DNA of 64,000 nt, from contig CAWCZS010000001.1 in NCBI GenBank assembly GCA_963800175.1, forward strand, positions 71,490 to 135,489. Direction: 5' to 3'. Positions 1-64,000 of this stretch are shown one piece after another. The notes beneath the pieces were generated by a model that was given only the letters and a program-made list of their open reading frames with translations, was not told the origin of the DNA and did not search any database. The DNA is from Candidatus Dormiibacterota bacterium. GTDB lineage: Bacteria > Chloroflexota > Dormibacteria > Aeolococcales > Aeolococcaceae. The stretch's first letter is position 1. The number at the start of each line of letters is the position of its first letter. The position numbers and the translations under genes are program-made.

Positions 1-337
1 TCGCCACACCGCGCCGGTGCTGCCAAGGACGTGGGGCCTCCTCGACGCCTTCTACGCCGAGCACCGCGAGCAACTCGGCGCCGCGCTCGGGGCCGGCGAC
101 AGCCACTTCGGCGAGCACGACCTTGGGCGCGTTCTGACCGTGTTCCCCGGGAAGAGCGCGGCAGACCTTCGCAAGGCCATCGAAGGGGCGACGACGTCAC
201 CGCTCTCGGGCGCCGTCTCCCCGTCGCCACCACCCGTCCGCATGCGCCTCGCCCAGCAGTACCGGTCGATGATCTGGCTCGGTGGTGAGCGGCGTGCCGG
301 GCGTGTCGGCAGCGGGGCCGGTCCGACGCGCCGGTGA
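1..337 (+). CDS. Hypothetical protein, probably 5'-truncated by the window edge
   Basis: Open frame ending at TGA 337 just before the tRNA promoter; no recognisable motif. Confidence 0.4.
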   Translation, partial: RHTAPVLPRTWGLLDAFYAEHREQLGAALGAGDSHFGEHDLGRVLTVFPGKSAADLRKAIEGATTSPLSGAVSPSPPPVRMRLAQQYRSMIWLGGERRAGRVGSGAGPTRR

Positions 338-360
338 CCCACGGGTAGAATCGGGCCCTG

Positions 361-436
361 GCCCGTTTAGCTCAGTTGGTAGAGCAGGGAACTCTTAATC
401 CCTTGGTCCAGGGTTCGAGTCCCTGAGCGGGCACCA
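361..436 (+). tRNA. tRNA-Lys (anticodon CTT)
   Basis: Acceptor stem GCCCGTT/AGCGGGC, D arm GCTC-AGTTGGTA-GAGC, anticodon loop CTCTTAA (392-398), T loop GGTTCGAGTCC, encoded CCA at 434-436; -10-like TAGAAT at 346-351. Confidence 0.95.
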
Positions 437-460
437 CAGGTTTGTGTGTGTTGCGGCTGA

Positions 461-1490
461 TTAGCAGCTCAGGGGTCGGTCGCGAAGTCGATCGAGCCGT
501 TCGGTTGAGCAACTTGTCGACGAACCGTTTTGCCATGCGACAACCAGCGCACCCTGAAACGTCGCGAGCGCGGGCTCATAGCAGGTCGGCGAGTACAACG
601 ACGCGGCAATCGCGTGCCAGTTCGACCATTTGCTGCCGTTGAAGGTCTGGTACAAGATTCCTCGTAGTAGTTGTCGAAATAGGCCTCATAGAGGTCACCC
701 CGAAAGCCGCGGCCGCGGACCGGAAATAACGGCGTAATCGGGATTCAACGTCCCACGGTTGACCGCCCCGACCAGCTGGTGCCATTGAAGGCTTCCGACG
801 AGATGCAGTACCCCGAGGCGGAGCTGCAGAGGTCACTCCAGGATGCGTAGAGCTTGCTGTCGTAGACGGCCAGACCCACGTTGTCCTCTTCGGCGTTACA
901 AGTGCTGAGGAGATAGCAGGTGGCCGTCGAGGCGAGATGGAACTCGGACGACCACGTGGTTCCATTGAACGCCGAGTACCAGACGCCGTATGGGGACGAC
1001 TGGCCAACCCAGGCTAGTAGAGCTTGCCGTCATACGCGGCGAAGGCGGGGGCGCTGTACTTGGCGGCGAGCGCCGTCGGTACCTCCGCCTGCGCGGACCA
1101 GTTCGTGCCGTTGAACGTCGCATACCACAGATGGGCTGGGCTACCTGTTCCAACCCAAGCTGCCCAGAGCAACCCGCCAAAGACGGCGAGAGCCGGCCCG
1201 TGGCGCGTCCCTGCCGCGGGATCGTTTGCTCCACGCTGAAGCTGGAACCCGTCCAATCCGAGTACCACACCTCTTGATTTGGGGTTTGCCCAACCCAGGC
1301 AGCGTAAAGATCGCCGTTGTACGTCGCCAGCAGCCGGCCCGCCCTGCGTTTGCGCGTACGGCCATGTGCGCGCTGTCGACCACGCGGAGCTCGAGTTCGA
1401 CGCCGCGTGCGCGATGGTGGGCCCGACGACTGCCACGGTCAGCAGTACGGCCAGGATCACGGTCCCGATCAGCTTGCCGGCAACGTGGCG
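461..1490 (-). CDS. Secreted repeat (beta-propeller/lectin-like) protein, frameshifted over several ORFs
   Basis: Signal-like stretch (LIGTVILAVLLTVAVVGPTIAHAA); repeated motifs PALAVFGGLLWAAW / PAFAAYDGKLY / PALATFQGALVVAW and WYATFNGTNWS / YQTFNGSKWSNW across ORFs 1014-1667, 896-1270 and 461-655. Confidence 0.55.
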
Positions 1491-1698
1491 GCGCCGGAGG
1501 CACCTGTCGCGCCCTGTCGCTCGAACTGCATCGGCGAGTTCCCCTCGAACGCTCGATCGCTGTCCCCGGATCGTATCGGTGAGCGAGCGCATGTGCAAGG
1601 TTCGTTCCGCGAGCAGCGCGCTGTCGAGCTGAGGTGCATCGCACTGCTTTCGGTTGATGCCTGGCATCAGTCACGGCGGATCGACGCGAGGAGCAGCC

Positions 1699-2320
1699 AT
1701 GAGTGAGTGGGTCGACTGGCACAACGGATACGCACCGGGCTCACCGCTGTCGAAGCGACTCGAGGTGGTGCAGCGGCTGATCTCGCGAAGCCCTTGACCG
1801 GTGCGCGCCTGGTCCGATCCACGTCATCAGCCTCTGCGCCGGCGACGGGCGCGACCTGCTTGGTGTTCTCGACACACACCCGAGAGCCGCGGATGTCGAC
1901 GCGATGCTTGTGGAGCTTGACCCGGACCTTGCGGAACGCGCCCGGTCGCGAGCGGCGGAGATGTCCGCGACGATCGAGGTCGTGACCGGTGACGCGTCAT
2001 CCACGAGCAGCTATGCGGGTGCGGTGCCAGCGGACATCGTGCTGGCGTGCGGGATCTTCGGCAACGTCACCGATGACGACATCCACAACACTGTTGAGCA
2101 TTTGCCGTCGCTCTGTGCGCCCAACGCCACGGTGATCTGGACGCGCGGCACGTTTGCGCCGGATGTGACACCAACTATTCGTGGATGGTTCGTCGGCGCG
2201 GGGTTTTCAGAGCTCGAGTTCGTGGCAATCCCGAAGACGACCGTCGGAGTCGGTGCGGACCGGCTCGAGCGCGACCGCAGGCGTTCAAGCCCGAGCGTGA
2301 GTTGTTCACATTCCTGGCCA
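1699..2320 (+). CDS. Class I SAM-dependent methyltransferase (frameshifted)
   Basis: ATG 1699 gives MSEWVDWHNGYAPGSPLSKRLEVVQ; later frames give LCAGDGRDLLGV, LVELDP and ADIVLACGIFGN; end approximate. Confidence 0.7.
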
Positions 2321-2358
2321 GGGGGGAGCGCCCGTCGCGACGACCGCGATGAGTGCCG

Positions 2359-2754
2359 TCAGCGGGTCGTGAACGCCTCAACGTCCCGCCCGGCGCGGAT
2401 TGCGTCCAGGAGCTCACGAATGTCACCGGACTTCGACACGTATGCGGAGACGCCTGCGGCGGTCATCGATCTGCGAATCAGCATCTTGTCGAATGCAGAA
2501 AACGCAATAAGGCGCGCGCCCGGCGCAACCACGACCAGCTCCTTCGCGGCTCGAATGCCGCCGCCCTCCGGCATGTTGACGTCGAGGACGACCACGTCCG
2601 GCTGGAGTTGCCGGGCCAACAGAACACCGTCATCGACGCCGGACGCAACGCCGAGCAACTTCATGTCGGGCTGCTTGTCGATGATCCGCCCGAGAGCCGA
2701 GAGGACTTCGGCGCTGTCGTCGACGACGATCACGCGAAGGGGCTCGCTGTTCAT
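2359..2754 (-). CDS. Single-domain response regulator (NarL-type receiver, no HTH)
   Basis: VIVVDD, DVVVLDVNMP (phospho-Asp), AYVSK. Confidence 0.85.
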   Translation of the reverse strand: MNSEPLRVIVVDDSAEVLSALGRIIDKQPDMKLLGVASGVDDGVLLARQLQPDVVVLDVNMPEGGGIRAAKELVVVAPGARLIAFSAFDKMLIRRSMTAAGVSAYVSKSGDIRELLDAIRAGRDVEAFTTR

Positions 2755-2817
2755 TGCCGCTCACTCTGGACCGGCGCGCGGCTTGGATTCGCCTTCGCCC
2801 GTATCGTCACGGGACCG

Positions 2818-4553
2818 TCATGCAGCCGGCAGTACAGCGTTGGGCTCGGTCCTGGACGGCAACCAGACCTCAACAGACGTGCCCCGCGCTGTTGAGGTCG
2901 CAACTCGGGCCCATCCGCCCAGCGCTTCCGCGCGTTCGTGCATCGAGCTGAGGCCCATATGACCCAAGGGCGATCTGCCATCTGCCAGCGGCGTGAACCC
3001 GGGTCCGTCGTCGTTGACGCGAGCGCCAAATCCGATCCGCTGAGCACCGCGCAACGTCACCACAACCCTCGCTCCGTGTGCGTGCTTGGCTGCGTTATTC
3101 AGACCCTCTCGTACGAAGCGGTATAGCGTCGCCGCGACGATCGTCGACGGATCGTCTCTCAGGTTATTGAGCAGGCTCACCGTGATCGCGCCATCATCGT
3201 TGAACTCCGCAACTGACTGTTCCACGGCAGCAACCAACCCGAGGTCGAGGATTTGCGGATGCAGGTCGGTCATCAGACCTCGCATGTGCAGAATCGCGCG
3301 GTCGAGCGCTGCCCCGATCGATTGAGCCGTCTCGTTATCGGAGGCGTCGTCCCCCTGGAGCAGGAACATCCGCATCTTTGCGGCGATCATGGTTTGCAGC
3401 ATGTCGTCGTGGATGATGCCGGCGAGGTGTTTCCGTTCTTCCTCCTGGACGGAGACGAGGCGCCGCAGCAGCCGCGTGCGCTAGTCGTTCGTGCGATGGA
3501 GGTCTTCGAGGCTCTCGATAAGGGCTCCGGTTCGGCTCCGGACCTTCAGCTCGAGATCATCGTTCTGGTCGGCGACCAGTGCGCTCAAAGAGCTGGTCTC
3601 GCGTACGAACAGGAACTGCCGCGTCAGGACGATCGTGATCGTGAAGATGAGATCCCACTCGAGCACACGGTTGAGCGATCCAACAACCAATTCCGTCTCG
3701 ATGGCGGCAGCGCCGGCGAACGCGACGGTCCAATACGGCAAGAGCAACCTCCAGTGTGGCTGCCGCAGTTCGCCGGCAGCCGCAAGGGTGGGGGCGCCGA
3801 GCGCTTTCACGGCCGCAAGCCCGATGAGCGCGTATCCGATGGTCCAGCCCAGGTCCGGGAAATTCACTGAGTTGTAGTTCTGCAAGGTCGTCAGGAATGC
3901 GAAGGAACTGTCGGCAGCCGCGTTGAGGAGCACCCCACAGCCGAGCAACAGGAGTGGCAGGCGTTGCCCGCCGCCTCGGCGGGACAGGGCCAGCAGGACG
4001 ATCGTCGCCATCGCGATGTCGCTGATCGGGTAGGCGAGCCCGACGACCTGGGCGAACGCGTCGGTTGACGACGCCGCGTAGACGGGACCGAGCACGAAGT
4101 CCCAGCTGATGAACAGCAGCGCGCCGGCGATAAGGAGCCCATCGAGGAGCGTGCGGCCCCGCTCACCGGCATTGCCGGCGGCGCCCGGAAGCCGGAGCAG
4201 GCCGGCGATCGCGAAGGGGACGCGAACTGAGGTATCCCAGGTCCGGGTACGACGGGAAGAGGTTGGCCGGCACCAGGTTCAGGAACACCTCCTGCACCGT
4301 CCACGCAACCTGGCCGAGCCCCCAGCACAGGGCGGCGATGCCGATCAGCGCCCAGGCCTGCCGGCCGCGGTCGATGACCCTTCGCGGCCGTATACAGGCA
4401 CGCGCCGGCGGCCAGGAGTGGGGTCAGTGATTCGGACAGGTCGTCAAGAACGTAGGTGGGCCGCTGCAGTGGCGCGACGACCAGGAAGACGCCGTTGACC
4501 AGGCCCAGCACGACCACCGCCACGACGAGCAGAAGAAAGGTTCGCCTTCCCAT
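2818..4553 (-). CDS. Membrane sensor histidine kinase (HisKA_3 + HATPase), frameshifted
   Basis: Multi-TM N-terminus (ORFs 3891-4553, 3481-4095); H-box IHDDMLQ; EGLNNAAKHA, DDGPGF, GHMGLSSMHERA. Confidence 0.8.
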
Positions 4554-4649
4554 GGGTGTGCCGAGTGTTCACTCTCCCGGCGCTTGGCGGCGTGGTGGCG
4601 GTGAGTTGTTGGAGTTCACGATCGAGCGCGAGCTCGGCGGGACCCTGGG

Positions 4650-5315
4650 TCAGGTGGTGGGCTGGTGCGTCGCCTGAGCCACCGCGGCGTCCCAGTCGAT
4701 GATCACCTGACCCTGCTCCTCGGGACGCACCTTCGCCGGCAGGTTCGAGCCCGGGTAGATGAGGGGGATGCCCGCAGGCGGCACGGGGTTGCCCATCTGC
4801 GTCTGGTATGGCTGGTGGCCGTCGCAGAGGATCGTCACCACGAAGGCGTACATGTCCAGGCCGGCCTGCGAGCGCATGCCCATGGGCTCGCTCTGGATGA
4901 TCACTGCCCGCGCCGGCGTTCCCGTCGCCAGCAACTCTGCCGCGCTGCCGCGATTCGGCCCGGTTGCGGAGAGCGTGACCGTCGGAGGCTCGTTGTCGAA
5001 ATCGATTGCGACTTCCTGCGGATTCTGCGGATTGACGCGCACCGCGACCACTGCACCCGGGGTCATCAATGTCTGCAGCGCGAGGATCGGAATTCCCTGA
5101 TGGCAGGTGGCGCGGTACGGCGGCGTGTTGTCCATGAAGACGTCAAGCGCGACGTTGCACACCTGCTTGCCGAGCGCGTCGTTGCCGTGGCTCACCGTCA
5201 TCCCGGTCGGCTCGATGCTCGCGATCTGCCCGCGCGCCAGCGTGCCGTTCTGCATCAACTCGGGAGACACGCCGCCACCGACGGCGCGAATCTTGTCCAG
5301 GAATCCCATGGCCAT
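4650..5315 (-). CDS. Hypothetical protein with two internally similar domains
   Basis: Duplicated pattern G..AR..I....P.GM...PY.....P......PG.....V.P..P..V.ID; GC-rich codon usage. Confidence 0.7.
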   Translation of the reverse strand: MAMGFLDKIRAVGGGVSPELMQNGTLARGQIASIEPTGMTVSHGNDALGKQVCNVALDVFMDNTPPYRATCHQGIPILALQTLMTPGAVVAVRVNPQNPQEVAIDFDNEPPTVTLSATGPNRGSAAELLATGTPARAVIIQSEPMGMRSQAGLDMYAFVVTILCDGHQPYQTQMGNPVPPAGIPLIYPGSNLPAKVRPEEQGQVIIDWDAAVAQATHQPTT

Positions 5316-5405
5316 CCCCCAGGCGATCGCCTGCGCCGAAGTGGCCCACGTTCGCGTCTCGCCCCCGCGAATTGTAGGTGCGACGGGTGGGCGGACGACG
5401 ACGCG

Positions 5406-5765
5406 TCAGGGTTCTCTGTGCGCCTCGGCGAGACGCACAAGCGTCACGGGCGCTATCGCGGCATAGCTCTCATCGATCCAGTCGCGTAGCAGTTCCACGT
5501 CCGGCCGTGACTTGTCGCCGAGTTGGACCGTGACCCACCCGTGCTTGCCGAGGCCATACGCCATCGGCGTCGCGCATGGCAGCGTGAGCGCGTAGACGCT
5601 GGAATGCGGGAGCTTGACGCCGATCGACCCCGTGTCATCGGACGGCAGGAACACGAAGATCTTCTTGCGCACCTTGGCAACGCGATCGCCTTCCCAGGGG
5701 CGATCCTCCCAGGCCTCGGGCTTGGCAAGCGCGTGGCGGGCGAGTGCATCGCTGATGCTGGGCAC
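5406..5765 (-). CDS. MmcQ/YjbR family DNA-binding protein
   Basis: WEDRPWEGDRVAKVRKKIF, YGLGKHGWV, WIDESY motifs. Confidence 0.85.
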   Translation of the reverse strand: MPSISDALARHALAKPEAWEDRPWEGDRVAKVRKKIFVFLPSDDTGSIGVKLPHSSVYALTLPCATPMAYGLGKHGWVTVQLGDKSRPDVELLRDWIDESYAAIAPVTLVRLAEAHREP

Positions 5766-5797
5766 GCCCGACAGGTTACCGGCGCCCCTAAGCTCAC

Positions 5798-7374
5798 GTG
5801 ATGGCCGATGACGAGAGTCCGCGTCCCGATCTCGCGGAAACGCTGCGCCGCCGTGCGCTGATCGGCGACGAGGCTCGCGCCGAGGTGGTCGACGCACGTC
5901 ACACGGCTGGACGCCGGACGGCTCGCGAGAATCTCGCCGATCTGTGCGACGAGGGCAGCTTCGTCGAGTACGGCGGCCTGGCGATCGCCGCGCAACGCGG
6001 CCGGCGCAGCGTCGACGACCTGATACGCCGCACTCCTGCGGACGGCCTCGTGGCGGGCACCGCTCGCGTCAACACCGCGCTGGTGGGCGAAGAGCATGCG
6101 CAGTGCGCAGTGCTCTCGTACGACTACACGGTCCTCGCCGGCACGCAGGGCGTGATGGGCCATCGCAAGAAGGACCGTCTCTTCGAGGTCATCGAGCGAC
6201 GCCGCCTCCCGGTCGTGCTCTTCGCCGAGGGCGGGGGCGGACGGCCGGGCGACACCGATCACGCGATGGTCGCCGGGCTCGACGTGATGGCGTTCGCGCT
6301 CTGGGCGCGGCTCTCCGGCGTCGTCCCGCGCATCGGCATCGCGTCGGGTCGCTGTTTCGCGGGCAACGCGGCGCTGCTCGGCTGCTCCGATCTGATCATC
6401 GCGACGCCGGAGGCGAGCATCGGCATGGGCGGGCCGGCGATGATCGAAGGCGGCGGGCTCGGTGTTGTGGAAGCCGACGAGGTGGGGCCGTTTCGAGGTC
6501 CAGGAGCGCAACGGCGTCATCGATATCGCTGCCGCTGACGAGGCCGACGCCGTCCGCCTCGCGCGGCACGCGTTGTCGTTCTTTCAGGGGCCGGTCGCGA
6601 CGTTCGAGGCTCCGGATCAGCGCGCGCTTCGAGACGTCGTTCCGGAGAACCGGCGGCGCGCATACGACGTGCATCGCGCGATCGAGATCATCGCCGACAC
6701 CGAGCTCACCGCTCGAGCTGCGGCCACGCTTCGGGCGCGGGATGGTGACCGTGCTGGCGCGCATCGACGGGCATCCGGTGGGGATCGTCGCCAACAATCC
6801 GATGCACCTCGCGGGCGCGATCACGAGCGACTGCGCCGACAAGGCCGCGCGCTTCCTGCAGCTGTGCGAGGCGTTCCGGCTGCCGGTGCTCTTCCTCTGC
6901 GATACGCCCGGCATCATGGTCGGACCTGACGCGGAGAAGACGGCGCTCGTGCGTCATGCGAGCCGGCTGTTTCTCGCGGGCGCCGCGCTGACCGTGCCCT
7001 TCATGACCGTGGTGCTGCGCAAGGGATACGGGCTCGGTGCGCAGGCGATGGCGGGCGGCAGCTTCCGTGCGCCGTTGATGACCGTTGCGTGGCCCACCGG
7101 CGAATTCGGGGGCATGGGACTCGAGGGAGCGGTGAAGCTCGCCTACCGAAAAGAGTTGGAGGCGATCGAGGACGCCGGCGAGCGGGCGGCGCGATTCGAT
7201 GCCATGGTCGCGGACATGTACGAACGCGGAACTGCGCTCAACACCGCAACGTACTTCGAGGTCGATGACGTGATCGACCCCGCAGCCACGCGAGCTTTGG
7301 CGGCCGCGGTGATCCTCCATTCCGAGGAGCCACCGCCGGCGGCAGCGAAACGTCGCTACGTCGATTCGTGGTGA
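5798..7374 (+). CDS. Acyl-CoA carboxylase carboxyltransferase subunit (frameshifts near 6490 and 6710)
   Basis: RRTARE, YDYTVLAGTQG, AEGGGGRPGD, CDTPGIMVGP, LRKGYGLGAQAM. Confidence 0.9.
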
Positions 7375-9574
7375 TGGCGAGCGTTCGCCTGCGCAGGATC
7401 AGTGCCGCAGTGCAGAGCAGCACGCCGAGCAGCGCAATTCCCTGACCGAGCCCTGCGGGAATCATTGACGCGGGCGCAGCGCCGGTCGACGGAACTGGAG
7501 GCGTGGGCGCCGATGCGACCGTGATGCTCACTGATGCCGTGTCGTTGGCCGGGTTCGGGTCGGTCTGCGTTTCGCCGGACTTGGTGGCGGTGTTGGTGAT
7601 CACACCGAGTCGCGGCGAGCTTGACGGTGATGTGCAATGTCGCCGTTCCACCGATCGCGAGCGAGCCGACTGTCCATATCGCCGGTCGCGGGGTCGTACG
7701 CGCCCTGCGATGCGCTCGAGCTCACGAAGACAACCCCGTTGGGGAGCACGTCGGTCACGGTGACACCGGTCGCCGCAAGCGGACCGTTGTCGTGCGCGGT
7801 GATGGTGTACGTGTCGTCATCACCGATCACCGGGTTCGCGTTGCTCACTGCCTTGGTGATCGCGATATCCGCGTAGGACCCAGGCGCGACGATGGTCAGC
7901 GTGCTGCTGACCTGATGGCTCGGATAGTACGTCCAGAGGTCGAGGCCCTTTGCATCGCCGAAACTCCCGGTGCACGGAATGTTGGTGTTGCCGCCCGTGG
8001 CCGTTCCGAAAGCGCGCTGCGTTCCCGCAGTGTTGAACCCGTTGATGGGATCGCTGAATGCGATGGCCGGCGGCGCATTACCGCAGAGCACCGTGCCCGG
8101 CGTGCCGACGTTGACACCGGTGGTCGTGGTGTACCCGCGATCGTCGTAGAAACCGCCGCTGCATCCACCGGTGAATGGCGGGCACACGCCGCCAGGCGCG
8201 TTGAGCATCGTGATCGTCGGTCCGCCCTGCGTGTCGTTCTCCACGTCGATGAACGGGAAGTGATATTCGCCTGCGTGGACTTCGATCCTGAAGGGGTAGT
8301 CGGTGCCGGGCGCATTCGTCGGGAAGTAATTACCGGCGTTGTCCTTCCCGTTCCAGGTGACTGTCTGCGTGCCTGCTCCCTTGAGGCCGCTGAGGACGCG
8401 ATTCAGCGGATTGGTGGGGTCGTAATTGACGCCGTCCGCGCTGATGACGATCTGGTAGACGCCTGCGACATTCGACGTGTACGAGAAGGTCCCGCCGCTC
8501 TGAAACAGCGTCGTGCTGCCGATCACGGTCCCGGCGAAGCTGACGTTGCTCACCAGTGGCGCAATCGGTATGAGCGGGATGCCGAGGGCGGTGAGCGTGA
8601 CGTTCGCCGGCGGCGTGAAGAAGATGGGATAGGTCGGCGGCGCGAAGATGACACCGCCATCCACCGACGTGAGCTGACCGGGGCTGCCGGTGTTGTTCGC
8701 AAGTGCGTCGTGGTACAGCGGGGTCGTGCCGTCGGGATCGATGAAACCGAGCTGGCTTCCGTACTGGATCCACCCGTTCGGATCCATCCCGCGCTGATCA
8801 ATCCGGTAGCGGAATCCGTCCGTGGTGACGGCATAGGTTGTCGAGTTGACCGGCAATCCGTTGCCGCCGGTGAAGAGCGAGAGCACGTAGCTGAAGACGC
8901 GGCCCGTTTGTGTCGTTGCCGGGTCCGTCAGGCTGTCGCGCACCGTCACGTCCCACGCGGCAATCGACGTTCCCTGGGCCGCGCTGTAATCACCAGGAGC
9001 AGTGAGCGCGATATCGGCGCTGACGCCGCCGTCGGCGTTCGACGCCAGGCCCGCAGGCCCGATCATCGCGATGCTGTAGATGCCCGTTTGACGGCGCCGC
9101 GTAATAACACGGTGTGTAGCCGTTGGTGACTCCGCCGCCGGGGACGGTGTCCGGTCCCGCGAGTTCCTCGGCGCGGCTCGTGATCTCACCCTGCAACGCG
9201 ATGCCCGTGCTGACGCGCTGCGCGGCGCACGAAAAGGACGCTGTGCCGGGAATCGTTTCGTTGCCCGGCGTGCCGGTGACCAGCCCAGGATTCCAGATGA
9301 GAATATCGGCCTCGCCGAGCCCCATCGCCGTCGAACCGACGAGGAGAAACTCCCCGGTCGTCGCATACGCGTGGAGCAGCGTGCGTCGCGTGATCGCACC
9401 TGCGCCATAGGATCCGGTCCGCCACTCAGTGTTGGCGCGCGACCCGGTTGCGCCGCTCGGATAGAGATTCTGCGATCCGTCGGCGAACACGTTGACCGCC
9501 GTGGCGATCAGCACGCCAACACTCAGGAGCGCTGCAGCGAAACCCCGCCGATGCACGTGCGCATGATGCGCCAT
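7360..9574 (-). CDS. Large secreted/surface protein with DUF11-like domain and sortase-type C-terminal signal (frameshifted)
   Basis: Signal peptide (HRRGFAAALLSVGVLIATAVNVFA); TVTWNGKD FlgD-Ig-like motif; ADIAITK...NGPLAATGVTVTDVLP...DPNPAND (DUF11); VPSTG, then hydrophobic helix, then RRR; 3' end approximate. Confidence 0.75.
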
Positions 9575-9580
9575 GTGCGG

Positions 9581-10105
9581 TCAGATATGCGAGAGCTCGT
9601 GGAACAGCCGGCGGAAAAACGGTCCGCCCCAGACACCGATGGAAAGCACGCCGCCAAAGAGCATCACTGCGTCCACACTCGCGCGTCCCTGCTTGCTCCA
9701 GTACACGTCCTCGAGGTCGAGCCAGAGCGCGAATTCATCGAGCGTGAGCGCGGAGGAGCCGCCGTACAGAATCGACGTGAATTTTGCCAGCGCATCGTCG
9801 GTGCTGTGCTTCGCGTCCGCCGCATCGGCAGTGCCATTCGTCTTCCTCGCCGTATCAACCTCAAGTAACCAGAGATACCCGGTGCCGAGAAGTCCGGTGA
9901 TGCCGATGACGAGATGATGGAAATGACGCCCGCCGACACTCAGGTTATGGAACGGTCCAATGCCGTCTTTGATTGCGTGCGTGATCGCGCGGGTTGCCGC
10001 GAATGTCGTGAAAAAAGACACTGACGACAGAAACAGGCGCTCGCGGCGCGTGTCGCTGAACGCGTCGCGATAAATCGCGATCGCGCGGTCAGGTGTCAGA
10101 GGCAC
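9581..10105 (-). CDS. Hypothetical integral membrane protein
   Basis: TM helices; HFHHLVIGI and GSSALTLDEFALWLDLEDVYW motifs. Confidence 0.8.
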   Translation of the reverse strand: MPLTPDRAIAIYRDAFSDTRRERLFLSSVSFFTTFAATRAITHAIKDGIGPFHNLSVGGRHFHHLVIGITGLLGTGYLWLLEVDTARKTNGTADAADAKHSTDDALAKFTSILYGGSSALTLDEFALWLDLEDVYWSKQGRASVDAVMLFGGVLSIGVWGGPFFRRLFHELSHI

Positions 10106-10111
10106 GCTGAC

Positions 10112-10321
10112 TCAGGCCTTGACGGCCTTGGGCCGCGCGAAGTTGGCCGCGATCACCGCGAGCAGAGTCAAAACCAGGAAGACGATCGCGTGCTTCCAGT
10201 GCAACTCCGGCTTGCCCGACGCGAGGAAGTTCGTCTTCTGGGTGAAGAAGAACACCGTGGCCAGGGCGAACACGACGGCCAGAGCAAGAAGCGCAAGCGC
10301 TAGTGGGCGGCTACCCCGCAT
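10112..10321 (-). CDS. Small two-TM membrane protein
   Basis: ATG 10321 with upstream GGGGG; two hydrophobic segments. Confidence 0.6.
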   Translation of the reverse strand: MRGSRPLALALLALAVVFALATVFFFTQKTNFLASGKPELHWKHAIVFLVLTLLAVIAANFARPKAVKA

Positions 10322-10398
10322 GACACAACCCCCGATGAATGCGGTCGAGCCGCCGGTGCGAACGCACGTTCCTGAGTGCAACACGCAGATCCCGACCG

Positions 10399-11274
10399 TC
10401 AGTGGATGAAGATGAGGCCTGCAACCCCGAGAGCGGCACAGTAATACGCGAAGGGGTCGAGACGTCCTGAACGAAGATAGCGCAAGAGGAACCGGGCGCT
10501 TGCGTACGCCACCACGCCGGCGAGGGCGGCGGCACCGATTGCGACCAGCAGGGTCGGCGCGTCGGACCCGAGGTCCGGGAGCTCGAAGAGCCCCGCGGCA
10601 AGGATGATCGGCGTCGCGAGCAGGAACGAGAAACGGGCTGCCTCCTCGTGACGAAGCCCTGCCACAAGTCCGGCCGCCATGGTGATCCCCGAGCGGGAAA
10701 TACCGGGGATCAGCGCGCCCGCCTGAAAAAAGCCGACGATCACGGTTGTTCGCAGGCTCAGGCCCTCGATGCGCTCGTATGCGGGGTCGTCCTCCTGGTG
10801 AGCGAGCACCGGGGCGTCACTGACAGCGCGGCGTCGCTCGTCCCGGCGGCGGAACATCTCGGCGGTCAAGAGGATGCCGCCGTTGACGATCAGAAATGCC
10901 GCAGCGAGGCGGGGGTTCGCGAACAGCGACTTGAGCGGATCCTGCAGGAGGAATCCGACGATGCCCGCGGGAACAGAGCCGACGATCAGCATGATCGCCA
11001 GACGCTGGTCGGGACCGTCGATACGGCCCTGCAGCGCAGCGCGGACAAAGCCGACCACGATCCGGGCCCAGTCGCGCCGGTAGAGAAAGAGCAGTGCCGC
11101 GGCCGTCCCGAGGTGCAACACCGCAAGCACCGGGACGAACGCGGGGCTGCTCTCCTGGAAGTTGAGCCCGATGAGCGGCGGCACGACAACGGCATGCCCG
11201 AGCGACGACACAGGGAAGAGTTCGGTGACTCCCTGCAGGGCTGCCAGGAAGAAGATCAGTCCGGCGCTCAGCAT
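10399..11274 (-). CDS. uppP: Undecaprenyl-diphosphate phosphatase
   Basis: LQGVTELFPVSSLGH and PGISRSG BacA motifs. Confidence 0.93.
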   Translation of the reverse strand: MLSAGLIFFLAALQGVTELFPVSSLGHAVVVPPLIGLNFQESSPAFVPVLAVLHLGTAAALLFLYRRDWARIVVGFVRAALQGRIDGPDQRLAIMLIVGSVPAGIVGFLLQDPLKSLFANPRLAAAFLIVNGGILLTAEMFRRRDERRRAVSDAPVLAHQEDDPAYERIEGLSLRTTVIVGFFQAGALIPGISRSGITMAAGLVAGLRHEEAARFSFLLATPIILAAGLFELPDLGSDAPTLLVAIGAAALAGVVAYASARFLLRYLRSGRLDPFAYYCAALGVAGLIFIH

Positions 11275-11314
11275 CGGCCAGAGCCTACCAGCCCCTCGCG
11301 CGTAGTCTGATGCG

Positions 11315-12355
11315 ATGACTTCCACACCAACGCCGGCCAGCAACACGGTCAACCGCCAGTGGCGCCTCGCGGCGCGCCCGAAGGGACTTCCGAAAGCAAC
11401 GGACTGGGATCTCCGCAGCGAGGCGATTCCGGAGCCCGACGAAGGGCAATTCCTCGTGCGCGTCCTCTACATCTCACTCGACCCGGCGATGCGCGGCTGG
11501 ATGAACGAGGGACGGTCGTACGTGCCGCCCGTCGGCATCGGAGAGGTCATGCGCGCGGGAGGCGTCGGCAGGGTCATCGCCTCGAGGAATCCCGAATTCA
11601 GCGTGGGCGATCACGTCAACGGGACCTTCGGCGTGCAGGAGTACGCGATCAGCGACGGCCGCGGCGTGATCCGTGTGTCGCCCGAGACGGCGCCCCTGCC
11701 GCAGTACCTGAGCGTGCTTGGCATGCCAGGTATGACGGCATATTTCGGGCTCCTCGATGTCGGCCACCCGGTCGCGGGCGAGACCGTGGTCGTGTCAGCA
11801 GCCGCGGGTGCAGTCGGCCAGCTCGTGGGGCAGATCGCAAAGATCAAGGGATGCCGCGTCGTGGGCATCGCCGGCGGCACGGAGAAGTGCCGGTTCATCG
11901 TGGACGAGCTCGGTTTCGACGCTGCCGTCGATTACAAAAGTGAGGACGTGCGCGAGGCGTTGCGTGAGCACTGCCCGGATCGCGTGGATGTGTATTTCGA
12001 CAATGTCGGCGGGGACATTCTCGATATCGTGCTGACGCGGCTCGCTCGCCACGCGCGCATCGTAATCTGCGGATCGATCTCGCAGTACAACAACGAGGGG
12101 CCGATGCGCGGACCGGCGAACTACATGACGCTGCTCATCGACCGCGCGCGTATGGAGGGGTTCGTGGTCTTCGACTACGCCAAGCGATACCCGGAAGCCG
12201 CGCGCGAGATGGCGGGCTGGATGGCCGACGGCCGGCTGAAATCCGTCGAGCACATCGTCAACGGAATCGAGCACTTCCCCGAGACGCTGCTTGCGCTGTA
12301 CAGCGGAGAGAACTTCGGGAAATTGATCCTGAGCGTGGGCGGCGCGGAGGCTTAG
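11315..12355 (+). CDS. NADP-dependent oxidoreductase (CurA/prostaglandin reductase family)
   Basis: LAARPKG, YISLDPAMRGWM, VSAAAGAVG, YFDNVGG, GENFGK. Confidence 0.93.
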   Translation: MTSTPTPASNTVNRQWRLAARPKGLPKATDWDLRSEAIPEPDEGQFLVRVLYISLDPAMRGWMNEGRSYVPPVGIGEVMRAGGVGRVIASRNPEFSVGDHVNGTFGVQEYAISDGRGVIRVSPETAPLPQYLSVLGMPGMTAYFGLLDVGHPVAGETVVVSAAAGAVGQLVGQIAKIKGCRVVGIAGGTEKCRFIVDELGFDAAVDYKSEDVREALREHCPDRVDVYFDNVGGDILDIVLTRLARHARIVICGSISQYNNEGPMRGPANYMTLLIDRARMEGFVVFDYAKRYPEAAREMAGWMADGRLKSVEHIVNGIEHFPETLLALYSGENFGKLILSVGGAEA

Positions 12356-13498
12356 GCGGCGGCGCGCGCGGCCATTCTTCCCGGGCCACCGTGGAAGAGG
12401 CGCGCAACATCGCTCGGCGAGACGATCCCGACGAGCGTCCCGCCGTCGTACACCATCGCGCGACCATCTGAAGCGGGGCCGACGCGTTTCAGCACGTCGG
12501 TGAGCTTCTCGTCCTGGCGGGCGATCGGAACACGATCGATCGGGATTGCGATGTCGATCGCTCGGCGGTTGCCGCGCTGTTGCGGCGGCACCTGCTTGAT
12601 GCCGCGCATGGTGACCAGACCGTCGATCCGGCCGTCAATGCTGTGCGTCGGGAAGGACGTGAATTGATGGCCCATCACGTACTGATCGACGAGCAACTCG
12701 ACGGTGATCCACGACGGGACGATCACCGGGTTCTTCGACATGATGTCGCCGACGAGCACGCCTTCCAGCGCGTGGCGCGCCTGCTCGCCGTTCGCCTCGC
12801 CGCGCGCGGCGGTGTCCAGGAACCAGCCGATGAGCATGAGCCAGAGCCCGCCGACGGGATTGAAGAAGAAGAGATCGAGGACGCCGAGACCGATCAGGAG
12901 GACTGCGAAGAAGCGACCGACGCGTGAGGCAGCGACAGTCGCGGTCATCCGGTTCTTGGTCCTGCTCCAGATGAAGCCGCGAAGGATGCGCCCGCCGTCG
13001 AGGGGGAACGCCGGAATGAGATTGAAGATCAGCAGCAGGATGTTGACCGCGGCGAGCCACTCCGCGACCAGGACCACGAGCGGCAGCGCACCGACCTGGA
13101 CGAGCAGCCATGACGCGCCGACGAAGCGCCACTGCGAGTGCGGCCGTCACGGCCGGCCCGACCGCGGCAACGAGCATCTCGGTTCGTGCGGTGACCCAGT
13201 CGCCACTCATCTGAGCGACACCACCGAAGAGCCAGAGCTTGATGCCCTCCACCGCCACGCCCCGCCGACGGGCAAGGAGCGCGTGTGCGAGCTCATGGGC
13301 GGTCAGCGAGGCGACGAGCAACGCCGCAGCGATCACCCCGACGATCCAAGCGAGCCACACAGGAGTTCCGCGGACTTCGACGGGGACGGCACCCTCTGCC
13401 ACCCCGTACGCAAGGAACGCGCCGATCACCAGCACGCTCCAGTCCGCCGTGATCGTGATCCCGGCGATGCGTGCGATCCGGATGCCGCCTCTGTTCAT
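12352..13498 (-). CDS. Site-2 protease (M50) with CBS domains (frameshift near 13130)
   Basis: HELAH zinc motif, NLIPAFPLDGGR, C-terminal CBS pair. Confidence 0.9.
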
Positions 13499-13563
13499 CT
13501 CTGAACTCTCATGGTGAGGGCCGGTGCTTTCATCTCCATGAACGTACCCAATCCGGAGCCGAC

Positions 13564-14847
13564 TTATCGCGCGTCGCGCAAGGAAGTCGTGGCCCGGCGA
13601 GCGATGCGCGCGCTGGCAGCGGGCTCCGGGCGCGCGGCGCGCACAACGAGAACACACCAGGCGGCCGCCATGAGCAGCAGCACCCACGGCGTGGCGCGGC
13701 CGGGGAAGCCGACTGTGTTCTGCGAGAGATCACCAAGGCTCGCAAACGAGAGCAACACCCACAGACCGACGACGCTGAGCGTAGCCATACCGGGCCACGG
13801 ATGCTCCCTTGGTCGGCCGGCCAGCCAGGCGAGCCCGACGACGAGGACAGGGGCGAGCAGCGTCAGGTCATGTCCGAGCAGGTGGGGTGACGCAAACAGC
13901 GAGAGCGCCACAGCAGCGCAGAGCGTGGGCTCGAAGAGGTCGGGCCGCCGGTGGGCGACCGTTCCGAGCCATCCCGCCACGGCTGCGGCCGCTATGCCCG
14001 CTGCCACCGCAAGCAGGAACACGCCAGACGCGTGGCCGAGGAGTGATCCGAAGAGTCCACTCGTCCCCTGCATCTGCGCGGTCGGGGAGTTGCTCGGCGT
14101 GGCGATCGCTGTCAGGAACGAGCCGAGCGATCGCGGGCCGGCGCCGATGATCCCGATTCCCACACTCACTGCCGCTCCGACGAGCGCCCCGATGACGGCC
14201 CGCCAGTCGCGCCGTCCGATCATGTACGCGGCGATACCGATCACGAGCTGTGGTTTGGCGATCGCCGCGGTGAATCCGAGCGCGAATCCTGCGGCGCCGG
14301 GACGGTCGCGCCGCCAGAAGGTATACGCCAGCGCCAGTCCGAGTACGGAAACGCCGTCCCACTGACCTTCGAGGAAGAGCAGGCCGGTGCCGAACCCGGC
14401 CAGCGCGACGAGCACGATCGCAAGACGGGGCAATCGCGGCAGGGATGCCGGCCATGGCGCGGCACGGGTGACCAGGAGGAGCGAGAGCGCCATGAGCGCC
14501 AGCTGGAGCAGCGACCAGGCGCGCCAGGCCGCTCCGGCGCCCAGCAGGCTGAACGGCAGAGCGATCACCGCAGCCGCGGGCGGGTTCTCGAACGGGATGT
14601 CATCGTGACTGGCCGGGGCCCCGGTCTGGACAAGAGTCTCGCGCTCGGTCGCCTCGTTATAGATCTGGGCGGCGTGCCCGGAGCGGATCAGCGTCGAGGC
14701 GACGTACGTGCCGGCGTAGTCGCTCGTCGGCGCAAGGGAGTTCGGGACGACCGCCCAGACCTGAACGTAATGGGCAAGAACGATCGAGGCGACGGTGATG
14801 AGAGCGGCTGCGAACCACTTCGGACGTTCGGACAAGGCGCTGCCCAC
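13564..14847 (-). CDS. GT87/DUF2029 family membrane glycosyltransferase
   Basis: Multi-TM; SDY, PFENPP, EGQ, AIAKPQL, HDL motifs. Confidence 0.8.
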   Translation of the reverse strand: MGSALSERPKWFAAALITVASIVLAHYVQVWAVVPNSLAPTSDYAGTYVASTLIRSGHAAQIYNEATERETLVQTGAPASHDDIPFENPPAAAVIALPFSLLGAGAAWRAWSLLQLALMALSLLLVTRAAPWPASLPRLPRLAIVLVALAGFGTGLLFLEGQWDGVSVLGLALAYTFWRRDRPGAAGFALGFTAAIAKPQLVIGIAAYMIGRRDWRAVIGALVGAAVSVGIGIIGAGPRSLGSFLTAIATPSNSPTAQMQGTSGLFGSLLGHASGVFLLAVAAGIAAAAVAGWLGTVAHRRPDLFEPTLCAAVALSLFASPHLLGHDLTLLAPVLVVGLAWLAGRPREHPWPGMATLSVVGLWVLLSFASLGDLSQNTVGFPGRATPWVLLLMAAAWCVLVVRAARPEPAASARIARRATTSLRDAR

Positions 14848-14885
14848 TCTATGGCCACGCCTCCCACGCCACCGTCAAGCGGGCG

Positions 14886-15425
14886 TCACATTGCCCTCGC
14901 GAATACGGCGAGATCCGAATCGGAGAAGAGCGCGAACGTGATCTCGCGAAGCGTCGTTCCCGGGATCTCGAGAGCCGTGATCGCTTCCGTGATTGCAACC
15001 GGTGCCGCCTGCTCGATCGGAAACCCATAGATCCCAGTACTGATCGCGGGCGCCGCGACCGTGGCGCACGAGTGGTCGGCTGCCAGCGTGAAGGCCGTTC
15101 GGTACGCGGATGCAAGCAGATCCGTCTCGTTGTTACCGCCGCCGCCCCATCGCGGACCGACTGCGTGGATGACGTATTGCGCGGGCAGGCGCCCGGCGCC
15201 CGTGATCACGGCCGACCCGGTCGGGCATCCCGAGTAGCGTTCGCGAAGCTGGCGCATCAGCTCCGGCCCTGCGGCGCGGTGAATGGCTCCGTCGACACCC
15301 CCGCCGCCCGCGAGCGACGAGTTGGCGGCGTTGACGATCGCGTCGACCGTCAGCGTCGTGATGTCGGCGCGACGGAGGCTGATGCGGCCGGCGCCGGTGT
15401 CGCGAACGAGTTGCTCAGGCACCAT
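14886..15425 (-). CDS. ymdB: Macro domain O-acetyl-ADP-ribose deacetylase
   Basis: DAIVNAANSSLAGGGGVDGAIHRAAG, HAVGP, PAISTGIYGFP. Confidence 0.9.
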   Translation of the reverse strand: MVPEQLVRDTGAGRISLRRADITTLTVDAIVNAANSSLAGGGGVDGAIHRAAGPELMRQLRERYSGCPTGSAVITGAGRLPAQYVIHAVGPRWGGGGNNETDLLASAYRTAFTLAADHSCATVAAPAISTGIYGFPIEQAAPVAITEAITALEIPGTTLREITFALFSDSDLAVFARAM

Positions 15426-16671
15426 CCGCGCGGGCGAGCGCCAGGCACACGTTGTGGCCACCGAACCCGTACGAGGTGCTGAGCGCGAAGTCGATCCGCG
15501 CGTCGCGCCCCTGGTTGGGGACGTAGTCGAGGTCGCATTCGGGATCCGGCTCGTCCAGGTTGATCGTGGGCGGGACGAACTGGTCGCGGATTGCGAGGAT
15601 CGTGATGACGGCTTCCACGGCGCCGGCGGCGCCGAGCAGGTGCCCGTGCATCGACTTGGTGGACGACATCGGGATGGTGCTCGCCTGGGGCCCGAACGCC
15701 GCCTTCACGGCCTTCGTCTCGGCAGCGTCGTTCATCTGCGTAGAGGTGCCGTGCGCGTTGATGTAGTCGACCTCGTCGGTCTCGCGTCCGGCCCGCTTCA
15801 GCGATCGCAGGATGCAGCGGCGGGCCCCATCGCCCTGCTCGTCCGGTTGCCATTGGTGAAACGCGTCGGCGGTCGCTCCGTAGCCGGCGACCTCACCGTA
15901 GATGCGCGCGCCACGTGCCACTGCGTGTCCCCACTCCTCAACGACGAACATGGCCGCACCTTCGCCCATCACGAAGCCGTCGCGGTCCTTATCGAAGGGA
16001 CGCGACGCACGGTCGGGCTCGTCGTTGCGCGTCGACAGCGCCTGCATGGCGTCGAAGGCGGCGATGCTGATGTTGGTGATCGACGCTTCGGTCCCACCGG
16101 TGATGACCGCCGTGGCCTCTCCGCGCCGGATCCACTCCGCCGCCTCGCCGATGGCGTGGCCTGACGACGAGCACGCGCTGGTGATGGCGTAGTTCACGCC
16201 TTTGGCGCCACAGTCGATCGCGATGGCTCCGGCAGGCATGTCGATGATCATCGACGGCACTGTGAACGGCGAGACGCGTCGCGGACCCTGGTTGTAGAGG
16301 GCGAGAACGTTGCGCTCGATAACCTCGATACCACCGACGCCGGAGGCGACCAGCACGCCGACGTCCTCCGCCATCGGCCGGATGTCGAGACCGGAGTCCT
16401 CGATCGCCTGACGTGCCGCAAACATCGCCAGCTGGGTGCAGCGGCTCATACGCCGCGATTCCTTCTTTCCGAGGATCGCCTCAGGGTCGAATCCCTTCAC
16501 CTCGGCGGCGATATGCGTGGTCAGATGGTTGGCGTCGAAAGCGGTGATGTAGCCGATCCCGCCTTGACCGCGACGGCATGACTGCCAGGTGGATTCGGCG
16601 TCGAGCCCGAGGGGTGTGACTGCGCCGATGCCGGTGATTGCAACGCGCGGGCTCCCGTTGCTGCCGCTCAT
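15415..16671 (-). CDS. fabF: Beta-ketoacyl-ACP synthase II
   Basis: TSACSS catalytic Cys, NAHGTST, GHLLGAAG, GFGGHN. Confidence 0.95.
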   Translation of the reverse strand: MSGSNGSPRVAITGIGAVTPLGLDAESTWQSCRRGQGGIGYITAFDANHLTTHIAAEVKGFDPEAILGKKESRRMSRCTQLAMFAARQAIEDSGLDIRPMAEDVGVLVASGVGGIEVIERNVLALYNQGPRRVSPFTVPSMIIDMPAGAIAIDCGAKGVNYAITSACSSSGHAIGEAAEWIRRGEATAVITGGTEASITNISIAAFDAMQALSTRNDEPDRASRPFDKDRDGFVMGEGAAMFVVEEWGHAVARGARIYGEVAGYGATADAFHQWQPDEQGDGARRCILRSLKRAGRETDEVDYINAHGTSTQMNDAAETKAVKAAFGPQASTIPMSSTKSMHGHLLGAAGAVEAVITILAIRDQFVPPTINLDEPDPECDLDYVPNQGRDARIDFALSTSYGFGGHNVCLALARADGA

Positions 16672-17498
16672 ACCTTCGCCTCCGCGGTCTCAATGGAAGG
16701 GGCACCCTGTGAGTGATAGCCGCCGTCTACGTGAATCATCTCGCCGGTGATGCCTCGGGACAGGTCGCTGAGCAGGAACGCGGTGACGTCCGCGACCGGC
16801 CCGCTGTCGGCGCTGTCCCAGCCGAGCGGGGAGCGCTGTCCCCAGGACGATTTCAGTGCTTCGAACCCGGGGATCGACCGTGCCGCAATGGTCTCGAGTG
16901 GTCCCGCGGAGATGGTGTTCACCCGGATTCCCCTCGGCCCGAGTTCGCGCGCCAGGTAACGCACGATCGCCTCGAGCGCCGCTTTCGCCGGCCCCATCCA
17001 GTCATAGACGGGCCACGCCACGCGGGCATCGAAGGTGAGCGTGACGATCGATCCGCCACTGGCGGGCATGAGCGGAGCAAACGCCGCGGCGAGCGTCTGC
17101 AGCGAGTAGCTGCTCACGTGAAATGCCGTGCTCACCGAGCTCCATGGCGCCTCGAGGAAGCCGCCGCCGAGGCAGTCCGCGGGTGCGAAGCCGATTGCAT
17201 GGACGACGCCGTCAACTCCACCCCAGGTGGTCCGCGCGTGCTCGGCGACGGCTCGCACCTGCGCGACGTCGGTGACGTCCATCTCGAGCACTTCGGGCAC
17301 CGGGCTCAGGCGTTGCGCGCTGCGCCGGGTCAGGCTCATCGCGCGCCCGAACGACGTGAGCATCACCTCGGCACCGGCTGCCTGCGCCGCAGCAGCGATC
17401 GCAAACGCGATGCTCTTCGGGGTCAGGACACCGGTGACGACGATGCGCCTTCCGCTGAGAAGGCCGTGTGCCGGGGTCGATGGATTCTTGGTGCTCAC
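16668..17498 (-). CDS. fabI: Enoyl-ACP reductase (FabI/InhA type)
   Basis: TGVLTPKSIAF, YDWMGPAKAALE, ISAGP, GEMIHVDGG. Confidence 0.93.
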   Translation of the reverse strand: MSTKNPSTPAHGLLSGRRIVVTGVLTPKSIAFAIAAAAQAAGAEVMLTSFGRAMSLTRRSAQRLSPVPEVLEMDVTDVAQVRAVAEHARTTWGGVDGVVHAIGFAPADCLGGGFLEAPWSSVSTAFHVSSYSLQTLAAAFAPLMPASGGSIVTLTFDARVAWPVYDWMGPAKAALEAIVRYLARELGPRGIRVNTISAGPLETIAARSIPGFEALKSSWGQRSPLGWDSADSGPVADVTAFLLSDLSRGITGEMIHVDGGYHSQGAPSIETAEAKV

Positions 17499-17537
17499 AG
17501 GCGACGTACCTTATAAGTCTCGAACGGGGATCCGCAG

Positions 17538-18317
17538 TTACGCAGCCACGATCTCGAGCATCGCGGCGTGCCATGACGGTGTCCCCGCGAGGATGTCGCC
17601 ACTGATGAAGACCGCTTCGGGGTCGCCGCTCCAGTCGGTCACCACCCCACCGGCCTCGCGCACCAGCAGCGCGCCCGCCGCAATGTCCCAGAGGCCGAGG
17701 CCGAGCTCGAAGTAGCCGTCGAATGCGCCCGCGCCGACGTAAGCGAGGTCGAGGCTCGCGGCGCCGGCACGGCGAAGATCCTCGAAACGCTGCAGTGCAG
17801 CGGTCATCACCGGCAGATACCGCGGCAAACGCTCCTTGTGGCGAAAGGGAAATCCCGTGGCCACGACGCCGGCTCCCTGATGTGTCGAGACGGACATGCG
17901 GCGTCCTTCGCGATCAAAGGCGCCCTGACCTTCGGCCGCGCTCCATGTCTCGCCGAGCAGGGGGGCGGCAACGGCGCCGACGACCGGCCGGCCCTCCTCC
18001 ACGAGCGCGACGCTCACGCCGACGACGGGGAAACCGCGCAGGAAGTTGGTGGTCCCGTCAACCGGGTCGATCACCCACATGCGGTTGGCGCGCAACCCTC
18101 CGGATTCTTCCGCAAGGATTGCGATATCCGGGGCGCCTTCGCGAAGAACCTCGATCGCGGCCTGTTCAGCCGAGCGATCGACATCGGTGACGTAGTCGCC
18201 GGGGCTCTTGACCTCGGTGGTCAGCGTTCCAGGGCGAGCATGGCTCCGCGCAACCAGCGTACCCGCCGCTGCGGTGGCAGCGACGGCAAGCTCACGCAGA
18301 GTTTCGCGATCGTGCAC
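17538..18317 (-). CDS. suhB: Inositol monophosphatase family protein
   Basis: DYVTDVD, AEE, WVIDPVDGTTNF, WDIAAG; GTG 18317 (the upstream ORF extension is a repeat shadow). Confidence 0.9.
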   Translation of the reverse strand: MHDRETLRELAVAATAAAGTLVARSHARPGTLTTEVKSPGDYVTDVDRSAEQAAIEVLREGAPDIAILAEESGGLRANRMWVIDPVDGTTNFLRGFPVVGVSVALVEEGRPVVGAVAAPLLGETWSAAEGQGAFDREGRRMSVSTHQGAGVVATGFPFRHKERLPRYLPVMTAALQRFEDLRRAGAASLDLAYVGAGAFDGYFELGLGLWDIAAGALLVREAGGVVTDWSGDPEAVFISGDILAGTPSWHAAMLEIVAA

Positions 18318-21300
18318 CGGTTGAGGGTACGCGCCGCGGCTGTGCGGGCTTGCGCGGGACCGGAGTTGCTTTAGCCGGGGCTCGTTTCGCCGGGGTTCGT
18401 TTCGCCGGAGCAGCCTTCGCCGGGGTTCGTCTCGCGGGAGCAGCCTTCGCCGGGGTCCGTCTCGCCGGAGCAGCCTTCGCCGGGGTGCGTTTCGCCGGAG
18501 CAGCCTTCGCCGGGGTGCGTTTCGCCGGAGCAGCCTTCGCCGGGGTCCGTCTCGCGGGAGCAACCTTAGCCGGGGTTCGTTTCGCCAGGGCAACCTTCGC
18601 CGGGGTCCGTTTCGTCGGAGCCACCCTCGCCGGGGTCCGTTTCGTCGGAGCCACCCTCGCCGGGGTCCGTTTCGCTACGGGCCGTTTCGCCGGGGTTCGT
18701 TTCGCCACGGCAACCTTCGCCGGGGTCCGTTTCGCTACGGGTCGTTTCGCCGGGGTTCGTTTCGCCAGGGCAACCTTCGCAGGCGTCCGTTTCGTCGGAG
18801 CCACCCTCGCCGGGGTCCGTTTCGCTGGGGTCCGTTTCGCTGGGGTTCGTTTCGCCGCGGCAGCCTTCGCGGGCGTCGGTTTCGCCGGGGTTCGTTTCGC
18901 CAGGGCAACCTTCGCAGGCGTCCGTTTCGTCGGAGCCACCCTCGCCGGGGTCCGTTTCGCTGGGGTTCGTTTCGCCGCGGCAGCCTTCGCGGGCGTCGGT
19001 TTCGCCGGGGTTCGCTTCGCCAGGGCAACCTTCGCAGGCGTCCGTTTCGCTACGGGTCGTTTCGCCGGGGTTCGTTTCGCTGCGACTACCTTCGCCGGGC
19101 CGGCTTTGGCCCGAGTTGCCTTCGTGGGAGTTACCTTCGCCCTGGCTACCTTCGCGGGTGCTGCCTTGGCCCGGACTACCTTCGATGCAGCTGCCGTCGC
19201 CCGGGTTACCTTCGCCGGCGCGGTCTTTGCCGGGGCAACCTTCGCCCTAGGCAACTTCACCGGAGCACCCGCAGCCGGAGCTACCGTCACCGCGGTTACC
19301 GTCACCGGAGTTACCGCCACCGGGGCTACCTTCGCCTCGGCCGTGTTCGATGGGACCACCTGCGCCGGAGCTAGCGTCGCCGAAGCTACCTCTGCCGGAC
19401 TTGTCTTCGCCATATCTGCGTGCGCCGCGGCTACCTGCCCCGGGGTTACCGTCGCCTGAGCTGCCTTCGCCGGGACGGCCTTCGCCGGGGCGGTCGTTGC
19501 CGGGGCAACCTTCGGCCGAGTTACCGCCACCGGAGCTACCTTCGCCCCGGCCGCGTTCGGTGGGACCATCTGGCGCCGAAGCTACCTCTGCCGGACCTGT
19601 CTGCGCCGTATCTGCGTGCGTCGGGGCGACCTGCGCCGGGATTACCGTCACTGGAGCTGGCGTCGCCGGAGGTGCCTCCGGCGGGATGAGATTGACCACG
19701 GATGCCTTCACCGGAGCCACCTTCGCCGGGGTTCGTTTCGCCCGGGCGACCTTCGCCGGGCCTATCTTCAACGGGGCTGCCTCGACCAAAGCCGTATGCG
19801 CACGAGCTTTCTTCGCCGGATCGAGCGCTGTCACCGCTGCCTTCGCCGACGCTCCGTTCGTTGAGGCGACCGCCGCCGGCGCTGTCTTCGCGCGGACTCC
19901 GTTCGGTGGGCTTGCCTGCGCCGGAGTTACCGTCGGTAGCACCCGTGCCGCCGGGGCTAGCGGCGGCGGGGCGACCTCCGCCGGCGATACCGCAGTCGGA
20001 GTGATGATCGCCGGCGCTACCGCCGGCGGCGCCGCCTTCGCTGGCGCTCCGTTCGGTGGGGCTATCTGCGCCGGGGTTACCGCCGCCGGGAGGGTCACCG
20101 GGGCTAGCGGCGGCGGGGCGACCCCCGCCGTCGTTGCCGCATCCGGAGTGAAGGTCACCGGCGCTACAGCCGCCGGCGCTGTCTTCGCCGGTGCTCCGTT
20201 CGGTGAGAATACCTGCGGCGGAGCTACCGCAGCAGGAGTGAAGGTCACCGGAGCCACCTTCGCTGGCGCTCCGTTCGGCGGAGCTACCGGCGCCGGGGTT
20301 ACCGCCGCCGGAGTGAAAGTCGCTGGCCATGGCGCCAAAGGCGGTGCCTTCGCTGCGGCTCCGTGCGGTGGGGCTACCTGCGGCGGAACTACCGCAGCAG
20401 GAGTGAAGGTCACCGGAGCCACCTTCGCCGGCGCTCCGTTCGGCGGAGCTACGGGCGCCGGGGTTACCGCCGCCGGAGTGAAAGTCGCTGGCCATGGCGC
20501 CAACGGCGGTGCCTTCGCTGGCGCTCCGTTGGGTGCGGCTACGTGCGCCGGAGCTACCGCATCCGGAGTTGCGGTCACCGTGGACGCCTTCGCCCCAACG
20601 CCGTTCGGCGGGGCTACGTGCGCCGAGGCGAGCGTCACCGGAGTTACGGCCGCCGGGGCTACCGCCACCGGAGCTGCTTTCGCCACGACTGCCTCCGCCG
20701 GCTTGGCTCGGCCGTACACCGCAGGGTCCAACCCGCCCTTGCGGAGCAGCGCCTCCATGGCCTCGGTGTCGCATGGCGGAGCCAGGTGGTATCCCTGGGC
20801 CATGGCGCATCCCAGCTGATTGAGGCGCTTGACCTGGAGCGGCAGCTCAACCCCTTCGGCGACCAGCGCGAGGTGCATCGCTTCAGCGTGGCGCACGACT
20901 GTCCGCGCCAGCTCGCCGCTCGAGTTCGGATCCCCGAGCTCAGCGACAAGTGGCCGCGCGATTTTGAGGATGTCGATGGGAAGGCGGCGCAGGTACGCGA
21001 GCGATGTGTACCCGGTGCCGACATCGTCGATCGCCACGTGAGCACCCGCGCGCTGTATCCCGTCGAACGTCGAGATCGCACGGTGGAGATCCTCGAGCAC
21101 GACGTTCTCAGAGAACTCCAGAATCAGGCAGGAAGGGTCGACGCCCACTCGGGCGAGGCATCGCGTGACCAGGTCGACGACCGAACCGCTCTTGAGCCCT
21201 CCAGCGGAGACGTTGACAGACATCGCCAGCTCCGGAGTGGCCGGGTATGACGCCTGCCAGCGTTTGAGCTGATCGCAGGCCGCGCGCATCACGTACTCCT

Positions 21301-22627
21301 CGATCCGATCGATCAGGCCGTACTCCAGAGCCACGGGCAGGAAGTTGAGCGGTGCGAGGAGCCCGCGCACGGGATGCTGCCAGCGGACGAGCGCTTCCGC
21401 GCCGAGGATGATCCCGGTGCGCAACTCGACGATCGGCTGGTAGTGGACGACGAGCTCTCCCTTGTTGAGCGCCGCTTCGAGTTCCGCGGCAACGTCCGCG
21501 TCCGTCGAGCCGGCCGTCGAGCCGCCGTGGATTCGGTACGTGCTGGAGCCCGCCTCGCGCGCTTCCTTTGCTGCGGCGGTCGCCCGTCTAAGGAGGGCCG
21601 ATGCCGAGGTGTCGTCGGCCTTGGCGCATGCGAGACCGACAGAGGCGGTGATCGACACGCTCACTCCCTCAGTGGATACGGGCGCCGCCAGGGCCTCGAC
21701 GACTCGCTGGGCGATCAACTCGGCCTCACGGGGATGCAGCACTTCGGGGAGCAGCAGTGCGAACTCGTCGCCACCGAGCCGGGCGGCCATATCGGTCCGG
21801 CGCAGGCACTCGTGCAATCTGTGAGCGACCTCGACGAGGACGGCGTCACCCGCGGCGCGGCCGTGTTTGGCGTTGATGCTCCGGAAGTCCTCGAGGTCGA
21901 CCGAGACGACGCTCACAACGTAGCGCTCCGGGTCGCATTCGAGAAGCGCGCGCTCCATGCGGTCGAAGAAGAGGGCACGGTTGGCGAGTTGTGTGAGCGG
22001 ATCGTGGAACGCGCGGTCGGCCAGCTCGCTCTGGAGCGCGGCGAGACGTACCAACCCGTCGTGCAGACGGCTCCGTTCGATCGTCAACGCGACCTGATTC
22101 GCCAGCTCCTGAAGTGGCTCGTCGTTGGCGCGAGATTCAGGGCTGTCCGAAGCAAGCATCCCGAGCGCCAGGTAACCGACCGTGCGCGACCCATGCCGGA
22201 GGGTCACCGCGAGTCCGCGGGATACGGCGAGACGCGCGGAGAGCCTGGTGACCCACGGGTCGGACGCCGCCTCGGCGATGTGGACGACACCGAAGATCGG
22301 CGGCCTGAGCTTGACGTCGTCATCCTCGAGATCGCTCGAGCGCATCACGTCAACCGGCTCGCCGGCGCGGACGGTCGTCCGGAAGCCGGCGCCGGTGCCG
22401 GCGTCGGGAAACAGCGTCAGCTCGGCGCAGTCGGCTCCGAAACGGACGCTCGCGCGCCGCAGCAACTCGACGGACGCGAAATCGAGGTCACGGGCTTCGA
22501 GGAGCGCCTGCGTGGTCTCCAGGAGGAATCCGAGCCGCGTCTTCTCACGGCGCACGACCATCCAGGACGCACCGGCAGCCGCAAGAACGACGATCAAGAC
22601 CGCGAGGACGGCCAGCCAGGTGGCCAT
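18292..22627 (-). CDS. Membrane-anchored GAF-GGDEF-EAL protein with very long Pro/Ala-rich and Lys/Arg-rich (histone H1-like) C-terminal tail; one frameshift near 19572
   Basis: ATG 22627, N-terminal TM, RRTD I-site, RLGGDEF, AEALVRW, DDVGTG, AEGVE; PNGAPAK-type repeats continue in the same frame, then KRTPA repeats in ORF 18292-19569. Confidence 0.8.
18370..19110. repeat. 15-bp-period coding tandem repeat ([KR]RTPA pentapeptides on the minus strand)
   Basis: Recurrent cgccggggt(t/c/g)cgttt units; 24 [KR]RTPA pentapeptides counted by eye, alternating with KVALA/KAAPA/RVAPT/KRPVA. Confidence 0.95.
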
Positions 22628-22629
22628 CG

Positions 22630-25230
22630 TTAGCCGATCAACCGGAGCGGCACGGGCTTCTCCTGGGGGTCGGCCTCGAGACGGTTGCGATCGATGCCGC
22701 CGTGCCGGAGCAACTGCTCGATCTCCACCGAGGGAAGTGGATGGCAGAGGTGATATCCCTGGCCGGCAAGGCATCCGAGGCTCAGCAGACGCGTGACCTG
22801 CGACGCCGCTTCAATCCCCTCGGCGATGACGTGAAGCTGGAGCGCATCCGCGATCGTGACGATGGCTCGAGTGAAGTCCTCCTCAGCTCCGCCGGCGAGG
22901 TCGTCGACGAACGGCTTGGCGATCTTCAGGATGTCGACGGGCAGACGGCGCAGGTAGCTCAACGACGAGTAGCCGGTGCCGAAGTCGTCGATTGCCACAC
23001 GGATTCCCGCGTTGCGCAGCGCCTCGAGCTTCGCGATCACGATCGCCGTGTCCTCGACGAACATCAACTCGGTCAGCTCGAGAATCAACGTCTGCGGCGC
23101 GAGTCCCGTCTCCTTGACGATGCCAAGCACGTCCTCGACAAACGTCGGGGAGTTCAGCTGCACCACCGAGACGTTGACGCAGACGGCGAGAGGCGTCGCC
23201 TGCAGTTTCTGGAATTGCAGTGTCGTGGCGCACGCGGTTCGGAGCACCCACTCGCCGAGTTGCATGATCAGGCCGCTCTCCTCGGCGACGCCGATGAACT
23301 CGCCGGGAGGGACGATTCCGCGCAGCGGATGGTGCCAGCGCACAAGTGCTTCGACTGCACTGATCTCACCCGTGATCAGGTTGACAACAGGCTGGTAGTG
23401 CAGGACGAACTGGCTCAACTCCATCGCGTGCTCGAGCTCGCCGCGGAGCTTGCGCCGGTGCACGACCTCGCTCTCCATGCCGGGTGCGAAGAGCACGTAC
23501 CGATTCCGGCCCGCACCCTTGGCGACGTACATCGCGACATCGGCGTGGCGCATGAGACTCGTCGCGTTTGCGTCGGAGTTGTCTGCAACTGCGATGCCGA
23601 GCGACGCGCGCACGGTCACCGACGTACCCGAGACCGTGAAAGGTTCGCTGAGCACTTGCAGGACACGCCGCGCCACGTGCTCGGCTTCGACCGCGCTGTC
23701 GACATCCTCGATGAGGAGCGCGAACTCGTCGCCGCCGAGGCGCGCTGCGGTATCGGGGCGGCGCAGGCATCCGCGAATGCGCGCCGCGACTTCGACGAGC
23801 AACGCGTCACCGGCTGCGTGGCCGAGCGTGTCGTTGACGCCTTTGAAATCGTCGATGTCGAGGAAGATGACGGCGACGCTCGCGGACCCCTCCGCGCAGC
23901 GGCGCAGCGCCTGCTCGATCTGCTGCCCGAACAGCGAGCGGTTGGCGAGATCGGTGAGCGAGTCGTGGTACGCCTGGTGGGTCAGCTGTTCCTGGAGCTC
24001 TGTCAGCCGCGCGATCGACCGCTCCATACGGCTGTTCTCGAGGATGGCGGTGGTCCGGGTCGCAAGCGTCCGGAAGAGGCGAAGGTCGCGTTCGTCGAAC
24101 GTCCGGGCATCGAGGTGACCGCCGACCATGAGGCTGCCGATCATTCGCGACTCGCCGCGGAGGAGCGCCACCATGGCCTCGCCGACACCGCGCCGATGGA
24201 GCATTTCGGAGCTGGGGTCGCCTTCGATGCCGGCGCGAACGATGACGCCTGCGGTCTCCGCCTCGAGCACATCATCGAGCTCTCCGAGCCCGAGGGCGAC
24301 CATGACTTCGTCGGGTTGTCCGTTGCGGACTATGGTGCGGAACGCCTTCTCGGACGGCTGCGACGGGAACACGGTCAGCTGGGCGATCTCCGCGTGGAAG
24401 ATGGCGCGGGCGCGATTGAGCAGCAGCACGATCGAGGGTTCGAGCTCGCGCCCGGCGAGGGCGTCCACGGCGCCGATCAGGAATTCGGCGGCCTCATGGT
24501 CGTACCGCTCCCGAACCCACGCGCGATGGGTCATCAGCACCGTGATCGTGACCACGGCGAGCGGGACGAGTGCGTAGCGATCCACGGGAATGAGCCGGAC
24601 GGCGATCAGCCCGATGCACATCGCCGCGGCTGCGGCGACGTACGCGGCACGCAGATGGTTGCCGACGTCGATCCAGCTCCCGCGATCGCGCGGCCGCAGC
24701 ACGACGCCTTCGGAGATGCCGCGCCGGAGCACCGTGATGGCTGTCGCCACGATGGCGCCGAACGCGCTGTGCCACACCGGGAGATCCGGGCTGCCCGAGA
24801 TCGTGCGGAACGCCCAGATGCCGATTCCGGCAAAGACGGCGAAGCGAACCATGTCGAGTGCCGTCTGCCAGACAGCCCACGGTCGCCGGGTCGCCGCCGC
24901 AAGGGCGGTGCCGATCACATAGCCGGAAAGCAGGGCAAGCGGCGTTGCGTGGAAGAGCCCGACGACATACGGGGCCGCGGCAAGCGTGATCGCCTGCGTG
25001 CCGCGTCGGGGACTGTCCATCGCCGCCAGACGCGCGGCGGCGAAGAATGCAATCGCGTACATCCACCAGGGGAGGCTGGGCGACAAGTACACCGGTACGG
25101 CGGCCGCGTACCAGACCCAGATGGCAACCGCGATAGCCAGCAGGACGGCGCCAACAATCCACAGTCGCGGGTCGACCCGCGTTCGCCGGTTCCACCCGGC
25201 GATCAGATGACGCTCAAGGCGCGCCATCAC
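22630..25230 (-). CDS. Multi-TM GAF-GGDEF-EAL diguanylate cyclase/phosphodiesterase
   Basis: Several TM helices; RRPD I-site; RLGGDEF; VEALVRW; DDFGTGYSS; AEGIE. Confidence 0.93.
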   Translation of the reverse strand: MMARLERHLIAGWNRRTRVDPRLWIVGAVLLAIAVAIWVWYAAAVPVYLSPSLPWWMYAIAFFAAARLAAMDSPRRGTQAITLAAAPYVVGLFHATPLALLSGYVIGTALAAATRRPWAVWQTALDMVRFAVFAGIGIWAFRTISGSPDLPVWHSAFGAIVATAITVLRRGISEGVVLRPRDRGSWIDVGNHLRAAYVAAAAAMCIGLIAVRLIPVDRYALVPLAVVTITVLMTHRAWVRERYDHEAAEFLIGAVDALAGRELEPSIVLLLNRARAIFHAEIAQLTVFPSQPSEKAFRTIVRNGQPDEVMVALGLGELDDVLEAETAGVIVRAGIEGDPSSEMLHRRGVGEAMVALLRGESRMIGSLMVGGHLDARTFDERDLRLFRTLATRTTAILENSRMERSIARLTELQEQLTHQAYHDSLTDLANRSLFGQQIEQALRRCAEGSASVAVIFLDIDDFKGVNDTLGHAAGDALLVEVAARIRGCLRRPDTAARLGGDEFALLIEDVDSAVEAEHVARRVLQVLSEPFTVSGTSVTVRASLGIAVADNSDANATSLMRHADVAMYVAKGAGRNRYVLFAPGMESEVVHRRKLRGELEHAMELSQFVLHYQPVVNLITGEISAVEALVRWHHPLRGIVPPGEFIGVAEESGLIMQLGEWVLRTACATTLQFQKLQATPLAVCVNVSVVQLNSPTFVEDVLGIVKETGLAPQTLILELTELMFVEDTAIVIAKLEALRNAGIRVAIDDFGTGYSSLSYLRRLPVDILKIAKPFVDDLAGGAEEDFTRAIVTIADALQLHVIAEGIEAASQVTRLLSLGCLAGQGYHLCHPLPSVEIEQLLRHGGIDRNRLEADPQEKPVPLRLIG

Positions 25231-25332
25231 TGCTCCGAAAACTCCGCCTTATGGGCCACCGCCGGGATCGTATGGCCAGATCCGCCGACAGTTTCGCCAG
25301 CTTCGGTGACGGCTTCGTTACTGTTTGCTCAT

Positions 25333-26320
25333 ATGGGCGCGCCGATTGCGGTCGGGACCTGCAATTGGGCCGACCACACTGACTTCTACCCGGCCCAGCT
25401 GGAGCACGGGCGCAGGCAGCGCGACAAGCTCACCTATTACGCCGAGTATTTCCCGATTGTCGAGATCGACACGACCTTTTACGGGATCCCGCGACCGCAG
25501 GTGGTGGAGGGCTGGGTCGAGCGGACGCCCGACACATTCCGCTTCAACATCAAGGCGTACCGGAGCCTCACCGGCCACGAGCGCGAGGATCGCATACCGC
25601 GCCGGCCAACTCCCGATGAGGAACGCGACTTCATGTCGGCGCTTGAGCCACTGCGCTCCAGCGGCAAGCTGGTCGCCGTCCACTACCAGTTCCCGCCGTG
25701 GTTCACCAACCGCCCGGAGTCGCGCGAATGGCTGCTCGCCGCTCGTGACCGTCACCCCGATGACCTGCTCGCAATCGAATTCCGGCATCGCTCCTGGTTC
25801 GACCACGATGCGTGGCCCGGGACGGAGGATCTGCTCCGCGAACTCGAGTGCGTGTATGTCGGCGTCGACGCTCCGCAGATCGGCTCCGGGACTGCGCCGC
25901 CTTTGCTGGCAATCACATCGCCGCGGTTGTGCATCGCGCGGTTCCACGGGCGTAATCGCGAGACCTGGTACAAGAACGGGCCTACCAGCGGAGACCGGTT
26001 CAACTACTTGTACACACCGGACGAGCTCGCCGAATGGATTCCGGCAATGCGCGCGGCGAGCGACTTCAGGCGTGCCGCTCCACGTGCTGCTGAACAACAA
26101 CCGCAGTAACTACGCCGTGGTCAACGCATTCGACTTCGGAGCGTTGCTCGGCCTGGGACTGCCGCGGCCGCCAGAGCCCGTGATCGAGACACTGCGTGAA
26201 CGCGACGGTCGGATCCCGGAGTGGGTCGAGACCTCGACGCCCGTGGCAGTGGCCAGACCCGCCGCGGAGGAGCAGCCCGCCGAGCGGGAAAGCGGGAGCC
26301 AGCTGACCCTCTCGCTCTGA
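25333..26320 (+). CDS. DUF72 (YecE/YunF-like) TIM-barrel protein (frameshift near 26065)
   Basis: IAVGTCNW, VEIDTTFY, FNIKAYRSLT, QFPPWF, IEFRHRSW, RFHGRN. Confidence 0.88.
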
Positions 26321-26395
26321 GGTGCCCATTTGGGGGACAATGGTTGGGGCGGAGGGCGTGATGCCTGCCGGGGTTGGTATTGGAGGTCTTTTGCG

Positions 26396-26650
26396 ATGGC
26401 TATGGCGTCCTCTCGACGCAACGACCGTGGGCGCCGTCCGGCGGCCAGCGGTGTTGTCATGCGCAATGAATCCGCCACGCACGAGGTTGAGGTCTCGCGG
26501 GCGCTCAATCAGTGGGCGGTCACGGTGACCTCGCTGGCCGACAACCGGATGATCACGCAGGACTTCTTCTCCAGGCGGTGGGAGGCTGTCGCCCGCGCCG
26601 AGGACTTCGTCCGGCTCCTGAACCGCTCCGAGCCCCCTCCCGGCTGGTAG
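26396..26650 (+). CDS. Small hypothetical protein
   Basis: SD GGAGGT at 26382 before ATG 26396; GC-rich codon usage. Confidence 0.6.
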   Translation: MAMASSRRNDRGRRPAASGVVMRNESATHEVEVSRALNQWAVTVTSLADNRMITQDFFSRRWEAVARAEDFVRLLNRSEPPPGW

Positions 26651-26656
26651 CCGGGC

Positions 26657-27211
26657 TCAGCCGGCTTCGAGGGCCAGCAGGAAGCGCTTGCGCGTCAAGC
26701 CGCCGCCATACCCGCCGATGGCGCCGCCCGTCCGGACGACCCGGTGGCACGGCACGACGACGGGGATCGGATTCGATCCCAGCGCGTTGCCGACTGCTCG
26801 GGCTCCCCGCGGCGTGCCAACCCCTAGTGCGACGTCGCCGTAGCTCGCCACTGAGCCGTAGGGGATCCGGGCAGTCCGGCGCAGCACCCGCCGCGCGAAG
26901 TCGCCGGTGAGCGACCAGTCGAGGGGCAGGTCGAAGTCGTGGAGCTTGCCCTCGAAATACTTTTCGAGCTCGCGTCGCACCGGGTCGAGACGCCGTGGGG
27001 CCTCGAGGATTCGCGGCGACAGTTGCTCCGCCACCTCACCAAGGACTTCGTCGCGATTCTCGCTCTCGAACGCGATCCGAACCAGTCCTTTCGGCGTGGC
27101 CATCAGCAGCAGCGGCCCGATCGGGCTGTCCATAGTCGTCACCGCCACATCGATCAGGCGCTTCGCCTGCGCCCGCTCGACAAACCGGTCGGTCATCGCA
27201 TTCGTGATCAC
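26657..27211 (-). CDS. ogt: Methylated-DNA-protein-cysteine methyltransferase
   Basis: IPYG, RAVGNA, VPCHRV active site, GGYGGG. Confidence 0.95.
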   Translation of the reverse strand: MITNAMTDRFVERAQAKRLIDVAVTTMDSPIGPLLLMATPKGLVRIAFESENRDEVLGEVAEQLSPRILEAPRRLDPVRRELEKYFEGKLHDFDLPLDWSLTGDFARRVLRRTARIPYGSVASYGDVALGVGTPRGARAVGNALGSNPIPVVVPCHRVVRTGGAIGGYGGGLTRKRFLLALEAG

Positions 27212-27690
27212 CGCAGCTCCCTTCTGAGTTTCTTCAGGCCCTCGTGCACGCTCTGGCGCGCGGAGTCCTGGGTGGTCGACATCGCTTGAGCGATCTCGGG
27301 ATAGCTTCTGTCTCCCGCGAAGCGCAGGACCACTGCCTTGCGCTGCTTGACCGGCAGGCCGCGAACGTGATCCCAGAGCCCCACATCGATCTGGGAATGC
27401 TCGTCAACTGTCGATCCGGGGTCCGGGTCAGCCACTGGAGCGGGCCGGCGGGCCCGTGCTCGGTGGGCATCGATCGCCTTGCGCCGCGCGATCGTGAACA
27501 GCCAGCCGCGCAGGTTGGAGGCGTCCTGAATTCGCGGGTACGCTCGGAGCGCGCTGAGCATCGTCTCCTGAAAGCAGTCCTCGGCTTCGGACGCACCGAC
27601 CGCTCCCGCGAGGAACGTCAGGACAGCTTGCGCGTGCTCGTCGAACACCAACTGGAATGGCGGCAGTGCTGTCGCTTTCACCGTGCTCAC
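27208..27690 (-). CDS. ECF RNA polymerase sigma factor
   Basis: AEDCFQET, WLFTIAR (region 2); LPVKQR...SYPEIA (region 4); 4-nt overlap with ogt. Confidence 0.9.
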   Translation of the reverse strand: MSTVKATALPPFQLVFDEHAQAVLTFLAGAVGASEAEDCFQETMLSALRAYPRIQDASNLRGWLFTIARRKAIDAHRARARRPAPVADPDPGSTVDEHSQIDVGLWDHVRGLPVKQRKAVVLRFAGDRSYPEIAQAMSTTQDSARQSVHEGLKKLRRELR

Positions 27691-27729
27691 TGCATATCAA
27701 ACGCCGGCTCGGGCGCGGTTGTGAGCCGG

Positions 27730-28314
27730 TCAGGCCGGAGGTGCTTCCTCAGCCGGAACCTCAGCGGGAACCTCCACGGGGAAGGCGACCGCGGTCTCGA
27801 TGACGTCGCCCTCGCGCCAGATCGTGAGGAGCATGGTGTCGCCGGGCTGGCGTAGGGAGACGGCCCGGCGGAACTGGTCTGCGCCGCCATTGACGGTGTA
27901 CGGGCCGATCCCGGTGATCACGTCACCCGGCAGGATCCCGGCCACTTCCGCCGGTGACGCCGGTTTGACCTGCCCCACCTCCACACCGTAGGTCGCCGGG
28001 AGCTGCTTCTCCTTGGCGATCTCACTCGTGACCGTGCGGACCGATGCGCCGAAGGAGACGTGTTGCTCGGCGCTGTCCTCGCGCGGAAGGAACCGAGCGA
28101 GTTGCACCGGGTCGTGGCCCACGAGCAGCCGGTCGCCCACCTGAACGACCGGGACGACGACCCTGCCCAACCGGCCGAAGAGGATCGCGTTCGCCGACGG
28201 GTCGCTCAGCACGTCTCGCTTCGTGTACGCGACCCCGCGCTGATCGAGGTATCGAAGGGTCGCCTCCGAAGCCGGGTCCCCGGCACGGACAAAGACCGTG
28301 ACCGCGTCGCTCAC
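27730..28314 (-). CDS. Glutaredoxin-like (no CxxC) plus PDZ domain protein
   Basis: VTVFVRAGDPAS...GVAYTKRDV...VPVVQVG...VG Grx/NrdH pattern; PDZ motif VKPASPAEVAGILPGDVI. Confidence 0.8.
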   Translation of the reverse strand: MSDAVTVFVRAGDPASEATLRYLDQRGVAYTKRDVLSDPSANAILFGRLGRVVVPVVQVGDRLLVGHDPVQLARFLPREDSAEQHVSFGASVRTVTSEIAKEKQLPATYGVEVGQVKPASPAEVAGILPGDVITGIGPYTVNGGADQFRRAVSLRQPGDTMLLTIWREGDVIETAVAFPVEVPAEVPAEEAPPA

Positions 28315-28319
28315 GTCCG

Positions 28320-30865
28320 TCAGGCCTCGGGGGATTCCCCGGCCGCGGCAGGTGCTGTGGTCGGCTGATCGTCCGGAGGAGCTCCGGCGTTCTCTGCAGA
28401 CTCGCCCCCCGGCTGGGTCAGTGCCTGGCCGCGACCACGGCCACGGCGCCGGCGACGGCGGCGGCGGCGCTGGCCGCCTTCCTGAGGCTGGCCTTCCACG
28501 ACCGGAGCGGGCGGACCGGCGATCTCGGCGCCCGGTTCGGTCGAGGCGGTGACGGGAGCCGCGGCGCCACGCCTGCCACGACGGCGGCGGCGGCGCCGTT
28601 TCGCGGCGCGTTCTGGATCGGTCTCGTCGCCGCCCTCACCACCGGATGGCTGTCCCTGTGGACGAGGATCGCCACGCCGTGGCTTGGGCTGGGAAACGAG
28701 TTCGAGTGCACTGAGCCAGCCGCCTGTGGACCGAGACGCCTCGACCAGCATTCCGTACATCAACTCGTCGCCGCTTCGGAGCGTGGCGCTGTCGCCGATG
28801 CAGGCGACCAGTCGCTTGGCGCGCGAGATGGCCACGTTGAGGCGGTTCGGAACTCGCAGGAAGCCGATGCGGCCACGCTCGTTGGAGCGCACCAGGGAGA
28901 TCACGACGATGTCCTCCTCGCGCCCCTCGAACGAGTCGACCGTGTCGATCTTCACCGTGCGCTTGAAGCGGCGCCGGCCGAGCGCCTGGCGGAGCCGCTC
29001 CACCTGCTCGGCGTACATCGCGATCACCGCCATGCTCAGCTCGCGAGGAGCGCGCTCATCGAGAAGGCGAACCACCTGGGCCGCAACGCGAACCTCAGCC
29101 TCGTTGCGGAGCGCGCCGCCGGGGCCGCGCCGCTCGCGGCCGCCGCGCATGCCTTCGGTGTCGACGAAGTGGAGGGCCACCGGGAACGGCTTGCGCGTGA
29201 TGTAGTCGTACGCCTCGACCTCGGGCGCGTTCTCGAGCTGGCTGTCATACGACGCAGCCGAGACGTACGCGGCGATATCCGGATGCATGCGGTGCTGGAT
29301 GGTCAGGAGGCACTGCGCCTCGGCCGGCAGTCCGCCATCCCAGCACTGCTCGAAGAGGCTGCGGTTGACCAGGTCCTCGAGGCCGGGATCGATCTCGACG
29401 ATCCCGTAGAGGGCGTCGTCCTCGACCGGTGGCAACTGCTTGTGGTCACCGACGAGCGCGAGGCTGCGGCCCAGCCGCAGGGCCGGAAGCGCCTCGTCGG
29501 CGCGAGCCTTGTTCGCCTCGTCGAGGATCACGATGTCGAAGTTCATGTCGGTGATGCCGGACGTCGCCGCAGTTGCGCAGGTCGCGAAGTAGCAGTTGGC
29601 CTCGAGCAGGCGAGGGTCGTCCTCGTCGTCGCAGCGGAACTTGTCGACCGCCGGGTGCACGCGCTCGGCGCGGGCGACGCGGACGGCACGCATTCCCGGG
29701 GTCCCGGCGAGGCGCTCGAGCGCGTTGTCGACCGCGAGGTTGCTGTGCGAGGTGACCAGGATCCGCTCGTCAGGGTTCGCCGCCAGCCGGCGCTTGACCG
29801 CCTCGACGATGACCGTGGTCTTGCCGGTACCGGGCGGTCCCTGGATGAACACCGCCTCGCCGGCGGCCAGGCGGCTGAGCAACCCCACCGCGCGGTTCTG
29901 CGGCTTGTTGGGGCGCATGCCGCTCGTCAGCCAGGAGGAACTCGGCGTCCGATTCGTCCTTGGGGGCGATGATCGTCTCGGGGCTGACGAGGAGCTGGGC
30001 GAGCAGCCCGACACCGAAGTCCTTGGTCGCGATGGCGGCGAGCACCGACCGCTTGGCCTGATAGAGCGCTTTGTTGAAGGACGGAGCGATGTATCCCTCG
30101 CTGCCCGGAGTGCTCGAATGTGCGGGTGACGATCTCCACCACGTGACGCTGGTGGTCGATGCGGGCGACGCGGCCGACGAAATTCGTCTCGTCGTCGGGC
30201 TCGATGAGCACTGCGGCGTCAGGGGTGAGGTTGATCGGCTCACCGATCGGGATCTGGAACTCGACCTTGCCGACCTCGGGTGACTTGCGGTCGGCGTCGG
30301 TGAACTCGCGGCCGCAGGACGGGCACCGCTCCTGGCTCTCCGGGCGCCACAGCGCGCGGCAGGTCCGGCAGCGCCAGAACTCACGCGCGCCGTTGAACCG
30401 GGTGCGCTGGGACTGCGCCCGCTGCTTCTCGGCTCGCTCGAGGCTGTCGACCAGCTTGAGCGTCGCGTAGAGCTGCTCCGACCGCGCCGCGTGCTGGGTC
30501 GAGATCCGCCAGTCGAGAAGGCGGAACGTGTCGCTGGCAACGCCGTTTGCCGCAGTCACGATCGGCTCGCGGGTGGTGATCGTCAGGAGCTTTGCGCCCT
30601 CGGGCTGTCCACCCGTCGGCCTGATTGACAAAACGCGCAGGCCGAGGTGCTCACGAGTGCCGTCCGGACCGGCCTGGGCGACGCATTGCAGGACCAGGTC
30701 GGGAAGATCGAGGCGCAGCTGGATCGGATCCTCATCACCGAACGAGACGGAGACGTGGCCGACTTCACCGATGCGTTCGGCAAACACCGACCGTGGATCG
30801 GCTCCAGGCTGCGAACCATTCGCCCATGCTTCCAGGACGACCATGGCATCGCTGCCGTCGGGCAC
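28320..30865 (-). CDS. SF1 Upf1/DNA2-like helicase with N-terminal Zn-ribbon and Arg-rich tail (frameshifts near 30100 and 29930)
   Basis: QGPPGTGKT, SNLAVD, DEA, VGDHKQL, QHRM, TVDSFEGRE, RLNVAISRA; CRTC...CPSC; RRRRRRRGR tails; start approximate. Confidence 0.88.
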
Positions 30866-31122
30866 GATGAGGTGCAGACGATCGAGCGCGAGGTCTGGGG
30901 CTATCAGCGGACTGTCAACCTCGGATGCGTGGTGGCCCCGTCCACCGACGCAATTACTGGACTTCGAGACGGCCTCGGGCTGAGCTCTTTGACGCGGGGC
31001 GACGATCCAATCGACGTCAACCGCGGGGATGCGCGAGGCCTCCCGTCTGCGAATGACTATACCCGATCCCGGCGCGGATGCAACGTGGACGGTGTGAGCC
31101 GCGTCTCAACTACGATCATGCA

Positions 31123-31620
31123 ATGGGCGACGTATCGCAACCCGGCGTTGACCTGAGTGGTATCCACTCAGAGCTCGACAAGCTCAAGTCGCGCCTCTGC
31201 CGGTGCCAGCATCAGGGCACGTGCATGTCCTGCAAGGGATTCGAGGTGATCCGTCAGCAGGTCCAGGTGGTGGTCGCCGCTGCCTCCCAACCCGTGCTGA
31301 TGCAGGTGGCGCAGGAAGTGCAGATGGAGCAACTGATGTCCCAGCTCGGCGGCCTGCAGGAAAAGCTCTCCGAGGATCCGCAACTCCAGGACATGATGGC
31401 GCGCATGTTTGAGCGGGTCCAGGACGATCTCGGCGGACCCGAGCAGTTCCAGCAGATGCTCGGCGGTCTGTTCGGCGGCCTGGGGGGTATGCCTGGCATG
31501 ACGCCCGAGGGCAACGACATCCCACCGGACGACCGTCCGATACCGCCTGACGACCGGAAATCGCCACCCAAGGACAAGCCCACCTCGCCCGACGACCGGC
31601 CGAATACCCCGGCGGAGTAG
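31123..31620 (+). CDS. Hypothetical protein with Cys cluster and Met/Gln/Gly-rich helical region
   Basis: CRCQHQGTCMSC; DPQLQDMM; TACGAT 6 nt upstream of ATG. Confidence 0.75.
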   Translation: MGDVSQPGVDLSGIHSELDKLKSRLCRCQHQGTCMSCKGFEVIRQQVQVVVAAASQPVLMQVAQEVQMEQLMSQLGGLQEKLSEDPQLQDMMARMFERVQDDLGGPEQFQQMLGGLFGGLGGMPGMTPEGNDIPPDDRPIPPDDRKSPPKDKPTSPDDRPNTPAE

Positions 31621-31627
31621 CCGAGCG

Positions 31628-32578
31628 GTGTCCACGGCGCGCCTTCGCCGTTCGGTTCTTGCCGTTCCTGGCAGCAACCCGCGGATGATGGAGAAGGCGG
31701 CGTCGAGCGCCGCCGACGAGGTGTTCCTCGACCTCGAGGATGCGTGCGCGCCGCTGGAGAAGCCGGCAGCTCGCGGCAAGGTGGTCGAGGCGCTGCGGAC
31801 TCACGACTGGCACGGCAAGACGCGGGTCGTCCGCATCAACCAGGTGACCAGCCAGTTCGCGTTTGACGACCTGCGCGAGGTCATGACCGGAGCGGGCGAC
31901 GCGCTCGACTGCATCATGGTGCCGAAGGTGCGCAACGCCGGCGACATCGCGTTCGTCGACCGGGCGCTCATGCAGCTCGAGCAGGCACTCGGGCTCGAAG
32001 TTGGTCGCATCGGTATCGAGGCGCAGATCGAGGACGCCGAAGGGCTCATGCGCGCCGATGAGATTGCGTTTTCGAGTGATCGTCTCGAGACGCTGACCTA
32101 CGGTCCCGCGGACTTTTCGGCGTCGATGCAGCTGCCGTCGCTGTCTGTGCGCAACGACTACAACTATCCCGGCGACATTTTTCACTACGTGCTGTTCAGG
32201 CTTGCTGTTGCGGCGCGCGCCGCAGGCATCCAGGTGATCGACGGTCCGTATCTCGCCATCCACGACATCGAGGGATATCGGGCCTCCGCGTCGCGCGCTG
32301 CAGCGCTCGGTTACGACGGAAAGTGGGTGCTGCACCCGGTGCAGATCGAGCCGGCCAACGAGACGTTCACGCCGGGACAGGCCGACTTCGACAAGGCCGC
32401 GCGGATGCTCGAGGCATACCGGCAGGCAACGGAGGTCGATCACAAAGGCGCGGTCATGCTCGGCGACGAGATGATCGACGAGGCGTCTCGGAAGATCGCA
32501 CTGCAGTTCTATGCGCGCGGTCTCGCTGCGGGGCTCACGCCTTCGCCTGCGCAGAGCGAGGAATCAGCCACCGCCTGA
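31628..32578 (+). CDS. CitE/HpcH family CoA-ester lyase (citryl-/malyl-CoA lyase-like)
   Basis: RRSVLAVPG, LDLEDA, VVRIN, AQIE, GPADF, GKWVLHP. Confidence 0.92.
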   Translation: MSTARLRRSVLAVPGSNPRMMEKAASSAADEVFLDLEDACAPLEKPAARGKVVEALRTHDWHGKTRVVRINQVTSQFAFDDLREVMTGAGDALDCIMVPKVRNAGDIAFVDRALMQLEQALGLEVGRIGIEAQIEDAEGLMRADEIAFSSDRLETLTYGPADFSASMQLPSLSVRNDYNYPGDIFHYVLFRLAVAARAAGIQVIDGPYLAIHDIEGYRASASRAAALGYDGKWVLHPVQIEPANETFTPGQADFDKAARMLEAYRQATEVDHKGAVMLGDEMIDEASRKIALQFYARGLAAGLTPSPAQSEESATA

Positions 32579-32613
32579 CACGGGTGACGCTCGAGCGTTC
32601 CCGTTTGGTGCGG

Positions 32614-34228
32614 TCAGATGATCGTGACGCTGATCGACGTGTAGCCCGAGACACCGTAGTTGTCGGTGACGACGACGGTCACCGTGTAACGTGTGGCGTC
32701 GCCTTCAGCCGGGTACACGTGCTCGAGCACGAAGTGATTGCCGTTCAGTGTCAACGGCATCCAGCCGGTGCCGTCGCCGTAGCGGACCGCCGCGGTGAAC
32801 GTCTTGCCGCCCGGCGCTCGCGTCGAGGAAGCTTCCGGATCCGACCCACTCGCGCATCACGTCGACGCCCCCGCCTTTGAGAGAAACCACCGGGGGCGGA
32901 TCAAGACGGGGCGTCGGTGACGGTGAGGGCGATGGTGGACGCCGTCGGCGTTGGCGACGGACGGGCGGTTGGTGACGGCTGCGGGGTGCCGGAGCCGTGC
33001 GAACCACCGCCCGAGCCGGCGTGGCTCGACCCGCCTGCTTTGCTGCCCGTGCTGGTTGGCTTCGGCGTGGAGGGTGACGGTCCGCTGACGGTGAGCACGG
33101 GAAGCGGCGTGATCGCGGTCGGCGGCAGCGTGGCTCGCGGCACGATCCCGGGGACCGCGACCGCGATCGCCGTGGTGCCGGACGCGATGGCCGCGGCGCC
33201 CCAGTTCCAGCCCGAGCGTCTGAATCCAGCCGAGCAGCGACAGCTGCGCGACCCAGGAGCCGAAGCCGACGACGCGCCAGAGGCGACCCATCGAGATGTT
33301 GAGGAACGCGCGCACGACCATCGGGTCGAACTGCGTTCCCGAGCACTTGACCAACTCCTTGCGAGCCGCGGAGACGCTGATCGACTTCCGGTACGGCCGC
33401 GCCGCGGTCATCACCTCGTAGGAGTCGGCGACGGCGACGATGCGCCCCGCAAGCGAGATCTGGTCGCCGGCCAGCCCGTGCGGGTAGCCCGTGCCGTCAT
33501 ACCGCTCGTGGTGTTGCACCACCGCCTCGCCCCACTCCCCGAGCCACGCGCGCAGCGGTCCGATGAGCCGCTCGCCCTCTTCCGGGTGGCGCCGGACCGC
33601 GCTCATCTCAACGTCGGTGAGCGCGGCCGGCTTGGTGAGAATCTCGGGAGGCACCACGAGCTTGCCGATGTCGTGGAGGAGCGACGCCCAGCGCAGGCGC
33701 GCCCGGTCGGCGTCCGACAGATGCATCTCGTCGGCGATGAGGTCCGCGAAGACCCGGACCCGCTCGGAGTGGCCGCGGGTCTGGCGGTCGTGCACGCTGA
33801 GCGCAGCGACGAGCTCGAGCACCTGCTGCATGTACGCCGTGTCGCCACCGCGAACTCCCTTGTCGCGCGCCTCCTGGAGCTGGCGCTGCAGGTCCTTCGG
33901 CTTGCCGACTTTTCTCGCGATGGCGAACCGTTTCGGCGCGCGGTCGGGGAAGAGCAGCGAGAGGTTCAGCAGCGCCGCAAGTGGGAGAAGCCGGCGGCCC
34001 GCACGCTCCAGGGCGATGATCGTGATCGAGCATCACGATCGAGGTCACGGTGAAGGAGAGGGCGGCCGGACCGAAGCCGGACCCGTGCGGCAGCAGCCGG
34101 CTGACGAACGCCCCGGCGATGATCCCCGCTGCGGCGGGGAGGACCACGACGCCGACGCGTACGAGCGCACTCAGGATGGGTCTGCGCTGCCACTGATGCT
34201 CGACGGGCGGCGTGGCCGGAAGCGGCAC
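32614..34228 (-). CDS. Membrane HD-GYP phosphodiesterase with C-terminal Pro/Thr linker and PKD-like domain (frameshifted)
   Basis: N-terminal TMs; HSERV, LLHDIGK, HHERYDGTGYP; C-terminus read by hand YGDG...HVYP...YTVTVVVTD, stop at 32614. Confidence 0.8.
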
Positions 34229-34397
34229 GCCGGGTGACCCGGCAGTGATGGTGTGAACCCCCGCGGTGCCCCTCTCCGCAGCGATCGTCCAGCGGGCCTG
34301 GGGCGCAGCCTCGTCCGAAAGATTCCAGCCTCCCGGCGGACGCCGGTTCGGGCGTTCGGCGGTCTGTGGCGGGGGGGTGACGCGATCGTCGCAGTCG

Positions 34398-35235
34398 TCA
34401 GAATCCGCCGCCTCGAATGCGATTTCGGCGCTCTCGACAGCGCACGCGCCGGCCTCTCGCCGCCAGGGCGGCTAGCGAACCGGTTCGAGCGGGTCCTGTC
34501 CCGTGGCCGACCAGCGTCGCGAGCCGCTCGCGCGAGAGCTCCACCGCACGCGGATCGATGTCTGCGCCGATGAAATCGCAACCGCCACGCATCGCGGCGA
34601 TCCCGGACGAGCCGCTGCCGCAGAACGGATCGCAGACGAGAAACCCTGGCTCCGCGCTGGCCTGCACCATCAGCTCGAAGAGCTTCACCGGTTTCTGCGT
34701 CGGGTAGGCGGCGCGGTGGATGCGCGGCACCGCCCATACATCGGGGAGGTCGCGGCGTGACACCTTGCGCCGGCCCTTGCTGGCAAAGACGATCTGCTCG
34801 TGACGGCGGCGGAAGTAGTGGCCCATCCCGAGGTGCACCTTGTCCCAGACGACGACGCCTTTCACATCGAAGCATTCGCGGACGAGTGCTCCGAGCGAGA
34901 GCATCGAAAAGCTGTCGAACATGATGTAGATGTGCCGGTCCTTGACGCAGCACGCGATGGCACTCGCGCAGAAATACCGCGTACGTCTCGGGGTCGTCGG
35001 AAAACTCGTGAAACCAGCGCTCGTTGTCGGGCTTGCCGTAGTGGCCGACGATCCGCCCATGCCCGAACTTCATATGGCGATTCATGCCGGAGTACGCAGG
35101 GTCGGTCACGATCAAATCCACTGACGCGTCGGGCATTCCCCGCAGGAAGTCGATGCAGTCCTCCGTCCGGATCTCGAACGTTCCGAACGCGGGTCCGGAT
35201 GACACCTCTGGCCCGCCGGCGGAGCGGGCGATCAT
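34398..35235 (-). CDS. Beta-class N4/N6 DNA methyltransferase (frameshift near 34945)
   Basis: VDLIVTDPAY (motif IV variant), YPTQKP, DPFCGSG (motif I); ends approximate. Confidence 0.85.
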
Positions 35236-35315
35236 CGCGCGAACGACCGTTCGCTCATCGCGGCAACTCTACCAGCGCGACTGCCGCGACGAGTGGCGAT
35301 TACACTGCCGCCCGG

Positions 35316-36042
35316 ATGTCAGCAGGATTCGAGCGGCAGCGCAGCGCCCGCGCGGAGTACCGGCGTCGCAATCCGTCGTGGGTCGACAGCGTTCGCATGT
35401 ATCAGGAGTTGATCGGCACCGCGTCGTCGCAGGGAGCCCGCATCCTCGATCTCGGTTGCGGCCGCAACCGACTCCACGGCGACGACCGCTCGTGCGCGCC
35501 GGGTTCCACAGTGTTCGGCGTCGACCCCGACATCGCTGCGCTTGCAACCAACAGAGCGATCGAGCATCGCGTTGTTGCGTCCGGAGAGGAGTTGCCATTT
35601 CGCTCGGGATCGTTCGACGTCGTTGCGTCGGCCTGGGTCCTCGAGCATCTCGACCATCCCGGCCTTGTCTTCTCCGAGGTGCGCCGGGTGCTCCGCACAG
35701 GGCGGCGGCTTCGTCTTCCTCACCCCGAATGCGTGGAACTACAACGCCTGGATGATCCGCGCGATTCCCCACCGCTGGCACGCGGGAATCACGCGGCGAC
35801 TCTATGGACGCGGAGAGGGCGACGCCTACCCGGTCCGCTATCGCGCCAACACCGGCGTCCGCCTGCACCGGCTGCTCAATGCCGCCGGCTTCGATCACGC
35901 AGAGCTGACCTACAACGGGGATCCGTCGTACATCGCCTTCAACCGCCCGCTCCTCGAGCTGTCGTTCGGGATCGAGCGCGTCCTCGCGACACCGCGATTG
36001 CGGACCGCGCAGGTGCATCTGCTCGGCGTCGCCACAGCCTGA
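35316..36042 (+). CDS. Class I SAM-dependent methyltransferase (frameshift near 35700)
   Basis: ILDLGCG, GEELPFRSGSFDVV, VLEHLDHP, EVRRVL. Confidence 0.85.
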
Positions 36043-36072
36043 CCGCCAACGCCGACGACTAAACTCGCGCTC

Positions 36073-37236
36073 ATGTCCATCGACATGACCACCGAGCAGC
36101 GCGAGATCGTCGGGATGGTCCGCGATTTCGTGGAACGCGAGATTCTCCCGGTCGCGCACGACCTCGACCACGACGACACCTACCCGGACAAGATCGTCGC
36201 GCAGATGAAGCAGCTGGGTTTCTTCGGCTTCGCGATCGACGAGCAGTACGGCGGGACCGGCCTCGACTATGCGACGTACGCGATGGTGTGCGAAGAGATC
36301 GCGCGGGGCTGGATGTCGATCACCGGGATCATCAACACGCACTTCATCGTGAGTTTCCTCATCGAGAACTTCGGCACGGATGAGCAGAGGCAGCGCTTCC
36401 TCCCGCGCATGGCAACCGGCGAGTTTCATGGCGGCTTCTCGATGAGCGAGCCCAACTGCGGCTCGGACGTCCAGGCCATTCAGACTCGCGCAGTTCTTGA
36501 CAACGATGCGTATGTCATCAACGGCACCAAGATGTGGGCCACCAACGGCGAGCATTCGACGGTGGTCGCAACGCTCGTGAAGACCGACCCCAACGCTTCG
36601 CCGCCTCATCGCGGTATGTCGTGCATCCTCGCTGAGAAGCAATACGCGGGTTTCACGTCCTCGCGGCACATCGAGAAGCTCGGCTACAAAGGCGTCGAGA
36701 CCACCGAGCTCGTGTTCGAGAACAACCGTCAGCCCGTCGATAATTTGCTTGGAGGCGTTGAAGGTCAGGGCTTCAAACAGATGATGGCCGCCATCGAGGT
36801 GGGCCGCGTCAATGTCGCCGCCCGTGGTGTCGGGGTCGCGCAGCGCGCGTTCGAGCTGTCAATCGCATATGCACAGCAACGCCATGCGTTCGGCGTGCCC
36901 ATCGCACAGCACGAGGCGATTCAGTTCAAGCTCGCCGACATGGCGACGAAGATCCAGGCCGCGCGTCTGCTCACGAATTACGCGGCGCGCAAGAAGGATG
37001 CCGGCGAGCGAGCCGACGTCGAATGCGGGATGGCCAAGCTCTTTGCGAGCGAGACGTGCTTCGAGGTGGTGAGCGAAGCGCTGCGGGTGCATGGTGGCTA
37101 CGGCTTCTCGAAGGAGTACGACGTCGAGCGCCTGTACCGCGACGCGCCGCTCCTGATCATCGGCGAGGGGACCAACGAGATTCAGCGGATCATCATCGCC
37201 AAAGGATTGCTGGAGCGCTACCGCGTCAGCGGCTGA
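36073..37236 (+). CDS. Acyl-CoA dehydrogenase
   Basis: SMSEPNCGSD, NGTKMW, QRHAFG, HGGYGF, GEGTNEIQR. Confidence 0.95.
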   Translation: MSIDMTTEQREIVGMVRDFVEREILPVAHDLDHDDTYPDKIVAQMKQLGFFGFAIDEQYGGTGLDYATYAMVCEEIARGWMSITGIINTHFIVSFLIENFGTDEQRQRFLPRMATGEFHGGFSMSEPNCGSDVQAIQTRAVLDNDAYVINGTKMWATNGEHSTVVATLVKTDPNASPPHRGMSCILAEKQYAGFTSSRHIEKLGYKGVETTELVFENNRQPVDNLLGGVEGQGFKQMMAAIEVGRVNVAARGVGVAQRAFELSIAYAQQRHAFGVPIAQHEAIQFKLADMATKIQAARLLTNYAARKKDAGERADVECGMAKLFASETCFEVVSEALRVHGGYGFSKEYDVERLYRDAPLLIIGEGTNEIQRIIIAKGLLERYRVSG

Positions 37237-38092
37237 TCACCTCGAGCTCGGGCACGTGTGCGAGGCGCGCACGCATCACCTCGATCGCCGCCGGCTCGTT
37301 GTCGATGAGCAGAAAGCGGCGGCCGAGCTCCGCGGCTGCAGCGCCGGTGGTGCCGCTCCCCGCGCACCAGTCGACGACGAGATCGCCCGGACGCGATGAC
37401 GCGCCCACCACGCGGCGGAGAATGCCGAGCGGTTTCTGCGTGGGATAGCCGGTGCGTTCTCGAGAGGACGTCGGAACGATCGTGTGCCACCAGACGTCGG
37501 TGGGCAGCTTGCCGCGAGCAGCGCGCTCTGGCGTCTGCAGTTTCGGCGCCATGTACGGCTCGCGCGCTACCTCGGACGCGTCGAAGTGATATTCGCGAGG
37601 ATCCTTGACGTACACGAGGATGACGTCGTGCTTAGCAGGCCAGCGCCGTTTCGTGCGAGCACCGTAGTCGTATGCCCACACCACCTCGTTGAGGAAGCAC
37701 GCGCGTCCGAAGATCTCGTCGAGCAGCATCTTGCAGTAATGCGACTCACGTGGATCGATGTGGAAATACAGGGTGCCGTGCTGCGCAAGGATGCGGCGCG
37801 ACTCCTCGAGTCTCGGGCGAAGCCAGCCGGTGTAATCGTCGAAGCTGTCCGCGTAGCTCGCACCGGATTGCTGCTCCACCCGATAGTGCCGGCCGGCAAA
37901 TCCGAGGCGTGATGCACTCGCGTCCTCAGTGGCGGTCGTCCGCAGCCCGGTGCGGAATTCACCGGTGTTGAAGGGCGGATCGACGTAGACAAGCCCGGCG
38001 CATCCGTCCGGCAACGACCGCAGGACGTCGAGTGCCTCGCCGTGCACGACAGTCGCCTTCGACAGTTCGGGGCGGAATCGCGTCGCGGCCAC
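37226..38092 (-). CDS. Beta-class site-specific DNA (adenine) methyltransferase
   Basis: VYVDPPFNTG, NEVVWAY, YPTQKP, VDWCAGSGTT. Confidence 0.9.
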   Translation of the reverse strand: MAATRFRPELSKATVVHGEALDVLRSLPDGCAGLVYVDPPFNTGEFRTGLRTTATEDASASRLGFAGRHYRVEQQSGASYADSFDDYTGWLRPRLEESRRILAQHGTLYFHIDPRESHYCKMLLDEIFGRACFLNEVVWAYDYGARTKRRWPAKHDVILVYVKDPREYHFDASEVAREPYMAPKLQTPERAARGKLPTDVWWHTIVPTSSRERTGYPTQKPLGILRRVVGASSRPGDLVVDWCAGSGTTGAAAAELGRRFLLIDNEPAAIEVMRARLAHVPELEVISR

Positions 38093-38109
38093 GTAGAGTA
38101 GGTTGCACC

Positions 38110-38655
38110 ATGGACACACGGGCACTTGCCGCCGCGACGGTTCTCGACCCCGACGGCGCCGAAGTGCGCCTCGCCGGCGAGTGGGCCAAGCGGCCTGTCG
38201 TGGTCGTCTGGCTCCGCCACTTCGGGTGCGTGTTCTGCCGCGAGCAGGTGGCCGAGATTCGCGGCGTTCGATCCGAGATCGAGGCACGCGGCGCGGGGAT
38301 CGTGTTCGTCGGCAACGGGACGCCACGCGCCGCGGCGTGGTTCCAGAAGAACTTCGCCCCCGATTCCATCGTGCTGACGGACCCCGATCTCGTCACCTAC
38401 AGGGCCATCGGGGCGCGCTCGGGGATGCTCTCCACAATGGGTCCGTCCGCCTGGGGCGCCGGCCTGCGCGCACTTCGATCGGGCGCACGCCAGTCGATGA
38501 CCAAAGGCCATCCTTATCAGCAGGGCGGACTTGTGGTCATGGCACCGAGGAATCGCGTTCTCTACAAGCACATCAGCCGCGCCGCCGGCGATCACGCGCC
38601 GGTTGCGGATGTCCTTGCGGCACTGGACGCCTCGGCGAGCACCTCCGCGGCCTGA
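38110..38655 (+). CDS. AhpC/TSA-like peroxiredoxin-like protein (FAM213/AAED1 type)
   Basis: LRHFGCVFCRE, QQGG, DHA. Confidence 0.85.
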   Translation: MDTRALAAATVLDPDGAEVRLAGEWAKRPVVVVWLRHFGCVFCREQVAEIRGVRSEIEARGAGIVFVGNGTPRAAAWFQKNFAPDSIVLTDPDLVTYRAIGARSGMLSTMGPSAWGAGLRALRSGARQSMTKGHPYQQGGLVVMAPRNRVLYKHISRAAGDHAPVADVLAALDASASTSAA

Positions 38656-38657
38656 CC

Positions 38658-39152
38658 ATGCAGTTCGGCCGCTATTACGAGGAATTCGACGTCGGAGCCA
38701 CCTACCGGCATTGGCCTGGCAAGACGATCACGGAGGCCGACGATCACCTCTTCTGCCTGCTGACCATGAATCACCATCCGCTCCATACGGACGCGCACTA
38801 CGCGGAGACCAAAACGGAGTTCGGACGCAACGTCGTGGTGGGCAACCTCGTCTACAGCCTGGCGCTGGGGATGAGCGTCGCCGATGTCAGTGGGAAGGCG
38901 ATCGCCAACCTCGAGGTCGAATCGCTCAAGCACGAGCATCCGACGTTTCACGGCGACACGATCTATGCGGAGACGACAGTGCTCGACAAACGCGAGTCGT
39001 CGAGCAAGCCCGACCGTGGAATCGTCACCGTCGAGACCCGCGCGTTCAACCAGCGCGGCGAGCGCGTCTGCATCTTCAAGCGGCGAGTGATGGTGCCGAA
39101 GCGCGAGGCGGGCGAATTGCAGCCCGCGGATCTCCCGCCCGGCGAGCGCTGA
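38658..39152 (+). CDS. MaoC family dehydratase
   Basis: GRYYEEF, KTITEAD, TMNHHPLH, PTFHGDT. Confidence 0.92.
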   Translation: MQFGRYYEEFDVGATYRHWPGKTITEADDHLFCLLTMNHHPLHTDAHYAETKTEFGRNVVVGNLVYSLALGMSVADVSGKAIANLEVESLKHEHPTFHGDTIYAETTVLDKRESSSKPDRGIVTVETRAFNQRGERVCIFKRRVMVPKREAGELQPADLPPGER

Positions 39153-39153
39153 C

Positions 39154-40398
39154 ATGAGCGCGGGGAGCGCTGAGTCCGCCGCTCGATACAGCGTGCGGCC
39201 GCTGCTGCCCGGCCCCGCCGACGCGTTGCGCGACGCTGTGCTTCGCCTCGGACTCCCACCGGAGCGGCTCTCCGTTCTCGCGGAGCGTGGAGCCGTTGAG
39301 GCACTCGCGCTTCGCGGGCTGAGCATGGACCAGATTCGCGTCCTCGAGCGCCTGGTCGCTGAAGGCGGTGGCGAGGTGCTCAGCAACGCCAATGGCGATC
39401 GCGCCGTGCTGCTCATGCCACTCATGACTGCCGGGATGCTGCCCATGCAGCTGGCGGCGTGGAGCGACAACGCCGGCGAGGTCGGCGCGGCAATCGGTGC
39501 GGTGCTCATGGTGCGCGGTGGACCGCCGCCACCGGTCGAAGTGCCCGGTCATCGCCTCGAGTTCGGCCGGCGGACCCTCGTGATGGGGATCCTCAACGTC
39601 ACACCGGACTCGTTCTCCGGCGACGGGACCGGCGACGACATCGAAGCGGCCGTTGCGCGCGCCGAGTCGCTCGCCAGAGACGGTGCGGACATCGTCGACG
39701 TCGGCGGCGAGAGCACCCGGCCTTCGCGGACGAGAGCAGAGGTCTCTGCCGACGAGGAGATGGCGCGAGTGCTGCCGGTGATTCGAGAGCTGGCTCCACG
39801 ACTTCCCGTTCCGATCAGCATCGACACGCGCAAAGCGTCCGTCGCTGCGGCCGCGCTCGACGCCGGAGCGGTGATCGTCAACGACGTCTGGGGCCTGCGC
39901 GGCGATCCCGATATGGCAGCGGTGATTGCCGCGCACCCGGGAACCGGCGTGATCGCGATGCACAACCAGCACGGCACGGAGTACGGCGATCTTCTGGAAG
40001 ACGTGTGCCTCGGCTTGCGCGAGAGCCTCGCCGTTGCACAGAAGGCCGGCATCCCGCTATCCCAGGTGATCATCGACCCCGGCTTCGGCTTCGCCAAAAC
40101 CCCGGCGCACAACCTCGAGCTTGTGCGTCGTCTCGGTGAGCTGATGGGCTTCGGCCACGCGGTGCTTGTCGGACCGTCGCGCAAATCCACGACCGGACTG
40201 CTCATCGGCGAAACAGGCCAGGAACACCGGCTCGAACCGAGCCTCGCGCTGGCTGTGCTCTGCGTGCAAGCCGGCGCTCACGTGATCCGAGTGCACGATG
40301 TCGCGGAAACCGTCAGGGCGCTGCGCGCCGCAGATGCTGTGGTGCGTGGAACTCCGGAGGCGCTCCGAGATCTACCGATTCCGGGCCCGACAGGGTGA
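39154..40398 (+). CDS. folP: Dihydropteroate synthase with N-terminal extension
   Basis: MGILNVTPDSFSGDG, GGESTRP, DPGFGFAK, SRK, RVHDV. Confidence 0.95.
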   Translation: MSAGSAESAARYSVRPLLPGPADALRDAVLRLGLPPERLSVLAERGAVEALALRGLSMDQIRVLERLVAEGGGEVLSNANGDRAVLLMPLMTAGMLPMQLAAWSDNAGEVGAAIGAVLMVRGGPPPPVEVPGHRLEFGRRTLVMGILNVTPDSFSGDGTGDDIEAAVARAESLARDGADIVDVGGESTRPSRTRAEVSADEEMARVLPVIRELAPRLPVPISIDTRKASVAAAALDAGAVIVNDVWGLRGDPDMAAVIAAHPGTGVIAMHNQHGTEYGDLLEDVCLGLRESLAVAQKAGIPLSQVIIDPGFGFAKTPAHNLELVRRLGELMGFGHAVLVGPSRKSTTGLLIGETGQEHRLEPSLALAVLCVQAGAHVIRVHDVAETVRALRAADAVVRGTPEALRDLPIPGPTG

Positions 40399-40853
40399 GC
40401 GACGCCACGTCGACGGACACCGCCTGGGTCTCACTGGGAACGAACATGGGAAACCGCGGCCAGAACCTCGCGCGGCTCCGCGAAGCTCTTGCCACAGACG
40501 GGGTCGTCTTGGTCGCAACTTCTCCCGAGATCCTCACGCGTCCGGTCGGCGTGACCGCGCAAGGCGACTTTCACAACCAGGTGGTGCGACTACGTAGCCC
40601 GACGCCATGGTCGCCGCAACGCTGGCTCGAGCACTGCCGGAAGGCGGAGATCGCCGCAGGACGGCGGCCGACCTATCGATGGGGACCGCGCATCGCGGAC
40701 GCCGACATCCTGATGCTCGGAGAGCACGGCGAGATCCGCGTGCAGGAACCCGGACTCGTCGTACCGCACCCGGAAATCGGTGACCGCCCATTCGAACAGG
40801 ATCTGCTCGTCGCTGTTGGCTTCAAGAAAAAGGGCACAGGGGAGATGCCATGA
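40395..40853 (+). CDS. folK: HPPK
   Basis: SLGTNMG, RWGPRIADADIL, VPHP. Confidence 0.9.
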   Translation: MSDATSTDTAWVSLGTNMGNRGQNLARLREALATDGVVLVATSPEILTRPVGVTAQGDFHNQVVRLRSPTPWSPQRWLEHCRKAEIAAGRRPTYRWGPRIADADILMLGEHGEIRVQEPGLVVPHPEIGDRPFEQDLLVAVGFKKKGTGEMP

Positions 40854-40930
40854 GCGGCGCTCATGGGGATGATCGCGTACAACGGTGGACGCCCACTCAC
40901 CTGCCTGGCGTGAGCCGGCAGGCTCAGTGT

Positions 40931-41590
40931 TCAGATCGGCAGGCGGTCCGCCAGCTGGGGCACGAGCTTGAGTGCCGTGTCGATCTGCTTGGCGAGCGCG
41001 GCAAGGTCCGGCTGCTTCTCGAAATCGAGGAACCAGGAGTGCTCGGCGGTGAACTTCTCCACGAGTGTGGTGGACCCGAGGACGGCGATCCCCACGTGAA
41101 CACTCGGTTTATCGTCCTCTGAGAACGCTTTGCCAAGCAGGTTCTGCACGGTCTCGACCCAGCCGCCAACCTCATCGAGGTCGTGCAGCTCGTAGCCCCC
41201 GTCGCCGAGCACGAACTCGGCCTCGACGTCGACGAATGCCTGCGGGGTGATCTGCTGATGTGGGCAGTCCTGCGCCTCGTCATCGTCGTGATAGAGCTCG
41301 CAATCCGCGCCCGGCCCGTAGGCCGAGATAAAGGTCAGGAGCGCATCCCACGTGTAGCTGACGTGGACGTGGTATCGGGGCGGCGGATCGCCGGTGAGGC
41401 GGACCGTGCACTCGAAGCGGCGCTCACCGAGCCCTGGCTCGAGATGGTGCCGGACGTCCTCGATGCTCAGGCCGACGGCGTCGACTGCCTCCAGCAGATC
41501 GGAGGCGAACTCCTCATACGAAGGAAAGGTGGGGCGATCGGCTCCTGCCGGCTCGGGACCCGCCTGGCCGGCGCCGGGATGCTCGCTCAT
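40931..41590 (-). CDS. Acidic hypothetical protein
   Basis: 219-aa ORF with GC-rich codon usage; CELYH...DCPH. Confidence 0.7.
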   Translation of the reverse strand: MSEHPGAGQAGPEPAGADRPTFPSYEEFASDLLEAVDAVGLSIEDVRHHLEPGLGERRFECTVRLTGDPPPRYHVHVSYTWDALLTFISAYGPGADCELYHDDDEAQDCPHQQITPQAFVDVEAEFVLGDGGYELHDLDEVGGWVETVQNLLGKAFSEDDKPSVHVGIAVLGSTTLVEKFTAEHSWFLDFEKQPDLAALAKQIDTALKLVPQLADRLPI

Positions 41591-41593
41591 CGG

Positions 41594-41884
41594 TCAGCGC
41601 CCCGGACGGAGGTGGCGGACGGCCACGCGGAGGATGTTGGCGAAGACGACGACGACGAAGAACAGCGAAACAGCGATCACGAGGGGGAGCTCGACGTTCG
41701 GCGTGGAGTACGTGTACGTCGCGAGCACGGCGGCCGCGAACAGCGCCACGGCGATGACCGAGAGCGCGCCGACGGTGATCGCCGAGACGGGGTCAACCCG
41801 CCGGCTTTGCGTGCTCGCCTCGCGTTGATCGAGCATGGGAGGAGTTCGCACGACGCCGAGTGTACTTTGCCGGCCGCCTCCCAT
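41594..41884 (-). CDS. Small two-TM membrane protein
   Basis: Two hydrophobic helices; abuts the next gene; start uncertain. Confidence 0.6.
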   Translation of the reverse strand: MGGGRQSTLGVVRTPPMLDQREASTQSRRVDPVSAITVGALSVIAVALFAAAVLATYTYSTPNVELPLVIAVSLFFVVVVFANILRVAVRHLRPGR

Positions 41885-41895
41885 CCGCGAGGATG

Positions 41896-42609
41896 TCAGC
41901 GGCGAAGGCCCGCGAAGCGGTATCCAATTCCGGGGACGGCGAGGATATGACGCGGTTGCGCCGGATCCGGCTCGATCTTTCGCCGCAGATTGCGGACGTG
42001 GACGTCGATCACCCGCGTCTCAATCGGGTGCTCGTAGCCCCAGACGGCGCTGAGGATCCGTTCTCGCGAGAGCACCTTTCCGGCGTTCGACGCGAGGTAC
42101 GAGAGCAGGTCGAACTCGGTATGCGTGAGCACGATGTCGCGGTCGGCCCTGGTCACCCGGCGCTCGGCCGTGTCGATGACGATGTCGCGGAAGACGAGAC
42201 GTCCGTCCGCCGGCTTGTCTTCGCCGCGTAGCTCCTTGGCTCGCCGGAGCTGGGCGCCGATGCGCGCGAGCAGCTCGCGCGCACGGAAGGGCTTGGCGAT
42301 GTAGTCGTCCGCCCCGATCTCGAGGCCGAGCACGATGTCGATCTCGTCGTGCTTGGCGCTGAGGATGATCACCGGCATGCGGTAGCCGGCTCGGCGGATC
42401 TCGCGGCAGACATCGAAACCCGACAGATCGGGGAGCATGAGATCGAGCACGACGACGTCCGGATGGAAGATTTCAAGGCGGGCAAGCGCCTCGCTGGCTC
42501 GTTCCGCCTCCTGGACGGTGTAGCCCTCGGTCTCGCAGGTGAGGCGCACGGCTTTGCGGATCAGCGCGTCGTCATCGACGACAAGGACCCTTACCTGCTG
42601 TCCATCCAC
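41896..42609 (-). CDS. OmpR/PhoB family response regulator
   Basis: VLVVDDD, LDLMLP, GADDYIAKPF, VHVRNLRRKIE, GIGYRF. Confidence 0.95.
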   Translation of the reverse strand: MDGQQVRVLVVDDDALIRKAVRLTCETEGYTVQEAERASEALARLEIFHPDVVVLDLMLPDLSGFDVCREIRRAGYRMPVIILSAKHDEIDIVLGLEIGADDYIAKPFRARELLARIGAQLRRAKELRGEDKPADGRLVFRDIVIDTAERRVTRADRDIVLTHTEFDLLSYLASNAGKVLSRERILSAVWGYEHPIETRVIDVHVRNLRRKIEPDPAQPRHILAVPGIGYRFAGLRR

Positions 42610-42754
42610 ACCAATTCCTCGAAGTGAGCTCGCGTCATTCTGGAGTATCGAACCTCGTTCGGAACGGTGAAGGGTTGCTACTATACGGGCCAACTCCAAT
42701 TCGGACCGCCTCTGGGGGACGGTCCCCCCTTCACAAAACTGGAGACCCGCACCC

Positions 42755-44092
42755 GTGCAGACCCAGGGTTCCCTCCGTGACGGCGGTCTCGCCACGCTGC
42801 TGCAGTCGATGCAGGCAGAGCGAGCGACCGGCACCCTGACCATCGACAACGGTGGCGACAACTGCTCGCTCTACTTCCTGTTCGGACACCTGTTCCACGC
42901 GAGTGGCCCTGGTGGACAGGGCGAAGAGGTTGTCATCGACGCTCTCGGGTGGGACGACGGCTCCTACCAGTTCGACCCGCGCGCCAAGCTCCCCGCGGAG
43001 GAGACGATCAAGGCCTCGCCGGCCGAGTTGATCGCCGCAGCCGAGAGCCGGGCTCCCGCGGCAGCCGCCTCGACGGGTGCTTCCACATGGCCAGATGCGG
43101 CGCCGGCGTATTCGGCCCCTGATTCGTACTCGCCCGCACCCGCCGCGAGCCTTCCGGAGCCGATCGAGGAGCCGGCGTACGCTGTCGCGGCGCACGCGCC
43201 GGAACCCGAGCCCACGCCGGAGCCGGTCGCCGAGGCTCCGGCGGCCGCGCCCGAGCCGGAGCCCGAACCAGAACCCGTTGCTGAGGTGCAGGCCGCGCCT
43301 GAGGCGCCGGCTCCCGAGCCCTTCTCGTATCAGCCGGCACCAGAGCCAGTCTCGTACCAGCCTGAGCCGGTGGCCGCGGAACCGGAGCCCGTTGCTCCAG
43401 CCGCCTCCGCTGCCGCGTCACCCGACCGCCCGACACCATCACCTGGAGGTGCCGCCACGGACGCTCCCGCTGTCCGCGTCTATCCGCTCCCATCGGGGCG
43501 CGCCCATTACGAAGGGCTGAAGAGCGCATTCGTCGACTTCCCCCGCCTGCTTCGCACGCTCCGGTCGGATCGCCATACCGGCTACGTGAATCTGAGTGGC
43601 ACCGGCTACAGCGGCGTGATCCTCCTCAACGACGGCCAGGCGCTCGAGGCGTTGTGCAGCAACGGCACGGCCGTCCAGGGTGAGGAGGCGTTCCTCCAGA
43701 TCCGCCGCCACATGGACGCCGGCGATGGTGTCATCGACGTCATCGAGCTCGATGGCGAGACCGTCACCGCGCTTGCCCAACTGTTCACGTCGCCGTACCT
43801 CTACAACGGCCTGCTCGGGCGTTTCGTCAATCTCGATGCGCTGCTCGAGTACCTGGCCGAGGAGCACGTGAGTGGATCGGTGGTGGTGCAAACCCCCAAC
43901 GAGGCGGGGATCATCCTGCTTCGAGATGGCGACATCCTCGGCACGTACACCGAATCCCAGCGGTCCCTCGACAAGGCCACGACCGCGGTTGCCTCGCTGG
44001 CGACTGATCGGGCGTCGGTCATCGAGGTCAAGGGCGGCGATGGCGCCGTCGCGGCCATCGACGTCGACGCCGCGCTCAACCGCGCTTACTAG
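42755..44092 (+). CDS. Tandem DUF4388-like domain protein with acidic Pro/Glu linker
   Basis: GSL...LATLLQ...TGTL...FLFGHLFHA...GEE...WDDGSYQF; similar pattern repeated twice at the C-terminus; PEPEPEP linker. Confidence 0.75.
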   Translation: MQTQGSLRDGGLATLLQSMQAERATGTLTIDNGGDNCSLYFLFGHLFHASGPGGQGEEVVIDALGWDDGSYQFDPRAKLPAEETIKASPAELIAAAESRAPAAAASTGASTWPDAAPAYSAPDSYSPAPAASLPEPIEEPAYAVAAHAPEPEPTPEPVAEAPAAAPEPEPEPEPVAEVQAAPEAPAPEPFSYQPAPEPVSYQPEPVAAEPEPVAPAASAAASPDRPTPSPGGAATDAPAVRVYPLPSGRAHYEGLKSAFVDFPRLLRTLRSDRHTGYVNLSGTGYSGVILLNDGQALEALCSNGTAVQGEEAFLQIRRHMDAGDGVIDVIELDGETVTALAQLFTSPYLYNGLLGRFVNLDALLEYLAEEHVSGSVVVQTPNEAGIILLRDGDILGTYTESQRSLDKATTAVASLATDRASVIEVKGGDGAVAAIDVDAALNRAY

Positions 44093-44123
44093 GTCGCTCC
44101 GGGGGCTCCGTCTCACCACCGGC

Positions 44124-45860
44124 CTGCGCCGGATCGCACCCTGGGCCGTATGCGGACTGCTCTGCGCATGCCTGTCCGGCTGTTTCAGCAGCCCGCCGCA
44201 GATCATCCAGCTGCTTCCCGGGCGCGGCTCGGTCGGCGTCGCCGCCGATGCGGCAGTGACCGTCGAATTCGACCGGCCAGTCGTGACATCGTCAGTACGG
44301 AGCCGCTTCTCCGTGAACCGGCCGATCTCCTCCTGCAATCTCGAGGCTGCGTTCGGCGCCGGTCCGCTCGCTCCGTGCCGGATCGTGTGGCTGGCGGGAG
44401 ATACCGGGTTCACCCTGCTCCACCCGCGGGCGATCTTCGCGCCGAGCACGTCGTACACCTTCACGCTCGCCGGAGGCATCAGCGATCCGAGCGGGGTCGT
44501 GAACTCAGTCGATCATCACTGGACGATCACCACTGGTCCGGCCCCGGTCATTCGCACGCTTCAGCCCGCTGACGGGTCCACCGGGGTCGCGGTCGATACA
44601 CCGATCTCGGTGAGCTTCTCGACGGCCATGAACGCCGGCGCGACCGAGGCGGCGATCACGTTGAACCCGCCGGTCCCCGGGACGCGCGTCGTTCGCAACC
44701 TTCGCGACCCGAGCCGCTTCGTCGTGCTGCCCGGGGCGACCCTGGAGGCCGGGGTGACGTACCACCTGGACGTCGGCGTGACCGCTACGGACATCGATCA
44801 CCAACCCCTGGTGACCGGGGCGGTATCCACGTTCACCACGGCCGGCATGTCGCCCGGTCCGCACGTGGTCGTGCTGGCCGCCGTCCCTGGCGAAGGCGCA
44901 ACCACCGTGCTCATCTCGCCGCTGGCGCCCGCCGAAGTGGGTGAGCCGATCGCGACCGAGGCCGTGCTCGATGCCCCGCGCTGCCCGCGCCGGACGGGGT
45001 GCGGCACAGCCGCGTACCAGGCGCCGCTCTACACGTACGCCGCCGCGGCGCTCTCACCGGGAGGTGGCTGGCTCGCCGTGGTCGAGCTCGACGCCACGGT
45101 CGCGGCTCCAACACCGGTGCTGGTGGTGCTCGACCCGGCGACCGGCAGCGTGGTCTCGAGCTTCGCCGATTCATCGCTCCCTTCGTGGTCACCCGACGGG
45201 TCGACGCTCGCGTTCTCGCGCGCCGGCAACGTGTCGTTCTTCAACCCGGTGACGGGATCGCTCACCTCCCTGCCGCCCGGCGATCCGCTCGTTGCGCCCG
45301 CGGTCTGGAGCCCCCTCGGCGAGCAGGTCGTCCTCGACGTCGCCGGGACATCGGACTTCGAGCATCTCGAACTGGCGGACTCGGTGGTGCTCGCCCGGTA
45401 CCCGATCCCCGGGCTCACCGGCGCTTCGAGCGACCCGGCAATCTCGCCGGACGGATCGCAGCTCGCCTTCCTCCGCTCCGCCACCGGTGCGCAGGGCACC
45501 TGGATCGCGGGGCTCGGGGCGTCCTCGACGACGGCCCGGCTCCTGGACCCGTTCGTACAGCCGGTGGGATTCACCTCGACTGGGACACTCGTGGGCATCA
45601 ACCGCCCGGCCGTGGGCAGCCCCACCCTCGTGCTCGTCAGTGTTGCCGGCGATGAACAGATTCCAATCGCCGGGGGGCCGGGTGCCGGCTCGCTCGGCAC
45701 GGTGGTGGTGGCGCCGTCGGGGCGCCAGCTCGTGTACCTCAACGCCGACGCCTCCGGCATCGTGCAGGCGTACATCGAGAACGCTGACGGCAGCGACGCC
45801 CTGGTGATCACCGACTTCGCGCCGCGCACGCTGGTGGCCGCCTCGGTCGCGGTGAGCTGA
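44124..45860 (+). CDS. Lipoprotein with Ig-like (Big_5) domains and TolB-like propeller
   Basis: Lipobox LSGC; PADGSTGVAVDTPISVSFS; WSPDG/SPDG repeats; no canonical start found (CTG 44124 assumed). Confidence 0.75.
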   Translation: MRRIAPWAVCGLLCACLSGCFSSPPQIIQLLPGRGSVGVAADAAVTVEFDRPVVTSSVRSRFSVNRPISSCNLEAAFGAGPLAPCRIVWLAGDTGFTLLHPRAIFAPSTSYTFTLAGGISDPSGVVNSVDHHWTITTGPAPVIRTLQPADGSTGVAVDTPISVSFSTAMNAGATEAAITLNPPVPGTRVVRNLRDPSRFVVLPGATLEAGVTYHLDVGVTATDIDHQPLVTGAVSTFTTAGMSPGPHVVVLAAVPGEGATTVLISPLAPAEVGEPIATEAVLDAPRCPRRTGCGTAAYQAPLYTYAAAALSPGGGWLAVVELDATVAAPTPVLVVLDPATGSVVSSFADSSLPSWSPDGSTLAFSRAGNVSFFNPVTGSLTSLPPGDPLVAPAVWSPLGEQVVLDVAGTSDFEHLELADSVVLARYPIPGLTGASSDPAISPDGSQLAFLRSATGAQGTWIAGLGASSTTARLLDPFVQPVGFTSTGTLVGINRPAVGSPTLVLVSVAGDEQIPIAGGPGAGSLGTVVVAPSGRQLVYLNADASGIVQAYIENADGSDALVITDFAPRTLVAASVAVS

Positions 45861-47006
45861 TGCGGCGTCTGCTCTTTCTCATCGCCGACACGGGCGGCGG
45901 GCATCGCGCCGCAGCCACCGCCGTCGAACGGCAGATGACCGCAACGTGGCCCGGGGAGTTCGAGATCACCATCCTCGATCCGTTCACCAGCGCGAAGCCG
46001 CGGGTCATCGGGGGCACTGCCGGCCTGTACGGGCCGATCACGCGGCACGCTCGCTGGCTCTGGGGCGGCCTCTACTACTCCACGAACTCCCGTTCCGCTG
46101 TGGCTGTGCTGGAACGCACGGTGCTGCGATCCGTGACGAACGCCGTGACCGCGGCGATCGATGACCTCGATCCGGAATGCGTTGTGTCGTTTCACCCGCT
46201 GCTCAATCACATCAGCGTCCGCGCCGTGCGCACCCGGACGCGCCGCATCCCGGTCATCACCGTGATCACCGACCTCGTCGACATCCACGTGGCGTGGGAG
46301 TGCCGCGACGTCGATGCCGTTGTCGTTCCATCCCCAGGCGGGCTTGACCATTGCCGTCGCGCCGGCATTCCGGCCTCGCGCTGTCACGACTTCGGCCTCG
46401 CTGTCGATCGCCGCTTTACGGAGCTCCCCGGCGATCCGGCCGGCATCGCCGCGATTCGTGAGCGCCTCGGCCTGCGCACCGACAGTTTCGTGGTGCTCGT
46501 CTGTGGCGGGGCGGACGGATCCGGTGGAACTCGTCAAGCATGCGCGGGCGATCGCTGCCGGATCGCTCGACCTTGATGTCGTCGTGATCTGCGGTCGCAA
46601 CGAGCGCGCGCGAACAGCGCTCGCCGGCCTGACAACGGGAGCTGGGCGGCCCGTCCGAGTCCTCGGCTACGTGGACAACATGCCGGAGTGGATGCGTGCC
46701 TGCGATGTGGTCGTGTCCAAGGCAGGGCCCGGCACCATTGCCGAGGCGCTCTGCTGCGGATTGCCGCTGCTGCTCGTCTGGTATCTCCCCGGACAGGAGC
46801 GCGGTAACGTGGAGTGGGTGGTGGACATCGGTGCGGGACGGTACGTGCCACGTGACGAGCAACTGGTCGATGCCGTGGCCGAGCTCGCTGAGCCGGGGTC
46901 GGAGGCACTCGCGACCATGCGCGCGGCAGTGAAAGCGGCTGCCCGGCCGGACGCCACGCGCCGGATCGCCGAGTTGATCGCCTCGATGTCCGGTCGCGAC
47001 GCATGA
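45860..47006 (+). CDS. MGDG synthase/UgtP-type glycosyltransferase (GT28) (frameshift near 46530)
   Basis: DTGGGHRAAA, SFHPL, VITD, ICGRN, SKAGPGTIAEAL, PGQERGN. Confidence 0.88.
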
Positions 47007-48205
47007 GCGTTGACGCTCCAACGGTGGACACGCCACCCGAGCCTGCCGGTACGGCGGTGCCGCGGTGCACGATCGTCCGTCTGCGAATGCACGGCTTTCG
47101 CAACTACACGGAGACGACCGTGCGTTTCGGCCCGGGGCTCAATGTCATTCATGGCCAGAACGCGCAGGGCAAGACGAATCTCCTCGAGGCGATCGCAACA
47201 CTGGCGCTGACGCGATCGCCCCGCACGACGAGCAGCGGGGATCTGCTGCTGTGGAATGAGGACGCCGCGCTTGCCGAGGCGGACGTTGTTCGACCGCCTG
47301 CCGACGTCACCCTCTCCATCCGATTCCAGCGCGACGTCGCGACCGGACGTGTCGGCCGGGTCACATCCGTTGACGGGAAGCCGCGGCCGGCGCGCGCGAT
47401 GCTCGGCGTCTGCCCGGTGGTGCTCTTCTGGCCGGAGGACCTGGCACTTGTGCGCGGAGGCCCGGATGGGCGCCGGCGCTTTCTCGACGTCATCCTGGCC
47501 CAGACCGATCAGCAAGCGGTGGCGCACATGTCGCGGTATCGGCGAGTGCTGGAACAGCGCAACTCGTTGTTGCATCAGCTGCGCGCGGGCACTGGCGCCC
47601 GCGACGCGCTGCAGAGCTTCACGAGCGAGCTCGCCCATCACGGCGCATGGCTCGCGGTCGCTCGGGCACGCCTCGTCGACGCGCTGGCGCCGCTCGCCGC
47701 CCTGTCGCTCCGCGACCTGAGTGGCCAGCGTGAGCAGATCGCGCTTCGCTATGCGCCTGCGCATGTCGAAACGCTTGCAGACACGGTCGAGGCTGCTGAA
47801 CAGTCGCTGCTCGAGACGCTTCGCATGCGCACCGCGGAAGAGATCGCACGCGGAGTGACGATCGCCGGCCCACATCGCGATGACATTGCGTTCGATCTCG
47901 ACGGTCGCGCGGCGCGGGGCACTGCATCGCAAGGCCAGCAGCGAAGCATCGTCCTTGCCTGCAAGCTCGCCGAGGTCCGCTACCTGCAGGACACGGCGGG
48001 GGTCGCGCCGGTCATCCTTCTCGACGACGTGCTGAGCGAACTCGATCCCGATCGGCGCGGCCGGCTGCTGGCGTTGCTTGCCCGGGGAGGGCGGCACCAG
48101 GTGATGGTCACCACCACCGAACCGCTGCGCGAGGTCGCCGATTTTGACGAGGTGCTGCACTTCACCGTCCATCGCGGTGTCGTCAGCCAGGATGCGCGAC
48201 GGTGA
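47003..48205 (+). CDS. recF: DNA replication/repair protein RecF
   Basis: FRNY, GQNAQGKTNLLEAI, GPHRDD, SQGQQR, LLDDVLSELD. Confidence 0.96.
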   Translation: MSVDAPTVDTPPEPAGTAVPRCTIVRLRMHGFRNYTETTVRFGPGLNVIHGQNAQGKTNLLEAIATLALTRSPRTTSSGDLLLWNEDAALAEADVVRPPADVTLSIRFQRDVATGRVGRVTSVDGKPRPARAMLGVCPVVLFWPEDLALVRGGPDGRRRFLDVILAQTDQQAVAHMSRYRRVLEQRNSLLHQLRAGTGARDALQSFTSELAHHGAWLAVARARLVDALAPLAALSLRDLSGQREQIALRYAPAHVETLADTVEAAEQSLLETLRMRTAEEIARGVTIAGPHRDDIAFDLDGRAARGTASQGQQRSIVLACKLAEVRYLQDTAGVAPVILLDDVLSELDPDRRGRLLALLARGGRHQVMVTTTEPLREVADFDEVLHFTVHRGVVSQDARR

Positions 48206-48490
48206 CGGAGCAGCGCCTCTCCGACCTCATCGATCCCGCGCTTCGCGGGTTAGGGGTCCGTGTGCAGGTTCGCGAGGAGCGCCTGCGTCTCGCACTTGCC
48301 GACGTCGTCGGCGATGGACTGGCCGCAATGTGCCGTGCGGAGCGGTTGGATCGCGGCGTGCTCGTGATCGCAACCGCCAATACAGCGCTGGCACATCAAC
48401 TCCAGATGGATGCGCCTCGAGTTCATCGACGCGCTCAACGCGCGTGTCGGTCAGGACCTTGTACGCCGCATCCGTTTCAAGGCGATGTAG
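48202..48490 (+). CDS. DUF721/DciA family protein (frameshift near 48420)
   Basis: Directly downstream of recF; GVLVIAT...AHQLQ...; alternate frame ends LNARVGQDLVRRIRFKAM-stop. Confidence 0.8.
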
Positions 48491-48499
48491 CGGGGCCCG

Positions 48500-49615
48500 T
48501 CAGGCGACCCGCACCGGCATGATGATGCAGAGGTAGTCATCCTTCCCGACCGGACGGATGACGCCAGGCTGCAACGATCCGTTGAACGACAGCTGCACCT
48601 CGTCGGAGTCGAGCGCCGATAACGCGTCCAGCATGTACCTCGCGTTGAAGGCAATCTGCACGTCGTCACCCTGCACGGACGCAGTGAGCGGTGCCTCGTC
48701 GTCACCCACCTCCGCAGTTTGCGCAAGGAGTGTCAGCGTCCCGTCACCGATGCGCAAACGGACCGGGTTTGCGGCATCACGCGCGAGCACTGCGGCAGTC
48801 TTCGCTTCACGCAACAGCGACGCCGTCGACAGGCTCACCGTCGTGGTCAACTCACCCGGAATCACCTGCGTGTAGTTGGGATATGTGCCTTCGATCAACC
48901 GTGAGGAAATCTCGACGTCTTTCAGCGTGAAGAAGACCTGGTTGCGGGCGTGAGCGAAGGCAATACCAACTGTTGGGCGGTTCGGATTCACTGCTCGAGC
49001 AACCTCGGAGAGATGCCGCGAAGGAACGATCACCGACGTCACCGGCGGCGTGCCGTTCACGGTGACGTCAATTGTCTTCACAGCAAGGCGGTGCCGATCC
49101 GTTGCGGCAAGTGTCAGCCGGTTGCCATCGATCTGCAGCAGCACACCGGTGAGCACCGGCGACGCTTCATCGGAGCTCGCAGCCATGACGGTCTGCGTGA
49201 TCGCGTTCTGCAACGTGACCGCGTCCACTTCAATGGACGTCTCGCTGTCGCGCGCCGGTAGCGGAGGAAATTCCACTGCATCGATGCCGTGCACATTCGC
49301 GCGGTGGACGCCCCCCGTGAGCTTGAGCACCTGTGTGGTGGGTTCCAACTCCATCGTGCATGGTGCATCACCGAGCGATGCGACGAATTCTCCAAGCAAC
49401 CGTGCGGGCACGGTGACTCGGCCTTCCTCGAGGACGGTTGCCGGCACCACGACGGTGATCGTGAGGTCGAGATTGGTTGCGGTCACACGCAAACCATCGA
49501 CACCTGTCTCGAGCAGCACGTTGCTGAGCACTGGCAGGGTCGATCTCGGCGATACGGCTCGGGACACCAGCCCGAGAGCACCACTAAGGGTCGAGGACGA
49601 GACGGTCGCTTTCAT
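48500..49615 (-). CDS. dnaN: DNA polymerase III beta clamp
   Basis: LPVLSNV, ATNL, ATDRHRL, SRLIEGTYPNY, FNARY, IMPVR. Confidence 0.97.
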   Translation of the reverse strand: MKATVSSSTLSGALGLVSRAVSPRSTLPVLSNVLLETGVDGLRVTATNLDLTITVVVPATVLEEGRVTVPARLLGEFVASLGDAPCTMELEPTTQVLKLTGGVHRANVHGIDAVEFPPLPARDSETSIEVDAVTLQNAITQTVMAASSDEASPVLTGVLLQIDGNRLTLAATDRHRLAVKTIDVTVNGTPPVTSVIVPSRHLSEVARAVNPNRPTVGIAFAHARNQVFFTLKDVEISSRLIEGTYPNYTQVIPGELTTTVSLSTASLLREAKTAAVLARDAANPVRLRIGDGTLTLLAQTAEVGDDEAPLTASVQGDDVQIAFNARYMLDALSALDSDEVQLSFNGSLQPGVIRPVGKDDYLCIIMPVRVA

Positions 49616-49683
49616 GGACGATTCCTCTCTGGAGGCTGCGTTATCACCAAACTCAATGAGTATGACCTGCAGAGTCTAGAGAC

Positions 49684-49830
49684 CAGTAGACGATGTAGTA
49701 GTGGGGACACGGGGGACAACTCGAAAAGCGATCTCATGCGGCCTCCGGGGGCGTTGCCGGCGTGTGCGCAAGTGGCACTGGTTGTCCACCAGTTGTGCAC
49801 CGACAGCTGACTTGCGCACTTTGTCCACAT
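49684..49830. promoter_or_regulatory. oriC region between dnaA and dnaN: DnaA boxes plus DnaA-trio-like element
   Basis: TTGTCCACA 49821-49829, TTGTCCACC 49782-49790, TTGCGCACT 49812-49820, TGTGCGCAA 49763-49771; CAG TAG ACG ATG TAG TAG followed by TGGGGACAC GGGGGACAA (49684-49719). Confidence 0.8.
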
Positions 49831-49858
49831 GCCGTCCCGGGGTTCGCCAACAGGGTTG

Positions 49859-51212
49859 TCAACGGTTGTGGAGCTGTTCGCGTATTGCTCGCACCTCACC
49901 CTGGAGGCGAACGTCTTCACGCATCAGCTCGGTGATCTTTTCGATTGCGTGCAGCGCCGTGGTGTGATCCCTGCCGCCGAACGCGCTGCCGATGACGGGG
50001 AGCGATGACTCAGTCGCCTCACGGATGAGATACATCGCCACCTGGCGCGGGAAGACGATGTTCTTGTCGCGGCGCTTGCCCTTCATCTCCTCGACAGAGA
50101 TGGAGTAGTGCGCGGCCACCGCCATCTGGATCGTCTCGATGCTCACCGGCGTCGAGTTCCTGGACCGGGATGACGTCGCGGAGGATCTGCTGGGCGGTCT
50201 CGAGCGTGATCTGCTGCCCGTTGATCGACGCGTGTGCCAGCACGCGGATGAGCGCACCCTCGAGCTCGCGGATGTTCTTCTGGATCCGATGCGCGATGAA
50301 CGAGCACACCTCGTCCGGGACGAGCTTGCTGTACGGCCCCAGCTTGGTGGTGAGAATCGCCAGCCGTGTCTCGAAGTCCGGGGGCTGGATGTCGGCCATG
50401 AGCCCGCCCTCGAAGCGGCTCCGGAGGCGATCCTCGAGCGTCGGGATGTCCTTCGGCGGCCGGTCGCTGCTCACCACGATCTGCTTCTGAAATTCCTGGA
50501 GCGCGTTGAAGGTGTGGAAGAACTCCTCTCGGGTGTGGTCCTTGCCGGCCAGGAACTGGATGTCGTCGATGAGCAGGACGTCAACGCCGCGATACCGCAT
50601 CCGGAACTCCGCCGGCCGGTTCTCCACGATCGAGGCGACCATCTCGTTCATGAATTTCTCGGAGGTGACGTAGGCCACCTTCGCGTTGCGATGGGTCTCG
50701 CGGACCGCGTGGCCGATCGCATGCATGAGGTGGGTCTTGCCGAGACCCACGCCTCCGTACAGGAACAGCGGGTTGTACGCCTTGCCGGGTGCTTCGGCCA
50801 CGGCGCGGCACGCTGCGTGCGCGAACCGGCTGGAGTTGCCGACGACGAACGTGCTGAAGGTGAATGCTGGATTGAGCCGTGAGTCGTTGGCGCCGTCCTC
50901 GGGCTCGCTCACGTGCGCGTATGTGGGATCGGGGATGTTCGGTGGCGCCTCGGGCGGCGGTGACGCCTCCGGGTCGACGGTGATGATCACCTCGCAATCG
51001 CGACCGAGCACTCCGGAGAGCGTCTCGCGGATCAGCGGGACGTAGCGTTCGCTGACCCAGTCGCGGGCGAACATCGTCGGGACACCCACCGTGAACGTGT
51101 GCCCGTCGGAGTCGACGAGAACGGCGTTCGCCAGCCAGGCCTCGTACCCGGGGCGGACCACCTGAAAACGAAGCTCCTCCTGGGCGACCTGCCAGAGCTG
51201 CTGCGGGTCCAT
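49859..51212 (-). CDS. dnaA: Chromosomal replication initiator DnaA (frameshift near 50150)
   Basis: YNPLFLYGGVGLGKTHL, DDIQFL, RLRSRF, NIRELEGAL, GGRDHTT. Confidence 0.97.
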
Positions 51213-51334
51213 GCTCGCAGTCGAGCTGCCGCTTTCCAGGATCGGCTCGACGCGCTGCGCCTGATCACCGACAACTCCGATACCGACTGTTCGATCCACT
51301 CGTTCCTCGCCTTGGCCCGCCGAACACAGCGCAC

Positions 51335-51365
51335 TTATCCACAACTTGCGCACATCGGTGGATAA
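51335..51365. promoter_or_regulatory. DnaA box cluster upstream of dnaA
   Basis: Perfect TTATCCACA 51335-51343, TTGCGCACA 51346-51354, GGTGGATAA 51357-51365. Confidence 0.85.
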
Positions 51366-51543
51366 ATGCTTGGCCGCTGGTGGCCGGGGGGCTTGGTGAG
51401 ACGTTGAGAAGGGCTTCCCGCTCCCGCTGCAGCCTGGGGAGTCTAACAATGCGAGGCCCTGGTCACAACCGGAGCGAGCGCACCAAATCGAGGGCTCGGA
51501 GATTGTGAACTCGGGGAGATGGAGGGGCGGCCGCCCGTTGCCT

Positions 51544-51552
51544 TGGTATACT
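51544..51552 (+). promoter_or_regulatory. Extended -10 promoter for the rpmH operon
   Basis: TG-G-TATACT about 75 nt upstream of rpmH. Confidence 0.55.
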
Positions 51553-51626
51553 CGCGACGCAAACCCCGTCGGGCTCAGCGGCGCCTTGAGCGCCCCCGAC
51601 GCGATCAGTGTCTCGGAGAGACGGCC

Positions 51627-51773
51627 ATCAAGCGGACGTACCAACCCAAGAAGAAGTACCGGCGTAAGACGCACGGCTTTCGCATACGCATGGCGACGCC
51701 GGGTGGACGCCAGGTCCTCAAGGCACGCCGTCGGAAGGGCCGCAAGCGCCTGACTCCGGCTCCGACGCGATGA
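51627..51773 (+). CDS. rpmH: 50S ribosomal protein L34 (apparent ATC start)
   Basis: [43 protein letters not shown]; GGAG at 51615-51618. Confidence 0.95.
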
Positions 51774-52117
51774 ACCAGCGGCATCGCCTGCCCGGGCGAC
51801 GCCGGATTGCGGCGGTGCGGGAAACCGGGAGCGAGGCACGCTCCGGGGTCATTCGAGTTCGAGTTCTTGCGGGCGCGACTGCTGTGTCACGTGTCGCCTT
51901 CGCGGTGCCGGGCGCCACGGGGGCTGTCAGTCGCAATCGCGCGCGCCGGCGGTTACGCGCCGCCATCGCTCCAGTCCTCCTGGAGCATCCTGGGCTCGAC
52001 ATGGTCGTGAGCCTGCCGGGACGCGCCACCGAGATGCCTTTTCTGAGCCTTCGCGCCGGCCTCGCCGCCGCGCTGGCAAACGCCTCGAGATCCTCACAGT
52101 TGAGGGTGCGCGCGTGA
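51770..52117 (+). CDS. rnpA: RNase P protein component
   Basis: [15 protein letters not shown] motif; synteny after rpmH. Confidence 0.9.
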
Positions 52118-52398
52118 AACGCATCAGCCTGGTGTTCATCCGGATCTACCAGGTCACGATCGGCCCGCTCTTCGGAATGATGAGCTCCTGCCGCTACGAG
52201 CCGACCTGCTCGCACTACGGCTATGAGGCGATTCAGCGCTTCGGCGCGCGCCGCGGCTGGTGGCTCGCCGTGCGCCGGATCGCGCGCTGCCATCCGTTCC
52301 ACGAAGGTGGTTTCGATCCCGTGCCGGAGACGTATATCTCCTGGCGTATGGCTCGTCGCACGCATCACGAGGCCACCCAGGCAGGGAAAGCCGCGTGA
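52114..52398 (+). CDS. yidD: Membrane protein insertion efficiency factor
   Basis: [25 protein letters not shown]. Confidence 0.95.
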
Positions 52399-53519
52399 TC
52401 GCCGCAACCACGACCACCACGTCCAGCGGATTCAACCCGCTCTCGATCTTCTCGATCCTCCAGTACCCGTTCGGGTGGGTGCTCCAGGAACTGGTCAAGG
52501 TCTTCACCAGCGTGGGACCGCTGAAAGCGGTCGGCGCCTTCGGGCTGTCGGTCATCGTGCTGACGATCGGCATCCGCGCCGTGCTGTTCCCCGTCTTCGG
52601 CTGGCAGCTGCGTACGTCGCGCCGCATCCAGGCGGAGCAGCGTCTGGTCGCTCCGCAGCTGCAGGAGCTGCGCAAGAAATACAAGAAAGAGCCGCAGCGC
52701 TTGAGCCAGGAGATGAACGCGCTCTACAAGGAGCACGGGATCAGCCCCTTCTCGAGCCTCACCGGCTGCATCCCCGCGCTGGTGCAGATGCCGGTGCTGA
52801 TCGGGCTGTATCAATCGATCAAGGCGGTCACGCTCACGCTCAAGCCCGGCGACAAGGGCTTCCTCTGGATCAGCGACGTGACTCAGTCCGCGCAACAGGC
52901 GTGCTGCTCGGCGAAGGGAGCGACGCTCGCGAACGTGTTCGTGCACCCGGCGCTGCTCATCCTGCCGCTCATCGCCGGCGGATTCACCTTCGCGCAGTCG
53001 CGAATGATGATGCCGCCGACTCGTCCGGACATGTCCGACCAGGAGCGCTCCATGCAGGGCGTCACCCGGCAGATGTCGTTCATCTTCCCGGTGATGATCT
53101 TCGTGTTCAGCTTCCTGTTCCCGCAGGGGCTGGCGATCTACTGGGCGACCGGCACGATGTTCATGGTCGCGCAGCAATACCACCTGCTCGGATGGAACGG
53201 GCTCGCGGTTCCGTCGTGGTTCCCAGGAGCGAATCGAGTCACAGCGCTGACGATTCCTCGGACCCCGGTCAAGACCGGCGCCGGCTCGGGCGCGGGGAAG
53301 AAGACAACGATCGTGGTGGACGCCAAGAATGGGACCGGCAAGAACGGCGCCCGCAACGGCACGAAAGCGAGTGCCAATGGCAGCGCGGCCGCCGCCAACG
53401 GGACCAGACCGAACGGCAAGGCGGAAGTGTCCGAAGAGCCACCGGTCCGATCCCAGAGCGCAACGGCGCGCTCGTTGGCACGACCCAATAGACCGAATAG
53501 ACGGAGGCGGCGCCGCTGA
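52395..53519 (+). CDS. yidC: Membrane protein insertase YidC
   Basis: [49 protein letters not shown]. Confidence 0.95.
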
Positions 53520-53538
53520 GCGCGGCGTCGAGGGAGAA

Positions 53539-54297
53539 GTGGTGAGCGAGACCAGGGTGAGTGCAGTTCAAGCGGATACCGAGGATGGGGTCGAGGCGCG
53601 TGGAGCGACAATCGAGGAGGCTGTCAGCAACGCGCTGACGCAGCTCGGCGCCAATCGCGAGCAGGTGGAGGTGCAGGTTCTTTCTCCGGAGAGCAGACCG
53701 CTTCCGGGAGAACGCCTCTCGAGCGGCGAGCGGCGCGTGCGCGTCTACCGCATCGACGAGCACGCCGCCAACGCGAGAGCGCTCCTCGAGGAATTGCTGA
53801 CGCGGATGGAAGTGCCGTGCCGCGTGAGCGTGCGTCGTGGCACGGGGACCGCGACCGCCTCGTCCGGTGGTCCGGTGATCCTCGACATTGCCGGCGACGA
53901 CCTCGGCCTCCTCATCGGATGGCGCGGCGAGACGCTGCGGTCACTGCAGACGGCGGTGAACCTCATGCTCGGCGAGGAAGGCGTGGAGACCCGCCGGGTG
54001 ATCCTCGACGTGGAGCGGTATCGCGCACGCCGTGAGGACCAGGTGCGTGAGCTCGCCGAGCGGCTCGCGTTGCGTGTCAAGCGGACCGGCGAGCCGTACA
54101 CGCTCGACCCGATGCACGCGTACGAGCGCCGCGTGATTCACATGACGCTGGCAGACGACCCCGACGTGACCACCGAGAGCGCGGGCCGCGAGCCGGCGCG
54201 TCGCGTGGTCATCAACCCCACGGGTCCGGCGCAGGGCGGCCCGCCCGAGCGCTTCGAAGGAGCCCGCCCGGGCCGGTCGTCCGGGCGCTCGTACTGA
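53539..54297 (+). CDS. khpB: Jag/KhpB (EloR) RNA-binding protein
   Basis: Jag_N (GATIEEA), KH GLLIGWRGETL, R3H ERRVIH. Confidence 0.92.
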   Translation: MVSETRVSAVQADTEDGVEARGATIEEAVSNALTQLGANREQVEVQVLSPESRPLPGERLSSGERRVRVYRIDEHAANARALLEELLTRMEVPCRVSVRRGTGTATASSGGPVILDIAGDDLGLLIGWRGETLRSLQTAVNLMLGEEGVETRRVILDVERYRARREDQVRELAERLALRVKRTGEPYTLDPMHAYERRVIHMTLADDPDVTTESAGREPARRVVINPTGPAQGGPPERFEGARPGRSSGRSY

Positions 54298-55569
54298 CCG
54301 AGTTCGGCGTCGAGTCCCTGGCCGGGGGAACCCGGCTCACGGCTGTCCCGCTGGCCGGTCGCGCGTCAGTGGCGATCGCGTTCATGGTCGGCGTCGGCTC
54401 GCGCAACGAGACCGAGTCGGAGAGCGGCATCAGCCACTTCGTCGAGCACATGGTGTTCAAGGGAGGGAAGCGATTCCCGACTGCGCGTGACATCAGCGAG
54501 GCAATCGAAGGCGTGGGCGGTGTGCTCAACGCAGCCACCGATCGCGAGGCAACAGTGTTCTGGACGCGCGTCCCGGTCGCAAAGCTCGGACTGGCGGTGT
54601 CGGTGCTCAGCGACATGCTGCTGAGCCCGGTGCTCGACGAGGCCGAGGTGGCCAAGGAACGCCAGGTGGTCATCGAAGAGTTGCGCATGTACCAGGACAA
54701 CCCGCAGGACTACGTGCAGATCGCCTTCGACGCGCTGATGTGGCCGGACCATCCGCTGGGATGGGATGTCGCAGGCCGCGAGGAGACCGTTCTGTCGTTC
54801 ACGGCGGACGACTGCCGCATGCATCTCGCCAAGCACATGCTCCCGTCGACGCTCGTGGTGAGCATCGCCGGCGGTTTCGAGCCGGCGGATGCACGGGCGA
54901 TGATCGACGACGCGATCGGGCCGTGGGCCGCGAAGCGTCGCGCGATTCCCGCGCCCGCGGTTGCGGCGACACCGCCGACCGGATCGCCACTTCGAGTGAT
55001 CCGGCGAAGCGCGGAGCAGGCGAACATCCTGGTGGGCGCGCGCGCACCGTCATACAACGACCCCGACCGCCATGTCGCCGACATCCTCAACGTGATCCTC
55101 GGCGAGGGCATGTCGAGCCGCCTCTTCCTCGAGCTTCGCGAGCAGCGCGGACTCGTGTACGACGTGCATTCGTTCATGAACCGCATGTCGGACACCGGAG
55201 TCCTCGGGATCGGCCTCGCGTGCGAGCCGCGCCAGGCTGCGACGGCGCTCGAGGCAGCGATCGTTGAGCTGCGCAAGCTGGCGGAGGAGCCCGTCGGCGC
55301 CGCCGAGCTGACGAAAGCCCGCGAATACGCGAAGGGCCGGCTGCTGCTGTCGCTGGAGAGCACGCTCCGCGCTGTGCGAGTACGCCGGCCAGCAACTCCT
55401 GCTGCAGGGAACGATCACCGAGCCCGACGAGCTGGTGGCGCGTCTCGAGTCAGTTGAAGCGACGCAGGTCAGCGAGCTCGCCGCGCGGCTGCTCACGTCG
55501 GGGCTTCGCGCCGCTGTGGTCGGGCCGTTCCGCAGCGAAGCCCGGTTCGAGAAGGCGATCGCGGTGTGA
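54294..55569 (+). CDS. M16 (pitrilysin family) zinc peptidase (frameshift near 55365)
   Basis: GSRNE, SHFVEH (HxxEH), GMSSRLF; frame opens at CTG 54294 overlapping the khpB stop. Confidence 0.9.
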
Positions 55570-55576
55570 TGGCCGC

Positions 55577-56050
55577 ATGTCAGACTTCCGCGCTGTGAGT
55601 GTCGAGCGGACTCTCGTCCTGGTCAAGCCTGACGGCGTGCAACGGCGCCTCGTGGGCGAGTTGATTTCGCGTTTTGAACGCCGTGGATTGCACCTTGTCG
55701 CGCTCAAGCTGCTGCGCATGGACCGTGCCCTCGCCGAACGCCACTACGCCGAGCACGTCGGCAAACCGTTCTTCGCCGGCCTCGTCGATTTCATCACGTC
55801 GGCGCCGGTTGTGGCCATGGTGTGGGAGGGCGATGACGCCGTCGCGCAGGTGCGCTCCATGATGGGCGCCACCAATCCGTCGGCCGCGGCCCCGGGCAGC
55901 ATCCGCGGCGACCTTGCGGTCACCATTGGCAATAACGTGGTGCACGGGAGTGATTCACCCGGTCGTGGTGCGGAGGAGGTAGCGCTCTTCTTTCAGCCCG
56001 ATGAGCTCATCGAATGGAGCGCCGGCGACTCCACATGGGTAAACGGCTGA
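55577..56050 (+). CDS. ndk: Nucleoside diphosphate kinase
   Basis: [28 protein letters not shown]. Confidence 0.96.
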
Positions 56051-56063
56051 TCCCGTTGCGGGG

Positions 56064-56843
56064 CTAGTTCGGCGGGTCGGAGTTCGGCGGCGCGCTCTGT
56101 GCAGCGGCGAGCTTGCGCATCCGCCGCCGGCGCCAGCGCCAGGCCTCGAATCCCGCGATGCCGAACGCGGGAAACACGAGTGCAGAGGTGGTCACGGGCT
56201 CGAAGCTCGGCCCCGCGCCAAGACTGCCGAAATGATCGAGCGGCCAGATGCGCAGGATCGCCTTGGCGAGAATGTTCTTGCGCGGCACCAGTCCGAACAC
56301 ACGTGAATCGCTTGAGTAATTGCGGTTGTCGCCCATCACGAAATATTCGTTTGCGGGGATTGTCAGCGCCTGCGGTGTGGATGACGCCATGCCGGTGGAG
56401 GTACAGCAGTACTTCAGCGTCGTCCACGCCTGAGGCAGATACGGCTCGTCCAGGACCTGGAACGGACCTTTGCCGTCCGGCTTGATGAGCACCTCGGTGG
56501 GGTTGTGGTCACCGTCAATCTCGATGACATCGCCAGGAAGTCCGATGACCCGCTTGATGAAATCCTGGGTGGGATCCGACGGCGGGATCAGGATCACGAT
56601 ATCGCCGCGCTGCGGGTTCTGGCCGAAGTCGTACGAGATCTTGCTGGCGAGGAGCAGGTCCTGGTTCTGCAGCGTCCCGACCATGCTTTCGCCGTCGACC
56701 CGAACCGTCTGCAGCGCAAATGCGATGGCGACGTAAAGGATCACGGCGATCAGCAGCACCTCGACGGTGTCGCGGACCCACGATCCTCGCCACCAGGGAC
56801 TTGGCGCGCTCGTCACTTCCGGAGGAGGGAGTACCTGAGCCAC
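56064..56843 (-). CDS. lepB: Signal peptidase I
   Basis: GESM, FIKRVIGLPGD, FVMGDNRNYSSDSR. Confidence 0.95.
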   Translation of the reverse strand: MAQVLPPPEVTSAPSPWWRGSWVRDTVEVLLIAVILYVAIAFALQTVRVDGESMVGTLQNQDLLLASKISYDFGQNPQRGDIVILIPPSDPTQDFIKRVIGLPGDVIEIDGDHNPTEVLIKPDGKGPFQVLDEPYLPQAWTTLKYCCTSTGMASSTPQALTIPANEYFVMGDNRNYSSDSRVFGLVPRKNILAKAILRIWPLDHFGSLGAGPSFEPVTTSALVFPAFGIAGFEAWRWRRRRMRKLAAAQSAPPNSDPPN

Positions 56844-56916
56844 TCGGGCCGATTATGAGCGGAACCACCCGAAGCGCCACGGTTGTGGCCAGGACGCGCT
56901 GCTCCATCATGGGTAT

Positions 56917-58980
56917 GTGACAACGGGGGTCCGTCGCCTCGCCGCGGTGCTGGTCGCGATCTTCGCAGCCCTGGCAATCCCGCTCGTCGCCTCGGCCCAC
57001 GCGCTGCTCTCCGCCTCGTCACCGCCCGCCGGCGCCCATCTCGGCACGGCTCCCGGAGTGGTCATTCTCGAGTTCGACCAGCCGCTCAACGCCCAGCTGT
57101 CCTTTGCCTCGGTCGCCGACCCGACGGGGCACCAATGGCAGGGTCAGGTCGACAGCGCCGAGGAGATCCGGATTCCGCTGGCGACCAACGCCGCCGGCGT
57201 CTACACGGTCGACTGGACGACGGTCAGCGCGTTCGACGGCCATCGCGTCACCGGAAGCTTCACCTTCGACGTCGGTATCTCAGGGGCCGGCTCGTCGGTG
57301 CTTGCCGCGAACTCAGTTCCAGGACCCGCGCCGTCCGACATCGCGATCGGTGCGATCAAGTGGATCGAGGCGCTGGCGCTGCTCTTCCTGGCGGGGCAAC
57401 TCCTGCTCAGCCGGCTCGGACGACGATCGCCGCAGCTCGAGTGGATCAAGCCGGGCTTTCGGGCGTCGAGCATCGCGCTCTCGGCGGGGCTCGTGTCCGT
57501 GTGGGCGGAGGCGACCGTCGCGTCCGGCGGGCACAGCATCAGCGGCTACCTGGACGTTTTTCAACGGGCTCTCCGGAGCTGCGTTGATCGCCCGCCTCTG
57601 CTTCGAAGTACTCGCGTTGGTCGCGGTCGTCCTCGACTCGAGAACGCTGCCGATCTGGGTTGCGGGTGCGCTGGTGATGCTCGCGGCGGGCGGTCACGCT
57701 GCAGGGGTCGATCCGGCCTGGTACGGGATCGGTCTCGACGCAGTGCATCTCCTCGCGGCCGGCCTCTGGGCAGGAGGCATCGCCGCGATGGCGCTCGTGC
57801 ATCCTCCGGGCGGCTGGCGGTCCAGCGAGGCGCGGGTGCTGCTCGCCAGATTCACGCCGGTTGCGCTTGCGGCGTTCGGCACCACGGTGGTCGCGGGAGG
57901 GCTGGAGGCGATCACGCAACTCGGCTCCATCCAGGCGCTGTTCGGCACTGCGTACGGACGCGTGCTGCTCGTGAAAATGGCGCTAGTCGCACTGATGCTG
58001 CCGCTCTCCGCGATGGCGTGGCGCCTCAAACGGCCCCACCTGCGCATCGAGGCCACCATTGCAGTGGGCGTGGTGGCCGCGGCAGCATTGCTCTCGTCCT
58101 TTCCGACGCCACCAACCGCGGCTGCTCGTCAAGCCGCTGAAGACGCGGCGGCGACCCCGACGGAAGGCCTCCCGACCGCATGACGAGCTCACCATGGCCG
58201 GCGCCGCGGGGTCCATCCTCGTCGGTTTGAGCCTGTCGCCCGGGCTACCCGGGGTGAATCACGCCACCGTCTACCTCCTTCCACCTGCGGGAAGCACCAA
58301 GGCGCAAGGGCTCGCCGCCAATATCGCGGTCAATGGCGTCTATCAGGCGCTGGTGCCCTGCGGAGATACGTGCCGCTCCGCGAACATCGATATCAAGCAG
58401 GGCGACGTCGTCTGGGTGGAAACGGAGAACGCCGGGGGCGGCCAGGCGACGTTCACGATCCCCCACCTTCCCGCCCCGTCGGGCGCGGCCCTCCTGGCAC
58501 AGCTCGAATCGACCATGAAAGCGCTGTCGGCCTTCCAGTACACCGAGACCCTCAACACGGGCACAGCGGTTGAGCGCACCACCTGGTCGTCGGACGCCCC
58601 TGACCGCAGCGCGTGGACGATCAACGAGAGTGGCCGGACCATCTGGATCGGCAGCACGTTCTACACGCAGGAGGCACCGGGGCAGCCGTGGCACGAAGAG
58701 CCATCGGTGTCGCCGAACACGGTCTCGACGTCGTTCACGTGGGACTTCTTCACGCCGCTGACCGAATGCGCACGTGCTCGGGGAGGCGATGCTTGATGGC
58801 GTGCCAACGACCATGGTCGCGACCTTCGGCGATGCCATCTCCACGCCGATCTGGTTCACCTTCTGGGTCGACGCGTCCGGGCGCGTCCGCCAGGTGGCGA
58901 TGGACGCGCAGGAGCACTTCATGATCGACACGTACACGAGCTACAACAAACCGGTGGTCATCGACCCGCCGACCACCTGA
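56917..58980 (+). CDS. CopC-CopD copper resistance fusion with C-terminal extracytoplasmic domain (frameshifted)
   Basis: ASAHALLSASSP, DGHRVTGSFTF (CopC); GHA, HLLAAGLWAGG, TAYGRVLLVK (CopD). Confidence 0.82.
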
Positions 58981-59061
58981 CGGCGCTGCGAGATCCCTCC
59001 CCACGCTGCCAGAATGTGAGCGAACCACGACTGCGGACCAGGTTCATACACGAGGCATGAG

Positions 59062-59694
59062 ATGGCGCTCCTGACCCAGACCCCCTACAAGGCAAGGACG
59101 TTCGACCTCTCCGGACTGACCGGCATCTCGGACAACACCCTCGAAGTCCATTTCGGACTTTATGCCGGTTATGTCAAAAACACGAACCTCCTCAACGAGC
59201 AGTTGGTCACCATGCAGGCTGCGGGCCAGGGCCTGTCGTCGAATCCCGCGTACTCGGAGATCACCCGTCGACTCGGCTTTGAGTACAACGGAATGGTGCT
59301 GCACGAGTGGTATTTCGGAAACCTCACAAAGGCCACCGGCGGCGGCATCTCATCGTCGTCGGCGCTCGGTCGCGCACTCGGCGAGTCGTTCGGCGACATC
59401 GAAACGTGGCGCAAGGATTTCACCGCCATCGGTGGTATGCGCGGCGTGGGCTGGGCGGTGACATACCTGGACACTGCAACAGGCAGGCTCAGCAATCACT
59501 GGATCACGCTGCACGAGGACGGCAACATCGCGGGCTTCAAGCCCATCGTTGTGATGGACGTCTGGGAGCATGCGTTCCTGCTGGACTACAAGCCGGCCGA
59601 CCGCCCGAAGTACATCGAGGCGTTCCTCGCGAACTTCGACGCGGACGCGGCTGAGGCTCGTCTCACCGGGGCAGCGGACCGACCCGTCGGCTGA
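59062..59694 (+). CDS. Fe/Mn superoxide dismutase family protein (ChrC-like divergent type)
   Basis: H.GLY.GYV, NGMVLHEWYF, MDVWEHAF. Confidence 0.88.
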   Translation: MALLTQTPYKARTFDLSGLTGISDNTLEVHFGLYAGYVKNTNLLNEQLVTMQAAGQGLSSNPAYSEITRRLGFEYNGMVLHEWYFGNLTKATGGGISSSSALGRALGESFGDIETWRKDFTAIGGMRGVGWAVTYLDTATGRLSNHWITLHEDGNIAGFKPIVVMDVWEHAFLLDYKPADRPKYIEAFLANFDADAAEARLTGAADRPVG

Positions 59695-59712
59695 GGGTTC
59701 ACTCGCTGCGCG

Positions 59713-60270
59713 TCACATCGCTTCGTGGTGCGGGCGACAGGGGACGGGCGGCACCGCTCAGCGTTTGTCGCGCCCTCCTTGGCGCGCGATCACATCGCTT
59801 CGTGCCGCCGGCGCCAGGGGACGGGCGGCACCGTGCTCAGCCTTGTCCGCTCCCTCGTTCGCGCAACCCTATTGTCGCGCTCTCTCGGTCGCTCCCAAAT
59901 TCGCTGGGTGCCGCCCGTCCCCTGTCGCCTTACATGCGTTGTGCCGTCGCGCTCTCTCGGTCGCTCCCAAATTCGCTGGGCGCCGCCCGTCCCCTGTCGC
60001 CTTACATGCGTTGTGCCGTCGCGCTCTCTCGGTCGCTTCCAAATTCGCTGGGTGCCGCCCGTCCCCTGTCGCCTTACACGCTTTGAGCCGTCGCGCTCTT
60101 TCGGTCGCTTCCAAATTCGCTGGGTGCCGCCCGTCCCCTGTCGCCTTACATGCGTTGTGTCGTCGCGCTCTCTCGGTCGCTCCCAAAGGCGCTGGTTGCC
60201 GCCTGTCCCCCGTCGCCTGACGCGCGTTGCGCTGGCGCGCTCACTCGGCGGCTCCAAATTCGTTGGGGTG
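59713..60270. repeat. Intergenic repeat mosaic: two ~77-bp units plus ~5.5 tandem 72-bp units sharing a 23-bp core in inverted orientation
   Basis: 72-bp units start at 59874, 59946, 60018, 60090, 60162 and 60234 (degenerate); core GGTGCCGCCCGTCCCCTGTCGCC; reverse complement at 59733-59755 and 59810-59832. Confidence 0.93.
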
Positions 60271-60289
60271 CCCTGTCTCGTGGCGCGTG

Positions 60290-61200
60290 CTACAGCGTGG
60301 GGCCGCCCAGCTTGCGGTAGAGGGCGTCCAGGTCTGAGTCGTCGGCCCAGTCGATCACGAGGCGGCCGCCGCCGCCTTTGCGACGCTGGAGGCGGACGGG
60401 GACGCCGAGGGCTTGCTCGAGGCCGCGTCGCAGTGCCTGGTCGTCGGGAGTCGTTTCCTCGGGTGCGGCACTCGGAGATGGCTGGCGTGGCGGCGCTGTG
60501 GCCCGCGTGAGCCGCTCCTGGACGGCGCGCTCGGTGTCGCGGACGTTCAGGCTGTCGGCGATCACGATGGCCGCGATGGCCTCCTGATCGGCGGCAAGGG
60601 GGAGCACGAGCAAAGCGCGCGCGTGGCTGGCGGTGAGGCGGGAGTCGGCGACCGCTTCCTGCACGGGAGCCGGGAGATCGAGCAGGCGGATTGCGTTCGA
60701 GATCCCCGATCGACTCCGTCCGAGCCGAAGGGCAATCGCCTCATGCGTGAGGCCGAATGCATCGGAGAGGCGCGCATATGCCGCCGCCTCTTCCATGGGG
60801 TTCAGATCAGCTCGCTGCAGGTTCTCGGTGAGCGCCATCTCGAGCTGGTTGCGGCTCGATTCGGCGGCGGGCCTGACGATCGCGGGGATGCTCGACACGC
60901 CTGCGAGCTGCGCAGCTCTGAGCCGGCGCTCGCCCGCCACGAGGATGTATGAATCGCCGTCACGCTGTACGACGATCGGATGGAGCAGCCCGTGCAGCCG
61001 GATCGAACTCTCCGAGTGCCGCAAGGCGCTTCGGGGTCAAAGGCTCGGCGGGGTTGCTCCGGGTTGGGCGTGACTGTCCGCGGATCGAGGGTGATCAGCG
61101 GCGATCCTTCCTCAGCCTCCGCTTCATTGGTCAGGAGCGCTTCGAGCCCGCGGCCCAGGCCGCGCCGGCGGAACGCGCGAGGCGGCGTTTGCTCGCTCAC
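60290..61200 (-). CDS. parB: Chromosome partitioning protein ParB (frameshift near 61025)
   Basis: RRGLGRGLEALL, PNPEQPRRAF, AGERRLRA, ENLQRADLNPMEEA, HARAL. Confidence 0.95.
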
Positions 61201-62006
61201 GCCGGGCTCGGGATGCCGGCGGCCGCAAGAGACGCCCCACTGCGGATTCGGGCGTCGAGATTGGCGCTCAACTCCCGGTAGGCGATCGCGCCTCGGCAGG
61301 TCGGGTCGTACAGGGTGATCGGCAGGCCGTGGCTCGGCGCCTCGCTGAGGCGCACGTTGCGGGGAATGAGCGGGGTGAGCAGCTGGTCGCCGAATCGCGC
61401 GCGGACCTCGTCCACGACCTGGTGCGCGAGCGCGAGGCGGGCATCGAAGAGGGTCATGACGATGCCGGCGATGCCGAGGGTCGGGTTCAGCTCGCGGCGG
61501 AGGAGCGTCAGTGTATGCATGAGGAGCCCGAGCCCCTCGAGGGCGTAGAACTCGCACTGGATCGGGATGAGCAGGGCATGTGCCGCCACCACGGCGTTGA
61601 TTGCGAGCAGCCCGAGGCTTGGCGGCGAGTCGATGAGCACGTAGTCGTCGTCCGAATTGAGCGCCTCGAGCGCGTACTGGAGGCGGCGTTCCCGCCGCGC
61701 GAGATCGACCAGCTCGATCTCCGACCCGGCAAGCGCGATATCCGAAGGCACCACGTCCAGCCCGGGTACGGCTGTCGGCAGCCGCGCCTCAGCGAGGGAG
61801 CGGCCCATGACGATGACGTCGTAGATGCTCGTCTGGACGCGGCTCCGATCCACGCCAAGTCCGGACGTGGCGTTGGCCTGGGGGTCGATGTCGATCAGGA
61901 GCACCTTCCGGCCCATCTCGGCGAGCGCTGCGCCCACGCTGACAGCCGTGGTGGTCTTTCCGACGCCGCCCTTCTGATTGGCGACCGCGAGAATGGTAGG
62001 TGGCAC
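61197..62006 (-). CDS. parA: ParA/Soj ATPase
   Basis: NQKGGVGKTTT, DPQAN, DSPPSLG, QCEFYALEG, RNVRLSEAPS. Confidence 0.96.
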   Translation of the reverse strand: MPPTILAVANQKGGVGKTTTAVSVGAALAEMGRKVLLIDIDPQANATSGLGVDRSRVQTSIYDVIVMGRSLAEARLPTAVPGLDVVPSDIALAGSEIELVDLARRERRLQYALEALNSDDDYVLIDSPPSLGLLAINAVVAAHALLIPIQCEFYALEGLGLLMHTLTLLRRELNPTLGIAGIVMTLFDARLALAHQVVDEVRARFGDQLLTPLIPRNVRLSEAPSHGLPITLYDPTCRGAIAYRELSANLDARIRSGASLAAAGIPSPA

Positions 62007-62230
62007 GGTTAGCGGCTGATTATGGGCGGATCGCCGCGCCCCCCATCCGGACAGCGAGTTATCCCGTGTTTCCCCAGGCAAGGCTCAAGCGATTCAGGCG
62101 CAGCCGAGTTGGAACGGCCACAACGCCGCCGCAAGCTGTGGAAAACTCTGGGTGCTCCACACCGGGCTGTCAGGCAATGTTCAGCACGCAACTTGACGGT
62201 GAAACAACAAGCGGCTCTATCGTTGGCCCT

Positions 62231-62638
62231 GTGGCGTCCCAAGCACCGCCTGACGCGACTTCGGCCGGTGGCGGACAAGACGTGCAGGAGGACGATCTGG
62301 CCGTCGGATTTCTCCTCGGGCTGCTCGTCGGTGAGGGTCACTTCGGCGGCGACGGCCGCCAGCCGCAGGTGACGCTGCGCATGCACGTCCGCCACGAGCA
62401 AACCTTCGAGTGGCTGCGCAGCACGTATGCGGGAAGTGCCCTCTACGGTCCGTACCACCACGGGGGCCGTTCCTACTACCAGTGGTCGGCTCGTGGGCGC
62501 TACCTACGCGAGGTCATCGTGCCGCTCGTCCAGCGCCACAGGGATCTGCTCGACGCCTATACGGCGGATCGATTCGACACCATGTGCGAGCGGTACACGA
62601 TCGCTCGGGATCCTGCCGGCGCTGCGCCGGAGCACTGA
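62231..62638 (+). CDS. Small protein with a single LAGLIDADG-like motif
   Basis: FLLGLLVGEGHF followed by a beta-rich QVTLRM...YYQW pattern; GTG 62231 (or 62282). Confidence 0.7.
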   Translation: MASQAPPDATSAGGGQDVQEDDLAVGFLLGLLVGEGHFGGDGRQPQVTLRMHVRHEQTFEWLRSTYAGSALYGPYHHGGRSYYQWSARGRYLREVIVPLVQRHRDLLDAYTADRFDTMCERYTIARDPAGAAPEH

Positions 62639-62664
62639 GCGCGCCCCGCTACAATCCGTGGGCG

Positions 62665-63309
62665 ATGCTCGCTCCTTCCGCGCAGACCTGGCGCCTTCTG
62701 TCCGCCGCGCCTCCTCGCGAGGTCTTCGCGATCATGGAGCAGATGATCGGCACGCCCCCGTATCGCTACGAGGTCGTCGGAGACAGCGAAGCCCGGATCG
62801 TGGAGCACCGCCGTCGCGGCCTCTTCGGAAATTGGGGTCGGCCCAAGGTACGAATTCGCTGGGTGCGGTGCCGCGCAGTGACGGTGACCGAGGGGACGTG
62901 GGTTGAGGTGGAGGCCAGCTCCGGCGGCGGGCTGATCTCCAAGGCGATGGGCAAGGCAGATCGTGGCCCGACCACCCGGGCACTGCAGGTGATCCGGCTG
63001 CTCACCGCGGGCGCGGCCAACTCGCGAACCGTTTACCGGGACAGGCGCATTCCACCGGGTCCGGTGACGCTGGTTGCTTCATGGGCGGGAACGCCATACC
63101 GGCTCTTCACGGAGCCGAGGCGCGACGCTACTCGCGGGCGCGAGATCCTCACTGCCACCGAGGTCGTCGCGCTCGCGGAGCGCAGCGGCCAGTTCGTGAA
63201 GGTACGCGTTGCCGGCACCGACGAGGGCTGGGTCGAAAGCGACCAGATTGTCCCGTCGCCGGCCGTCTCGACCCGTGCGGCACAGGTCGAGACGGCGCGT
63301 TTCACCTGA
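62665..63309 (+). CDS. Hypothetical protein with C-terminal SH3-like domain
   Basis: TACAAT upstream; FVKVRV...EGWVESDQI SH3b-like ending. Confidence 0.7.
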   Translation: MLAPSAQTWRLLSAAPPREVFAIMEQMIGTPPYRYEVVGDSEARIVEHRRRGLFGNWGRPKVRIRWVRCRAVTVTEGTWVEVEASSGGGLISKAMGKADRGPTTRALQVIRLLTAGAANSRTVYRDRRIPPGPVTLVASWAGTPYRLFTEPRRDATRGREILTATEVVALAERSGQFVKVRVAGTDEGWVESDQIVPSPAVSTRAAQVETARFT

Positions 63310-63603
63310 CAAAGCCGGTGAGTGGCTCAGGCCGCGGCGAGGCCGCGGTTAGCGCAAATGCGTGGAGAGACCGCCGAGTGCGACGGTTTGCGCCTCTCTC
63401 CGAGTGGTGACCTGGCTACTGGCGGTCAGCTCTCCACTACTGCGCTGGTCGGGAAGGAGGTCGTACTCGAAGAATCTGTCATGGGCTAGGTTCCTCCTTT
63501 TGCCTGAGTGCCACGGCACCGCGTCCGCATGCGTCGTGTTCGAGGCGGGGCGGGTCCGGGCCGAGAGACGCTCCAAAAGTGTATCCCGGATCGGGGATCT
63601 CGC

Positions 63604-64000
63604 GTGACCGACTCGGAGCGTCTCGCCGGCCGCAATCTCGACTTGCGTCTCGGAGCCTCGGTGTCCACGTCGGACGGCCATCACGCGGGGACGCTCCAGC
63701 GGGTCGTTGTCGACGCCGAGAGCTGGGATCCTCGCGCGCTCATCGTCCGCGAGACCAACTGGTTCTCCGGGAGGACGTTCGCCCCCGGAGCCGGGATGAT
63801 GGTCGCCGAGGTGATCGTTCCCCTCAACGCGATCGACGAGGCAGGTCCTGACGGGATTCGCCTGACGCTCGACAAGCGAGCGACCAGAGCGCTCCCGCCG
63901 TATCTCAGCTACCAGTACAAACCGCTCGAGCGAGGCGACGGCCTGGGTTACGCGGCGGCGCTGGTCGGTGGCTCGCTCGGGGTGGGACCGATGTTCCCGA
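63604..64000 (+). CDS. PRC-barrel domain protein, 3'-truncated
   Basis: Read by hand from GTG 63604: LRLGASVSTSDGHHAGTLQRVVVD...ALIV...VIVPLNAI; runs off the window. Confidence 0.7.
   Translation, partial: MTDSERLAGRNLDLRLGASVSTSDGHHAGTLQRVVVDAESWDPRALIVRETNWFSGRTFAPGAGMMVAEVIVPLNAIDEAGPDGIRLTLDKRATRALPPYLSYQYKPLERGDGLGYAAALVGGSLGVGPMFP

Follow-up and report, generated by a model that had tools for sequence, protein, structure and literature searches.

From its sequence, the minus-strand locus 22627..18292 of the window (the whole stretch of 64,000 nt that was analysed, from an uncultured soil bacterium of the Dormibacterota) is read here as one gene that encodes an enzyme of c-di-GMP turnover, about 1444 aa long, in which an N-terminal transmembrane helix is followed by GAF, GGDEF and EAL domains and by a very long tail with a polycationic end. 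This anatomy as a whole, namely one gene with an expanded tail and a frame break that amounts to one extra base, is proposed with high confidence. The further proposal that the tail tethers the enzyme to a polyanion, whether DNA, RNA or polyphosphate, is tentative, and anatomy and tether together, as the best explanation of the data, are given a probability of roughly 0.55.

Architecture of the gene and its frame break

The list of open reading frames divides the locus into two minus-strand ORFs, 22774..19247 (1175 aa) and 19569..18292 (425 aa). The features of the locus and its neighbours are as follows.

22630..25230, minus strand: upstream paralogous GGDEF-EAL gene, 866 aa, with a multi-TM N-terminus (ORF; Pfam GGDEF 169 bits, EAL 221 bits, GAF marginal only)
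22025..22627, minus strand: probable start, a single hydrophobic helix at the N-terminus (about 22556-22624) and a predicted GAF-fold sensor domain (sequence, orthologue starts, AlphaFold and Foldseek)
21545..22012, minus strand: GGDEF domain (Pfam PF00990, 134 bits, residues 255-410 of the 1175-aa ORF)
20774..21487, minus strand: EAL domain (Pfam PF00563, 204 bits, residues 430-667 of the 1175-aa ORF)
19192..20737, minus strand: Pro/Ala/Val/Thr-rich spacer, about 514 aa, with xPPNGxxAK repeats (composition, Tandem Repeats Finder)
19570..19574, minus strand: frame break, one extra C (19572/19573) after ...EVASA (sequence, bridging contigs, insert length)
18388..19077, minus strand: polycationic array of 24 [KR]RTPA units, strictly 5-periodic (composition, repeat analysis)
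18292..18363, minus strand: conserved C-terminal peptide ...PVPRKPAQPRRVPSTGARSRNSA and stop (same C-end in orthologues)
17538..18317, minus strand: inositol monophosphatase-family gene (Pfam PF00459, 201 bits)

Translation probably starts at ATG 22627, which lies 2 nt past the stop of the upstream GGDEF-EAL gene and is equivalent to the Met at which the orthologues start. As read from the translation, the GGDEF motif is intact with an RxxD site (RRTD) five residues upstream of it, and the EAL domain carries the catalytic motifs for which it was checked (EAL, NVS, ExxE, DDVGTG, EGVE and QGY). The original prediction had described a membrane-anchored protein with the order GAF-GGDEF-EAL. Its GGDEF and EAL domains are borne out by Pfam, whereas no GAF domain was found by Pfam in the 1175-aa ORF; by fold only, the sensor domain is predicted to be a GAF, as Foldseek with an AlphaFold model of residues 50-250 (28-row alignment, pLDDT 78.8) returned only GAF domains among the matches listed (best E 1.9e-6). 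The hydrophobic helix agrees with a membrane anchor, and because it is single and N-terminal, both enzyme and tail should be cytoplasmic.

Past the EAL domain the reading frame stays open into about 810 codons of low-complexity sequence, with no stop apart from the frame break at the junction, in keeping with the tail of some 800 aa and Pro/Ala/Val/Thr repeats that had been foreseen. The junction reads gct tcg gcg c cag atg gtc cca, and a sister copy of the repeat reads gct tcg gcg acg cta gct ccg gcg cag gtg gtc cca; the single indel that had been placed near 19572, at a junction matching its sister repeat, is thus the sister sequence with a 15-nt in-frame loss and one extra C (19572/19573). 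Over 19560-19585, where an inspection of reads had been advised, one base at 19572 is missing from both public contigs that bridge the junction (2/2; X1 and X3, runs of two studies), these contigs being close relatives rather than the window's own reads and each differing from the window at 5 other letters. The X1 contig also carries T>C at 19569, so that ATG 19569 reads GTG in a related population. The insert length in the window, less the 97 nt of tail-less relatives, is 2323 nt, or 3n+1. Outside the tail, isolated 1-nt differences amount to 29 extra and 5 missing in the window against genome G001, and to 26 extra and 9 missing against G055; 21 of the 24 extra-base sites covered by G055 are extra against both, and the frames in which the extra bases fall (an SF1 helicase, CopC/CopD and a DUF11 protein) are long in G001 but shortened in the window. 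The rpoB of genome G000 is intact, which implies that assembly errors are not everywhere. Most likely, the break at 19572/19573 belongs to a larger set of single-base insertion errors in the assembly.

Taken literally, the break could be a genuine frameshift between two real genes, an enzyme that ends at 19247 with about 108 out-of-frame residues and a 425-aa histone-like protein from ATG 19569. It is consistent with this that the ATG stands exactly at the break in the assembled window, that +1 breaks within the tail also occur in G056 and G003 (three of the five tailed genome assemblies, with the window), and that G000 encodes, elsewhere in the genome, a stand-alone 247-aa HC2-like protein of ARKTT repeats. 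However, the two ORFs would share 323 nt, the ATG is a GTG in a related population, the extra base is absent from both bridging contigs, and the roughly 29 private 1-nt insertions in the window break other genes as well. Further, the tail-less orthologues have ...RKPAxPRRVPSxGAxxRNSA as their C-terminus, and the KRTPA frame closes with the same peptide. This C-end is common to 7 tail-less orthologue loci, G001, G055 and 8 metagenome proteins; it is the ancestral C-end of the enzyme, and it lies on the KRTPA ORF. Enzyme and tail are fused in one intact 1482-aa ORF in G055, in G001, where no stop interrupts the frame between GGLDP and the C-end and where the two contig ends share an overlap of 40 identical residues, and in all 8 metagenome GGDEF+EAL matches, which are intact ORFs of 833-1349 aa on the same plan. 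Two separate genes are therefore considered improbable, and the earlier view of a single gene is upheld. The +1 breaks in the window, G003 and G056 are read as errors, a near-identical intact counterpart existing only for the window and G003.

It is also conceivable, with very low probability, that the repeat region is a misassembly or chimera absent in cells. The G001 contigs break within the repeats, back-joints occur in the region among short-read contigs, and repeat numbers in the short-read metagenome proteins may be collapsed. However, the search for GGDEF-EAL relatives with such tails, which had been proposed along with the prediction, recovered the same locus with the same plan in 5 genome assemblies and 8 metagenome proteins (JGI and ENA sources), and a 1.28-Mb contig of G055 spans the region with the ORF intact.

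The last 8 codons of the enzyme overlap the inositol monophosphatase-family gene, which probably starts at GTG 18317, the equivalent codon being the start of its 259-aa orthologues in G001 and G003. TTG 18593, the start of the listed ORF, was rejected as an over-extension into the repeats. One contig from an RNA library covers 19300-19424, which is no proof of transcription.

Composition and origin of the tail

The spacer begins at the conserved GGLDP, contains the frame break and is weakly basic, with 37 K+R and 13 D+E in its roughly 514 residues; its first 383 aa, up to the junction, are 30% A, 21% P and 12.5% V and include five PPNGxxAK motifs. In the 425-aa ORF there are exactly 24 [KR]RTPA units, every one at a position that equals 4 mod 5, and this strict 5-periodicity, the number of units and the near absence of acidic residues match the original prediction. 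The same ORF holds 27 [ST]Px[KR] motifs, lacks F, W, Y, C and I, and has three acidic residues in total (positions 52, 60 and 78), with 44 K, 41 R and no D/E in its last 275 aa. The polycationic block of about 299 aa contains 92 K+R and no acidic residues, and the net charge of the tail is about +116. Units of KVALA, KAAPA, KRPVA and RVAPT alternate with [KR]RTPA in higher-order repeats of 30, 90 and 120 nt. According to Tandem Repeats Finder, the basic part repeats at 15/30/45/90/120 nt and the spacer at 75/147/165 nt; each period is a multiple of 3, and the scores, which reach 666, are far from chance. Such a composition suggests that the tail is disordered. Its supposed likeness to histone H1 is reflected in a match of the 425-aa ORF to Pfam HC2 'histone H1-like' (49.5 bits, cut-off 40), the NCBIfam models hist_H1_lk_Burk (NF038053, 46.5 bits, cut-off 80) and Rv3852_fam (NF050153, 62.1 bits, cut-off 100) both staying below threshold.

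Most members of the genus have an enzyme with a short, basic C-terminal tail of 32 codons (...GGLDPALFARTAPAARAVTKRKPARPRRVPSSGAPARNSA), in which a PA-rich part already precedes a basic part, and the EAL end lies at a distance of 97 or 94 nt from the inositol monophosphatase start at each of the 21 tail-less loci examined. The same distance is 587 nt in G003, 2398 nt in G055, 2420 nt in the window and 2708 nt in G056. A long tail is found at the locus in 5 of 42 genomes of this Candidatus Dormibacteraeota genus, and all 10 tailed orthologues fall together in a single clade of a quick tree (SH-aLRT 99). These sequences show an in-frame tandem-duplication expansion of the 32-codon tail, between GGLDP and the conserved C-end, in a single clade, with products of about 195-902 codons; its two blocks may simply go back to the order already present in the seed tail. 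The array is young, because the repeat copies are nearly identical at the DNA level, and since 37 of the 42 genomes lack the tail, the enzyme functions in its absence.

Constraint on the tail is relaxed. Between the window and G055, NG86 dN/dS is 0.56 in the spacer and 0.47 in the KRTPA part versus 0.098 in the enzyme, where repeat misalignment inflates both dN and dS of the tail. Codon usage in the tail is atypical, with a low GC3 (0.68-0.70 versus 0.80) and with the rare codons GTA and AAA being common. The tail may have little or no selected function, and it is a serious if somewhat doubtful possibility that slippage and unequal recombination inflated a tolerated tail by near-neutral runaway expansion, so that an ordinary GGDEF-EAL enzyme merely kept the frame of its C-end. 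The ratios of about 0.5 and 0.1, the codon usage, the near-identity of the higher-order repeat copies, the layout of the seed tail and the 37 genomes lacking a tail all fit this account, as do the variation of length (195-902 codons) and unit type (KRTPAKAAPA versus KRSPVKRVAAKVAPA) by lineage and the proteins P0009, P0013, P0015 and P0017, which seem, by eye, to have the same enzyme part and unequal repeat numbers. The suggestion of an undescribed system loses ground for similar reasons, the tail being a young and fast-changing expansion of a pre-existing one. However, all 10 members of the tailed clade retain at least 195 codons, with 0 reversions, and 10 independent intact sequences have preserved both frame and C-end across 500-800 codons, although indel turnover is heavy. 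In addition, acidic residues are absent from the terminal block in the 10 long tails counted (one in P0019), though the units differ; the dN/dS of the tail lies below 1; and a tail of +90 to +118 would be unlikely to be inert in the cell.

A possible polyanion tether and its parallels

The tentatively favoured model proposes that the N-terminal helix keeps the enzyme at the membrane and that the long proline-rich spacer would let the polycationic end extend into the cytoplasm. This end may bind a polyanion by charge, nucleoid DNA first and then RNA or polyphosphate, in the manner of the KPAA tails of AlgP and PhaF and of the lysine repeats of actinobacterial topoisomerase I and HU. Binding could place, or allosterically bias, c-di-GMP synthesis and breakdown beside the nucleoid or granules, and how strongly the tether holds would depend on the number of repeats. 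Polyanion binding is indirectly suggested by the net charge, the HC2 match, the nucleic-acid-binding partners of similar arrays, the lysine-repeat precedent, and the PPK1 and two PPK2 encoded by G000.

Similar arrays elsewhere occur mostly on nucleic-acid-binding proteins. Partner domains in the 84 shorter matches to the basic array comprise HU, the commonest (15), DksA-type zinc fingers (14), S1/NYN (7), polyphosphate glucokinase-type ROK (3) and sigma-70 (2), and the longer matches include topoisomerase I, IF-2 and an RNB nuclease. GGDEF and EAL domains accompany the array in 8 of 35 longer matches, all 8 being orthologues of this gene, and in none of the 84 shorter ones; no other GGDEF/EAL family with such an array is present among these matches, and a literature search found no paper on a C-terminal low-complexity polycationic tail of ~800 aa in the GGDEF/EAL family. 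The tail is thus, as anticipated, no usual appendage of these enzymes.

In the order of TM, GAF, GGDEF and EAL, in having both Pfam domains above cut-offs and in its GGDEF, RxxD and EAL motifs, the enzyme resembles composite GGDEF-EAL enzymes with N-terminal sensors (DibA, DosP and PdeR-type, the best NCBIfam partial matches). It differs in that no NCBIfam equivalog reaches its cut-off (best DibA, 358 bits versus 980) and in the 800-aa polycationic tail, found on no other GGDEF/EAL family among the array matches. Basic Ala/Lys/Pro/Arg repeat arrays are shared with chlamydial Hc2 (PF07382), the Burkholderia-type histone H1-like proteins and the mycobacterial Rv3852 family, although these are small, stand-alone proteins and the likeness is compositional. 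Rv3852 is also membrane-anchored. The Pseudomonas proteins AlgP and PhaF likewise carry a K/A/P-rich, tandem-repeat, disordered C-terminal tail on an unrelated N-terminal module; according to PMC9239181, these tails are DNA-binding and determine the position of polyP or PHA granules, and the tail is also termed a mutational hot spot. Their unit is the tetrapeptide KPAA, whereas the pentapeptide [KR]RTPA contains Arg and Thr, and their basic block measures 154 aa, compared with about 300 aa after a 500-aa spacer on a membrane-anchored enzyme here. Because the sequence is low-complexity, homology to these tails cannot be claimed. In actinobacterial topoisomerase I and HU (HupB/HupS), a folded domain is extended by a C-terminal tail that is polycationic and of low complexity, and, according to PMC5714199, the lysine repeats stabilise the topoisomerase I-DNA complex. 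However, their folded domain already acts on DNA, while the present one acts on a nucleotide second messenger.

Ki-67 accounts for 17 of the 35 longer array matches. The Xenopus laevis protein has a near-identical decapeptide array (AKRSPAKASP versus AKRTPAKAAP here; 52-54% identity, about 400 residues) at about residues 420-880, and Ki-67 is a heavily phosphorylated, charged, brush-like protein. Together with the 27 [ST]Px[KR] motifs as proposed phosphorylation sites and the one Hanks-type kinase in G000, this might indicate that the tail is not a nucleoid tether but works in cis or on partners of another kind, as a self-associating or condensate scaffold, an autoinhibitory or c-di-GMP-binding Arg/Lys-rich region, an anionic-lipid binder or a multi-site Ser/Thr-phosphorylation switch, all of which is considered unlikely. 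No specific partner is indicated by the sequence, nucleic-acid-binding domains accompany most similar arrays, and bacterial Hanks kinases are not known to be proline-directed. Ki-67 itself differs in being eukaryotic and nuclear and in having FHA and Ki-67 repeat domains, and its likeness to the tail is convergent low complexity, not homology.

The tailed enzyme and its interrupted frame

Open reading frames at the locus
22774..19247, minus strand: ORF 1 of the ORF listing, 1175 aa
19569..18292, minus strand: ORF 2 of the ORF listing, the KRTPA part, 425 aa
22630-25230, minus strand: paralogous GGDEF-EAL gene directly upstream, 866 aa, multi-TM N-terminus
17538-18593, minus strand: inositol-monophosphatase ORF as listed, reaching too far, into the repeats, in a different frame

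The locus encodes a c-di-GMP enzyme of unusual architecture; its long repetitive C-terminal tail is real, and the break that divides the frame in the assembly is very probably artefactual. The likely start is ATG 22627 (Met-50 of the 1175-aa ORF), which lies two bases past the stop of the upstream paralogue and is also the start in orthologues; the gene pair is conserved in four relatives' genomes (G001, G003, G055 and G056). In the 1175-aa ORF, GGDEF (PF00990) occupies residues 255-410 with 134 bits against a gathering cut-off of 23.8, and EAL (PF00563) residues 430-667 with 204 bits against 31.3. The translation reads RLGGDEF with an intact RxxD in the first domain and EALVR, NVS, EFSE, DDVGTG, EGVE and QGY in the second, the motifs and metal-binding residues of EAL domains. 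By these domain and motif tests the protein belongs to the GGDEF-EAL group and is a predicted cyclase/phosphodiesterase. The N-terminus comprises one hydrophobic helix and then a sensor region without a Pfam name. Of the proposed GAF-GGDEF-EAL order, the latter two domains are therefore upheld by Pfam, whereas the sensor region gave no Pfam match to GAF at E <= 0.01. A single-sequence AlphaFold model of the N-terminal 201 aa was unusable (pLDDT 41) and was replaced by a sensor-region model from a 28-row alignment (pLDDT 78.8), for which Foldseek returned, among the matches listed, GAF domains only (probability 1.00, E from 1.9e-6, TM ~0.55); a GAF sensor is thus predicted by fold only.

Four lines of evidence, namely the C-end, intact relatives, public contigs and assembly errors, argue that ORF 1 and ORF 2 are parts of one gene. 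Tail-less orthologues, enzymes of the same genus with a basic tail of 32 codons, end in ...GGLDPALFARTAPAARAVTKRKPARPRRVPSSGAPARNSA (seven loci) and the KRTPA ORF ends in ...PVPRKPAQPRRVPSTGARSRNSA, so that the apparent second gene bears the ancestral C-end of the enzyme. The genome G055, whose enzyme is 96% identical, encodes one unbroken 1482-aa ORF on a single contig; in G001 (95%) the frame is open from GGLDP to the C-end, its two contig ends overlapping by 40 identical residues; and eight intact metagenome proteins of 833-1349 aa carry both GGDEF and EAL. At the junction, the window has one extra C after ...EVASA, and both public contigs that bridge it, from two studies, have one base fewer at 19572; in one of them ATG is replaced by GTG, yielding QVVP as in the sister repeat. 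As each bridging contig differs from the window at five other letters, the two stem from close relatives and not from the reads of the window itself. The single gene and the indel near 19572 of the original prediction are both borne out, as is its expectation that relatives would include GGDEF-EAL homologues with KRTPA-type tails; its alternative, a misassembled repeat that relatives lack, is contradicted by a tail at the same locus in five genomes and in the eight metagenome proteins.

The estimate of assembly errors rests on comparing the window with both G001 and G055. Beyond the tail, 29 isolated single bases are extra and 5 missing in the window relative to G001, and 26 are extra and 9 missing relative to G055; 21 of the 24 extra sites covered by G055 are extra with respect to both. 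The private insertions span window positions 1700-60000 (e.g., 7608, 7681, 9089, 29939, 30103, 57554, 58179 and 58762), and extra bases fall where G001 has long open frames and the window shorter ones, namely those of an SF1 helicase, CopC/CopD and a DUF11 protein. The longest-open-frame test around 1-nt indels is noisy in a GC-rich genome, and only Pfam-confirmed genes were counted. Marker completeness is 72% for the window's own assembly, G000 (2 contigs), vs. 86-91% in its peers; an intact rpoB (1129 aa), taken as a control, lends no support to errors. An assembly error is by far the most probable account of the frame break, and the small remainder goes to a genuine frameshift that arose very recently in this strain. 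With about 30 private single-base insertions in 64 kb, split genes in this assembly are probable assembly errors and not biology. In G055, the start of the tail (L034) reads ...AEAARGDGCAGGGKLRRRSPAAR... where the window and G001 have Ala/Pro/Val repeats, which looks like an out-of-frame reading between two compensating indels.

Composition of the tail and similar arrays

From GGLDP (~20737) the frame runs on for 383 aa as a spacer piece (A 30%, P 21%, V 12.5%) with PPNGxxAK repeats. The 425-aa ORF holds 24 [KR]RTPA units in a single 5-residue phase and 27 [ST]Px[KR] motifs, with three acidic residues in total, no D or E in its last 275 aa, and no I, F or W; the strictly 5-periodic, 24-unit, nearly acid-free block originally described is thus recovered. 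Repeated [ST]Px[KR] motifs are a mark of eukaryotic H1 tails, and the KRTPA part also resembles H1-type C-terminal tails in being K/A/P-rich and, over those last 275 aa, acid-free. Its histone-H1-like composition, likewise anticipated, is reflected in a Pfam HC2 score of 49.5 bits against a cut-off of 40, a match that is compositional and does not prove common descent. With both pieces counted, the tail comprises ~813 aa with a net charge of ~+116; a ~514-aa spacer of weak charge is followed by a ~299-aa basic block (K+R 92, D+E 0). An extracellular position is improbable, since the catalytic domains need cytoplasmic nucleotides and the tail has no further hydrophobic segment. In the DNA, repeat periods range from 15 to 165 nt, every one a multiple of 3, and the KRTPA array is built of 120-nt higher-order copies that are nearly identical to one another. 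Antisense open frames of FAGVRFAGAAFAG type lie at 18350-19459 and 19350-20819 on the plus strand (369 and 489 aa); these exist only because the GC-rich repeats contain no stop codons, and have no support as genes. As the repeats are open on the opposite strand too, openness of the frame alone proves nothing.

The basic block of G055 was used to search for similar arrays; for longer and for shorter proteins, the 8000 candidates sharing most words with it were scored. The 35 longer matches consist of eight orthologues, 17 amphibian Ki-67 proteins and ten others, including topoisomerase I, IF-2 and an RNB nuclease. Among the 84 shorter matches are HU (15), DksA-type zinc fingers (14), S1/NYN (7), CAP (7), ROK of the polyphosphate glucokinase type (3) and Sigma-70 (2), and none of the 84 has GGDEF or EAL. 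Among the candidates scored, the orthologues are the only array matches with these domains, in agreement with the earlier view that such an array is not a typical GGDEF-EAL appendage. Similar basic arrays are carried by the ROK proteins P0043, P0047 and P0110; for two of the three the source gives the name polyphosphate glucokinase, which may hint that tails of this sort are able to target polyP. In Xenopus laevis Ki-67 (P0001, residues ~420-880), an AKRSPAKASP/AKRSPAKVTP decapeptide array is 52-54% identical to the KRTPA array; this likeness is convergent low complexity.

By analogy, the tail may work like those of the AlgP/PhaF, Hc2, Rv3852 and HU-tail groups, and it is a member of none of them: the unit differs, the NCBIfam scores lie below their curated cut-offs (Rv3852_fam, NF050153, 62.1 bits against 100; hist_H1_lk_Burk, NF038053, 46.5 bits against 80), and low complexity bars an argument from homology. 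Hc2 is a small, stand-alone, DNA-condensing nucleoid protein, whereas the array here is the C-terminal part of a ~1444-aa enzyme. AlgP and PhaF carry tandem KPAA tetrapeptides, as defined in PMC9239181, in contrast to the 5-aa period of [KR]RTPA. According to the same paper, the KPAA tail of AlgP binds DNA, sits on polyP granules and is required for granule spacing, and PMC5714199 describes lysine repeats that stabilise the topoisomerase I-DNA complex.

Origin and constraint

Tail length was taken as the distance from the end of EAL to the start of the inositol-monophosphatase (IMPase) gene at all fetched loci, with tblastn anchors. The real IMPase start is probably GTG ~18317, which overlaps the last eight codons of the enzyme (18292-18317), an overlap that may contribute to the conservation of the C-end at the DNA level.

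EAL-IMPase distances (locus; distance; distance minus 97; state or phase)
21 tail-less loci; 97 or 94 nt; 0 or -3; ancestral state
G003; 587 nt; 490; 3n+1
G055; 2398 nt; 2301; in phase
Window (G000); 2420 nt; 2323; 3n+1
G056; 2708 nt; 2611; 3n+1

The 3n+1 distances imply one surplus base each in the window, G003 and G056, at three different places. G003 has an intact counterpart that is 98.4% identical (P0024). Programmed frameshifting, a candidate in that all three are +1, was rejected given the different break places and near-identical intact forms for two of them.

The tail is present at the locus in 5 of 42 genus genomes (G000, G001, G003, G055 and G056), and all ten tailed sequences fall in one clade (SH-aLRT 99) when the enzyme part is placed on a quick maximum-likelihood tree; the relatives are titled Candidatus Dormibacteraeota/Dormiibacterota. 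The repeat unit varies by lineage (KRTPAKAAPA, KRPVA, KRSPVKRVAAKVAPA, PAKAV), and despite these differences the order of spacer, basic block and conserved C-end is retained. Judged by eye, P0009, P0013, P0015 and P0017 seem to have one enzyme part in common and different numbers of repeats, which could be polymorphism or short-read collapse. Small shares in soil and peat runs were not taken to indicate a habitat. In the RNA run X4, contigs lie at 19300-19424 and 19452-19481 and nowhere else, which does not show transcription. Whatever its function, the locus offers a clean natural series in which in-frame expansion of repeats turns a short tail into a long, highly charged disordered region, with ancestral, intermediate and extreme states all within one genus.

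Between the window and G055, dN/dS (NG86) is 0.098 for the enzyme, 0.56 for the spacer and 0.47 for the KRTPA part, the tail values being subject to misaligned repeat copies that raise both dN and dS. GC3 is 0.68-0.70 in the tail vs. 0.80 in the enzyme, and GTA and AAA codons are common in the tail. These measures indicate a young, loosely constrained tail, as near-neutral repeat expansion would leave; the frame, charge pattern and C-end of the tail nevertheless persist in every clade member. Near-neutral expansion ranks next after the tether discussed below, with a probability of about one in three. Codon variation in KRTPA is unusable as a test of selection, as units chosen by motif are biased and the higher-order copies are nearly identical in DNA.

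Possible functions of the tail

To our knowledge, C-terminal polycationic tails are known on nucleic-acid and storage-granule proteins and not on c-di-GMP enzymes, and Dormibacterota is a phylum known from metagenomes only. A search of the literature, supplements and subscription journals aside, gave no report of a GGDEF/EAL protein with an H1-like or lysine-rich disordered tail, and nothing relevant on c-di-GMP or histone-like proteins in Dormibacterota. As for the undescribed system proposed at the outset, the fusion is thus without a report there, although enzyme and H1-like tail are each of known kinds.

The favoured reading, given a probability of roughly 0.45, is that the tail may be a long leash that tethers the enzyme electrostatically to a polyanion. 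It is suggested by the partner domains of similar arrays, by the AlgP and topoisomerase I parallels, and by the presence of PPK1 and two PPK2 in G000; some other role of the tail is improbable. A single Hanks-type kinase is also encoded in G000. Tethering of the enzyme by its tail to DNA, RNA or polyP would provide a direct physical link from c-di-GMP signalling to nucleoid or granule organisation. A more specific version, doubtful at present, proposes that a polycationic brush like those of H1 and Ki-67, set on a proline-rich leash of 500 residues, couples c-di-GMP turnover to a polyanion scaffold. The membrane-anchored GGDEF-EAL protein would grip nucleoid DNA or polyphosphate granules via the brush, local c-di-GMP turnover could then report on, or control, the state of nucleoid or granule, and the hypervariable repeat number may allow the coupling to be tuned rapidly in evolution, as a contingency locus. 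Joined to this brush coupling, and no less speculative, is the view of the locus as a dated natural series of disordered-region birth, from 32 to 195 to 500-900 codons in one genus.

Further genes in the window and elsewhere in G000
32860-34032, minus strand: HD_5/HD-domain protein, 136 bits
G000:C1:245001-245741, minus strand: stand-alone ARKTT/AKRAT 5-periodic basic-array protein (L116), 247 aa, HC2 65.9 bits

The neighbourhood (IMPase, FabI, a ketoacyl synthase, BacA, DUF72 and the HD_5 protein) indicates no partner for the tail. The HD_5 protein is possibly an HD-GYP-type c-di-GMP phosphodiesterase and, if so, would bring the c-di-GMP-related genes within 15 kb to three. The L116 protein, encoded outside the window, is a candidate for a histone-like nucleoid protein in this bacterium. 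G000 has basic tails of low complexity elsewhere too: K/A/P-rich C-terminal tails are also found on ribosomal protein S20 (L118, G000:C2:541270-541779) and on an SRPBCC (polyketide cyclase-like) protein (L117, G000:C2:173551-174414).
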